Shown here: in pieces, positions 1-64,000 of the stretch
Layout of the letters: every line of letters begins with the position of its first letter
Numbering within the stretch: position 1 is the stretch's first letter
DNA from: Lama glama
Lineage: Eukaryota
Direction: 5' to 3'
NCBI GenBank assembly: GCA_028534125.1
Contig: CM052816.1
Coordinates: forward strand, 48,858,001-48,922,000
DNA length: 64,000 nucleotides
Program-made: the position numbers and the translations under genes
Notes under the pieces: model-generated
What the model was told of the DNA's origin: nothing
What the model saw: only the letters and a program-made list of their open reading frames with translations
The model's database searches: none

Positions 1-3000
1 CATCTCAAATTTTAGAAGTATCCATGAAACATTAGTCAGTGGAATTAGATATTGCTCTCCAAAAATGCCAAAACTTTAAATTTGTACTATATGTTGGGAA
101 ATTTGAAAGATCACTTAATATATTATTATTTCTGTGACCACAAAAGGAAAGTCTTTGTTCAACCACAGTAAAAAGAAGACAAGAAAAATGCAATTTAGAC
201 ATGATTAAGGGGCCTAAGTCAAATATAAAATTAATTTTAAAAATTAAAAGTTACCTGAAACTAGGTATAGAGATAGAGTAAGGACTTTGTATGTGAGTGG
301 GTCGATCTTAGAGCAGATTCAGATAAAAGAAATAGAAAAAGGCGATTCTGAAGATGTTGCTTTGAGAGGTAAAATTAACCTTCATTAATGTGCTTTGAGA
401 AAAGTAAATAAAGATTGGATCCCATTTCAATTAGTATTTGATGTTAAATGATGCCTTCTTAAGTGCAACTCAGAGCGTAATTTGAACATCACGGGACCAT
501 AGCTTATGTCTGGGCTACACCGCCAATTGCTTTAGTTAACATACAGTCAAGTGTAAAGTAAACTGAATTTGAAAGTTAAGCAAGAGTTTTTTTCTTCATG
601 CTCATTTATTTTACTCACAGCCGTGAATAGTCACATACAGACATATAAGGGCTTTGTTGTAGGAATTGGGATGTGTGTTTTGAATTTTACTTGTTGTTAA
701 AGAAATATAGTTCAAATGTAAAAGATTTGTGTCTCCTCTAGGAAATATACCTATCTAATAACTTTTCCACGTCACCATCTTGAGATAATGAGATTCAGAA
801 CAGTAAGTTGATTTAAAAAGTATCATCAGATTTATTTGGAAAAACACACAAAAGCATATAATTGTGTTGAGATTTTATGAGAAATATCTGAAAAGTTAGC
901 ACATGAATGACTCTCTGTCTCCTACTTTTAAGGATAAAAAAGCCCTGGCCTTCTTTGCATTGTGAGAATTACAAATATTAGGCCAAATGAGGAGGAGCTT
1001 ATATTTGAACATGGATATCAAAGTTGGCCATTGTAGGTGTATATCCTTAAATCCCCCACTTTACTAACCTGGACTACTCTCAAAATAGTCTAGCTCCTAA
1101 TATGGTCTTCTATACTCTGAACCAAAATAGTTAATTGTGAATTGTAATGTTTTCCTAATGAATCAAATACCCTAATTTTGTATTTTCAGAATTGATACAA
1201 ACCTGAATTCTTATGTATCTGGTTACTTACAATATAACATTTGGCAGCAATTTTTCAGTGAGTGGACATAAGCAAAATATTCCTCTATTTATATCACAAA
1301 GCCCTAAAATCAATGTGATGCAAATATGTTTGAGTAACATATGTTAAATTTTTAATAAAATGAAACATATTTTACACTTACTATTTAAGGTGTTTGTCCC
1401 AAATTTGTTTATAAAGCTCTGAACTTGCTATAATTTTATGTTACATTATATAAATATTAAAGCATTTCCATTTTATAAGGAAATTTATTACTTAACTTAG
1501 TATAGGATATTAGAAATTCATTTTGTAATTTGTTGGTTTGATGATTTTAAAAGTGCTTTAGAGTGTGCCATTTTCTAAGACAATTTATGCTTAACTCCTT
1601 ATTGTAGGATTCAATCTATTACTTAAGAGTTTTTTTTCCCCACATATATAAGACTAACTATAAAATTCATATTGCTGTATTGAATAAGAATTGCCTGCTG
1701 TGGTGACTTCCATAACACTTCAAAGAAATGTACATGTATAATGTTGGTCCTTTGTTCTTATCATTGACTGAGGCCAGGTTTGTCATATAAAATCTTAAGC
1801 AACAATATAAAAAGATAATCTTCTATGTTCCATAGTTCCAAATCTATTTCTCCAAAAAGATTTAAAGTCTACAAAAGAGTAAAAATACCACCTAAGTCAA
1901 CATTTTTTCCTGAGTTGATTCTTCCTTCATGAAATTGAGTTAATAATAAACGTAAAACATCTTTAAAGTAAATCTGTATTTTATATCCTAAGAATTTATT
2001 TACTGATTTACAAAATTAGTTATTTCAAATACTATTTATAGTTAACATGCAAAGAAATCATGTGCTAAATTGTCTGTATCTGGGGGAAACAAATTTGTAC
2101 TTTAGGACAAAAATGTCAATCACTGATGTTTTGCTGAAATGAGGTGTTAAAAACATCTGTGCTTCTCCTTTAGGAAAAGCTCGGAAATAAATAATTTAGT
2201 GTCCTTTCCACTTCTACATAGGGAAAGTATACAGTTCATGAACTGCAACAGCAAGACAACTTCATTCATATTGTATACCATGTTTCAGTTAAAAGTGATT
2301 CAATTTCTATTAATATAACCTTGACCTACACTAGTTCCTCCTTAAGCTCTACAATTTGAAAAATAGTATATAAAAATACAAATAGAAACAAAACACAATG
2401 AAATACTGCCATCTTTTAAATCATAGGTTTATCTGTCTGTTCTTCAACTGTATAATACATATATTGTCCAGCAGAATATTTCTACTTTATAATTATTCCC
2501 TTGCAGGTCACCATTTAGATTTCAAGGAACTTGTATTCTCTTTGAGAGGCTTCTATATAGAATTAAGGACAAAATAAAAATAATGGTACGCATGAATGCC
2601 ATAAATGTCACTAGTTGTTTTAGGCAATTCTTAACTTCTGAACTCAGTAGGCTTTTTTAAAAAATACATATTTCTGTGTAGGCATTGGAAGGTTTCAAAA
2701 ACAATAATATTCTAACATATATTAATCAATTATATATGCACATCTTATTTTATTTCAATATCATGATAGAGGAATATGACAAAATTCCTTTTGATTATTT
2801 AGGTAATTAAAATTCTCTCCACTACATTTTGATCACTTACTTGCTTTTGAGGAATATGGAACACCCCTTTTAAATTATAAAGACTAAATGACATTAAATA
2901 TTCTAAGAAGCCTATTATAAAGTAGATATGGTGATTCTTTTATCTCATTTTACCTTATTAGAGTTTATTAAATCAAGTTGTTAAGCAGGTATTTTTTTCA

Positions 3001-4089
3001 AATGCATACACAGACGCATTACCTAAGGAGAGAAACATTCCAATTTATGAACTCCACAGCACACGTCATAGTTAATTTCCTACAGTACATCCTCTGTAGA
3101 TGCTTAGTAACCAATTGTTAAAACAATTTAAAGGTCCAAGATGTATTCGAATTATATTTAGGAAGACCAAAGCCACTGGTTCAGAGTATCTGAGAACAAT
3201 TGTTTCAATTGAGTGGAACTCCACCCCTCTCTTTTGCAATAACCACCTATATGCTCTGTACATATATCTGTGAGTATTCATAACTTAAAGACAATAATAT
3301 GTTCCAGAAAAATCACAGGTTCTTCCCAATTAAAATGAGCCCTAATGAGTAATGTAAACTCAAAATCCCCAAATAACTGAAGCATAATGCCTATAAATAA
3401 GCAGTGAACTACCACCATATCACTGTGTAAACCACTTTCAATATTGTTTCCAATGACCTAAACAGCTGATATTATTAATGAACAAATGCTTTGCATACAT
3501 AACATCTTATCTTTTACTGTGTTAACTTTACCCACTTTCCTTCATTTGCTACAACTTAAAAAAATCTCAATGAGATAGGATTTGTTGTAAAATTGGGCAA
3601 AAATAAAAACCAGATATGAAACACACTGTATATTGGAACAATCTGTCAGTAAAAGAGAATTGTTCAAACTGACTCTAACAGTATTAAGGCCCCTTTTTAG
3701 CATTATCAATACCCAAAACTGCACGTCATCTTAGTTAACACTAATGTTTCTAGTATCGAAACATTTGATTCTGATGATGTTTGATTGTAAATAGAGTTTG
3801 TTCACAAATATAATCTTTTAATGTTGTATTTAGTTTTGATGATGTATATATAAAATATACATATATAAACACTGGCCAAAAAACTAAACTGTTTTGAAAG
3901 ATGCTTACATGGATAAACTGTGAAATAAGATATGAAAAGTAGACACTAAAATCAAAGAGATGTTCTGCTTACAGTCTAAGAAGGACAGACTTAAAATTCA
4001 CTGTCTATATCTATAATTTACAGCTATAGCAGTAGAGTAAACTGTGACAAAGCAATTCAGCTTTGAATTAACAAAACTTAAACAACTTA

Positions 4090-4700
4090 ATAATAACACT
4101 GAGAAGAATGTGGGAAAATTGACACCCATACATATAACTAAGCAATAAGCCTGTAAATTGAGTCGAACTATGGGCTACAATTTGGCAATGTCTAACAAAA
4201 TTAAAAATAAGACATTCTCTTTGATGTACATTTAGAAATGTTTTTACACATGAAATAAGCATGTATACTGCAGAATCATCAGTACTTGGAAAACTCTGGA
4301 ACTAATCTAAAGATAAAATATTAAGTGACTTTAAAAGTAAAAATAGAGTATTTATTAAAACATAACATCAGTAGTAAAAATGTACAACATTACATGTTTC
4401 ATAAGAATAATCTAAAATATATTATTTAAACTATGAATTAAAAAGGCAAGATTCAGAGCAGTGAGTATACTGTTATTTGCATAAAAATATGTTATCATTT
4501 TAGTTAAAGTGTATTATCTTTATATAGATAGTAGAATATTCATGGGTTATCTATGGAAATCTGTAAGCAAACACAAACATCTACTCTCAGTAGAAATGGG
4601 GGTTAAGAAAGGCTGAGTAGTATGGTGGAAAGGTGACATATTTTATTGCACATATGTATATTGCCTATTTAAAAATAAGTTTTAAAATATTTTTGAAACA
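4090..4700 (+). mobile_element. Highly decayed old L1 3' fragment (L1ME-like)
   Basis: Degenerate L1 3' motifs such as 'gagaagaatgtgggaaaattgacacc', 'tttggcaatgtctaacaaaattaaaaat' and 'aaaaggcaagattcagagca'. Boundaries approximate. Confidence 0.5.
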
Positions 4701-6823
4701 CATTTTCTGAATGCTTTTAAGTTAATCACATCTAAGATTACTACTGCACATTGTAAAAAAATGAAGCCAATGCTTTGCATTAAATCAACATTTATGAAAT
4801 TCAGAAGTTGAGATTGATCAATAAAACTCTTATTAAGCTTTTCAGCATGTGACTAAATAAAGTTAAAATGGACCTATTCAACAACTGTACATGAAAAATT
4901 TTATCACTCTCAGCATATGTTATTTCAGTTGAATAATTTGTGTTTTTCAGATTGAGCAATTACATACTTTTTCAATTTGTGTATCAAGGCCTATATCTTA
5001 AACAGTGCACAATCCAAAGACTTCAACAAAACTTAAACATGAATTCCATGATCCTATGAATTTACCCAAACTGGCTGGATAAGAGAGGAAGAGAACTACC
5101 CTCTTCCTGAATATAAATGAATGTAACAGTAAATATGTTTATATGTGTGTCTGTGTGGAAACATCAGATATTTTAATATAATTTTTCAGAGCTTAATGAC
5201 AACTAAGTTGATTGCAAGTTAAGTACATAAATATGTAAACTTCTAAATAAAAGAGAGATTCTATAAGAAGCCCAAATCCCATTGTTCAATCAATAAGGAA
5301 GGTCCAAATCCATCTTGGGGTGGTACACACACAGTCAGGGGTGTATTTGACTTGAGCTCTATTAATCTTCCTTCTCTGGCCCATCTTTACATTTTACAAC
5401 CCAGAAAACATCCCCCCATGATTAAGACCTTCGGACTGTGCCTGTCAGTTATGAATTCTATAATGTCAAGGACTTTATACCTCTGGTCTCAGGTAGCTAG
5501 GATTTATTCCTTTGAAAAATGCAATAACTATGTAGTTAGTGGAGATTTTGCCCTCATAAATTCTTCATAACATCATTCATTGCCATAAAACTCATGAAAG
5601 TAGTGGGGGGTATTCTGATTTATGATCTGATTCAGCGCAAAAGTTTGAGGACCGGAATTCTAATATACAGCACATGGTATCATGTTCAGTTTTAAAGAAA
5701 CATGCATAACGAATTGATTGCTCTTTAAATTTTTTTAACCTGAAGTACCATAAAATCACATAATATGATTCAGTGGGAAAACTGTAATCAGGAGCAAAGT
5801 TAATAAATCAAGTGCTCTTTCACTGTAAATATTTATTATTGTGTCTTATCTCTAAAACTTAAAAAATATTAAACTTACTATTAATTTGATAAACGCTTCC
5901 TATGGTGAAAGTATTTAGATGCCAGACACACACAGTTTTCATTGCTCCATCATCTTAGTGATTGTAGACTCAATGAAGATTTGTGTTGTGTCTCTGTCAT
6001 AAGCTTGCACAGGCTGCCTTAACTGCATAAAGGATAAAGGGCTCAAGAATATAATTCCAAACAAGGTTAAATTTTCAAACTGTACTTGTTATTATATACA
6101 AAGGTTTCCTGGGCTAACAGTATTCAATTCAAAAGTAAAAATAGACAAACTTCCAGAACTTCTGAGAATAGCCTGGGGTAGGGAGATAATATTTGGAAGA
6201 AAAGAGAAAACAGTACTAAAGAGTATCAATTCTTGACACTCTCAAATGTCCTGCATAGTTCCAAAATCACTTACTTATTGGAAGAAGACATACAACATGA
6301 AATGACTTTTTCGTAAGCTGTAATGATTCATGTGTTAGTGCTGTGGTCTCAAATAGGATACATCGGCTCTAGGAGATGCCCAAGATAGCAATTAGAGTGA
6401 TGAGAGAAATCACTAGAACTTCTGTTCAAGTTTTAACTCACCTTTTTAAATCAATATATTTACATTTCCAATATATTTATGTTTCCAGTATAACTTACAT
6501 TAACATAGCAGAACATGTATATCTTTTTCTTTATTCTTGAAATTTTTTTAAACTGTAGTGAGTAGATGATTTAAAAAATATATAAACTGCTGAATCAAGT
6601 AACTGAAAGATAAGATGTTAAAATGAAAAGCAAATAAACATTAAAAATTAGATTCAGATTTATAATTCATGATAAGAGGTGCGCAGCAAAGTATATGAAT
6701 TCTTAAAATATAAGTATTCCCATACCTCATTTATTTTTCCAGGTTTTTACATCTTTACATAAGGGTAGTTGGGAGACTATTTTGTCTGTATCACCTTCTG
6801 GATTATTATTTTTGCTTATGTTC

Positions 6824-7293
6824 TGTCCAGTCAACTGGGGCCGCCATAGCAAAATACCATTGACTAGGTAGTATACTAGCAGCAGTGTGCTTTCCCACGT
6901 TCTAGAGGCTAAAAGACCCAGAGCAAGGTGCTGTCCGATTCCATTCTTGGTGAGGGCTCTCTTTCTGGCTTGCAGGCAGCTGTCATCTTGCTGTGTGCAC
7001 ACGTGACCTCTTTTTTGTATATTCAGAGAAAGAGTGAGAGATAGAGGGAGAACAGGTTATCACATGTGCAAGAGTGCTCTCTTATTATAAGGACATTAAT
7101 CCCATAGGATTAGGGCCCTACCCTTCTTTAATTTATTTAATAATAAATTGTCATTTATTATTTATTTTTATTTTACTTTGAATTATTATACATTTAACCT
7201 TAATTCCTGAAAGCCCTATCTTCAAATACAGTCACATTTGGGGCTGGGGCTTCAACATGTGAATTTAGAGGAGATATACTTTAGCCCATAGCA
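6824..7293 (-). mobile_element. MaLR solo LTR, MLT1A-like
   Basis: Matches the recalled MLT1A reverse complement: 'gccatagcaaaatacca', 'tggtgagggctctctttctggcttgcag', 'cttattataaggacattaatcccat', 'ttcaacatgtgaattt...cccatagca'. Confidence 0.8.
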
Positions 7294-10006
7294 TGCTCCA
7301 AGAGAGGATTAAGAAATGTTTTCTGAATTTCTTACCAAAATAATTTCAGGAAAACTTCAAAGGTAGCAATAAAATTTTCTTATGTATATTTTATATTTAT
7401 ATATGTAGATGAGGTTAAATAAATATATTTAGAACATATTTATATGGGATATTAGATACTAGAATTTACAAATATACTGTAACATTTGAAAAAATAATCT
7501 CTATATATTTATATTTGAAAAAAGATTTAGTTAAATTATAAAATAATTTACAATAATAATTTATAATCTCTCCTGTAGAATTCAAGACTAAATCTATGAT
7601 TTTTATTTTATACCTTCAGCAGAGACCACTCAATTTCTTACTATTTGAGAATTTCTTGGAAAGCAGATGAGCAGTAGCTTAAATTAGCCCTTATGCTCAA
7701 AGGAGAGTTTATTTCCCTCTCCTCTTCTCACAGCACCCCTCAAACGTGTTATCTGATGGAAAGAAAAGAGAAAGGACAAAGAGCAGCCAAGGTGGTAGAG
7801 TCAAGGCAATTTTCTATTGCTCTATTCTTGTGATTCTTAATGTTGTTGAAATTTACACTTTGATTTTGACATTGATGAAAGCACCCTCACCTCTCCTACT
7901 AAACACACAAAAAGGCAATCTTTTGTGCATTAATAATATTTTTTTTAAAAAAACTGCCGCCAATAGTCTGCTTTTTGAATATGGGAAAAGGACTGTAGCA
8001 CAAAATTCTGTCCTAAAGGTGAGAAGATAAGTGGGCCAATCAGCAGGGAGTTTTTTAAATGTTTATCCTGCAGCAAGGCCAGTGAAATTCTCTCTGTAGA
8101 ATAGCTGACCTCTGACTAAGAGGTAGAACATTTCTAAAAATGTCAACCGTTCCCTATATCTATCAGGCCCTATTGAAGTGACTCGTGGATTTAGAAAAAA
8201 CATAGAGAATGGTTACTATTCTTGAAACTAAAGTCAATATTGTACAGTTTTAAATTTTTGTGTGTGGTACAAAAAGTATCTGAGACACATCAGCTTTTAT
8301 CATAATCTATTTTATTCTTACATAATACCACCTTGAAATCTTTAAATATTTGTTCATGAGATAAAGCATCTGTCTTGTAATATTTAGAAAGTATAACAGA
8401 AATATGGTGTTTTCCAATTGAAACATCAACAGTCCTTTGCAGATGAAAATTTTATGAAAAACAAATAATTTTAAGTAAGAAACATTTATAATACATATTT
8501 TATATTTTGAGAATTAAATGATAGATAGTAATAATATTTAATCAAACCCCTTTCCCCTTTGACAGTTTAAGATACCTCAATGTGAAAAATCTCTAAAACA
8601 GATTAAAAAAAAAAAAAGACCCTGCCCTATTTCTTAAACACAAACAAAAGACATGATAAAAATAAGTAAGGCTTTTTTTTGTTTGTTCATTTGCTTTGGT
8701 AAACAACAGCATCATTATTAGCCTTACTTTTGGTCAAGTATTATGCTTAGAAATGTACATAATTTTTTTGGTTTAACTGTAGCAATCATAGCAGAAGGTA
8801 AAATTATGAGTGTGCTGAAGTTCAGAGACGATTAAGAATCTAAGGACTACACTTAGGTTATGTAGCCAAGTCAGTAGCTGTTTTTAAGAGATGTGTTTGG
8901 TTGCAGGTAACAAAAGTAACACTAAGCTAACCTAAGCAGAAATGAGAAATTCATTATTAAGGCTCAGAACAATCTTCCAAAGTCTATGAATAATGATTCA
9001 ATTGAGCATCAAAAAGTGATCATTACTTGGTATTGGATAGCTCTCTGTGGCCCAATTTGGGTCATTCTTCTCTATCTAAAAAATATTTTCCACAGCTCCC
9101 ATATTTTCATGGTTTAACTTGATCAAATTTCACATTACAGCTTCAGCAACCTGAAGTTAATGATTCTCTGTCTCAGTTTGGTTAAGATGTGCTCTCTTAG
9201 ACCAATCATCTTATAAGAGAAGGACATCACACTACATGAACTTACTCACAGTTGGACCCAGGGAGAGTGAGAAATGAACAAAGTCGTCTAAAGAATGGCT
9301 ACTACAGAAGCAGAACTACCACAGTACTTAGAGCAGGGTTAATTGTCTCAGAATGCAAGAGTTGAATACTACTCTGGTTTCTTTAAAAAAAAAAAAAACT
9401 TTCACGTTTTGCTCTTGTACTTTCCTGTCTACCTTTTCTTCAGCAGCACTAAGTACTTGCTATGGTCTGAAACAGTCAGTAGCAATGTAGATTGCATACA
9501 CAGCTGAGTTTGAGAAATATTATTCTTGTAGGGAAGCCCTATAATATGAGAGATTTGGTATGTGGATTGTAAATGCTTTTAATGGATGAAGATTTGATTA
9601 TTCTTCCTGTTCTCACCAGAGGGATTGATGATTTTGAGTCATTTCTGCCATTTGGAACTTTGCAAAATAAAGGCACAAGGAGTTTTAATTTTAAAATCAA
9701 GACAAATGAAAGTTTCAGATTTAATTAATTCTATGCAAGATACAAAGACTCCATCCAATGAGTTTACCCTTGTGTTTGGCCTGAGCACAGTAGAAATAGA
9801 GCAATGGAAGATATTTGAATTTTAATTTCTAATTAGGAGCAGAGGGAGAGAAAATTATTTCATCATCTCTTTTTCTCCCCATGGAAGTAGGAAATTTATA
9901 GTGAAAACTGTTTAATACTGGAACTTCTTAAAGGAGGATTGAAAGTCTGGAGAATTTTCATGTGGATAACTCATTTTAAGGAGTAGTCTCCTGTAGTACT
10001 ATGTGA

Positions 10007-10264
10007 AGCAGTATAACCTAGTGCCTGACAGCATGGGCTCTATAGTTAGATGCTAGGATGCAATATTGTTTTGATTATTAATATCTTTATGATACTGGTC
10101 AAATTACTTATCCTTTCTATGTCACAGATCGTAATCTATTATATTGACTTAATAATAGTAACTGTTTTTAAGGGTTTCTATGAGTATGAAGCAAAAGAAT
10201 GTGTCTAAATAATATAGCAATATACCTGGCATGCAGTAAATCTCAACAACTATTAGCTATTATT
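10007..10264 (+). mobile_element. MIR SINE
   Basis: MIR-like core and tail: 'gcatgggctctatagttaga', 'ggtcaaattacttatcctttctatgtc', 'cctggcatgcagtaaatctcaacaactattagctattatt'. Confidence 0.75.
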
Positions 10265-10384
10265 TTTATAATTAAACACTGTGTAAAATTTTTTCAAGTA
10301 AAGCATACTTGCACTTGGATTTCTCTCCTCTATTAATTATTTAGCTAAGAAATTTGAGTAAGTCATTTAAACATGCATATTTAA

Positions 10385-10549
10385 AGTAGCTGATGATCAA
10401 AATATGTGGAACAGCGTTGGCATCTTCTGCAAACTTGTTAGAAATGCAGAGTCTCACTCCCCTTGAGTTCTAGTGAGTGAGACTCTGCCTTTTAACAAGA
10501 ACTCACCCACATGTAATTTTCATAACCATTAAAATTTGAGAAAAAACTG
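10385..10549. mobile_element. MER5-like hAT-Charlie MITE
   Basis: 'gcatcttctgcaaacttgttagaaatgcagagtctc...ctgccttttaacaagaact...aaaatttgagaa'. Confidence 0.65.
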
Positions 10550-10856
10550 TTGGTTCTTTTCTTTCTTATAGTACAGCGAATGTGTACTGTTGGTGCTCAG
10601 TAAATAATTGTTCATATGATACCTCATATCATTTCATTGAAGGCAAAAAAATAAGAGCTCAGTTATATGGCTATAGAGTTGTGGCAATTCTATTTCAGAA
10701 TTATTTGATTTTTATATGAATTTGATGGGTCCCGGTTTAAGATCAGATGGTGAGAGATTAAGTCATGAGAGTCGGTACATAGACATCAAGTGACATTAAA
10801 ATTTTAGTAGGAATGGAAGGCAGTTATGGGCTGCCATGTTTATCAAAATTGACATC

Positions 10857-11473
10857 TGTTAATTTTCTCTGATCCAGTTCTTAGTCCCACTTTGACGTCC
10901 AAGGATAAATAGATACTTTTCTGCCTCTATTCTAATTATAGTGTAAGAGCAGACAGTTGTTTTTCTCCTTTTTGTAATGTAAGTGCCTGACTTAGGTTCT
11001 GACTGCCTTAACTGCTGGAGCATCCACTTCAAAATGGCTATCTTGAAGAAATGCACTGCTAGCCACATGACTAGATAAATGGCCAGTTCTCCCCACCAGC
11101 CTGACCCAGGCTGCATCGTTGTAAAAATCTTAGTTGATTTCGGTAACTACCATTTGAGCCACTTGTTTTTACTCTTCCTGTGCTTTAAATCCCCACTTTT
11201 ATGTTTCAAATTCACCAGTAAAGAGTAAGCCTATGAAACCCAAGGTCCCCACCATGGGCCCCAACAAATGCAGAGCCCCAGGCCCATGTGCTCTCTCTCT
11301 CTCTCACTGAACTGCAACCTCACTGTGTGTCCCCAGGTGTGCATGTAACTTCCAGGACTTGTGTAAAAAACCTCGTCTCCTTCAAAGTTTCCTGATGGTT
11401 ATTGTTGAAGTCGTCTTGACAATCATGCTAAGAACCATAAGAGTGGGTCTAACCCCTACCCTGGTTATCAACA
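10857..11473 (+). mobile_element. Probable ERV solo LTR, family not identified
   Basis: GC-richer block bounded by TGTT...AACA with LTR-like organisation ('caaaatggc', (CT)n tract, U5-like end 'ggttatcaaca'). No clear TSD; the 5' end could instead be near 10978. Confidence 0.45.
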
Positions 11474-11946
11474 GTCTGAGACCAGAACAAAACAAGGAGA
11501 AAGTTTCTGTTTTCCTGAAAATGAAGATTTTCTTGTAATAATAGTTGTGTGGGAATAGTTGATGAGCATGACTAGGATAGAGAAACAAGAAGAGATTTCA
11601 TGGTTTAAACTAGCTCTGTAAGCTTAGAAACTCCCTCAGATTGAGTTTCTTCATTAATATAAAGAGGAAGCTGAATTTTGTGACATGGTAGAGTCCCATT
11701 TGCAATTAACCTTTTATTCTTATCCTATTAAATTTTTACTATTGTATATAGGGAAGAGAAATAGGAGTTTTCTGATTAATAAGTTTCACCACTTTTTTGC
11801 AGAAGACACATCCGATTCTAAACAAATCCAGAATGTGATTCAATTTCCACATTCTAAAAATCGAAATACTATTACTCTCCATTTACCTACCGAAAGAGGA
11901 TGAAGTTTTCTCTATCAAACCTATGTTAATTTTTATCTTTTTTAAT

Positions 11947-13065
11947 AGTGGAGGTATTTCCTGATTTCAAACTTTATTACAAAGCTTTAGCAATCAAAGA
12001 AATATGCGATGGCATAAAAACAAGACACATAGGTCAATGGAACAGAATAGAGAGCCCAGAAATAAGCCAATGCATATATGATCAGTTAATTTATGACAAA
12101 GGAGTCAAGAATATACAATAAGGAAAGGATAGTCTCCTGAATAAATGGTTTTGGTAAAACTGGATAACCATGTGCAAAAGAATGAATCTAAACCCTTATC
12201 TAACACCGTACACAAAAATCAAATCAAAATGGATTAAAGATTTGAATGTAAGACGTGAAACCATAAAGCTCCTAGAAGAAAACATGGTAAGCTCCTTGAC
12301 ATAGGTCTGGGCAATGATTTTTTGGATGTGACACCAAAAGCAAAGGTAACAAAAGCAAAACTAAACAAGTGAGATTATACCAAACTAAAAAGCTTCTACA
12401 AAGTAAACCATCAACAAAATTAAAAGGTAATCTACAGAATGGGAGATAATATTTGCAAAACATACATCTGATAAGAGATTAATATCCAAAATATATAAAG
12501 AACTCATCAGGCAAAAATAATCCTAATAAAAAATGGGCAGAGGAACCGAATAGACATTTTTCCAAAGAAGATTTACAAATGGCCAACAGGTACATGAAAA
12601 TGGGTTCAACATTACTAACCATCAGATAAATGTGAATCAAAGCCACAGTATCGCCTCACACCTGTCAGAATGGCTATCATCAAAAAGATAGGCAGTAACA
12701 AGCATTGGTGAGGATGTGGAGAAAAGGCAGCCCTTGTGCACTGTTGGTAGGACTGTAAATTGGTACAGCAACTATAGAAAACAATATGGAGTTTCTTCAA
12801 AACATTAAAGATACAACTACCATATAGTCCAGCAACCCCACTTTCTAGGAATATATCAAAAGGCAATGAAAAGAGGCTCTAAAAGAGATATATGCAATTT
12901 TCATTGCAACATTATTCACAACAGCCAAGAAATGGAAACAACCAGAGTGTCTGTCAATGAAAGAATGGATAAACAATAAATAAGTGTTTCAAATCAACAT
13001 GTACACCTTAAACTTACATAATGTTATATGTCAATTATATCCCAACAAAGCTGAAAAATACAAAA
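11947..13065 (+). mobile_element. 5'-truncated L1 (L1MA9-like): disrupted ORF2 3' part plus 3' terminus
   Basis: Canonical ORF2 sequence ('caatggaacagaatagagagcccagaaataa', 'gacatttttccaaagaagatttacaaatggccaacagg', 'cacacctgtcagaatggctatcatcaaaaag') and terminal 'gtacaccttaaacttacataatgttatatgtcaattatat'. Confidence 0.92.
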
Positions 13066-14375
13066 TATTTTGAAGAATCTATTATCAAATGCAAATCTAT
13101 TATCAAATATATAGTATAAGTATGGCTTGGAGGAAAGAATAACAAAATCAAGTTAATATCTGGATCTCTTCCCACTCTAACCTTACAGGCCTAAGTTACT
13201 TCAGGTAAGTTTAAAGCTTTGGTTTCATGTATCATCATCTATAAAATAAAGGAGTTGGTCTAGATTATTTCTAATTAAAATTGGTAGATTTTAATTTTCA
13301 ATAATTTAAAACCCATTTTCAGGTTTTTTGGTTGTTGTTGTTTTTATACTTGAGAATTATTTAAACTCAACTGCTTTAGTTTGTGAAGTAAGTGAAATGA
13401 TTTGGTTGTCAAACAAGTGAAAATACAAGGGCATGGGAAAATTGTACAAAGCAGGAGTCCATCTCTACCAACAGCATGTGATTATTATGTTTGTTAGGTC
13501 TCTTAAAATGTCTATATGTACATCTTTATCATAAATTATGAACATTTAGCCTAAACCACTGCTATGACAACTGAACAAAAAATTTTAAATGCCAAAAGTT
13601 TATTCCATGTGATAATCTGAGCTGAAATGCACTTCTCTGTTTAATGAGCAGTGTAGGCCCAAGCCATGTAAAAGTTGGCAATTTGACTTGCCCCATAACA
13701 GTCATATTACACAAGCAATAGGATTCTGGAAATCTAACATTTTCATCCATATTTTGCAGGTGCCCAATCTTAAAAAATATTGGCTCACAATATATAAACA
13801 TGGCTTTTATGAGATATGAATTCATTTTGCCAACACATAGTCCCTCTTGGCACAATGTACATTTCTGTGTGAACACAATAGTTATAAAAAAAAAATCCAT
13901 CTCTAGAACACCCCACCCCAGTAGAATAACAAGAATTAGAACTCACAATTTTATAAAGACTGACATCGTGAAGATTTTAGAGAGGCAGATTTATCTTACA
14001 AATCAGTGAGGATTATTAAACACATATTATAGTACATGTGTTTTGTGTGAATAAAATCCCAAATCGAAATGAGTCCACCAGCCTATGCAGATGAATGCCA
14101 TCCTAGCTGGACAGATTGCTTTGGAATATGGAAGACTTCACAAGTTTATAGGAACAATTTTCTTTAGCAGCTCTTTATAAAAGGCAAAAATAAAATGATT
14201 CAAAAGAGTACCCTCCTTAAACTTTCAAATTTTTAAATACTAAATTATTATGAATAAGTAATATCTTTGCAAAAGAAACATTTTAAAACATTTTTTAAAA
14301 ATTAGGTAAAAACAAGTTTGGAATGGTTTCCCGTATTTTCATCTCTATATATACTAATGATTCCAAATATCTAAT

Positions 14376-14464
14376 TATCTCATTGGAAGGCTATGGTGTA
14401 TATTATTGACAATAGCCAAGAAATATATTCTATTCCTTATACACCATAGCCTTCCAATGAGATA
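14376..14464. repeat. Perfect 27-bp inverted repeat with 35-nt spacer
   Basis: 14376-14402 tatctcattggaaggctatggtgtata is the exact reverse complement of 14438-14464 tatacaccatagccttccaatgagata. Confidence 0.97.
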
Positions 14465-14568
14465 TGGGGATTCCTAGTATTTCTAATAAGATGCAGCAAT
14501 AATGGAAATCTTTACTTGTATGTAGTCAGTTCACTGTCTCCCTTCAAGAAGAAAAATAAATCACTCAT

Positions 14569-14984
14569 TGTGGTAAGCAAAGAAATGTGCCACCCATGTT
14601 GCCAAACAAGAAACGCCATGATGCCCCACTGTGGGAATGTGAAAAGCAGATAGTTCCAACAGTGGGGTCCACTGCAGTCCACCTCAGCAGAGTAGCCACC
14701 TCCTCCAAGGCCACGCCTTTCCTAAGCAACCTGCACCTACTGACTCAGTAAAGTGGAGGTGTAAATGACTGGCCATTTTGACCATTTTAGCCATTTAGCT
14801 GTCATTTAGCATTGACAGACAATATTAGTTCAAGACCTCCTCTCAGAATTTATCGATTCTTTATCACAGTTTGACATCTCCATTTGCCAGATATTGTCTT
14901 TCATTTATTTTCCATGGTTTTGCCCCATAAACATCTTGTACCCAAATTCTCTCTCAGCCTCTTTGGAGAACTCACTCTATGACA
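14569..14984 (+). mobile_element. ERVL solo LTR, LTR16-like
   Basis: TG...CA ends; 3' part 'cataaacatcttgtacccaaattctctctcagcctctttggagaactcactctatgaca' resembles the LTR16 U5. Confidence 0.65.
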
Positions 14985-15890
14985 TACATTTAGAATCAAG
15001 TTAAAATAGAAACATAATGGAAGAATTTGTCCATGCCACTACAAGGTATGGTATGTAAATGTGCAGGTAAGGAAAGGGGGCAATTGGAAAAATGGTTCAT
15101 TATTTGCTAACTCAATGTTCATGGAGAGTTTGTAGATCATAACTACTGCAAATAATGAGAATTGGTTACATAAAATTGTGGGTTTTGCAGTTATGTATAG
15201 AAACATTTTGTTCTCTCTACAAAAATGTTATGCTAGAAGGCAAAGACAGATATTAAAGGATCATACATTGTACTAAACTTAATCTAGGACTTTATCCTAA
15301 TTTCCATGAAGCCAAACTTCTCAGACTTTATATATATGGTCATTTCCCCAACCAAACTAAGATTATATTAATATATTAATCAGCTGATGATGATTAGCTG
15401 AAAACTGTTGTAATAATATTATTAATCTGCCTCAAGTGAAATATGTATGCATGAAAGGTATTTCATCAAACTTATAAGAATCAATTTCATGACAGTTTCC
15501 ATACTTTTTTCATAAAAACTTTTATACTTTTGGGAGAGGTGGAGTTAAGATTTGCCTTCTCAGTAGTATACCAGATATTAATGTTCACCAAAAAGAACCT
15601 GAAAATTGTGAAAACTAAAATGTTCCAGTCAATCATGTCACAGTAGGAGCCTAGAGAAAGCTTTCTAGTTTAGCTCATCTAAAGTGAGTCCTGGAAAACG
15701 AGATCTTAATCCTACATATGGAAAAATATGTAGACTATTCAGGGGAAAGGAATAGCAAGAGTGAAGTAAGAAAGCAAAATAAAGCATGGTGTTTTGAAAA
15801 GGGAACCAAGAATGTATGTAGAGGAGTGAGAGGGAAAGGCTTGCTAAGAAAGTAGGACTCTCATCATAAAAGACATGAAGAGAAATTCAG

Positions 15891-16371
15891 TGTATTAGTG
15901 TCCTATTGCTACTGTCACAAATTAGTACTAACTCAGTGGCTTTAACTACACAAATTTGTTCTCTAACAGTTCTGGAGGCCAGAAGTCTGAAATCAGTTTC
16001 AGTTGGCTAATGTCAAGGTGTTGGCAGGGTTGGATCCTTCTGGAGAGAGAATCTATTTCCTGGTCTTTTTCCTCTTACAGACATCGTTTGAATTCGTTGA
16101 CTTCCATCTTCGAAGCCAGTAATTGCATCACTCAAACCTCTGCTTTTGTCTTCTCATCTTCTATCTTCTACATTGCCTTCTCCTCTGAATCTGACTCTCA
16201 CTGCTGCCCTCTTATAAGAACTGCTATGTTATTCAAGATCATCTCCCCATCTCAAGATTTTTAATTTAATCACATCTGTAAATTTTCTTTTGCCATATAA
16301 AGTAACATGTACAGGTTACTGGAGTCAGGACATAGACATATGAGGACAGGAGCTTTATTTAATCTACCATG
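15891..16371 (-). mobile_element. MaLR solo LTR, MLT1D-like
   Basis: 'tgtattagtgtcctattgctactgtcacaaatt', 'cagttctggaggccagaagtctgaaatcagtttc', 'ttaatcacatctgtaaattttcttttgccatataaagtaaca'. Confidence 0.85.
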
Positions 16372-16430
16372 CTCTGTTTTTACCAAGAAGGAAATAATAA
16401 GACTTTGACTCATTCAAAACAGAGGTTCTA

Positions 16431-16536
16431 GGTGGGGAGTGGGGTATAGCATGCACGAGGTCCTGGGTTGAATCCCCAGTACCTCCTCCAAATATAGATA
16501 AACCCAATTACCTTACCCCTATAAAGAAAAAAAAAA
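16431..16536 (+). mobile_element. tRNA-derived SINE (camelid Vic-1-like) with internal deletion
   Basis: B-box region 'ggtcctgggttgaatccccagtacc', A-rich tail, and degenerate TSD tcattcaaaacagaggttct (16410-16429) / tcatttaaacagtggttct (16537-16555). Homologous to the copy at 44857-44993. Confidence 0.85.
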
Positions 16537-16545
16537 TCATTTAAA

Positions 16546-16743
16546 CAGTGGTTCTCATATGTCTATGTAAACATCACCTTGGACATTTATTAAAATACAG
16601 TTTTGGGGTCACTTGCCCAGAAATTTTGAGACCATAATATGTGTAGTAAGTCCTAACTAAATAATGAAACTAACATTAAAAAAAAAAACCTCTCTAAATG
16701 ATTTTGATGCAGATGGCTTAGAAAATATAGTTTGAAAAACAGT
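16546..16743. mobile_element. MER5-like MITE
   Basis: Starts 'cagtggttctc', internal 'atcaccttggacatttattaaaatacag', ends 'gattttgatgcagatgg...tttgaaaaacagt'. Confidence 0.65.
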
Positions 16744-16749
16744 AACATG

Positions 16750-17070
16750 AAGTTTAGGATTAACATAATCAAATTTACATTTTAGAAAGTGCAGTTGCCT
16801 GACAGTATAGTAGATGAACTGGAGGAGAGTAATACAGGAAAGACTAAAATAAGATAGAATGCTGTTAAAGTAGTTTAAGCTAACATGAAATAAAAAAATG
16901 CAGAAGGATGGCTTAATAGATAGATACCTAGAAAGTAGGATGACAAAACAAAAAACCTTGAGGATTTGGGAAATGGGCTATAAAGACAGTGAAGGGGAAG
17001 TCTGAGGTATATGTGAACAATCTCAGCTTTATAGCTTGGAAATGTGAATGGATGAAATTAATGATAATGT
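16750..17070 (-). mobile_element. L2 LINE fragment (probably continuous with ~15660-15890)
   Basis: Purine-rich L2 antisense motifs: 'acataatcaaatttacattttagaaag', 'aatgctgttaaagtagtttaagc'. Confidence 0.5.
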
Positions 17071-17999
17071 GTTTGAGTAACAGTGGCTATAAACCACTCA
17101 CAGTCCAATTATCATCAATAGCAAAGTTGAACATTTCTTTGTTACCTCAAAAATTTAAAGTTGATTCAATGAAATTAATAACTACAAATTGGTTTTCTAC
17201 TTTAAAAGTATAATACTTGTTGAATTCAGAAATACTTTTATTTACTAATACATAATAACACTGACTCAAGATATAATGCATGTATGCATGCATATATCAA
17301 GTTTTTTAAATAGCCTTGCTTAACCTGCTTATCACACGTTACTGTAGCTACAAAGATGATAGACTCAGACTTCAGTAAAATGTTTTTTTGTTTGTTTCTA
17401 GAAATAACTGCCAGTTTATAGACCTTTCATGTTTTATTTTCCTTTCTTCCAGCAGAAATCAGTTTGGTGGTTGGAAAATAAGAGATGTGTCATTTCCATA
17501 AATAGTTTTCTCAGTAGAACTTTGTAGATCAAGGTAATTAGCTTATCAGTCCTCTCACCATCATGAAATTTGAAGGAATTCTTCTGAAAATCATTCTCCA
17601 AACAAAAATATCTTTCAGTTAAGATTTTTACAACTTCACATACAATTTTAGCAAAAGTAGTGATTGTTAATATATTTCTCATTTCTTATTCTATGTAATA
17701 AGTTGTGAAAAATTCTGTTATCTTTGCCTATATTTAAATATTTGACAGCTAGTGTTGTTAGTATGCACCATCTAACAGGAAATAGATAAAACTTCATTAC
17801 ATATCTTCAGACGTTTTAAAATAATCACTATGGACTTACACTTGTCGATTCTTTATTTGAAATATAAAGCAAGAAAAGTTCATGAATGGTTCTTTGCTAT
17901 TGAGGAGTGTTGCTTAAAAGTCACTTACTAAGAAAGCTATAAATAGAAGAGGATTTTGCCTTGGTTTCATTTTACTTATGCTGCCTTATTCCCAGATGC

Positions 18000-18105
18000 T
18001 AGAGTGACCACATTATCTCTTGTCCAATAGGTGGAGTATTTGAGAAAGAAGAGGGTGGGACAATCTATGACTGCTCCAGACAAACCAAGAGATATGGTTA
18101 CCATA
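18000..18105. mobile_element. MER94/MER81-like hAT-Blackjack MITE
   Basis: Degenerate terminal inverted repeats 'tagagtgacca' ... 'tggttaccata'; about 105 bp. Confidence 0.6.
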
Positions 18106-18371
18106 TGCCCTGATTCCACCAATTTTCATAGTTTTAGTTGTTACTCCGAGTCCCAAAGGGTCTGCATTCGTCCTCATTTTGTCAGCTAATCTGATAAAGT
18201 AGAATGGGGCAACTGTGCTACAATTTAAACTTTAGAATTTCTTTTTCTAATTAGAACCCCAGGAGCAAGTCTTCTTCCAAAGGAGGCCAATATTACTGGA
18301 AAAGATTTTAAGATATTTTAAAAATTAGTTTTTTGTGTGGAATTTTTATTACTTTGATGTTTTTCAGTGCA

Positions 18372-18720
18372 CTTGTATTTTTTACTGTGCAATAAGCCAT
18401 CCCAAATTTAGTAGCTTAATATAATAGCCATTTTATTTAGCTCACATTCTATGGGGTGACAGTTTGAGTTGCTCTAAAATGGGTGTCTCTGCTGATCTGG
18501 GTCTGGCTCAGCTGACCTTGGCTGGGTTCATTTATGCACCTGTAGTCAGCTGCCACACCAGCTGAGTGCTGACAGGTCTATGTTGGCTCATCCAGTACAG
18601 CTGTCCATGCTCCAAGTGTCCTTTCATTCTCCAGCAGGCATTCTGGGTTTGCCCACATGGCATGCAGCAGCAAAAGAGGTGCAAGAGGGCACGTGAGTCA
18701 AGTGCAAGGTTTCATGTATC
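18372..18720 (-). mobile_element. MaLR LTR fragment, MLT1H-like
   Basis: 'cccaaatttagtagcttaatataatagccattttatttagctcacattct', 'ttggctgggttcatttatgcacctgtagtcagctg'. Confidence 0.7.
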
Positions 18721-21700
18721 CATTTATATCTGTATGTGTGCTTACACACAGGTTTCCATAATAGATTTCAGAATTCATTAGGGACTGATTCTAAATTTAT
18801 ATATATTATTTTTCTTTTTTCTCTTTCTTCACTCAGAAAACTGGACAGGATATATTTCCTTTTCCTTCTGTTTCTATTTTAAATATCACACTATAGGACA
18901 TGTACAATTTCATGTATTTTCTCTTGTGCAAGAAACTTTTCTTTGGGCCTGTGGTGAGGATGAAAATGAAATCCAGATTCTAAAGGATAGTGAAGTGTTG
19001 ACAAACAGTTTTGCTTACCTGAGGTCAGAACAGCAAGTCCTCACTAAGGTAAATTTCAAAGAAACATTACAGTGCAACATAGACAAGTTGTGTGCTTTTC
19101 TTAGTTATTAAAACCACTAGACTTCAAGTATGTAAATGATGCTAGTTGTATTATAAATTAAACAAAAACACCTCAGTGTTTCGTATAAAGTTGTCACTTA
19201 CACTTTCTTATAAGGTTGTCATTTTCAGCCAAATGTTGCAAAATGTTGAATGTCTTTGAAATAGCTTGAGGGAGCGTATACTAAAGAATATTGTAATATG
19301 CTCCATTGACTCCCAGTCCTCCTCTTTGCCCAATGTTTCTGTTAAAAAAAAAAAAAAGATGTCCAAAAGCTCTATTAACTCTATTAACATTGTTCCTGTT
19401 ATTATTTTGAGGGATTTTAATATGCTAATCTTCAGAATGCTAGTCACACCTTTTCTCAGTGTTCTTAATTCTAGTGCTCAATTTCTTCTCTGCTGTTCAT
19501 GAGAATAAACTTATTTAAACTTTCTCTTCTCTAAGAACTGTACAATTGATAGGATTTCAAATTCTGGACATCTATTCCCTTGCCACAGCCTCATGTCCTT
19601 TCATATCACTTGTAGGTGTATGTCATTGAAATCTTGCATATCTCATATCTTACATGCTGTCATAGTCCAACTGCCATCTTTTAGATTCAGTGGGATTAGG
19701 ATGAATAGTTTTCTATCTCAACACCTCTCATTTCAATATCAGAATTCTCCTGTCGTTCTCTGTTGCTTTTCTTAATTTCTTCACATCTACTTTCTCACTG
19801 AATCTATACGAATTTACAGTGATCACCAAAATGAAGATTGGATTTTACTGTTTGCTTACAGCGTACATCCCTGTAGATTTTGATTTTGTTGATAAGCCTA
19901 GCAAGAATTCCTCTGCTTCATAGGTTTCTGTATCATAAATCTTTCCAAGGTATTCTTCAAAATCTTTTCCTTCTAATTATTTCTTCAGCTCTTCCTCCTC
20001 TTTTTCTCTTACCCCAAATCTACTCTTGTTTCTTCTTTTCTTCTGGATTTTCTTCAATAGTAATTACCTACAATTAACAATTGGATCACTTTTGTAGGCT
20101 AAGTGCTTGAAAGTCTAATTTTCTAACTCTGATCTATAGAATTTAATTTCCCATTTCTAACCACCTCTTTTACAACTTTGCATTGATGTGACAATAGAGT
20201 TCTAAGTCATAAGTTAGCCATGAAAAGCTCTTTGATCTGGATCTAGGTATGCTTTTCTACCTTATCTCCCATATGTTTCTACCACTATATAACACAGTTT
20301 TTCCCCATATATGTCTCTTAGCTTTTTCTGTGGCATCTTGACTCTGTTTCCAAAACATCAAGGAATGTCCAAACCTTACAGCCTTTTCTAGGCCCCATGC
20401 AAATCTACCTCCACTAGTACCTCCCTCAGTGCCTTCATCTCAAAGAAATTTTTCTCATTTTAATTTTAATTTTGCTTTACCTGCCTTTTGCCAAGTTGAC
20501 TGATTCCATATTAATAGAATAAAATATTTACATAAATATTTATTATTTTATAAACATTTATTGTTTTAGTCTATGTTTCTAGTATCCGACAGTGATGTAT
20601 AATTGCAGCTTTAAATATAAAAAAGTCAGTGAACTATTAAGAGAACAACGTCTTTGTTTATGTCAGGTGGACGTCAGATAAGTATGAGAAGGGCCAGTGA
20701 CTTACGTGTTAAGGAATCCGAGACAAACCTTTCCATTCCTATTTTTCATTTTTCTACACATGGCCCATAAAGGTAACTAAGTCCATTTAACAAACAGTTG
20801 TTGGAATAATAATTGTATAAGCACAAATAGAGAAGAGAAACTATTTCTCAAATTTCAAATCTCCTGTGACTAAAATGTGTACTGCTACTTACAGACATTA
20901 TTTCATATGTATATAGTATATGGCTATGCAGATAAAAATGTAATATTCTATATAATTATAAACATTTATCTATACTTTCTTCTTCTTTAGTTCTCTCAAA
21001 CCCAGAACAACAAAGGGATTGAGTCTGCCTAACAGTGTTAGTATGTTCCACATTAGAAAAATTACATTTGAGAAAACAAGCTCAGAGGAAAGATATCTGT
21101 TTTTCCTTTTCATTTAGAAGCTTTCTGACTCTTTTGTCCCAAGCTCTAATAGGAGAGTCATGTTGACTCAGAGTATTTACTATAATAACTTATAGCTTGT
21201 CAAAGTTTTTCACGAGATAATTTTATGCTTAAGAAATGTGTTATGTTAGAAAGACACTTAAATAAGTGAATTTCATAGCTTTACATCCAAGTATTCTTCT
21301 ATTTGGCAAATCATTGTGTTAAAGTGTTATCTTCATTCTTGTTACATAAAATATGAGGAACACAATTTAATTTGTACGTTATTCCTCTACATTTTATTAT
21401 ATTAACACTCACTTGGTAACTATCTATAGTTGATCTTTTCTGGTTGAATACATAAATGACTCTTCTTGTGGATTTGGAAAGTTAAATATGTTGAGTATAT
21501 ATCGTGTCAGTGTTCCTTCCATGTATTAAAATGTTAAAAAAATATAAAAATTATTTTTACTTTCAATCTTTAGAGAAATAATCTTCAATTATATTTGAAT
21601 GCACTAGAATTCATGTAAATTTCCTATAGCCAATAACTGACAATTTTATTCTTCAAGAGCTAAATAAAGTTATAAATAATTTGACCTAATTAGTAAGAAA

Positions 21701-23479
21701 TACCTTCTTCGGTCTGAGACTTGGATGGGGGCAGGGAGAGAGAGAAAAAGAGAGAAAGAGAAAAAGAAAGAGAGAGAAAGTAAAACAATGTGAAGATTAA
21801 TAAAGCCTTCCACTGTTTCATAAATGTTCTTATAAGAAACAGGGAGGTTAATACATCCCCCAATACATTCTATAGCATTACTTTCTTGAAAAAAAAAAAA
21901 AGGAAGTTGTCTAGCCATGTGAGGGAGAAATTTTGGATTAAACACAGCGTACCAGTTTGTTTGCCAAAGGACTAGAAGGTTTTAATTGGCAAGTGTGCTT
22001 TGAGAAGCCCCAGGAGAGACAGGAATCGAGGGAGTTGAGAACGAGGATTGAGAAAGACACAGTATGAAACTGGAATCCAGTTGGGGAGATTTGTGGCAAA
22101 TATAAGAAAAAATAATTGGAAACATAAAATAATTAAATGCTGTTTTTAATTCAGTGGTTCATTATTTCCCTCTTAACAAGACATTTAAGATCTGTGCCTG
22201 TGTCATGTATTTGTATATTTCCAGCATTCATAAAAATGACAAACAGTAGAATGTTTAATATATATTTTATTAAATATTTGTGAAAAACTTTAATTGTGAA
22301 AACTGTATTTGGAAAAATTCTTATTCCATTTAAACTTTAGGAACCATGTAGAATGTTTATCTCGAAAGTAACAAAAATTATTATTGAAAACTGGGACTAA
22401 TATGAATAATATCAGAGAACTCTCCCTGTCTTTATATTCCTGAGCAGGCATGTAAAACATATTTTCTTTTTTGAAATAAAACATTAACTAGGTAGCTTCT
22501 GCAATAGAGTCTCAAAATGTATACTGGATCTTGTTCAGCTTTCACAGTTAAGATGCTGATGCATTTTTTTCCTTGAGGAGACATTCTGCAGGGAACTTTG
22601 TTGTTGGCAAACTTTATACCATCTTGAAGTATGTAAACAGTCCATAAACTCTCTACTAGCAGGCAGCAGTAAACAATCAATCTCTGAACCATTCACTAGA
22701 CCAGAAAAACTTCCTGAGATATCAAATAATTTCTTCAAAGCTTATATTCCACACATGTGTCTAGCAAAAATTCATTTTAAATTCCTAGCTTAGAGAATAT
22801 GTAATACCTTATTAAAGCTAGGGAGAATCATTGCAGTAACATGTAGCTTTGGTTATACTGCAGTGGTCTGCAGCTGCAAAGCCAGTTAGAAACAAGTCAA
22901 TCAGAAATGATTTACTTTTAGCAGTGACCTTGCAAATACCTGCTCTTGAAATCTTGTTGAATTTAGTCCAACTTAGTCCAACTCACTCTCATTTTAATGA
23001 CCCTATCTATGACTATTCAAAAGAAAATAATATAAAATAGCAAAATCTAAGAACTAGGGATATCTGCATTTACTAGTAAAATTTTAAAAAATTAAAGTTC
23101 AAGTAATGTTATTCTGCCCCTATCACTTTCATAGCTGACTGTTTAAATATTATCAGCACCCTATTAAGATTTCTAAACTACTTTGAGTAAAAGTATATAT
23201 TATGTCTGGAGAGATTCACATTTTCCAAATATCACTGCCCTTTGAACTTAAGTATATCGGTATATTCATATTGGCTTAGCTTCAGTTCAATGTGCTTTCT
23301 CAGTTAAATGACGAATCCACATTGCAAAGGCAGATATGAAATGACACAATCTGGCTGGTAAATATACAAACAAAAACAGTCTAGATAATTATTTTCAAAA
23401 TTTATTTATCAAATCACTTTTTGATATGGTTCATAGTATATGGGGCCATAACAAACCTATTTTATTTTTGCTTTTTACC

Positions 23480-24190
23480 TATTTAATTGAAGTACAATAA
23501 ACAAACAGGATAGTCTGAATCATAAGTGTTGGGCTCAATGATATCCATAAAGGAAATACACTCATATAACCAGCACGCAGATCAAAACAAACAGAAAGTA
23601 ACCAACATACCCTGTCCTAGCCATGACATGCCACATTCAGGTTAACCCCTATCTCGAAGTGTAACACTGTAGAATAGTTTTGCCTGTTTTAAAACATCAT
23701 ATAAATAAATTATGCAGAATGAACTCCTTTGTGTCGTGAGCTTCTTTGTCTCAACAGTAGGTATGTAAGATTTACCCATGATTTTGGAAATAGGTATGGT
23801 TTAATCATTCTCTTTGCAGTATAGTAGCCCATTGTATAAATATACCACAATTTATTTATCCATTATTCTGTTGATGAGCATTTGAGTTTTTATTGTTTCA
23901 GGACTTAGAAGAAAAAAACATTGCCATGAACATTCTTTTATATGTCTTCAGTGAGTATACATTTAGATTACTTCTGAGGATATTCTCGGGATTGTACATC
24001 TACCTATTACATATACTTACAGGATATATGTATAGTGAGTTTTTACCAGATATTGTAAAATGCTTTTCTAACAAGTGAAGTTGCTCCACCTTCTCACCAA
24101 CTAGATGTATCTGTTCTATTTTTATTTCATTCATAAGACTCTTTGATGTGTTGTATAGCATTGATTTTTAAATTGCAAGTCTCATATAAA
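23480..24190 (-). mobile_element. Old L1 3' end (L1ME-like)
   Basis: 'tttaattgaagtacaataa', 'cccattgtataaatataccacaatttatttatccattattctgttgatgagcatttg', 'ccatgaacattc'. Confidence 0.75.
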
Positions 24191-25116
24191 ACAAAATAAA
24201 TGTATTTATTTGCCATTTTAACAAAGTTCTTGTTTATGTAAAATACTAAAATGAAAGGGGCATACTTACAGGAATGTATAGAAAGATAGCATAAAGATAT
24301 CTGAATGATGAACAAAATGTAGTACCAAGGGATATAAAAAATTAGGTTTACATCGTATTGTTAGTTTCTCTTCTTTTTCATGTCTTCTAGTGTTTGGTTA
24401 TAATTTAAAAGAAGGTCTTGATTGGTTCTGTTCCCCCTAAGAGGACATTTTCTCTCTTAGAGACAATACTGCTTAGAGATAATTCTCGTAGAGACAATAC
24501 CTTTTGAGACAATAGGTGTCTCTAAGAATATACACTAGTTATTGGGAAAGGCAGTCGCAAGCATGCAGTTTTCCGACTCTCCCTCAGCTACACAGAAATG
24601 AGTCTTGGGCCTGTAACACTGCCTTGCAAAGAGACTAAAGAGCTCCCAGCAGCCTGTGCCAGGTTTATCGTTTCCTATGGGAGTACCTTTCCATATTTCA
24701 GGCACAATGAGCTCTCTTTTGTCTCTGCTTAAAGCCGTGCATCATATGGCACCTGGCCAAGCCCACCGTTAAAACTACCTCCTGCAAGAAGCAGAAGCAG
24801 CTTCCTTCCACTGCGGCCCTGAGAGGAAAGCGTGTAGGCCTCCACTGCCAAGAGATCTGCTGGCCACAGGGACAGACACCAACTATCAAAATAGATCTCA
24901 CTTTATTTCTTGTCTGTGTGAGGAAAGCCTTGTTCCATCCAGTGCTGAACATTGTTGCTTTCCTTGACAACTCAAATACCAAGATACAGTGGGCAGAAGT
25001 GTTTGGAGTCCTTCCCAGGAATGGTATCAGGTGCTTGGTACTCTGCTGGATACTAGGACTAGGTGAATTCATGTGGGAGGGCAGAATTTATTTTTGTCAG
25101 ATGACAAAGGCTAAAT

Positions 25117-25309
25117 CAGGGGTTCTCCTACTTTAAGGTACATCAGAATTACTTTTGGGGATTATTAAAAACATAGAATCCTGGGGCTCCCCCTTTCAGA
25201 CTTTCTAATTCAGGAGTGAAGTGGGTGTGGCCTGAGAATTTGCATTTCTAGCAAGTTGCCAAGTGATGCTGCATCCACTGGTCTGAGGGCATTCCATTGA
25301 GAATCACTG
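25117..25309. mobile_element. MER5A MITE
   Basis: 'caggggttctc...catcagaattac...ggcctgagaatttgcatttctagcaagtt...tgagaatcactg'; about 190 bp with terminal inverted repeats. Confidence 0.85.
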
Positions 25310-25950
25310 TTCTAAGAAAATAGACAAGAGTGGTGAGAACACTTTTATTTTAAGTTATGTGGAACTGGTTCAAATATTCTCCAGTCTGTTCCTTGATTAG
25401 CTGTGTGACTTTGAGTTATTTACATCTAGGCTTCATTTCTACATTTCTATAACAATTTTATTTTCAAATTAAGCATAGTAATGTATTTTTTTCATATAAC
25501 AACATTATGTGTAAACACTCCCAAGTACTTCCTGGTTTCAAAGGAGCGTGGCATCACCGCCCAATAAAAGCTGAGTCATGGTGCAACTGTCTCATCCAGT
25601 GATGATCCTGTGTGTGTGTGTGTGGGGGGGGGTGTTGTCTCATGTATGGGGACACAAAAATTAGCATAAATTTTTGAAGCCACTGAGCAAATACAGATAT
25701 ATGCTTTCTAATGAACGATTGTTTCAATTCCTTCAATGGAAAAATAAAAGCTTTGTGCATATAAATAGGTATTTTATTTGTTTCTCTGTGGGTTTGTTTT
25801 TACATCTTTGATTGTTATGTGGGAACTTCCGATTTCATTCAAATGCTATGAGTTGTAAGTATTTATTTAATGACCTTTTAATATTTTAATGCATATTACA
25901 TCTTGAGTAACCTGACAGTCAAAGCAAAACATTCACAACTTTTTTTCCCC

Positions 25951-26050
25951 TTCTCTCTTCTCTCTCTTCTCTCTCTCTGTCTGTCTTGCTCTCACTCTCG
26001 CTCTCGCTCACTCTCACTCTCTCTATCTCCCTCAGTCTGTCTTGCTCTCT
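25951..26050. repeat. Degenerate (CT)n microsatellite
   Basis: ttctctcttctctctcttctctctctctgtctgtcttgctctcactctcgctctcgctc... Confidence 0.8.
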
Positions 26051-26328
26051 ACCTTTGCCCTATGATGGTTGTAGAGGATCCTTTCTTCATTCAGCAAGCT
26101 GGCATGTATTTAAATTTTAGCAGTATTGAAGCATATTTATAAGTTTTGAATTTTATGATGTAATTTCTTTTTATCTATTATAACAAAAATTTCCTTCTGT
26201 CGAATTTTTCTTCTCAAGTAATTGCCCTCATGATTAGAGATTTTAAGTATTAAACATTTCTCTGTTAAACCTTTTAAACATTCAAAATTGTCACATATTT
26301 GAGAAACACTTGTGGTCTTGAATACTGT

Positions 26329-26825
26329 TGTGAACAAAAAATACTACAAACCACATTGGTAAACAAAGAATGCTGAAGCCATCAAGTTATCCACAGCTGC
26401 TGCCACCCCACAGTGAAGAAAAGCCTGCAGCCCAGCCTCTGCAGCCACTCACAATGCTGCACTCTGAAGGGACTCAGAATAAGAAAGGACAGGATACTGG
26501 CCCTAGATAGCTAGGTGCTTGTCAAAGAAATGAATTCAATGAGCCCAAATGTTTGCTGCCTCCCATACATAGAAAAGCACTCAATTCTTTAACTTGCTAC
26601 GTCTGGTTTTCTTTAGTTAGCAAGTAATCTTTTATTGTTCCAGCTACCTGGTCTTTGTTGTAAAACTCCTGTATATCCTAGCTCCTCCCCTGCCTCTTTG
26701 GAGCAGTCCCTCAGAGCGACCTGAGAGGCTGTCATCCTGGGCTCAAAGGGGTTTGAGTCCTCAGAAATGTCTGCCAAATAAAACATAACTTCAACTTTTA
26801 GGCTGTGCATTTATTTCAGTCAACA
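26329..26825 (+). mobile_element. ERV1-type solo LTR, family A copy 1
   Basis: TGTGA...CAACA ends, TSD CTGT at 26325-26328 and 26826-26829, AATAAA near the 3' end, homologous to 28045-28486. Confidence 0.93.
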
Positions 26826-26958
26826 CTGTAAATGTACTTAGTAAAACTTTAAGACATTTATTTGTTAATCAAGGCATATTGGGGACTATTTATATTTTAG
26901 ATCAATATGTTATCTCTTTCTCAAAAATTTATTTGAAATATTCATTTCTGCTTAGTAC

Positions 26959-27585
26959 TGAGACAGAAAGGGGGCAGGGCACAGCCATTCAAGGAATGTT
27001 ACAGCAATTAACATCAAAATGGTGAAAGATTCAACCCCCAGAAGGCCTTGAGGCTGAAGATGGTGGGAGACTTAACCTCTAGCAGAGCTTGAGCTTCATT
27101 TTACACCCATTGTAATAGATTAGCATGGTGAATAACATGCCCACAGGCACCACGGCAGTCCCAAGGCTAGCCACAAAAGGTCAAAGAGTGGGAAATGGCC
27201 AACTTCTTGGGAATCCCAGTCTCCTCCCCAGGCTACTTAGACTGGTCCTTCCACTTATTAGCATATGAAGCCACCAAGCCCGTAAAAACTAGCAACACAG
27301 TGCCTCTAGGCTACCTCTCTCTCCCTCTTTGGAGACAGCCCACATTCTGTCTATGGAATGTGTACCTACTTTTAATCTGAGCACCCAACCCCCACACCTC
27401 ATGGCCTTTCTCTTGCCTTTCAATGTATCTCTCTGAATAAATCTACCTTCACTCAACTGTGGCTCACTCTTGAATTCTTTCCTGCGTGAAGCCAAGGGCC
27501 CACACTTGGCATGGCACGTCCCAGGGGCTCAACTGAAGCCTAGCATATGGCCCTTCTCACACCCCACATCCGTTTTCTTGCATCA
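26959..27585 (+). mobile_element. ERV1-type solo LTR, family B
   Basis: TGAGA...CATCA ends, TSD GTAC at 26955-26958 and 27586-27589, 'ctgaataaatc' polyA signal followed by 'ttgaattctttcctgcgtgaagccaag'. Confidence 0.92.
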
Positions 27586-28044
27586 GTACCACAATCCATT
27601 TATATGTCTGAATCTATTGGAAAGGTGTTGTATATTTACATTATTGGTTGAATTATCATTCCTAACATGATTGGTAGGCCAAATACAAACTGAAGAAATT
27701 ATCATCAGAACAACCACTGCAACTGAACAAGGAAATATTACTTAGTGTTGTGTCTGGTCACTTTTGTTACCACTATGTTTATTTTTAACATTTTAACAAC
27801 ATGTTTTCTGTGAAATTTGACATTTCTGTAGTATTTATATTTGCTTTTTTGTATTTTGTTAAAAGTCAGTCACTTAATTGCAGTAAGAATACAAAAAATT
27901 CAAGTCATATTTTCTTTCCAATTACATATGCAAAAATAAATATTGAGTTTTATTTGCTTTTTGTTTCAATTTCCACTGAACAACACCTTTGGTCTTTCAT
28001 TTTTGTTGCCTGATTCACACAAATGTCAAATGTCTATAAAGAGG

Positions 28045-28486
28045 TGTCGACTGAAATGCGCAGCCTAAAAGTTGAGAGTTATGTTTTATTTGGCGGGATG
28101 ACAGCCTCTCAGATCACTTTGAGGGACTCCTCTGAAGAGGTAGGGGAGGAGCTAGGATATACAGGAGTTTTACAACAAAGACCAGGTAGCTGGAACAATA
28201 AAAGATTACTTGGCATCTCAAGTTAAAGAGTTGAGTGCTTTTCTATTTATGGGAGGCAGCAAACATTTGGGCTCATTGAATTCATTTCTTTGACAAGCAC
28301 CTAGCTATCTAGGGCCAGTATCCTGTCCTTTCTTATTCTGAGTCCCTTCAGAGTGCAGCATTGTGAGTGGCTGCAGAGGCTGGGCTGCAGGCTTGTCTTC
28401 ACTGGAAGGTGGTGGCAGCCACTGATGACTTGATGGTTTCAGCATTCCTTGTTTACTGATATGGTTTGCAGTATTTTTCGCTCACA
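28045..28486 (-). mobile_element. ERV1-type solo LTR, family A copy 2 (inverted relative to copy 1)
   Basis: TGTCG...CTCACA ends, TSD GAGG at 28041-28044 and 28487-28490. The reverse complement aligns end to end with 26329-26825, with a few indels. Confidence 0.93.
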
Positions 28487-28639
28487 GAGGCTACCCTTTA
28501 GTCTATAGTGAATAGTCTTAGTGAATAAAGATATTCACTTTAAAAACATCTATGACATTAAAATAAATTATGAATCAGACATGTGAATTATGAAGCAAAA
28601 AAAATAAATTTTGAAAAAGATCATTTTCAGTATTCTTGA

Positions 28640-29990
28640 ACTGAGACCTCACTTCTAGTATCTTTCCTGCCTTCCTAAAGAGATAAACTGATACTTGGAA
28701 TTTTGTTTCCATTACTCATTGGAGTTTGTTTTTTTTTTTTTAATATGTCCATATATCTGGTATCCTTAAGGAATATATCATTTAGTGTTTTTTGGCTTTG
28801 AACTTTAAGAAATGGCATCATGTCTTCATGTTTTAGGTAATATTCTGTAATTATTTCTTTTACTCAACATTATGTTTCTACAACTCATCCATGTTATTGG
28901 TGTAGTAGACTATGCATTTGTTGCTGATAAATGCAACCAATGTTCCAGGTTTTTGTCCCGTCCCAGAAAGAATTCAGAGACTAGACGTAGTGGTTAAAAA
29001 CATAAAGTAAGGATTTATTAAAGGATGGAAGTGCATTCTCGGGGGAGAGCAGGCAGGCTCAGGTAAGCAGCTGCCCTGAGTTTCTTTGGCAAGTTAGCTA
29101 CATTGGATGTAAAAATTAATGGGCAGAATAGTCATTGGAGAGGGAAGGGTTTGGGGTCATATTCCTCTATTATCATCCAAACTCCACCTTCGCAAAGGGA
29201 GGAGGGATTTTTGTCCTTATTTAGTCTGGATCGAAAGTGTCATGGCATCAGTGCATGATGGGTACTTCTGATCTGAAAGTCTAATTTTATTGAAATGAGG
29301 GCATAATGAGCAAAAGGTTACATTCAGACACTGGAAATTCCTGCCTTTTCTCACCTTTCTTTGTTCTTCTCCAGGCCACTTGTTACCCCAAAAAGCATGA
29401 TCCCTTATCAGCCCAAAGGTTTCTGCTTTTCTTTCTCTGCCCAGGGACCCCTGCTGCTTACATGATGTTTGGTTTCCTGCATTTGGTTTGTGCCCCTCCT
29501 TTCTGCCCAATTCCTGCCATTTGGTCTGTGTCCCCCTTTCTCTGCTCATATCTAGCTATCTGCCTGCTCTAACACATTCATTTTCAGTGCCTTAAATATT
29601 CCATTGTGTGCAAACACTGTAATTCACTTAACCATTTCAAGTCAATGAATATTTCTCTTACTTATTTTTTTATTATTTTAAAATTATTTTGCTATTATAG
29701 GAAGTACAAATATATTTTGTACCTATCTCTTGGCATATATAGAATAATTTTTCTAAGCCATATACTTAAGGGTAAAATAACTGTAAAAAGTTTGTAAATG
29801 TTCGCCATGACAAGATCATTCTAAATTATTTTTGAAGAGCTTATACCAATTTACAATCTTATTTTTGATAAATTAGAATTATCAATATTTTGATTTTTGT
29901 CTATAATTAGTATCATTTGACTTTTTAATTGCTGCCAGTATGATGAGTATAAAAAATATACCTAAGTGATCTTAGTTTGTATGTCTCTCT
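28640..29990 (-). mobile_element. Old L1 3' fragment (L1ME-like) interrupted by an LTR
   Basis: 'ttttactcaacattatgtttctacaactcatccatgtt...' continues after the LTR as 'cattcattttcagtgccttaaatattccattgtgtg'. Confidence 0.6.
28919..29574 (-). mobile_element. ERV1-type solo LTR, family C
   Basis: TGTTG...TAACA ends, TSD CATT at 28915-28918 and 29575-29578, 'tttatt' (AATAAA on the minus strand) near 29014. Confidence 0.9.
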
Positions 29991-31699
29991 TTTGTAATAA
30001 AACTTAGTTTATTTTCTAGCCCCAAGGAGCCCTGAGGTGATGTAGAACAGGCTTGTTGAGGAAAGACTTATACCACTGAATCATGTCTATGTTTCAGGAA
30101 GTAACTGGCTTGCTCTTGCCCTGACCCTTCCTTAGTCAACATATTATTACACAAATGAAAACAAGTCAGGCTTATCCAATCCAACTGAAATTAGCATTCT
30201 CTTCCTCATTCATCTGTCATCTTTCTACTCCTTTGCATGACCCTGCTTAGCTACTTATTTCAAGAAGTTTTAAACTGCTCAGTATTGTGCATTTCCCTGT
30301 TAAGTATATTATATTCTAGTATGAATTCTGTGTGTTTGACAATTCAGTGTGCATCCTAAAGTCAGAACTGTGTCAAAATAGCATTAAGTTACCATTGTGT
30401 ACATAGACATCTCCCTCAATGCCTACATTTATTGAATTAAAAATAGTTACTTTCGTATTCATTCTTTAGTAGATCCCTTGGTGTGGGATTCATCCATTCT
30501 AGGAGTGGCTCACAGCTATATTATACACAGGTGGGGAGATAAAGCACAATGTTTAAATAGCTAATTTTACTGGAGGTCAGTGAAAAATACCTGAAATTGT
30601 AAACCATGGGTTATGGGCTGAGTGAAAAAAGTAAGGGATAAATAAGAAAAGTAATAAAAAGAAGTTGATATTTAAGCTTTTCTTTAATGGATTTGCATGG
30701 ACTTAAGACAAAAATAAAACTAAGGTCATTCCACGCTGAAAAAAACAGAAAAATAGTATGGCTTCTTCAGACATCGTAAATCAAACTTTGCATGGACTGT
30801 AAGATAAATGCAAGTACTGATGGGTCATTGGGGTGAAAGGTAAAGTGGAATAGCTCTTTACAAAGAGTTGACATTTTATTCTGGATTTGTAACTGAATGG
30901 TTTAAATGTAATTATCTAGAAACATCTAGTAATTTGCAAAGATAATTCTAGTATGTCAAAGTGAAAATATTAAGGAATAATTGTAGTGGAGACTCTCTTA
31001 GTTCCATAATATCTTTGTGTTAAAATATAGCTTTATCTCTTTCATTTTATGGTAAAATAGAGTCTCTTACTATATCAAAATGAATCACACAGTATTCATA
31101 TGTATTATATTCTCCAGAGTTATTTCTTTATGCAGGAAATGGAATGACAAGAAGATTCTTGTATTGTAGATTAATTTCCTATTTAGTTTGATTTCCCTGA
31201 CATATTTACTGATGCAAGAAGTAAAAAATCTGTTCCTGTTGAAATACTACTCTCCCAGGAGGGGGAATACTCCACCATCTCTTCTTAGGAAAAAGAAAAA
31301 GTTATAGACTTGAAATCTCAAACAAGAATTAAGCAAAGACATATGTAAACGATCTGCCTATATGAAAGAACAAATTAAATCACCAACTGAAAAAAAATTT
31401 GTTTTCTATATCCAATTATCTTTATTATGAATAAATCACTTCCTGACTATATTGTGCATGTGAACATAGCCTTGAGAGGTACAATAATGAACTAAAGAAA
31501 GCGTTTTTACCAAATAACTTAAACAGATTTTTAGGCTTGTGTCTATTCACTGGTGGCCAGCATTTACCTTGAGTCTAAAAGAAAAGAGGAATGGTGAATA
31601 CTTTGGTAGTGGATGGTATTGAAGGAGGCATGTGGGAAAAGTTCTAACCCTTCTAGTATAAAAATACCTAGGACCCAGTTTCTTATAAAGTTAATCATT

Positions 31700-32190
31700 A
31701 ATATAGTATCAGTTTCACTCCTAAATAAATTACAACATATATCCACAAAATCCCCTCTGCATTGATACATATATAGCAGATTTATTCATAATTACCCAAA
31801 TTGGAGAGAATTCAAATGTCCATTAACTGGTGCCTCAATACACAAACTGTGGCGCATTCACCTGATGGGATACTACTCAGCAATAACAAGAACTTACTAG
31901 TGGTAAATGCAATCATGTGGATTAATATCAAAAACAATAGGTGATTTGAGCAAAACCAGGTAGTAAAGGCTGAAACTATAATTCCATTTAAATAACTTTC
32001 TATAAAAGCCAAAACCATGGGAAAGGACATCTGATCACTGGTTTCCAGGGCCTCAGCTTGGTGAGAGAAAATTACGTACAAATAATATGAAGGAACTTTT
32101 TAAGGCTTTGGGAATATTCTGCATCTCCATTGCAATGGTGGTTATATTTTTGTATGAATTACTTAAAACTCACTGGTCTGTACACTTGAA
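31700..32190 (+). mobile_element. Old L1 3' fragment (L1ME/L1MC-like)
   Basis: 'atagcagatttattcataattacccaaattggagagaattcaaatgtccattaactgg', 'tactactcagcaataacaag'. Confidence 0.7.
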
Positions 32191-33077
32191 TTTAAATAGC
32201 TCTGCCTATCTATGTTAAAAAATGACAAGAACAACAACAAAGAAAACTACACAAACAAGTGAACAAGAAAAGACATCTATTAAAAATAAAAATTCTTGGG
32301 GTTATTTTCCTAGCATTTGAATGTAACAAGAACAAATACACAAAACTAACTACACAAATGTGAAGTATTTTATAGAGGTGGTCTGTGTATTTTCATGCAG
32401 TGAAGTCAAATTTTAAAAATTAAGCTTTGTTTAGTATATTCAAATATGAGTAGCTTTCCTATGTGTCAGATTTATTAAGGTTTAATGGCATTAAATAAAT
32501 AACCTCCTGTATCCTGGATTGCTAATTTATTTTAAAATTAAAACCCTTTTTTTTCCTTCTTTAGAGTAAAGACCCTTATGATTTTAGTAAAGTTGGTGAA
32601 TTATTTCTCAGATGAGAATGATTGCACCTGTCAGTTTCTAGTGTACTATACTATCACTTTGACAAGATGAAGAACATTATGTGATAGATACTTCAATTTC
32701 CAATCCTCTCTGCTCAACATAAGTACTCCTTGATTAATTTCAGCTGTCAGAAAAATTAAGTTCACAGTAAAATCTAAAAAAGGTTGAAAATTCTGGCATA
32801 AAAATATGCTCATTTTTGTAATAGCTCCATATGCAAGGTTTTAGAACAATGTTATTTTATTTATTTTATTTATTAATTCATTTATTTAGTAATATATCTT
32901 TAATAGCTGATCTGTGACTGGAGTACAATATTCCTTGATCTAGATATTACACACACAATGATGATTAGATCCTCTCATGGGGGGTTAAAGAATGTAGGAG
33001 GAGACAGAAAATAAGTTAGAATATACTATTTAGTAAACAAGATTGCTTCAAACTGAAATTTGTGTTTTTTAAATTAC

Positions 33078-34090
33078 TTTTTCAATTGAAGTATAGTCAG
33101 TTTACAAGGTTGTGTCAATTTCTGATGTACAGCACAATGCTGTAGTCATACATGAATATACATATATCATTTTCATATTCTTTTTTTACCATAAGCTACT
33201 ACAAGATATCAAATATAGTTCTCTGTGCTATACAGTATAAACTTGTTTTATCTATTTTATATATCAGTCAGTATCTGCAAATCTCAAACTCTCAATTTAT
33301 CCCTTCCCATCCCTTTATCCCCGGTAACCATGTTTGTTTTCTATGTCTGTGAGTCTGTTTCTGTTTTATAAATAAGTTCATTTGTCTTTTTTTTAGATTC
33401 CATATATGAGTGATAGCATATGGTATTTTTCATTCTCCTTTTGGCTTACTTCACTTAGAATGACATTCTCCAGGGACATCCATGCTGCTGAAAATGGTAT
33501 TATTTTTTATGGCCGAGTAGTATTCCATTGTATAAATATACCACAGCTTCTTTATCCAATCATCTGTTGATGGACATTGAGGTTGTTTCCATGTCTTGGC
33601 TATTGTAAATAGTGCTGCTATGAACATTAGGGTACAGGTGTCTTTTTGAATTAAGGTTCCCTCTGGCTGTATGTCCAGGAATGGAATTGCTGGATCATAC
33701 AGTAAGTCTATTTTTAGTTTTTTGAGGAATCTCCATACTGTTTTCCACAATGGCTGCACCAAACTGCATTCCCTCCAACAGTGCAGGAGGGTTCCCTTTT
33801 CTGCACACCCTCTTCAGCATTTATCATTTATGAAGTTTTAGTGATGGTCATTCTGACTCATGTGAGGTGATACCTCATTGTACTTTTGATTTGCATTTCC
33901 CTGATAATTAGTGATACTGAGCATTTTTTCACGTGCCTATTGGCCATTTGGATGTCTTCATTGGAGAATTGCTTGTTTAGGTCTTCTGTCCATTTTTGGA
34001 CTGAGTTGTTTGTTTTTTTCTTATTAAGTTGTATGAGCTGTTTATATATTTTGGAAATCAAGCCCTTGTCAGTCTCATCTTTTGCAAATA
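33078..34090 (-). mobile_element. 5'-truncated lineage-specific L1 (ORF2 C-terminus plus 3'UTR)
   Basis: ORFs 33858..34061 and 33451..33762 translate to the L1 ORF2 C-terminus ([42 protein letters not shown]...[18 protein letters not shown]), followed by a 3'UTR ending 'ttgaagtatagtcagtttaca' on the + strand. Confidence 0.95.
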
Positions 34091-36641
34091 TTAAATGCTT
34101 TTGACCAATAATAGAATTTTGACATAGATAAGCTGCACTACGACCCCTTCATCCTGTCATAGAGAGACAAAATTCCTGTCTCTTTGAAGTCTTGGTTTAT
34201 TATTTTCAATGTAGTAATAGTTATTGTAATGTACCCAAACTATATCATCCAAATGAGGAAAATCCCACACATAGCTTTAATGATTTGAATTGAAAAAATG
34301 AAAAATGAATAAGGATTATTTAAACATCATTCTATATAATTAAATATGATTTTTCAGCTTTCCAATTCCATTTACCAGCATGTGACAATTGATGATGATG
34401 TTAAACTAGGAGACAAGTCCTAGAACCATAAATAGGAAAATTAGGAATTTTACCTTGAATCATTTTAATCATTTTACTGTCATTCATAACAACATACATG
34501 TCAGTTATTTAACACTTCACAATTAAGTGGATATTTAGTAGTCATGGCTCTGGAAGAAATTACTAAGAAATAGTAATGAGTGTATGTTTTTAAGAATTTC
34601 TCTAATTTTTCTATAATTAAGGCACTTTTTCATCAGATGATTATATTCCTTTACTGCTTAACTAGTATTAATTTGCTAGCTCTGCTCCAAGGGATTATTA
34701 ATTGAATAGATTATTAAATACTATCAAATTCCAACTGTGTTAACTCCATAATTTTTCTACATTCATTGAAGTGATTGGTTAATATCTGAAAGGTTTATGC
34801 CATCAGTAAAAATGAATGACTAACCTAGTGTCATGATCTGTCCCTACATTGCTAACTGAAAATATAAAATTACCTTTGCTGACCAAGCTGAGAAACTCTC
34901 ATTCACATTAAATCAAAATGAAATGTTAGAATTCAAGAAAATTGAATTGGCTGATAAATTGCATCCTGAATGTCTCTTCAAATATTGTGAGTAATTGTAA
35001 TAGGGAAACCCTCTGGCACATGGCAGCTTCTTGCAAAATTAGGAATGACTAAGTTTGTTTTGTTGTGTAAGAAGACAAATTTGGCAGTGCTTTAGTTATC
35101 ATGAAAAGGTAGAGATGCTCTTTAACATTATTTAAAAATATATTTTGTTTCTCATGATAAGGAGAAAATAAGAAGTATTTAAGAAACCTTTTTGGATTTC
35201 AAAGATAAAGGAAAATTTCTGTTTCTGTATTTTAGGATCTATAAAATTTATTTAAAACTTTTCTGTAACCATGTTTCAAAAGTTTTAATGAATGGAATAT
35301 ACCATTTCTAATTTAAATTTTCAGTTTGCATTCATTTTTCTATTGGTTTACTTGTCATGATAAATAACATGTTGGAATAAAGTGGATAATGTTGAAATAA
35401 ATATTTGCCTGGCCCAAGGAGTTAGAGACCTAGAGATTAACTAGTAATGTCTAATACAGACCAGTCTCCATTTTTTCTCTTGATGAATGGTGTTTAGTTG
35501 GTGATAGTAAAGTATGATTAAAAGCAGTTTTGTTCAATAGGAAAAAATGGGTTTTGAGAGAAATGTGTGTTTAAGTCCTGGCATACTGCTTACCTGGTTA
35601 ATGACTATGGATTAGTCATTTGTTCTCTGATCCTAGGTATAAATAGCAGTAAAAAATGGATATTGAAAATTATTTCTTACCTAATGTATTCTGGTAAAAC
35701 TTAATAATAAATTTACTGTGGAGAACAAAGAGGGTGGTAGATGTTAAAGTGCCTGGTAAAAACAAAAGCTTTAAGAGAATATTAGTTTTCCATATCTATA
35801 TTATTGTTATTTGTAATCCTTATATAGTCCATATTTTTCTCTTTATTTTCACCCAACCATAAAAATTCTGAGCTGATAGAGTACAGATTTTATTAATATT
35901 ACTTTTATTTCAGAGAAAACAAAATTAACCCCTATTTTTTTGCTTTGGCTGCCAATAGGTCTCTAAGATCTCACTTGTGAAATGTCTTTATTTTAACCAC
36001 ATCCTAAAGGTATGCTAAAAACTTTGAAAATGATTTCAGTGTTGCTGTTGAGATTCTAACTCCTGCTGAATCAAAAGTATAAATCACTATAAATATGGAA
36101 GTGCCTAAATATTTTTTAAAAGTATATTCTCTTCATTTTTTGCAATAGAATGACATGTAAATCAAGTATCACTTTTTAAGGTTTTTCAAGTAAGTTCGAC
36201 TCATTAATGAATTTATTTTACTTGATGAGTACCAGCTCAATCTCTCTCATTCACTCGTAAATTAATAAATGAAAACTAAAGTGGTTTTCTTTTTGAAAAG
36301 ATGCTATTTAGTAGAAAAAAGTTCTAGTCTTTATGATTTGGCTAAATTTCTGTAGCTTGATAAATTGTGTTGGTTTGTTTTGTTTATTTATTAATGATTT
36401 TCCCAAAGAAGAGGAATTCTGAAGAAACTATTTGTTATATGTTTTATATTTTCTTATTTGTCTGGGGATTGACTATTTAAAAACCTGATGATTTCCCTTT
36501 TTTTTTAAGAAAGAAAACTGTTCTCAGAGAAAATGATTTTTGTATAGCTGCTGATGAAAACACCCAGGGACAGTTCTCTCTCTCTCTTTTCCCTATTCTG
36601 TAATGTACAGCATCTCCATTCTGGGCCAATAGATATTTTTT

Positions 36642-38548
36642 GAAGTATTATTTGATTTACAATACTACATTAGTTTCAGGTGTATAGCATAGTGATTCAG
36701 TATTTTTACAGATTATACTCCATTAAAAGTTATTACAAGATAATGGCTATGATTCCCTGTGCTATAAAATATATCCTTTTGTTTATCTATTTCGACATAA
36801 TAGTTTGTATCTCTTAATCCCATACCACTATCTTGAGTCTTCCTACTTCCCTCTCTTCACTGGTAACCACTAGTTTGTTTTCTATATCCATGAGTCTGTT
36901 TCTGTTTTGCTATATACATTTTCTTATTTTATTTTTTCGATTCTACATATTAGTGTTACTATACAGTATTTGTCATTCTCTATCTGACTTATTTCACTGA
37001 GTATAATATTCTCTAGGACCATCCACACTGTTGCAAATGGCAGAATTTCATTCTTGTTTATGGCTGAGTAAGTAATACTCCATTGTATATATGTACTACA
37101 TCTTCTTTATCCATTTGTCTGTTGATGGACACTTGGGTTGCTTCCATACCTTGCCTATTGTAAGTAATGTTGTTATGAGCATTGATGTGCATGTATCTTT
37201 TCAGATTAGTCTTGTCTTTTTTCTTTTCTTTCCTTTTTTTTTTTTTTTTGAATCTATACCCAGGAGAGGCATTGCTAGATCATATAATAGTTTTATTTTT
37301 AATTTTTTAAGGAGCCTCCATGCTGTTTACCATAGTGGCTGCACCAGTCTACATTCCCACCAACAGTGTACCAGGTCTCCTTTTCTCTATATCCTCTCCA
37401 ACATTTGTTATTTTTAGACTTATGGGTCTGATCCCAAGTTGCTGGAACAGAAGCCCTGAAAGTTGGGCCCAGGTTGGCTCTGTTTCCTTTAAGTGTGAGT
37501 TTTCCCTCCTCCCTGCACCAAGACCTGTGCCCCAGAGTGGTGGAGTGCTGAAGCAAGTAGGGCCAAGTGGGAACTCGTGGCTCATGTTGGCTGCAGACAA
37601 GACTCCAGCGTGTTGCCTCTGCAGGCACCCAAACTTATTTCCCTCATTCTGCTCAGATGGAGCCTGTGTGCAATCCCCCTTGTCTTTCACAGCTGGCTGC
37701 TGCCTTCAGCCTTCACCGCCCCAACCCTTTGTGGTACCACACTGCAGGGCAGGCAGGGCTCACCTGAACTCTTGACATTTACTGAGAGGTTAACTGTGGT
37801 GGAGCAGCCATTGTCAGAGATGTGGCCTGCTGCAGATGCACTGCTTTACTAAACGCCAACAATGGGTGCCACCATCCCTTCCAGGCTCTGCCTTTGGACT
37901 TAGTCACCTCTGCATCTGAAGGTCTAGTCTTCTTTCAGATCATGGCCACCTTAGATCCAGTGCTGCACTGTGATGTGAAGTGAGTGAGGCTGGAGTCTCA
38001 CTTGACTTGGGCTGGGGTGTGCACCTAGGTGGTTGTGGGGAAAACCAGCAGCAACTAGAGCAGACTTCTCTTTGCCCTGTCTCTGGGACAAGGCAGCATG
38101 TGTGTCTTCTTCAGGAACTGAGTCCAGGCTTGGCACAAGCCAGCATGCGTGTGCTCTTCAGGAGCTGAGTCCAGACCTTCCACAGTCCTCCTGTTAGTCC
38201 CATGGATTCTGCTTGTATCCCTCAAATAGAACCCCAGAACTGTGGCACCCAACCTGTGGCTCTCATTGCTCACTCCCCAGGGTGGGTGTGCCCCTGTGTA
38301 TTCTCCTTTTTCCTCTGAGTCCCCTTTGAGTGGCACAGGTCCTGACCCAACCAAATTACTTTTCTTCCCTTTCTACCCAATTACCTGTGTATCTGTCTTA
38401 ACAGCCTTGGTTGTACAGGAATCATTCTGCCAGTTTCCACTTTAGTTTTCAGTGAGAACTGTTCCAGAAGTAGATGTATTTTTGATGTGTTGATGGGGAA
38501 AGGTGAGCTCCACATCCTCTTACTCCACCATCTTGATCAATCTTCTCT
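36642..38548 (-). mobile_element. Internally deleted L1: 5'UTR (~37423-38548) fused to ORF2 C-terminus/3'UTR (~36642-37422)
   Basis: The minus strand starts 'gagaagattgatcaagatggtggagtaagaggatgtggagctcacc...aaaaatacatctac', an L1 5' end. The 3' part encodes [15 protein letters not shown]...[11 protein letters not shown] aatagatatttttt (36628-36641) / aatagacatttttt (38549-38562). Confidence 0.85.
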
Positions 38549-39494
38549 AATAGACATTTTTTATGTACTTAATACTGAGTTTATTTTTATATAAAAAATA
38601 GCAAAATTATATGACTAGATTGTGCTGTAAAATAGACTAACAAAATATATTTTGAATTTTTGTTTTCTATTTGGAATAATTTTAAAAGCCCAAATATTTT
38701 TTGCATGAATATAGTTCCTATTCTTTTATTTTTATACTTCATCCCAGGAGATTGAAAAGTAATATTGTTTTTACCTACATTAAGAGAGTAGGCAATTGAA
38801 ATCTACAACAAATAGCACAGCATTAGAATTTACCAAACTGCTTTGAAAAAAATTCTCTCCAAGTTTGCTTTAATAATCCTTACTTTTGCAAAATTTTCTA
38901 GAAGTCAGCTTTGTTTTTCCAATTCCACAGTACCAGAACAACTGAGCAATGGACTGTGAAGTTGTAACTACATTTCTTCATTTTCCGATATTCCAATACA
39001 CACAAGTTAGACAAGGTTCTTAACATCACTTCTCCAATAAAATCTAAGTTGAACTGCTGTCTGCAAAATGCTACTACCATAAGAGGCCCTACTCTATGGA
39101 AGGCAGACAAGCATGAAACTAGATTTTTTTTTTCAGCTCTCATTTATTACTTATTTTTAAAAAATGTCTAGAGAGGTAAAAAAGTCCCCTGATATTCAGA
39201 TTTCTATTTATCTGTCTATCAAGAATTTAAATTGTTTTCAAAGTTGAGAATTCAAAAATTTAATTATATACTGTTTAATTTGTTTTGATATATATATATA
39301 TATATATAAAACATTTAATTATTTATATATATTTATATACTTTATGTTCTAATTAATACATTGTATATTAATATTTAACATGAGTTGCATGATGGATTCT
39401 GTTGTATATTCTGCAATACTTTTATAAGCAATTAGATACCAGAAGAACATAAAACAATGAATAGTGTCAATGTTTCTTCTGCATAAATACACTA

Positions 39495-40080
39495 AGGAGG
39501 TGTGGGCTTTGGCTTTGGCTCTTGGGAGGTAACCCCTAAGCCCTTGGAATGTTCTGCCTGAAAAGAGAGTCCCTGTTTACTTGGAGGCTTTGGCAATGCT
39601 AGATAGTCTATGCTAATGATATGATTTATGGTTGGGGGTCTTTGACCACATAGTATCAGCTCCACATCTGGAGGGAATGGAGTTGAAGTTCAGCCACATA
39701 GGGGGTCAAACATGTCTATGTGACCCAGTTCCAATAAAACTGTGGACACCAAGGCTCAGATGAGTCTCCCTGATTGGCAATGCTCTGTACATACTGTTGC
39801 ACATCATTGCTGGGAAAAACAGGTGCTGCCTGCACAGTTCTACTGGGGGAGGACAACCGGAACCTCCAAGATCTGGTATCTCCGGGAACTTACCCTATGT
39901 GCATCTTTCCTCTCTGATATTAGTTTATTTTATAATCAACCATTCCATAAGTATAATGGATTTTCTGAGTTTTGTGAGTACTTGTAGTAAATAATTGAAC
40001 TTGACTGTGGTCTTGAGGACTCCCAAATTTGCAGTCAGTGTGAAAAATGAGAGTGGTTTGAGGAATCTTCAGAACTTCAT
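39495..40080 (+). mobile_element. LTR, MER21C-like
   Basis: 'tgggaggtaacccctaagcccttggaatgttctgcctga', 'ccaataaaactgtggacaccaaggctcagatgagtctccctgattggcaa', 'ttttctgagttttgtgagt'. Confidence 0.8.
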
Positions 40081-40729
40081 AGAGACAATCAAAGTAGGAA
40101 AATGTAAAATGTTAGGCAATTAATCAGTCTCCTTTACATTTGAAACACACATGTCATCCTTCATTTATTCTTTTACAACATTCAAAATTTTATTTAGATA
40201 TATTTATTAAGGAAATGTGACAGGTCCAATCTAGCACTTTTAATAGACATTAAAATCTGAAAATATTTAGTATAGAATTTGTGTTAATATAGCAAATAAT
40301 GTCTGACACTGATTATTAACCATTATATCTAAATTTTTCACCCACTAATCAAAAGTTCTTAAAGTCAAAGTCTTAGGTATTTCTGTCTCATAGAGTCTCA
40401 CAGAGTATTTTGATATGTAAGTTATTGAAGATACAAAGCCTTCACGATGGAACAATCAATTAAAAATCATCCAGGTTTACCTATAAACAATGATTGTACT
40501 GTGATAATGTCTATGATCCAGGGTCTTATGTGTCTTGTCTACTGCTATATCCCTAATGCTTAACATACTACTTGGCCTGGTTTCTGAGATCTTGGGTTCA
40601 CTTAATTGGTCTCTGTATCCATGACTATTCTCAGAATTATTGTTACTTCATTTTGTCCCATCTCTGTCCCTTTCAGCCCATGTTGACAGTATTTTGCTAT
40701 TATAAAAATCTCAAAACTTTTTCTTTCTT

Positions 40730-41515
40730 CAGTGAATGTCAGGGGAATCCTTACCAATAGGCACTTAGGTTCTTCCATAGATCCTTCCTGTGTAATCTCA
40801 TCTTTAGTCCTGGCTTTTGCTGAGATGGTTGTTTATATCCATAAATTACATACCTAATCTCTTTAGCAAACAGTTCTTCAGCTACACCCATGCCTCTGTC
40901 TCAGAGCATGTTTTCTGAGTAGGCTGAAAATTTACAATTCATCAAAGGCTAATTTCTTTTGACTTAACAATTAGTTCCCTCATCAGTTTATCTCTTTCCT
41001 CTCACATTCCACACATTTTACTAAAAGAAGCAAGGAGAAACAAGGTTTCATCTTCCATACTTTGCTTAGAAATCTCCTCAGGTAAATATCCAAGTTCAAA
41101 GCTTACAAGTTCCACCTTTATACAACTGTAAAACATAATTCAGTCAAACTCTCTCACTTCATAACAAGCATCACCTTTCTCCCAGTGTCCAATAGCATGT
41201 TCCTTTTTTCCATCTTAGACCTCACAACAAGCGTCTTTAATGCTCATATTTCTAGTAACATTCCATTCATTATGATATATGTATTTTCTGAGCTGATAGA
41301 AATTTCCTCTACAGATTGTCTCACTTCTTTCTAAGGTCTCACTGGAATTGGTCTTAATATACATATATCTACCAAGAATCTCTTCAAGGAAATTTAGGGT
41401 TTTCTATCTTGAATCTCAGAATTCTAACATTACATACCCACTATCCATTTCCAAAGTCACTTCACACTTTTAGATATTTATTACAACAGAACCTCTGTTC
41501 TCAGTACCAAAATCT
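40730..41515 (-). mobile_element. MaLR internal (MLT1-int) fragment, 5' part
   Basis: 'ttccaaagtcacttcacacttttagatatttattacaacag...ctcagtaccaaaatc' is the reverse complement of the MaLR internal start. Confidence 0.7.
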
Positions 41516-41548
41516 GTAATAGGTAGATATCTGATTTGTACTTCCAAT

Positions 41549-41586
41549 TGTGTGTGTGTGTGTGTCTGTGTGTGTTTGTGTGTGTA
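41549..41586. repeat. (TG)n microsatellite
   Basis: tgtgtgtgtgtgtgtgtctgtgtgtgtttgtgtgtgt. Confidence 0.9.
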
Positions 41587-41990
41587 ATGGTCAATTTTAT
41601 GTGTCAACTTGGAAGAATGTTATTGATTGAATGAGATTACCATTTTAACTGGTGAACTTTGAGTATGTATATTTGAGTAAGTATATTTTCATAATGGGGC
41701 TGGTCCTCATCTGAAGGCCTGAATTGAACAAAAAGACTGGTCACCTTGAGCAAATGGAATTCCTACAGACTGCCTACAGAATTCCTCTGTACTGTAAGTT
41801 TTCTTGAGACTTCTCCTGCTGGCCTTTGGACTTGAAGTGCACCTTGAGTCTTGAGCCTGTCAGCCCACACTGAAGATTTGAACTTGCCAGTCTCCATAAT
41901 CATGTGAGCCCATTCCTTAACTCCTTGTAAATCTCTTTCTATATATGTTCTTATCCTACTGGTTTTGTTTCTGGAGATCTCTGACTATAT
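41583..41990 (+). mobile_element. ERVL LTR, MLT2-like
   Basis: 'tgtaatggtcaattttatgtgtcaacttgg' ... 'ccataatcatgtgagcccattcctta' ... 'tcctactggttttgtttctggaga'. Confidence 0.85.
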
Positions 41991-42159
41991 GTTATATGTG
42001 TGTATAAAAGTAAAACATAATTCATATATATGTGTATGTATACACATATATGCAAATACATAGATCATATATATTTCACTCACTTATCTATTTATCTATA
42101 GATATCTATCCCAGATATAGATATATCTAATATCTTTATCTATAGCTAGAGCGAGCAAG

Positions 42160-42395
42160 AGAGAGATTTTAAGGAACTGACTCAATTGACCTATGGGATA
42201 TTGGGGGCTGAGTTGAAAGTTTTAAATCTGTTAGGCAAGTTAGCAGGCTGAAAACTCAGGCAGGAGTTAATGCTGAAGTCTTGAAGCAGAGTTCCTTCTC
42301 TTTCAGGAGACCTCCACATTTTTTCTGAAGGCATTCAGATGATTAGATGAGGTCCACCAACATTTTTGAGGGTAATGTTTTAGATATTAACAACA
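42160..42395 (-). mobile_element. MLT2D-like LTR fragment
   Basis: 'gattttaaggaactgactca', 'gcaggctgaaaactcaggcaggagttaatgctgaagtcttga', 'gattagatgaggtccacc'. Confidence 0.7.
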
Positions 42396-42419
42396 CGTTC
42401 TTCAACAGATTCAACTCAA

Positions 42420-45030
42420 CAATTTCTTCTTGAGTCATTTTTGGTAGTTGATGTGTTCCTAAGAAAGTGTTTATTTCGTCAAAGTTACCTAATTCATGTC
42501 ATACAATTGTTCATAATATGTCCTTATAATCTTTTTTTAATTTATTTCTAATAAAGTCATTAGTAATGTCCCTGCTTTTATTAATGATTTTAGTTATTTA
42601 TGCCTTCACTCCTTTTTTTTTTTTCCTTTCTAGCTAAAGACTTGTCATTTTATTAATTTTTTCAAGGAATCAACTTTTGGTTTTGTTGATTCTTTTGTTC
42701 TTTTTCTGTATTCTTTTTTAAATCTCTACACCCATTTTTATCATTTATTTCCTTCTGTTAGCTTTTGGGTTTGTAATTGTTTTCCTGATAGTCCTTAAAG
42801 TGTAGAGTTAGGTTTGAGATAATGTTTTTAATGTAGTATTTTCCACTATACATTTCCTTCTGAGCACTGCTTTCAGTGCATCACATAAGTTTTATTTTGT
42901 TTTGTCTTTCACTTCATTCCTAAGTGTTTTATAATTTCCATTTTTCTTTGACCCACTGCTTTTTAAAGAGTCTGTTATTTCACTCATATTTATGAATTTC
43001 CCAGTTCTTCTGATACTAATTTCTAACTGCAGTTAAATATGGTTGGAGAAGATATTTGTATGATATCTTTTTTTTTTTTAATTTAACAAGAATTGTTTTG
43101 TGATCTTACACATGGTCTATTTTGGAGACTGTTCCATTTGCACTTGGGAAGAATGTGTATTCTGCTGTTATTGTGTAGAGTGTTTTCTGTATGTCTGTTA
43201 GGTCTAGTTGGTTTTTAGTGTTCAAATCCCCTACTTTCTTATTGATCTTCTGTTTAAATATTCTACCCTTCATGGAAATTAAGTTATTGATGTCTCCATT
43301 ATTATTGTATTAGCTTTATATATTTTGGGGCTTTGTTATTTGGTATATGCACACACACACACACACACACATATATTTAATAAATTGCTTCTTTACTGTC
43401 CTTCTTTGTCTCTTATAAAGGATTTAGATTTTGTCTAATATAATTACAGCCACCTGAGCTATTTTTGATAACTATTTTCATGAAATATCTTTTTCCATTC
43501 TTTCACTTTCAACCTATTTGTGCCCTTAGTTTTAAGGTGAGTCTCTTGAAGACAATATATAAGGAGATCATGTTCTTTTTTTTTAAAATCCATTCTGATA
43601 ACCTCAGCTCTTAGATTAAGAGAATTTAAATCATTTACATGAAAAATAACTGATAAGAAAGTACTGACTCTGGTCATTTTGCTATTTGTGTACAGTATGT
43701 CTTATACCTTTTCGTCCTTCATTTTCCCTATTACAGCATTTTTTTTACGTTCAGGTTTTTTGTTTGTTTGTTTGTTTGTTTGTAATGTTCTGTTTTGATT
43801 CCCTTCTAAAGCTTTTAAAGTCATGCAGGAAATAAAAAAGTGGAGCTGCAAACATGAAACACATGATAGTGACTTCTTTATTTATCTATGTAGCTATCTT
43901 TACTAGACATGTTTATTCCTTCATACTGTTTGAATTTTGTCTAGCATCCTTTTGTTTCAACCTGAAGAACTTCCTTTAGCATATTTTATAGGTCCACTTG
44001 TAAAAACTCTACATTTATGTATCCGGGAATGTTTTAATTTCTCCTTAACTGTGTTCATTTTTCTTCATTCTCTGTTTTTATTTCTGCAACTCAGACTGGT
44101 TAATTTCAATCATGCTGTCTTTGAGTTTACTAATTCTTTCTTTTACTTGCTCAGTTTTTCTATTGAGTCCCTTTATGAATTTTTCCTTTCAGTTATTGCA
44201 CTAAATCTAGGGATCAAGCAGAGATACAAGCTTAGAGTGTTGTCAGGTCTTTTCTAAGCTAAAGCATCCTGTCCTGGTCATGCATGTGGTTTTCTAAATT
44301 TCCCAGTATATGTGGGCACTTTTAAATGTTCTAATTTCCCAAAGAAATTCTCTCCCAGCTTTTCCTACTATATTTAGGCAGTGTATTTTAGGTTCCAACT
44401 GCAATTTTTTGTCCCTGTTAGCTAAAGGTTTTCCATTCACATTACAGTGTTACAATGTTTTCTGACAATACCCGTCACTTTTCTGCCCTCAACACATTGT
44501 AAGTTAGGTAAAACAGAGACAAACACCTGGTATCAGTTCCTCAGGTAGCCCTCAGACAACACAGAACAAAGTAACACTATAATTTCTGAATAAGATCTGC
44601 TGTGGTTCCTCTAGAAGAACTACCACTATCTTCAAGATCACCACTGAGCCTGGGGAGTGATAGGGGAAAGACAAATAAAAGTGCCTCAAATTCTTTTACT
44701 TTTTAACGTTTTCATATTACCTATTTCTTGTTCAGCATCTGCTTGGTTGCTGTACAGTTCTGACTATTATTTAGAGTAATGACAAAGTTGGTTCTGATAG
44801 TTTCTTCATGTTTTCCAATGCTTCTGTGGGGAGATGAGGGTTTGGAATTGCCTATCTTTTTTTGTTTTGTTTTGTTTTGAGGGAGGAGGTAATTAGGTTT
44901 ACTTATTTCTTTCTAGAGGAGGTACTGGGGATTGAACCCAGGACCTTGTGCATGCTAGGCATGCTCTCTACCACTTGAGCTATATCCTCCACCAGAATTG
45001 CCTGTTTTTAATTTTGGTGATGTCATTCAC
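42420..45030 (-). mobile_element. Old L1 (L1M-type) 5' portion: decayed ORF2 endonuclease region and upstream remnants
   Basis: ORF 43459..43677 contains the L1 endonuclease motif (IYCLQETHL...NRLKVKEWKKIFHEN), and antisense ORF2-like sequence continues to ~42420. Assignment of 43700-45030 is weaker. Confidence 0.75.
44857..44993 (-). mobile_element. tRNA-derived SINE (camelid Vic-1-like), full length
   Basis: Minus strand 'ggtggaggatatagctcaagtggtagagagcatgcctagcatgcacaaggtcctgggttcaatccccagtacc' carries A and B boxes and a (CAAAA)n tail. TSD gaattgcctatcttt / gaattgcctgttttt. Confidence 0.92.
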
Positions 45031-47415
45031 AGCACCATGAGATAACATTATACCTATTTTGAAACTCAGAAAGTTTTATCAACATGGGTTAAATAAGTTA
45101 GCTAAATCAACAATTTTATTAATTTCCAGGAAAAGGAAATAAGCAAATCATATATTATTTCACATGAAGAGTTAAACTATGTTGTTAAAAAAAGGTCTTA
45201 AAATTAGAGATGTTATTAAATTTGGGATTGTATATTTAAAAAATAACTGGTTGAGTTACATTTATCAAATAGGTCTCATCCATCCTAATCATCCTATGAA
45301 GATTTCACTAAACAAGCATTTTATCCAAGAAACTAACTTTCATTATAACTACGTTGATTTTTTTTTGTTTTTATTTTCCTGTTGATTCAAATTTTTCAAT
45401 TATTTTTCTTTTCTATCCAGTTTTTTGCTATTGGCACAAATACAAGAGCTTTTTATTTTCTCTAAGAACAGACAGGAAGAGAGTAAAATCATTTTCCTGC
45501 TTGTAGGTATTGCAAATCTCAACTTTAGAAAAAATTCTTACAACTGCAATAAAGAAAGAAGAGCAAGTATCTATTTTTAGCTTACTTCCAAATAAAAGTT
45601 TTGTTATTATAATAAAATTATGTGCCATTTAAATTAGAATTACTTATTACATACATGGTGTCCTTAAAGGCAAGCTTGGAAAAATATTTAGGAAATAAAA
45701 CTCTATACTGCAGTAGAAAAAGTAAATAGTACAAATCATTGTAAACAAACATCACTTATGTGACTGCTCAAAAGATGCTGAAATAAACTATAATTTATAT
45801 AAACATAGAATTTTTATGTTTGATTTTTATAATTTCTATTCGAAATATAACTGTTATACAATTTCTGCTTCAAGGTGATAAAAAAAAAAAGAGAACACAC
45901 ATCTCACAGTCAGCACTGTGAAGGGTGTTTGGGTGTTTTTCAGTTTAAGTGAAAACTGGAAAATCATACTGAACCCAGGACTTGTAGTCCACAGACAATC
46001 TTAGTTTTTTCAATTTTTATATATCGTTATTTCTATAAAACAGCAACAATAATGTCTGCTTTGAATACTGTTAAAAACAATAATCAAATTATTAAAATAA
46101 ATTTTCATGATGATTCTTCCTATTACGTGAAGTTAAACATTAAAATTTTATACCTTTTGAATTTTGGTTTCAGTCTAAATTCTTATCTACAAAAGTAATC
46201 TCTGTTCACATGTGAATTAACTTCATTTACCATTATTCTCAGAACTGAGTATTAATAATTAGAAATAAACATATTTTGATCCTTGCTGATTCTTATTTTT
46301 TCAATGATTTTTCAAATGATTTTTTTCAAAATACAGATATTTTAAGTACTGTGTGCCACTCAATTTTCTAAACATTAATTCTCCCAAGAGCTATTTTTAT
46401 TACTGTTTTACTTATAAACAAACAAAAAAAAAGGTGCTGGATTTAGTTTATTCTAGCACTTGTTCAATTTTCTATTAGTTACTTACACTAATTAGATCTG
46501 ACATGATTTATTTATGTTGCTTGTGCTTTCACCTGCTTCTTTTCCTTTAACTCAACTTTATCTGCAATCTAGCATAAAAATTCAACCTATTTTATCTCCT
46601 CCTTTTGTTTAAATTTCCTTGATTAAGTGATAGGATGTAAATTCACTGTAACTAATGTCTCTCTATATTTCTTGCAAGAAACTCTACCATTAGTTCTAAC
46701 AGATAAAGATAAAAACTCCCAAATGAAATCTGTTATCTATTTCATACAGCTTCTTTATTAATCAACATCTAGACTCCCTCTCTGTCTCAAGCTTCTGTTT
46801 TATCCCCAAAGTCTGTTTCATTTGATTATTAAAGGAGAATGCAATTTTTTCTATATGAATTGGTTTGAAAGGCTTATTACTGGTATTATGGTTGTAACTA
46901 ACCTCCACACCCCACCCCAAACTTTCTTCACTCCACCTGACTTACATAAGCATTCAGCAAAAGGGGGAAAAGCATATTGAGTTTTTCTCAATATTATCCA
47001 CTTGTAGGCTATCTTGCTATGATTCAAAAGTCCTTATAAAACTCACCTAATGGGAAGCTGAGCACAGTTATCATAACAGAAATAAACTGTAGATTGTGTC
47101 TCTGTATATAAGAAAAAACCAAGCTTTCTGTTCAAATGGTTCATTGTGATGGGGCCATAATCCTTTAGGAAGTCATAAAGCCCAATCTTACACCAAGCCC
47201 AGTGGAAATATTTAGCTGGAGACTGACTATTTGCATAGCATGTTCTAATCTCTGAATCTCTATTTGAATCCCTGAGCCAAGCAAGAGGGACTAGGAGAGT
47301 CACCATGCGGATTCAGCAAATGATTCCCAACAAGATCACCAACCTGTGTAAAAGCATAGCCATTTTCACAATGGTTCAAATGCATTGCTTCTCTGTATAG
47401 ATCAGGCACTCACTT

Positions 47416-47522
47416 CAAAAAATACTTCTGTAACTGAAGGACGAAAACAGGTTATAGCGGCTACTTGCAAAAAATACTTCCGTAACTGAAGGACGAAAAC
47501 AGGTTATAGTGGCTACTTGCAA
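47416..47522. repeat. Tandem duplication, 52-bp unit x2
   Basis: 47416-47467 and 47468-47519 are identical except at two positions. Confidence 0.97.
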
Positions 47523-48819
47523 CTTCCTCAGTCCATCCATTCTTTTAAAGAGCTGAATAAATTTATTGTAATTAGGTACCAACTATTCCAAAGGTCTCTT
47601 CTGAGAATAACTTTTAAAGGTTTTCCTCTATCCTTAGCAGGCTGAGATGTTTTTCCACTGCCTCTTTTTCCACTTCCTTCGTTAGGAAGAATATTTTAGC
47701 ATTTTAGTCCTGGTAAATACTAAGTTTGGGAAATCAAAGCACAATGTCAGAGGTTCTGCAATCATAATAACAATGGGTATTATGCTATGAAGGATGAACA
47801 CTGTCAGAATTAGCAAGAGAAGAGCGTGTTAGTGCTGTAGACTTTAATTCTCTCACTCTATAGTTGCATAGTAAAAAGGCCTCTCTTTTATCTCATCTTG
47901 CTTTTCTTCCTACTAAAAACCACAAGGTATGTATTACAGGAAAACTACATCTTTACCTTACCCCCACATCCCTATGACCTAATCTATGTAGTTGAGAGTA
48001 TGAATTAAACAACTGCCTGAAAGCCACAACAAATGGTTAAAAGAAACAAGAGTCAGAATCACGAGTGGAAGAAAAAAAGGGAAACTATTGTGATGAGTGT
48101 TAATCTTAAGGGAGGAGTTAGAGATGGAAGAAATTTAGAAGGCTTGTTTTTTATGATCTCATTACTTTAGTAAAGCAGATGCATTTGTAATTTCTCAGTG
48201 AACAATCCAGTTCAAACTCATATGATAATTTAAACATCTCTGGAAATCTCCTGCACCTTAGTTGTGATCTCATGAAAGCCTCACTAAGGATTCCTCTTTT
48301 AGTAAGTATTTTTAAACTTGCAACTTTGTTCAGTGTAATCATGAAAATCACTCTGGCTAAGATCTTACTATACGACTGGTAACTCTGAATGTTTTACCTT
48401 ACTGACCAATGGAAACATCAAAGGTACCTACTGCCTGGAAGAAAAGATATGCCACTTGTTAGAGTCCCTGGGATTCATATGCACCTTCATTAATGACTCA
48501 ATAACATAAGTGTGCTGAGCAACATGGGAGAATTCTGCATCTATGCCAACATCCACCGAGTGCCCTTTGCCTTTAAATGGTGAAGGATGTTGCTTTAGAG
48601 CTTCCAGCCCTGCAGGAACATAAAGGCCCATTACCACCACACAGCAGCGTTCTGATTTCGTCTTGCCCTGTTTGAGGATCTGGAGAGTCAAGGCTCTATA
48701 CTCCCATCTCTCAGTATCTCTTTGTTTTCTCCTCTCTCTGTGTCTCTCTCACTTTAATACCATGGGAAAGCCTTCTGCCTGGCCTAGTTGTGGCCTGGGT
48801 GGAGTGTGGGATTTACAAG

Positions 48820-49361
48820 TGTTGCGGAAAAATGTGTTACATCTCAGTTGTGACAGCAACCTGGATCCGGGCGAGAGACCAAGCAGCCCTCGGAGAGTTG
48901 GAGAACTCAGGTTTACTACACCAGCGGGCCCAAATGAGTTAACACTTCAAACTCTGGACCCGTTCTGTAGGTTTACACAGGCCTTTTACATGCTGCCAGT
49001 TTTACACTTTGCAACATCATATGCAAATAAAGTACAACAGAAGTTGACCAACCAGGAACAAGCTTTGTAGAAATAGCTCAATCAGGAGTGAACTCCATGC
49101 AAATGAAGTATTACAAATGGACCAATCAGAAGTTAGGGAAGTGGACCAATCAGAAGTGAGAGTAATAACCAATCAGAAGTGAGAGTAATAACCAATCAGG
49201 AGTGAGCTCAGGGAACCAATAGAATTCTAGGTGTAAGTTAGCAGCTTTAGAGGCAAAAAGTGAGATAAAGCCTCTGGGCCAGGGAACCTGAGGGTGCTGG
49301 GAGGAGAGCAGCTGCCCTGCCTAGGGGTCCTGCCGGTCTTTTTATGGGGCTTCCCGCCTCA
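48820..49361 (-). mobile_element. ERV1-type solo LTR with tandem CCAAT repeats
   Basis: TGTTG...CCTCA ends, TSD CAAG at 48816-48819 and 49362-49365, several retained CpGs, internal 23-24-bp repeats. Confidence 0.92.
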
Positions 49362-49514
49362 CAAGTAAGGCAAACAGGGCACAGTTGGAGCCCACAAAAG
49401 TGGCTTCAGGTGTGGTGGTGTGGGAGGAGGAAAGAGTAGTTCCTGAAGCAGGGGTGTAGGAGGGTAGACTAGGAGGTGCTGAGTATCAGGAATGCCTCAG
49501 AGAATGGGAAATCA

Positions 49515-49810
49515 GGCCCGGTTTCACTCTCTCGCGAGGAAGTGGGTTCTCGCGGGATCTCGGGAGTTCACGGGGCTAGCAGGGATTCTGGATGGGCAAC
49601 GCCTGTGCTCTGGACGCCGGACGCCGTTCCTGTCAGACGCGTCCTGAAGAGTCCAGCTCACGCCACCCAGCAAGCAAACCCCAGTTTTTATGGAGGCCTC
49701 GTAACCCCGTCTCCGGCTAAGAGTCTCAGAGCAGCCCTTCTTTGCCCCGGGGGCCGGCCAGGTTAGGTAAGGTGGGGAAAAGGGCCGAAGGCAGTGCAGG
49801 GGCGGACAAG
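49515..49810 (+). promoter_or_regulatory. Small CpG-island-like candidate promoter / first exon
   Basis: About 22 CpGs in ~290 bp (hand count). TCTCGCGAGG 49530, TCTCGCGGGA 49548, TCTCGGGAG 49558, GGAAGTG 49538, GGGGCGG 49799; donor-like CAG|GTTAGG and TAG|GTAAGG at 49762 and 49767. Confidence 0.6.
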
Positions 49811-52269
49811 AAATAAAAATAAAAGCTGTTTCTCTCAGAAAATAGCATATCAATAAATAGTTGTGGGCTGAATGGATAAATGCATGAATATTGCATTGTT
49901 TACACTTCCAAGGAGAATTTCTTGGATTACTTCAGAGAATATATTTCAGCCTTATCAAAGACGTAGACAACCCTCAGCTGTAATTAATACAGACTTTAGC
50001 ACGTTTTAGAGGAATAGTGAGAGAACTAATAATTGCACTAGTTTATTTAAAAGACATTTAAATATTTATATTAATATGACGTGCTTATGACTTCCATTTT
50101 GTTCTTGTGAGAACTGACTGCTATTCCAATGTTAGCTTTCTAATGAAAAAAGCTGTCAATACATCAAACTGTGCTAGATGATACTGAGTGATAAAATGCT
50201 AATTTATGTCTGCTCAATATATATCCCCTTTTAAGTGTATGTTTATCATATAGAGAAATAGTTAATTGAAATGAGTCCATCTAAAACAAACAAAAAAATT
50301 AAATGGGATCTTTTAATCCTAAAGTTTCATATCTCAAACAGATTTGCATCATGATGAGAACCTGCTGTGTATCCTGTTTACAAGGAAGGACTTCTCCTGG
50401 TGAGTAGTGACTTGTTTACTTTTAATGCACAAAACCTGAATACAAACATTAATATTTTATTTTTAAAAGTAAAACACAGTGCATACCTAGTATTATATTG
50501 ATCTTTTCTGTTTATACATGATTATTTAATGCATCATTTATCTTCTTTCTTCAACTAAGTAATTGTAAAGTGCTAACTGATTAGTCAAGGGATTAAAACA
50601 TTTGATGAAGTGATCAAGTAAGCTTATGGAGAATATGAGGATGAAGGTAGTCCTTAAAGAGGAGGGTTTACATAGGCAAAGAAGGGATTATTTAGAATTT
50701 CAGGCAGAGGATGTGTATGCCACTGTGCAATTTTATATGAAATCCAGTTGAATTGTTTTCTGTTCTATAATTTCATTCATTCAGTTACACAGCCCTTTAT
50801 TCAACAACCATTCATAGACTGCATACCATGTTCCAGGCACCATACTGAGCCTTTGGTATGTAGAGTAAAATGATGCACTGTTATCCGCAGTTGTCTTCAA
50901 ACAATTCCATTGTGTTCATGACATATGTGTAACAGATTTAATATACACCTGCATGATGCATTAAATCTTCACAATCTATAGGAGTTCATCCATAAAGCAG
51001 GCTATTGTTGAACAGATGCTGTAAACAAATGATGTAAAGCTAAGTGAGGAAACACTGACAACTCTTGTGACTTACTGAACCATTTAAAATGAGCAATGAG
51101 CCAAAGCAGGAGTCCTACAGAGAAAGAATCAATAATGAAAACATTATCATGCATATTTCCCTAAGACAAGGGCAATAATCATGTGGCATTCACTCCTGTT
51201 ACTAAATAATTTTAAGGAGCCTTCCCTCCCCTCCCCATGGACTCTAACAGACCTATTTCTGATACAAAATAGAAAGATCTCCACTGTTGTTAACACCCAT
51301 GACTCTGTTAGACTTCAACTGCCAGTACATTTTTCAGAATCCATCGGCTCATTTAAACCTTCAGAGGGAAAATGACAGTTGAGCATGAGTTTTAAATTAA
51401 AGCAATACTGCACTGACTAGAAGCAATGTGGCATTCCACCATTTCATCAGCTGTGCTGTAGCCTGAACACTTTCGAAGGCTAAATAAGTGAATTCCGTAT
51501 GTTTTCTGCCACCTTTCTTTCCAATCTCAAATTGAATACTAACTTTGTTTTTGTTATACTATTAAAATGATTATTCTCATATCTTTGCAAATTACATTAT
51601 CTTTAAAACATGTTAAGCCATATGTTTATCTTTCTATCTATCTGTGATTTATATTATTCACTGTTGTCCTTCTCTAGTATTTCCTTAATATATTAGTCTT
51701 CAGTAACAAGGTTACATGCATTCAATAAATGGTGGTTTCATAAAATTCAGCGATATTCACTGCGTGAAAAAAATGAAAGGAGAAAGAAAACAATAGTGCA
51801 GGTTATTCTGGCCAGGTTTTTACTCACAAAGTTTTATCTCCTGGGTTGAGATGAAAAGCATAATTGTGCTATTTTTTTAAGCCATGTTCCCTCGTGCCTT
51901 TCATAGACTGAGATTCAAATCCAGGCAAGAGTGCATCCTAGTGATTAAATTTGTGTATGTATATATTTTAGGTTGCAGAATGTTGGTGGTTGTTGATGCT
52001 GGGTGATTCGTACGTTGGCCTTGGTTGTGCTACTCTCTGCATTTTTGTGTATGTTGGAAAATTTCCATAATACAAATTAAAACTTACAATGTATGCACAC
52101 TTATGTGGCCCTCCAAAGAATAAATGATTATTACAAAACATCCTGGGGAAAAACAAAACTGTGTTTTCATCCTACATACTCTCTAAAATAAGTCATCCAT
52201 ATTGTTTAGTTGCTGCTTTGAAAAAATATCTGTTCTGTTGTTGAAGGAAATGAGATAATTTGGGGTGGT

Positions 52270-52585
52270 TAGGTTGGCTGGGCTATAGCCTTTTTTATTC
52301 AGTAAAACACCAGTTTAGATATTGTGGAGGTTTTTATAGATATGATTAATATCTATAATCAATTGACTTAATAAAAAGATTGCATTAGATAGTCTGGGGA
52401 GGAGACTTGATTCTCTCTGTTGAAAGGCCTTACAAGCAGAACTGAGACTTCCCTAAAAGACAAAATTCTACCTGTGTGCTCCTTCAGCTCATGCCACAGA
52501 ATTCCAGCTGCACTTTTAGATGACCTGCCATATGGGTTTTGGAGTTTCCTTGCCATCTTTTACAATCATGTGATCCAATTCCATG
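52270..52585 (+). mobile_element. MLT2D/E-like LTR fragment
   Basis: 'tggctgggctatag', 'atgattaatatctataatcaattgactt', 'gttgaaaggccttacaagcagaactgag', 'tacaatcatgtgatccaattcc'. Confidence 0.7.
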
Positions 52586-55500
52586 ATTTCTAGGATTGCA
52601 GAAGTGAGCTCTCATTAAGAACCTGCAGAGATTTTATAAAATTCTTACATTTGTCTTTCCAGGTTCGCACAGCGTAGACTGTATTTTAGATGGAATTAGG
52701 CTAAAAAAGTCTGCATTCTGGCCAAAGTCAAGCATTTCAAATTGTTCGAATATAAATGATTTTGTATATATAGTCTAAGTGCATGCTGAAATTTAAGAAT
52801 CATGAACTAGAAAAGGAGAAGAATTTTTTTAAATGTCTATTGACACGACGTCTGAATTGTCAAACCATTTTGCTTCTCAGATAACTTTTATTAAACCCTC
52901 AGTGTGACTAGGTGATGTTTAGGGAATTATAAACTTCATACGGGATTGATTATACTCTTGTTTTTATATTAAGTCTCTATTAACTTAATATATAATAATA
53001 GAGTTTGATGTTATGAAGGGTAAGCAGAGATGCATCTTATTGGTGTAGGAAGAGGGATAATTTCTAATGTTGCCAACAGAAAATAAAAGTATGACTTGGC
53101 CTCACAGTACCTCCTGATTTAGCCGATAAGAATTAAATAGAGACCTTGTTTTACTTTGGCACTTCAGTTCCTGAAGATGGGACTCAAGATGCATTCTTAA
53201 CCAGCTAGCTTCAAAAAGAAACTTTACACACTCAAATAGATCTCTCTTCAGAATTGGTGGGCATTAAAATAGAATGTAAAAGAATAAACACATATGGCAG
53301 TTGACATCTCTGAGCGGCTATAAACTGACACTTTCTATTTTACTAACTTGGCACCTGGCTCTTATAGACTCAAGGAAAAAAATATCATTCTTTCCTGTTG
53401 GCCATTGATTTTACTCAATCTAGGCAATTTTCCATTTTTCTGTTTTGGGATTTACTCCTCAACATGCCTTCAAATTCTGGACAAGATGAGGATAAGTTGC
53501 ATTTCCTTTTTACAATTCATTAGCTTTAACAAAAACGTTGCTGGCACTTACACAAACGCCATCTTACCTGCTGTTCTGTTCCTCACTATATTATTTTCCT
53601 GCTGTTTTTACAGGTGGCATTTAGGCAGTGCTGTTCTGAGATATATCATTGTTACTACATCATTGTCACAGACCTGCAGACACAAATCTGAGGACAAAAG
53701 TTAACTTGGAAAAAAAAATTATAGTCAAAATATCCGAAGTTCACAAGGCACAAAATGGAAAATAAGTATATGTTTAAGACCACCAACAACTTCCAAAATC
53801 ATTAGAAATAAATCACTATTGTGTTACTTCTATTCACATTTTCATTGCACGGTTGAATAGTTTAAAGTGAAACTAGTCATTTTGTTAATGCACCGACGTT
53901 CTTTTTTTTTCTTTTTTCCCTTTGTAAGGATAGAGTATACTATCATCAGAACTAAAATAGACAACAATTTGCTCCACTTTTACACATCATCTTGATGTGG
54001 CTCTGTGGACTTCTGCTACTGCTAGTGTTAATTGTAATGGTTATCAACAGTTGAAAACACATTTTAAGATGTCTCTTTTTAGGATTATAGTTAAAATGTG
54101 AAACCAGGCATTTAATTAAGAAAAAAAAGCCAGATGCAAAGTTAAATGTAGATCAACCCCTTCTAAAGCAAATAATTAACAACAACAGCAAAATGAAATA
54201 AGATAAACTCCTTTCTTTCTTTTGATCAATTAGCAAATTTATTCATTAGATAAATAATTATTCCTACCAGATTGTGCCAGACCTGAGGATACAATACCTT
54301 ATAAGGCAAATAGAACCCATGCCACATGAAACTTATCCTTAAAACAGGGGGTTGAAACTATGGAAGTGGGATTTGTGGAGTTAGGTTAAGGTTCCATTGT
54401 TAGGGAAAGGCAGTAGTGAAATCAAGCTGTAGCTCTGCTGATTTCATTCTGCTGGTCTTGCTAGTAAGACAGCCTTCCTTCTCAGAGCTGACTTCAGGGT
54501 TGGGTTTAGGTCAATTATGGGCAGCAGTCTGACATAGAAATAAATAAGGGTCTGAACAGAGGCTGAGGCTCCAGAAAACTGCCCTTTTCACTAACACCCA
54601 CGCTCATCTTTTTTCTTCTCCTAAATCCTCTTCCCTGGGACTCTCTGTCATGAGCACATGGGGAGAAATTTCTGAGAAAATACTGCATGGCAGCAGTTTC
54701 TCACTCCTGACAGAGAGAGTCTCTAGACAGAGATCATAGAGCCCAGTTTAACTTCGTCAACCTAGCTGCCCCAGTGTTTGAAACCTTTTGGTGTTGTCTG
54801 TTGTTACTCGAAATTTAGATTATATTCCTTGCATTCTGCACAATCTCTCAGCTTTCCTTTTGTACCACATACTAAATATGACACCACTCATTTGCCCTCA
54901 TCAGGAAAAAATACTCATTTTCTCGTTTATTTTAAATGCTTCCCTAATAAGAAAGAAAAAAGGGATGAGTGAAAAGTGCTGAAAATGTGTCCTTGTTAAA
55001 TTGTTCAAATGAAAATTCAACATGGTGGAACATGAAAACAACTGGAGTCAAATGACCATATTAAAAATTCCATATTCTTCATTTCCAGTATTTCCAGGCA
55101 GATCTGGCTGGTTAAATTCTAAGCTGAAAAAAAAAGCAAAGCAAAACAAACAAAAAACAGTACTATAGCTGCTAGTTAATGAATGTAATTTTATTCCGTT
55201 GAAGATTATTTTATATGTTAGCCAAAAATGAGATTTTTGTCTTTCAGTGAGGAAAAAACAAAAACTCTCAGAATGTTACTGCTGTCCTGCCACTTAAAAT
55301 CAAGCAGTCTCCATAGTCAGTGTCAACCCACTTTCTCTACCCACACCCACACCCGTTATCTCCAAAAAACTCGAGCACATGTCCTCTTTTCTGGAAGGAA
55401 AGAACATGCCATTTTCAGTGTCTGTGAGTTTCTTCTTCCAGAGATCAATTAATTATTGATTGTGTGAGATTTCATAAATAAAGACAAATGTAAGCAAGCG

Positions 55501-55934
55501 ATTAATCATTCATTTCTGATTCACCTTGAGATAATAGTACAATGATAAGAAAAGCAAAACATTGGTTGTGTTTTCTGTTCATGCTGTGCAAGTTTAGCAT
55601 ATGCATGCTCTGTATAGTTCATAAGGATTCTTTCATTGTCTGCTGAGACATTTGATGTGTTACATTACTCAGACAAGAAAAATGACATCTTGAGAGTATC
55701 TATCAACAACTTCATATACTTGTATGAGTTGCTGTGCCAAACATCAGTTCCTTCTTTTTTTTTTTTTAAATTAGACATATCTGACTGGTTCTGATTCTGA
55801 TTGCATTACTTACGTGCCATGTGACCTTAGGCAGATTTTTTTAACCACCAATTTCATTTCCTCATCTCTAAAATAGGTACAGTAAAGAAATGTTTTTCAT
55901 AAGACCATTGTGAGAACACACAGCTCATACACTT

Positions 55935-56575
55935 TATCAGTCAGGCCTCAACCAGAGAAGCAAAACCAGTAGGATATCATAAGTAATAAGTATACATATA
56001 TATTAATGTATTTGTAACAGGGAATTTGTCCTGAAGAATTAATTAAGAATTAATTATTAATTCTTAGAATTAAGAATTAATTAAGCAGTCCCTATTAAGA
56101 CTGTTGTCCCCACATTTGATGTCAGAGATCAGAAACCACTGACAGGAGATCAGGAGGGGAACATAGGTGCAGAGTAGGGAAGATCAGGGGCAGGCTGGAT
56201 CCTATGAGCACAAGCTGAACCCCACTGGGGCCCAAGTCTGGTCTTATTGCCCATGACCTTAATGACAAGGGTATCCTACATATGCTGGGGTCCTTTGTCA
56301 AAGAGAGAAGCACCCACACCTGGTCCAAGAGTGAGAGCTCCTGATGGGTGATCCAGTCGAGGGAGAGAAATTACAGCTCAGCTGCTGCTTCATAGCTGTG
56401 AGGTGAATCAGCTGATAAGCAACAGTGTGTACCTTTCTTACAGAATGGCTGCTGCTTCCGTTTTGCTTTCCAAATCTCCCAAGAATCCTCCTGGTGGCCT
56501 CTCCTTGCCAGAAACATACAGGAAAGTGAAGTCTGGGACATGTAGTTCATCTATTCAAGTTGACCCATTGTAACA
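55935..56575 (-). mobile_element. MLT2F-like LTR
   Basis: 'atcagtcaggcctcaaccagagaagcaaaaccagtagga' ... 'gaagtctgggacatgtagttca...caagttgaccc'. Confidence 0.6.
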
Positions 56576-57728
56576 GTATTCAACACACACAGGTGCACAT
56601 ATACCACATATTTGAGTTTTCTTTGACTTACAGTGTGCGTTGTGTTTTTGTTTTTAAATTTGCCTATTTTCACCCAGGAATTTGGTTGAGATTCAAGACA
56701 GATTTTATGAGTAAAAGGTAGTGGGGGAGACAGCTTGTCAAAATAAAATGAGGTAGTCAGACTGAGAACTAGTATCAGTTGACATACAGTCACAATTTAT
56801 AATGGGTTTATTATAAATAAACTTCAAATTTAGCAAAAAAAACATTAAAAGTTGAAATTTCTAATCTTTGTAAATCTGAGGCAATTTCTATCTTTCTATC
56901 AATTAAGATGAAATGTACTCAAGAATACCTCATTTTCAGCTCTCTTCCATAGAAAATTCAGGAATATAGTTCCAACTTCTCTGAGACTTACCTTCTCAGT
57001 CATCTTCTAGGAGGAAAGATTTTATTTTGAGATAGAGATTCATTTTATATATGGTTGCTGTACAACCACTTTATTCTTGCTGAGGGATAAATTCCTTTGC
57101 TGTTAGGGACAGAGTAAACTTATTAACTGCTCAGTTGTTTATCTTCAGTTGAACAAGTGTAAACTCAGGTGCTCTGACAGTATGTTAAATCCGTTTAACC
57201 TTTCATGATTGCTAATTTCATTCTTCAGTGAACAGTGTTAGCTTTTGTTCTTTAATAGTAGTATGATGACTATTGAATTAAGTGCTTCTAATTTACTCTT
57301 AAAATAAAAATATGTTGCATTTTGGCCCATTGTGCCTTGGGATCTTTGTGGAATTGAGGAAAGTTCACAGGCACAGCCCTGAGTGCTCAGAGCAGAGTCT
57401 CAATATAATCTATATAATATCAACTGAGATGCTTTTATAAAAATGTATTCAGCTCCTACAGAATGGGATTAAGATTTATTCTAAACTCTGTTATGGGGAC
57501 CAGGCTCTGCATGCTTTAACAAATCGGAGGTTTTTTAAGGTTATACTGTGAGAACATCATTTAGAAAATACTATGATGTCAAGTTAGGGCTGGCTACAGA
57601 AAGAGAATGATATATGTTGATGTATATAGATGAAGCAGGAGAAGGAAATTCCCAACGGGGAAGTATGAGGGATGTTGAGAAATAGCTTTCTCTGTCAGAG
57701 TTTTGCCTAACACCATTTGACATCTGCT

Positions 57729-57792
57729 TGCATTTTGAATTCCAGAATCAACTGGTAGTTGTGCATTTTGAATTCCAGAATCAACTGGTAGT
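57729..57792. repeat. Direct repeat, 31 bp x2 (period 33)
   Basis: tgcattttgaattccagaatcaactggtagt at 57729-57759 and 57762-57792. Confidence 0.95.
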
Positions 57793-60700
57793 AGACCATG
57801 CTTGATTTCTGGGAATTTACTAAGAATAATAACTCAGACAATATTTGTTCCTGAGCAATATTTGCTCCTAGCAATTTATAGAAAGTATAGTCTTGCAAAG
57901 GCCAGAACTGTTGAATTGTTGTGTGAAAAAAAGTAGTAATCATCATATTTAGACAGGTCATTTTGGTCGATATTGGAGGTTACTCAAGGACTTCAGTTAT
58001 GTTTACTTCTTGAATGTAGCAACTTACAATGTAGTCTTTGAGTAACTTTCCAAACTTTTCCTTAAGGCCTATCATTTTGTTAACTGTGAAGTTTAGATAG
58101 ATTCACCATCTCTCTATATTTGACTATTAATCATGATTATGATTTCAGGAGAAATGTGGTATGAAAATATAAAACAAAGCCGTTTGAAAATACAAGTTCC
58201 TGTTTATAGTGATTGTAGTAGAAAAGAAAAACAAGACAAAAAAACACTCAAGCAAATATCCATCAAAATGTATCATTGCTTTAAAAGAAACCCATTGGAT
58301 GTGTTGTTTAAAGAACTGATTTTTATGCAGCATATTATGACTTAGAGAATAGAAATGACAGTTTCCACTGAATGAGAACCAGTGTATGCAGATGGAAAGT
58401 TTCATTCACAAGTAATTTCATTTAAGCCCTTGCTTATACATTTTTATCTGTTGAAACTAGTCAGACACTTAAATTGTAAAATGGGGTTAAAAGGTTGTAT
58501 TATCTATGATTTGAAGCAAAATTTTTTAAAAAAGTTTAGCTGCATTTTATTGTTTTCTCTTTTAATGTCCTTTATTGTGTTTTTATATGTATCCAACATT
58601 TTTGAATGCTCATTATTCTAGACAGTTGCCATATGTTGTATGTGCATTACTTTGATCTTCACAAAACCCCGGAAAGTTACATAAAGAAGTAGTTTCACCT
58701 ATAGCCAGGGTATAAGTAAATGGTAAAATAAGTTAAAATAAAATTTTTAAGTACCATATAAACTTTAAGAGTTTTAAAAAGAAGTATTTTCATTCTGTTT
58801 ACTTAAAAATAAGGCTTTGTGGTAATCACTTAGTCAAGGTAATAAATATCTTTACTCCTTATTCTGTTTTTTCTCATATCTCTAATGCACAAAGTTGAAT
58901 TTATTCTACTCCTCAAACCATAGCATAGTATAAACATTGATCTGAGCAAGGCCGTGCTCTCATTTATCTGTGCCTTGTTATTGCCATCCTCTGTTCCTGT
59001 TTTCCTTCTATTTCTTTAGGCAGTTATCCCATTTAATATCCATCTTTTAATTTGTGTATATTCTTGTAAATTGTGCCTTGTATTCTATCCACATGCATTT
59101 ATTCTGGTACATCATAAGCTACACATCTCTTTTTTATTTTTTTCTTACTTAGTGTGATGTGAAAAAATTCCATCTACCCATATTACTGTGCATAAATCTA
59201 ATTCATTGCTTCTAATTGTCCATAATACTCCATAATACTTATTCATCATATTTTACATTTTTGCTTACCTACTGGTGAGCAATGAGTTTTTAAAAACCCC
59301 CTATACTAAAAATAATTCTCCATTGAATATTGCTGAATATATTTACTTCTTGGGGTATATACTTAAAATCCAAAATGCTGGGTCACAGTCTGTCTTACAG
59401 AATGATACTAGATGGCCCTTCAGATGATCAGCCTGTACTCCGACCTGCAATCCATGCTAGTGTCAATATGGTCCACTTCTCAATAAATAATATTTTTCAG
59501 CTTTAAGTTTTTAAGAAATATAATTTATCATTTTGTTTGATATGCAATTTTATGTTTATTAAAAATTTAAGTACCCCTTTATATTCTCATAAGCCTTTTA
59601 AAGGAAGGTCTTCCTCAGTTAATATCTTGATCTTATCTCTCACTTGATTTTCAGTTGTGTTTCCTACCTTATTCATGTTGATTTGCAGGAGTTTCATGTA
59701 TATTCTAGATGTTAATCCTCTGTTGATTTTACATTTGACAAATATCCTCATCTTTTCTGTTAGCTTTCTTATTAAAAGGTTAAGAATTTTCTTTTTGTAA
59801 TCAATGTATTAAAATTTTACTACATATTTACCTTAAGATTTTCCTTCTCACCTAGCAGAGATTCTATGAACCATTTAGTCTGAGGTCTTTCAAATATATC
59901 TCAATCTGGGAAATGTTTACTCCATTATTATTATACTATTTCCTTCTTTCTAGTTTTATTATTTTCTTTAATATATCCATTTTTTGTCTATTCATGCTTA
60001 TATTCCATGTATTTGTTAAAATTTTGTTTTCTGTATCTCTTTACTCCCAGTGTCGTCTGTGTAATTTACCCCACATGATCATTCAACTCACAAACTCACT
60101 TTCAGCTATTTACATCGCATAGTTTCTCTCTTTTATTATGTTCTTTATCTCATTAGCATCTAACATGGTAATATTTTCCTCTTATGGTTACATATACTCA
60201 TCATGCTTATTTTAATGATTTATTCATTGCTTCAGTAATTCTTCTTCAGATATACATTGTTCAGTTTCTGTTTTCTTTTGAAGAAAACTTGTATTCTTCA
60301 GTTATCTTGTATTTTGGCCTTTGAGCTCCCATTCTTCTGGATAACAGCTTTTCTTTGGTAATGTATATTGGGGAAGGGCTAATGATCCAATTCTTCTGTT
60401 TTATGCAAAAATGTTTAACATAAACTGTGTTATTAAGGAAAACTAGATTTTAATGTATTCTAGGTGTTTATATTTTGTTTGATAGTTTTAATTTTCTTAA
60501 CTGGTAGATGACTTATATTATCTACTTTTTTAAAAGGTACATGTACCAGGCTGTATGCTAAAGATTTAACCTATGTTATCAACTTTAGTATTGTTTTCAG
60601 TGGCAACAATCATGTGATTGTACTGATATAAATAAGAAAATTATTTGTTTAACACAAAATCTGGAGATAGGTCTTTGGGACTTGTACAGATTGCAAAAAT

Positions 60701-61338
60701 GTCAAAAGGACAGGTTATTCCTTCTGTCTTCCTAGTCCAATTTAGCTTTTGGCTTTCATCCACAAGATGGTAACTGCTATACTTCTAGTAATCAAAATCA
60801 TTTTCTACATTACACACAGGAGGCACAGAGTAGATCAAAGGATAAAGGGCTAAATTAGGTGCTAGGCTAGTTTGTGTATTATATTAAATTTCCTGGCAAC
60901 CTTACCCAGTACCTTTCTCTTATAACACATTGGCTAAACTTGAGTTGCAAAGCCACTCATACTTGTAAAAGAAAACTGGAGAACAAAGGCTGCAAAACAA
61001 CATCCCTGCTTCTGTCACCTGAGAAAACACAAGAGATTGGAGCTTTGGAAGTCTCCATGCACATTACCTCACTGGATCTTTATATAAACTCAGTGAGGTA
61101 TCTGTACAGCTCCTGAATTGGTGCTGCGGACTTTTGAGTGCTAGAAGTATACGTTCTCATTGTTTTCTGATCTTACAAAGAGCAGCTTCAGGGACTGCCT
61201 TAAATACTAACTTTTCAGTTGTGCATAGTTCCAGAAAGCAATGAATAGAAGCAGGAGAGACTGATTTACCACAGGAACCACGAAGCAGCTTCTTTTTTAT
61301 TTTTGTTTGAAAAGCCAATATGAGAGGAGCTGAATAAG

Positions 61339-61620
61339 ACATAATGACTAAATATGATATGCTGTCCTATATGGGATCCTGGAACAGAAAAAGGATATTA
61401 AGTGAAAACTAAGGAAATCTAAATAAAATACGGATTTTACATAATACTAATGTATCAATATTGGTCTATTAGTTGTAACCAATGTCCCATACTAATGTGT
61501 GATAAAACAATAGAGGAAACTAGGTGTGGGGTACATGAGAACTGTCTGTGGTACACTGTCTTCTTAAATTTTCTGTAAATATAAAATTGTTCTAAAAATG
61601 AGGTTTATTTAAAAGAAAAA
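61339..61620 (+). mobile_element. L1MC-like 3' terminus
   Basis: 'atgggatcctggaacagaaaaaggatattaagtgaaaact', 'aatgtatcaatattgg', 'ttttctgtaaatataaaattgttctaaaa'. Confidence 0.8.
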
Positions 61621-61650
61621 ATAGGTCTGTATAGAGCCAAGATGGAAGTC

Positions 61651-62067
61651 TGTCAGTCATAAGATGTGCTATGAACTCCTCCATCTGCAGGGAGCAGAAT
61701 TCACCTTTGTCTCCAGCTGATGCACCCTGAAATTCATTGCTCATTTGCTCTTAGACAGTGACTAGTCATGGTAGGGATTAAACAGACTTGTTTATAGGAG
61801 ATGCAGGACTCCTCTGTGGGGAGATTTTGATCTGAGACCACTTGATGGCCTAACTCAATTTTCTATAGACTCCACTACATTCTAAGACACTTCTACTCAA
61901 TCTTCTATCTGTATCTTCTGCACACGGTGTCAGACTTGTGTTGTCTAATGGCTCCCTAGATCTCAGCCACTCTCAATTATTTTTCAACTTGTGGATCTGC
62001 TAATAAATTTTTTTGGCTACTTGATTCTATCTTAGCATTTGCTTCTCAGAATACCTGGGCTAATGCA
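61651..62067 (+). mobile_element. ERVL solo LTR, LTR16-like
   Basis: TG...CA ends; 3' 'taataaa...cttgattctatcttagcatttgcttctcagaatacctgggctaatgca'. Confidence 0.6.
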
Positions 62068-62079
62068 ATAACTATGTGA

Positions 62080-64000
62080 TCACCATGTTAGGTGAAATAA
62101 AACAACAACTACAAAAATCTATAAAATTCAACACACCTTAATGAGAAAAACTGTCTGCAAATTAGGATCTTAAAGAAACAACTTCAACTTAATGAAGGAT
62201 AGTTGTTAAAATTTAAAGTTAGCATCTTATTTAATGATGAAATATTGAACACTTTCCCCTCTTTGGGAATAAGACAAAGATACCTACTTTCACTACTTCT
62301 ATTCAACATTGTACTAGAGATCTTAGTCAATGTAATAGGGAAAGAAAGAAAAAAAAGATTAACATTGGAGAAGAATAATCAACACTTTATGATTGGCATT
62401 GATTACACTGAATATCCTTAGGAATCTACAGAACTAGGATTAGAATAATACGTGAATTTAGCAAGTCAAAGGCTATGAACTTAATATAAGATTTATTAGT
62501 AGTGTTTTTATATACTAGCAGCAAACCACTAGAAAACATAATTTAAAAATATTTGCGATATAACTGAAAGCCATAAAATAATTAGGAATAAATTTGAAAA
62601 ATATTTGCAAGACCTTTATACTAAAAATTATGTAATAATACTGATATAAGTTGTCATAAACCCAGAGAAATAATGTGGAAATGTATGTATAAATCCAAAC
62701 AAATTAGAATAGCCAAATCTCTTTTCTAAAAATCAAAGTTGAAAGAGTTATTTTACCTAATTTCAAGACTTACTATAAAGGTACAGAAGTCAGTACAGTG
62801 TAAAGTTAGTGAAAGAATAAGTGTATAGACATACAAAATAAAATGTTTTGGAAATAAATGCAAACGTGTGTTCAGGTGATTCTTGACAAGGTTACTAAGG
62901 CAATTGCATGGGAAAAAGAAAAATATTTTCGACATATGGTTTAAAATAATGATACTTATTATAGAAAAAATATGTTGTTGCACATTATTGTAGATAGAAT
63001 AATGATCTCCCAAAGATGGCTATGTATTAATCCTCTGTACCTGTAAATATGTTACCCTATGGCAAAAGAGATTTTGTAGGTGTGATCAAGGTTAAGGACT
63101 TTGAAATGAAGAAATAATTCTACGTTTTCCAAGTGGTTCAGTTTAATGACATGAATCCTCAAAAGTGAAAAATTCTTCCTGCCTGGGTCAGAAAAAGATG
63201 TAACATGAAAGGGACTCTACTAACCATTACTGGCATTGAAGTTGGAGTAAAAGGCTGCAAGCCTAGGAATGTGGACATCCTTTAGAAGTTGTGGGTTAGT
63301 CTTCAGCTGACAAGCAGCAAGGAAACAGGGGCTTTCATCTTAAAACTGTAAGAAACTGAATTCTGCCAACAACTGAAGTAAGGAAATAGATTCTCCCCTA
63401 GAGCCTCTGGGAAGGAATATATCCCACCAAAATCTTGGTTTATACTCAAGTGAGATCCATGTCAGATTTCTGATATTCAGAACTTTATGATAATAAATTT
63501 ATATTGTTTAAGCCACAAAATATTGATATTTCATTATGGCAACAATAGAAAAGTAATACAAGTATATACAAAAATTTAATTTGAAATGTATCAGATAACT
63601 AAAAATAAAATTAAAAAAACACTAAAGCTGTTAGAAGGCATAAAGGAAAATCTTTACATATTAGGATAGGCAAAGATTTCATAGAACACAACAGAAACAT
63701 GAAACATAAAAGAACAAAAGAAAATTTAGATTTATCCAACTTAGAAATGTTTGCTCTTTGATCGTCACCATTAAGAAATCAATAAATTAAGTCTCAGATT
63801 GGTAGAACATATTTATAATACATATCTCTGACAAAGGATATAAAACATAAATATTCAATAATAAGTTAAAACCCAATTAAAGTAGTAAAATATTTAATCA
63901 AAAGACATATAAGGTGGCCAATACTTACACAAAAAAAAGTTCAACCTCATTTAACTTTCATGAAATTGAAAATTAAAACTATAATGAGACACCACTACAC
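62080..64000 (+). mobile_element. Old L1 ORF2 fragment (RT to C-terminal region), interrupted by an MLT1 LTR and running off the window
   Basis: ORF 62203..62421 '[20 protein letters not shown]' is a degenerate L1 RT motif ([20 protein letters not shown]). Further ORF2-like sequence continues to 64000. Confidence 0.85.
62986..63560 (+). mobile_element. MaLR solo LTR, MLT1D/E-like, nested in L1
   Basis: 'gtagatagaataatgatctcccaaagatg', 'gttaccctatggcaaaagagattttgtaggtgtgat', 'gaactgaattctgccaacaac', end 'gcaacaatagaaaagtaataca'. Confidence 0.85.

Follow-up and report, generated by a model that had tools for sequence, protein, structure and literature searches.

Two solo LTRs in opposite orientation

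The window considered here, meaning the whole 64-kb stretch of llama DNA that was analyzed, has a GC content of 33.9%, a CpG observed/expected ratio of 0.14, and zero N. It contains two solo long terminal repeats (LTRs) of one family, inserted close together and in opposite orientations. Copy A lies on the forward strand at 26329-26825. It is the longer form, with a length of 497 bp, TG...CA ends, and an AATAAA motif on the same strand at 26777-26782. Copy B occupies 28045-28486 on the reverse strand and measures 442 bp, again with TG...CA ends; two blocks present in copy A, of 18 bp and 34 bp, are absent from it. Each copy has its own target-site duplication (TSD), given here as read on the forward strand: CTGT at 26325-26328 (left) and 26826-26829 (right) for copy A, and GAGG at 28041-28044 (inner) and 28487-28490 (outer) for copy B. 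In both cases the match is 4 bp long and fails at 5 to 7 bp. Because the two TSDs differ, A and B were inserted independently. On rechecking, the coordinates, strands, and TSDs recorded in a preliminary description of the locus proved exact to the base, and the spacer between the arms, put there at about 1.2 kb, measures 1,219 bp.

What kind of element left these copies? Both combine TG...CA termini with a short TSD and have no internal region, as expected of solo LTRs. A TSD of 4 bp is, we take it, typical of ERV1-type elements, and this suggests that A and B are ERV1-like solo LTRs. Besides A and B, no further copies of the family were found in the 64-kb window.

The spacer itself contains a third solo LTR, absent from the preliminary description and belonging to another family, at 26959-27585 (627 bp, TG...CA ends, TSD GTAC). 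Its orientation appears to be forward, judging from an AATAAA motif at about 27438, and a BLAST comparison of this middle LTR with A and B gave no match. With the middle LTR and one copy of its TSD removed, the arms would stand about 590 bp apart. Two other LTR-like segments were noticed by eye, with approximate boundaries, at ~24420-25060 and 28946-29572 (the latter TGTT...AACA, forward), which would bring the number of LTR-like inserts to five in about 5 kb. A degenerate CT-rich microsatellite occupies 25945-26050, about 280 bp upstream of copy A. Farther away, repeat fragments at 12447-12976, 33193-34093, and 36727-37413, which are presumably L1-like 3' ends, form two pairs that are 69 to 70% alike, one direct and one inverted. 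The longest identical runs in these pairs are 18 and 15 bp, and the pairs are too diverged to make a good control for the LTRs.

Is a gene nearby? A Pfam scan of 11 of the 15 stop-to-stop frames of at least 110 amino acids in the window returned no match. Short exons escape such a scan, so the LTR pair could lie within an intron.

Tracts of perfect identity between the arms

Aligned over 409 columns, A and B are 88% identical, and this identity is distributed very unevenly. Tract 1, a stretch of 147 bp at 26421-26567 (forward) in A, matches 28248-28394 (reverse) in B exactly; tract 2, a stretch of 71 bp at 26621-26691 (forward) in A, does the same with 28142-28212 (reverse) in B. The next longest exact runs are 18, 17, 16, and 15 bp. 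Between the two tracts lies a zone that appears unconverted, 26597-26620 on the forward strand of A, which includes the 18-bp block absent from B and in which six letters of A depart from most of the family depth. An identical island of 16 bp (26569-26584, forward, in A and 28231-28246 in B) adjoins tract 1, bounded by single A/B differences at 26568 and 26585, 17 bp apart; it may be what is left of an earlier conversion. The rest of the arms looks quite different. Over the first 92 bp there are 19 mismatched positions, a 46-bp segment toward the 3' end (26692-26737) differs at 7 of 46 sites, and outside both tracts and the indel zones as a whole, 30 of 207 aligned sites differ (~86% alike). 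The two perfect tracts and the divergence of these two end segments had all been described from hand alignment, and each was confirmed at the positions and counts claimed.

Could such runs arise by chance? In a shuffle test, the 35 differences (29 substitutions and 6 gaps) were scattered over 444 sites in 200,000 trials. A run of at least 147 bp appeared once, and two runs of at least 71 bp appeared in 91 trials. Tract length beyond the expectation from background divergence is a mark of gene conversion, and tract 1, at 1/200,000 shuffles, has it. CpG-type changes make up 10 of the 29 A/B substitutions, and at 26699/26700 the CpG has decayed on opposite strands in the two copies; from these changes it follows that A and B have aged separately. 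At 26568 and 26704, B carries changes that are missing from the family variant list of one DNA run (X1, below), a list that is complete for those kinds of change.

One further feature of copy A may be mentioned here. A perfect 8-bp inverted repeat (26592-26599 and 26618-26625), with a loop of 18 bases, coincides with the cluster of nonfamily letters and with the 18-bp gap of B. It may reflect a small template-switch (quasi-palindrome) event, a weak indication that chance could also produce.

Rare letters shared inside the tracts

Identity alone does not say whether A and B resemble one another or merely their family, and the preliminary description had proposed looking for shared nonconsensus bases. 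Contigs of the family, taken from four public runs, were aligned at 80% likeness to copy A and the sequence on either side of it. This yielded 5,285 contigs from X1 (DNA), 5,333 from X9 (DNA from a second organism), 876 from X15 (whose RNA status is a guess), and 1,157 from X16 (RNA). The LTR family proved to be large, diverse, and dispersed, and its copies have a 3' end in common, with 110 loose contig ends starting at 26825 in X1. By likeness to A, 311 of the X1 contigs are at or above 99%, 1,009 are between 95 and 99%, 2,228 are between 90 and 95%, and 1,737 are below 90%. The same description had pointed out that unrelated copies equally identical across the tracts would speak against conversion. 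This is not what was found: ten long, tract-overlapping family contigs, hand-picked among the 32 listed of 12,784, are 10.5 to 19% off A, with the qualification that the longest contigs are biased toward diverged copies.

The comparison of letters draws on the best 40 of 91 rows of a variant table, apparently those in which a share of about 60% was reached in some run. Five flank rows, two rows high in X15 only, and one merged duplicate were removed, leaving 32 LTR positions among the rows listed; seven rows of middling share and six from the indel zone were also removed before the final count. At 25 of the 32 positions, at least 70% of the depth in both X1 and X9 is off A's letter. Four of these positions fall in tract 1 (26457, 26468, 26528, and 26558), three in tract 2 (26643, 26665, and 26671), one in the island (26582), six in the indel zone, and eleven outside. 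Among the rows listed, B carries A's rare letter at all eight tract and island sites and has the common letter at every one of the eleven outside sites (0/11 shared). The proposed test thus came out as conversion predicts, with eight rare letters held in common inside the tracts and island and none outside. At 26457, 26468, 26558, and 26643, the remaining family depth is only 0.3 to 1.1% in X1 and X9. None of the eight shared letters is flagged as CpG type.

How much weight can these counts bear? A Fisher test of 8/8 versus 0/11 gives p = 1.3e-5, a value that is partly circular because identity itself defined the tracts; the weight rests on the rarity of the letters. The family shares were obtained by summing contigs weighted by depth, a measure that gives young, collapsed subfamilies a large influence and loses rare variants. 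What is left at the rarest sites corresponds to about 25 to 70 single-copy depths, which may conceal a small subfamily carrying these letters. Subfamily structure is evident elsewhere as well. Several family sites are split at 40 to 63%, and the 34-bp block missing from B is also skipped by other family copies, so part of the flanking difference between the arms is probably a subfamily difference that predates insertion and not a product of age. A and B probably belong to different subfamilies.

Several simple sources of the shared letters were considered and rejected. An invariant family core would explain identical tracts, but such a core would hold no rare letters. If A and B descended from one rare parent, rare letters would be common outside the tracts too, and they were found at 0/11 sites there. 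Parallel CpG decay is contradicted by the absence of CpG-type sites (0/8). Local duplication of one copy in inverted orientation is contradicted by the differing TSDs and by the recurrence of B's 34-bp gap in other copies. Short patterns derived from the window had 0 matches in viral contigs, metagenome contigs, and prokaryote genomes, and blastn with copy A gave no match against phages and plasmids.

A stem-loop without a demonstrated role

If the region were transcribed, the arms would be predicted to fold into a structure with 417 arm-to-arm pairs, including one 147-bp helix, at -1053 kcal/mol. This value has no shuffle control, and a fold of this kind is expected of any inverted repeat. 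The preliminary description had gone further, suggesting that conversion maintains a long stem-loop that could serve as an ADAR substrate. That suggestion is unsupported: there was no sign of read-through transcription, in contigs that are unable to show either read-through or editing. The RNA run X16 has no contig cover over either flank, from contigs that cannot show absence, and X15 has one 248-base contig, over the left flank only. A>G places number 13 in X1, 13 in X9, 12 in X15, and 13 in X16, and because contigs cannot show editing, these counts are no evidence either way. The X15 contig, which stops before the LTR, differs from the left flank (26063-26303) by 5 letters and 1 gap in 242 (~2.5%), versus 0 in X1 and X9; X15 is therefore probably a more distant relative.

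Probable gene conversion and its rivals

We consider it quite probable that the tracts arose by local nonallelic, non-crossover gene conversion between the arms, in one or more events and without net inversion. This part of the original interpretation stands, on the strength of rare letters shared in the tracts only and of intact TSDs, while the maintenance of a stem-loop, the ADAR substrate, and the potential inversion-polymorphism site are unsupported. The reasoning from the TSDs to the absence of a net inversion holds. Both pairs match, as had been noted, whereas a crossover between the arms would give CTGT/CCTC and ACAG/GAGG. There has thus been no net crossover, although an even number of crossovers is compatible with the same TSDs.

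How might the tracts have come about? The two LTR elements would have integrated independently and in opposite orientations, as the TSDs show, and both would then have been reduced to solo LTRs. One copy may have suffered a break or a stalled fork that was then repaired off the near neighbor, by a process of the synthesis-dependent strand annealing (SDSA) type or by a fold-back template switch. The 18-bp indel zone would have ended the copying or been passed over, and the product was presumably neutral. The arrangement of the tracts on either side of this zone, along with an island that carries a rare letter, would fit either a single patchy event or a series of events that bypass large heterologies. 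The 218 bp of the tracts hold 0 differences, and if the rate is taken as 2.5e-9 to 2e-9 per site per year, the last conversion event is probably less than about 2.8 to 3.4 million years old. The camel rate given in the available text of PMC8605555 (2.5e-8 per generation, with five years per generation) leads, by our own arithmetic, to about 1.4 million years. Which copy was the donor? Nonmajority letters of A number 11/178 outside versus 8/247 inside (P = 0.03), which faintly suggests B as the donor. This candidate was not accepted because 16 other A/B differences lie outside the rows listed and many of them may be B's own.

Might the identity exist in the assembly alone? Reads from one copy could have been used to fill or polish the other, and mate-anchored gap filling can recruit reads from 1 to 2 kb away. 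No contig among those listed spans a tract plus unique flank, and the best public runs contain only 0.71 to 0.77 of the words sampled from 26060-28700. Such an artefact would, however, have to jump between the copies at least four times in 271 bp, where they otherwise differ by about 14%, and to do so around a zone that keeps A's own letters; it would also have to place a shared rare letter in a 16-bp island between two differences 17 bp apart. Cross-mapping, with thousands of family contigs involved, would also be expected to drive letters toward the common state, not the rare one. The window has no N, and X1 and X9, from two organisms, show 0/327 differences over A's left flank and its first 58 bp. 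A's left contig ends at 26386 in both DNA runs, a shared break which indicates that the 30-mer there also occurs in another copy. We regard an assembly or polishing artefact as improbable.

The remaining rivals accept the identity as real and explain it without a simple conversion. A and B might come from recombinant sources with a common core and be neighbors by chance, with no exchange since. Subfamilies are indeed evident, in the split sites, the recurrent 34-bp gap, and the contig break at 26386, and the 25 to 70 single-copy depths left at the rare sites leave room for a suitable source. Yet the shared letters make up no more than about 1% of depth at four sites, and two members of so rare a class would hardly be expected to land 1.2 kb apart. 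Moreover, separate aging outside the tracts should have struck the 218 bp inside them as well; the probability of 0 differences there is 0.012 at 2% aging, 1e-4 at 4%, and 1e-10 at 10%. A mosaic origin is therefore very unlikely. We give equally little credence to an inversion followed by reinversion, in which an even number of arm crossovers restored orientation and TSDs and left the tracts as by-products. Inverted repeats are able to mediate inversions, the TSDs exclude only odd numbers of crossovers, and two separate tracts are compatible with two events. Against this, no inversion allele was seen, in short-read contigs that are blind to breakpoints inside an identical tract, and even Y palindrome arms of >99.9% identity show 3 inversions versus 146 conversions in the available text of PMC3723533. 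Selection for a long RNA or DNA stem-loop, as an ADAR substrate or regulatory structure, could appeal to the predicted 417 arm-to-arm pairs and unbroken 147-bp helix. Selection alone cannot create shared rare letters, however, which need a copying step, and the Pfam scan found no match in 11/15 long frames (short exons would escape it); we find this explanation scarcely credible.

Significance and comparison with known systems

Taking non-crossover conversion as the preferred explanation, what does the locus mean? It records a single, probably neutral event, with neither a gene nor a function linked to it. As a single-locus case of conversion between insertions of independent origin it is unusually clear, the TSDs themselves proving that no net crossover took place, and it is a reminder that LTR similarity can misdate or misclassify neighboring copies. 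The odd point is that the arms are only about 86% alike outside the tracts, under the ~92% usual for conversion. One speculative answer, which we put forward while thinking it rather unlikely, is that the tracts stem from repeated fold-back events, in which a single strand at a fork or resected break anneals arm to arm, is corrected or resynthesized, and stops at large indels. Three features of the arms suggest this route: they are inverted, they would lie only about 590 bp from each other without the middle LTR, and they are too dissimilar for classical recombination to work efficiently. Repair of a break on the neighbor and intrastrand fold-back are indistinguishable from sequence alone. If fold-back were true, close inverted pairs of solo LTRs would provide a genome-wide fossil readout of orientation-specific, low-identity germ line conversion in mammals. 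Were similar tracts to turn up frequently in close inverted pairs under the usual identity threshold, the locus would gain weight, and fold-back with it.

How does the pair compare with what is already known? A literature search of titles and abstract openings, mostly of papers outside subscription and without supplements, turned up no conversion between inverted, independent solo LTRs. Close counterparts are neighboring Alus, for which nonallelic conversion is described as raised within 10 kb in the available texts of PMC6598467 and PMC8230782, citing Aleshin and Zhi 2010, and in passing in PMC3670932. The Alu pairs resemble A and B in being independent insertions less than 10 kb apart, with shared nondiagnostic mutations, clustered changes, and a dependence on distance. 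They differ in that the Alu result is a genome-wide statistic, whereas the present case concerns inverted camelid solo LTRs at a single locus with long perfect tracts. The Alu conversion signal is reportedly stronger for parallel pairs.

LTRs are known substrates, too. Human LTRs, both solo and flanking HERVs, undergo ectopic conversion with maximum tracts of 14 to 450 bp and a mean of 99 bp (Trombetta et al. 2016, PMC4921805, as far as its text is available). The likeness extends from the LTR substrate and the patchwork pattern to tract sizes that fall in this range and a preference for linked donors (PMC4921805). The human evidence differs in consisting of polymorphic SNP clusters with dispersed donors, whereas the partner in the present case is an inverted neighbor; neither "inverted" nor "orientation" appears as a word in the main text of PMC4921805. 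Closer in host, the available text of PMC8605555 reports camelid full-length LTR retrotransposons with intraelement LTR-LTR GENECONV tracts in 1,765 to 1,908 elements per genome. These share with the present pair the host group and the presence of tracts between two LTRs, but they involve the 5' and 3' LTRs of a single insertion, which are in direct orientation and start out identical (PMC8605555), whereas A and B are two inverted insertions with different TSDs.

For geometry, a parallel is found in the Y palindromes (P6), which also have inverted arms and conversion without inversion, as given in the available text of PMC3723533. Their arms are >99.9% identical with a mean tract of 2,068 bp (PMC3723533), whereas the arms of A and B are shorter than 0.5 kb and 88% identical. 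Human interlocus conversions of the MESH/MEPS class form a group to which the pair is not assigned. Efficient conversion is associated there with ~92% similarity and >200 bp of uninterrupted homology (PMC3966225, available text). A and B lie below these thresholds, with 88% identity overall, about 86% outside the tracts, and no other run longer than 18 bp. Conversion between neighboring Alus and between LTRs is already known, and the A/B pair is a clean new example of it.
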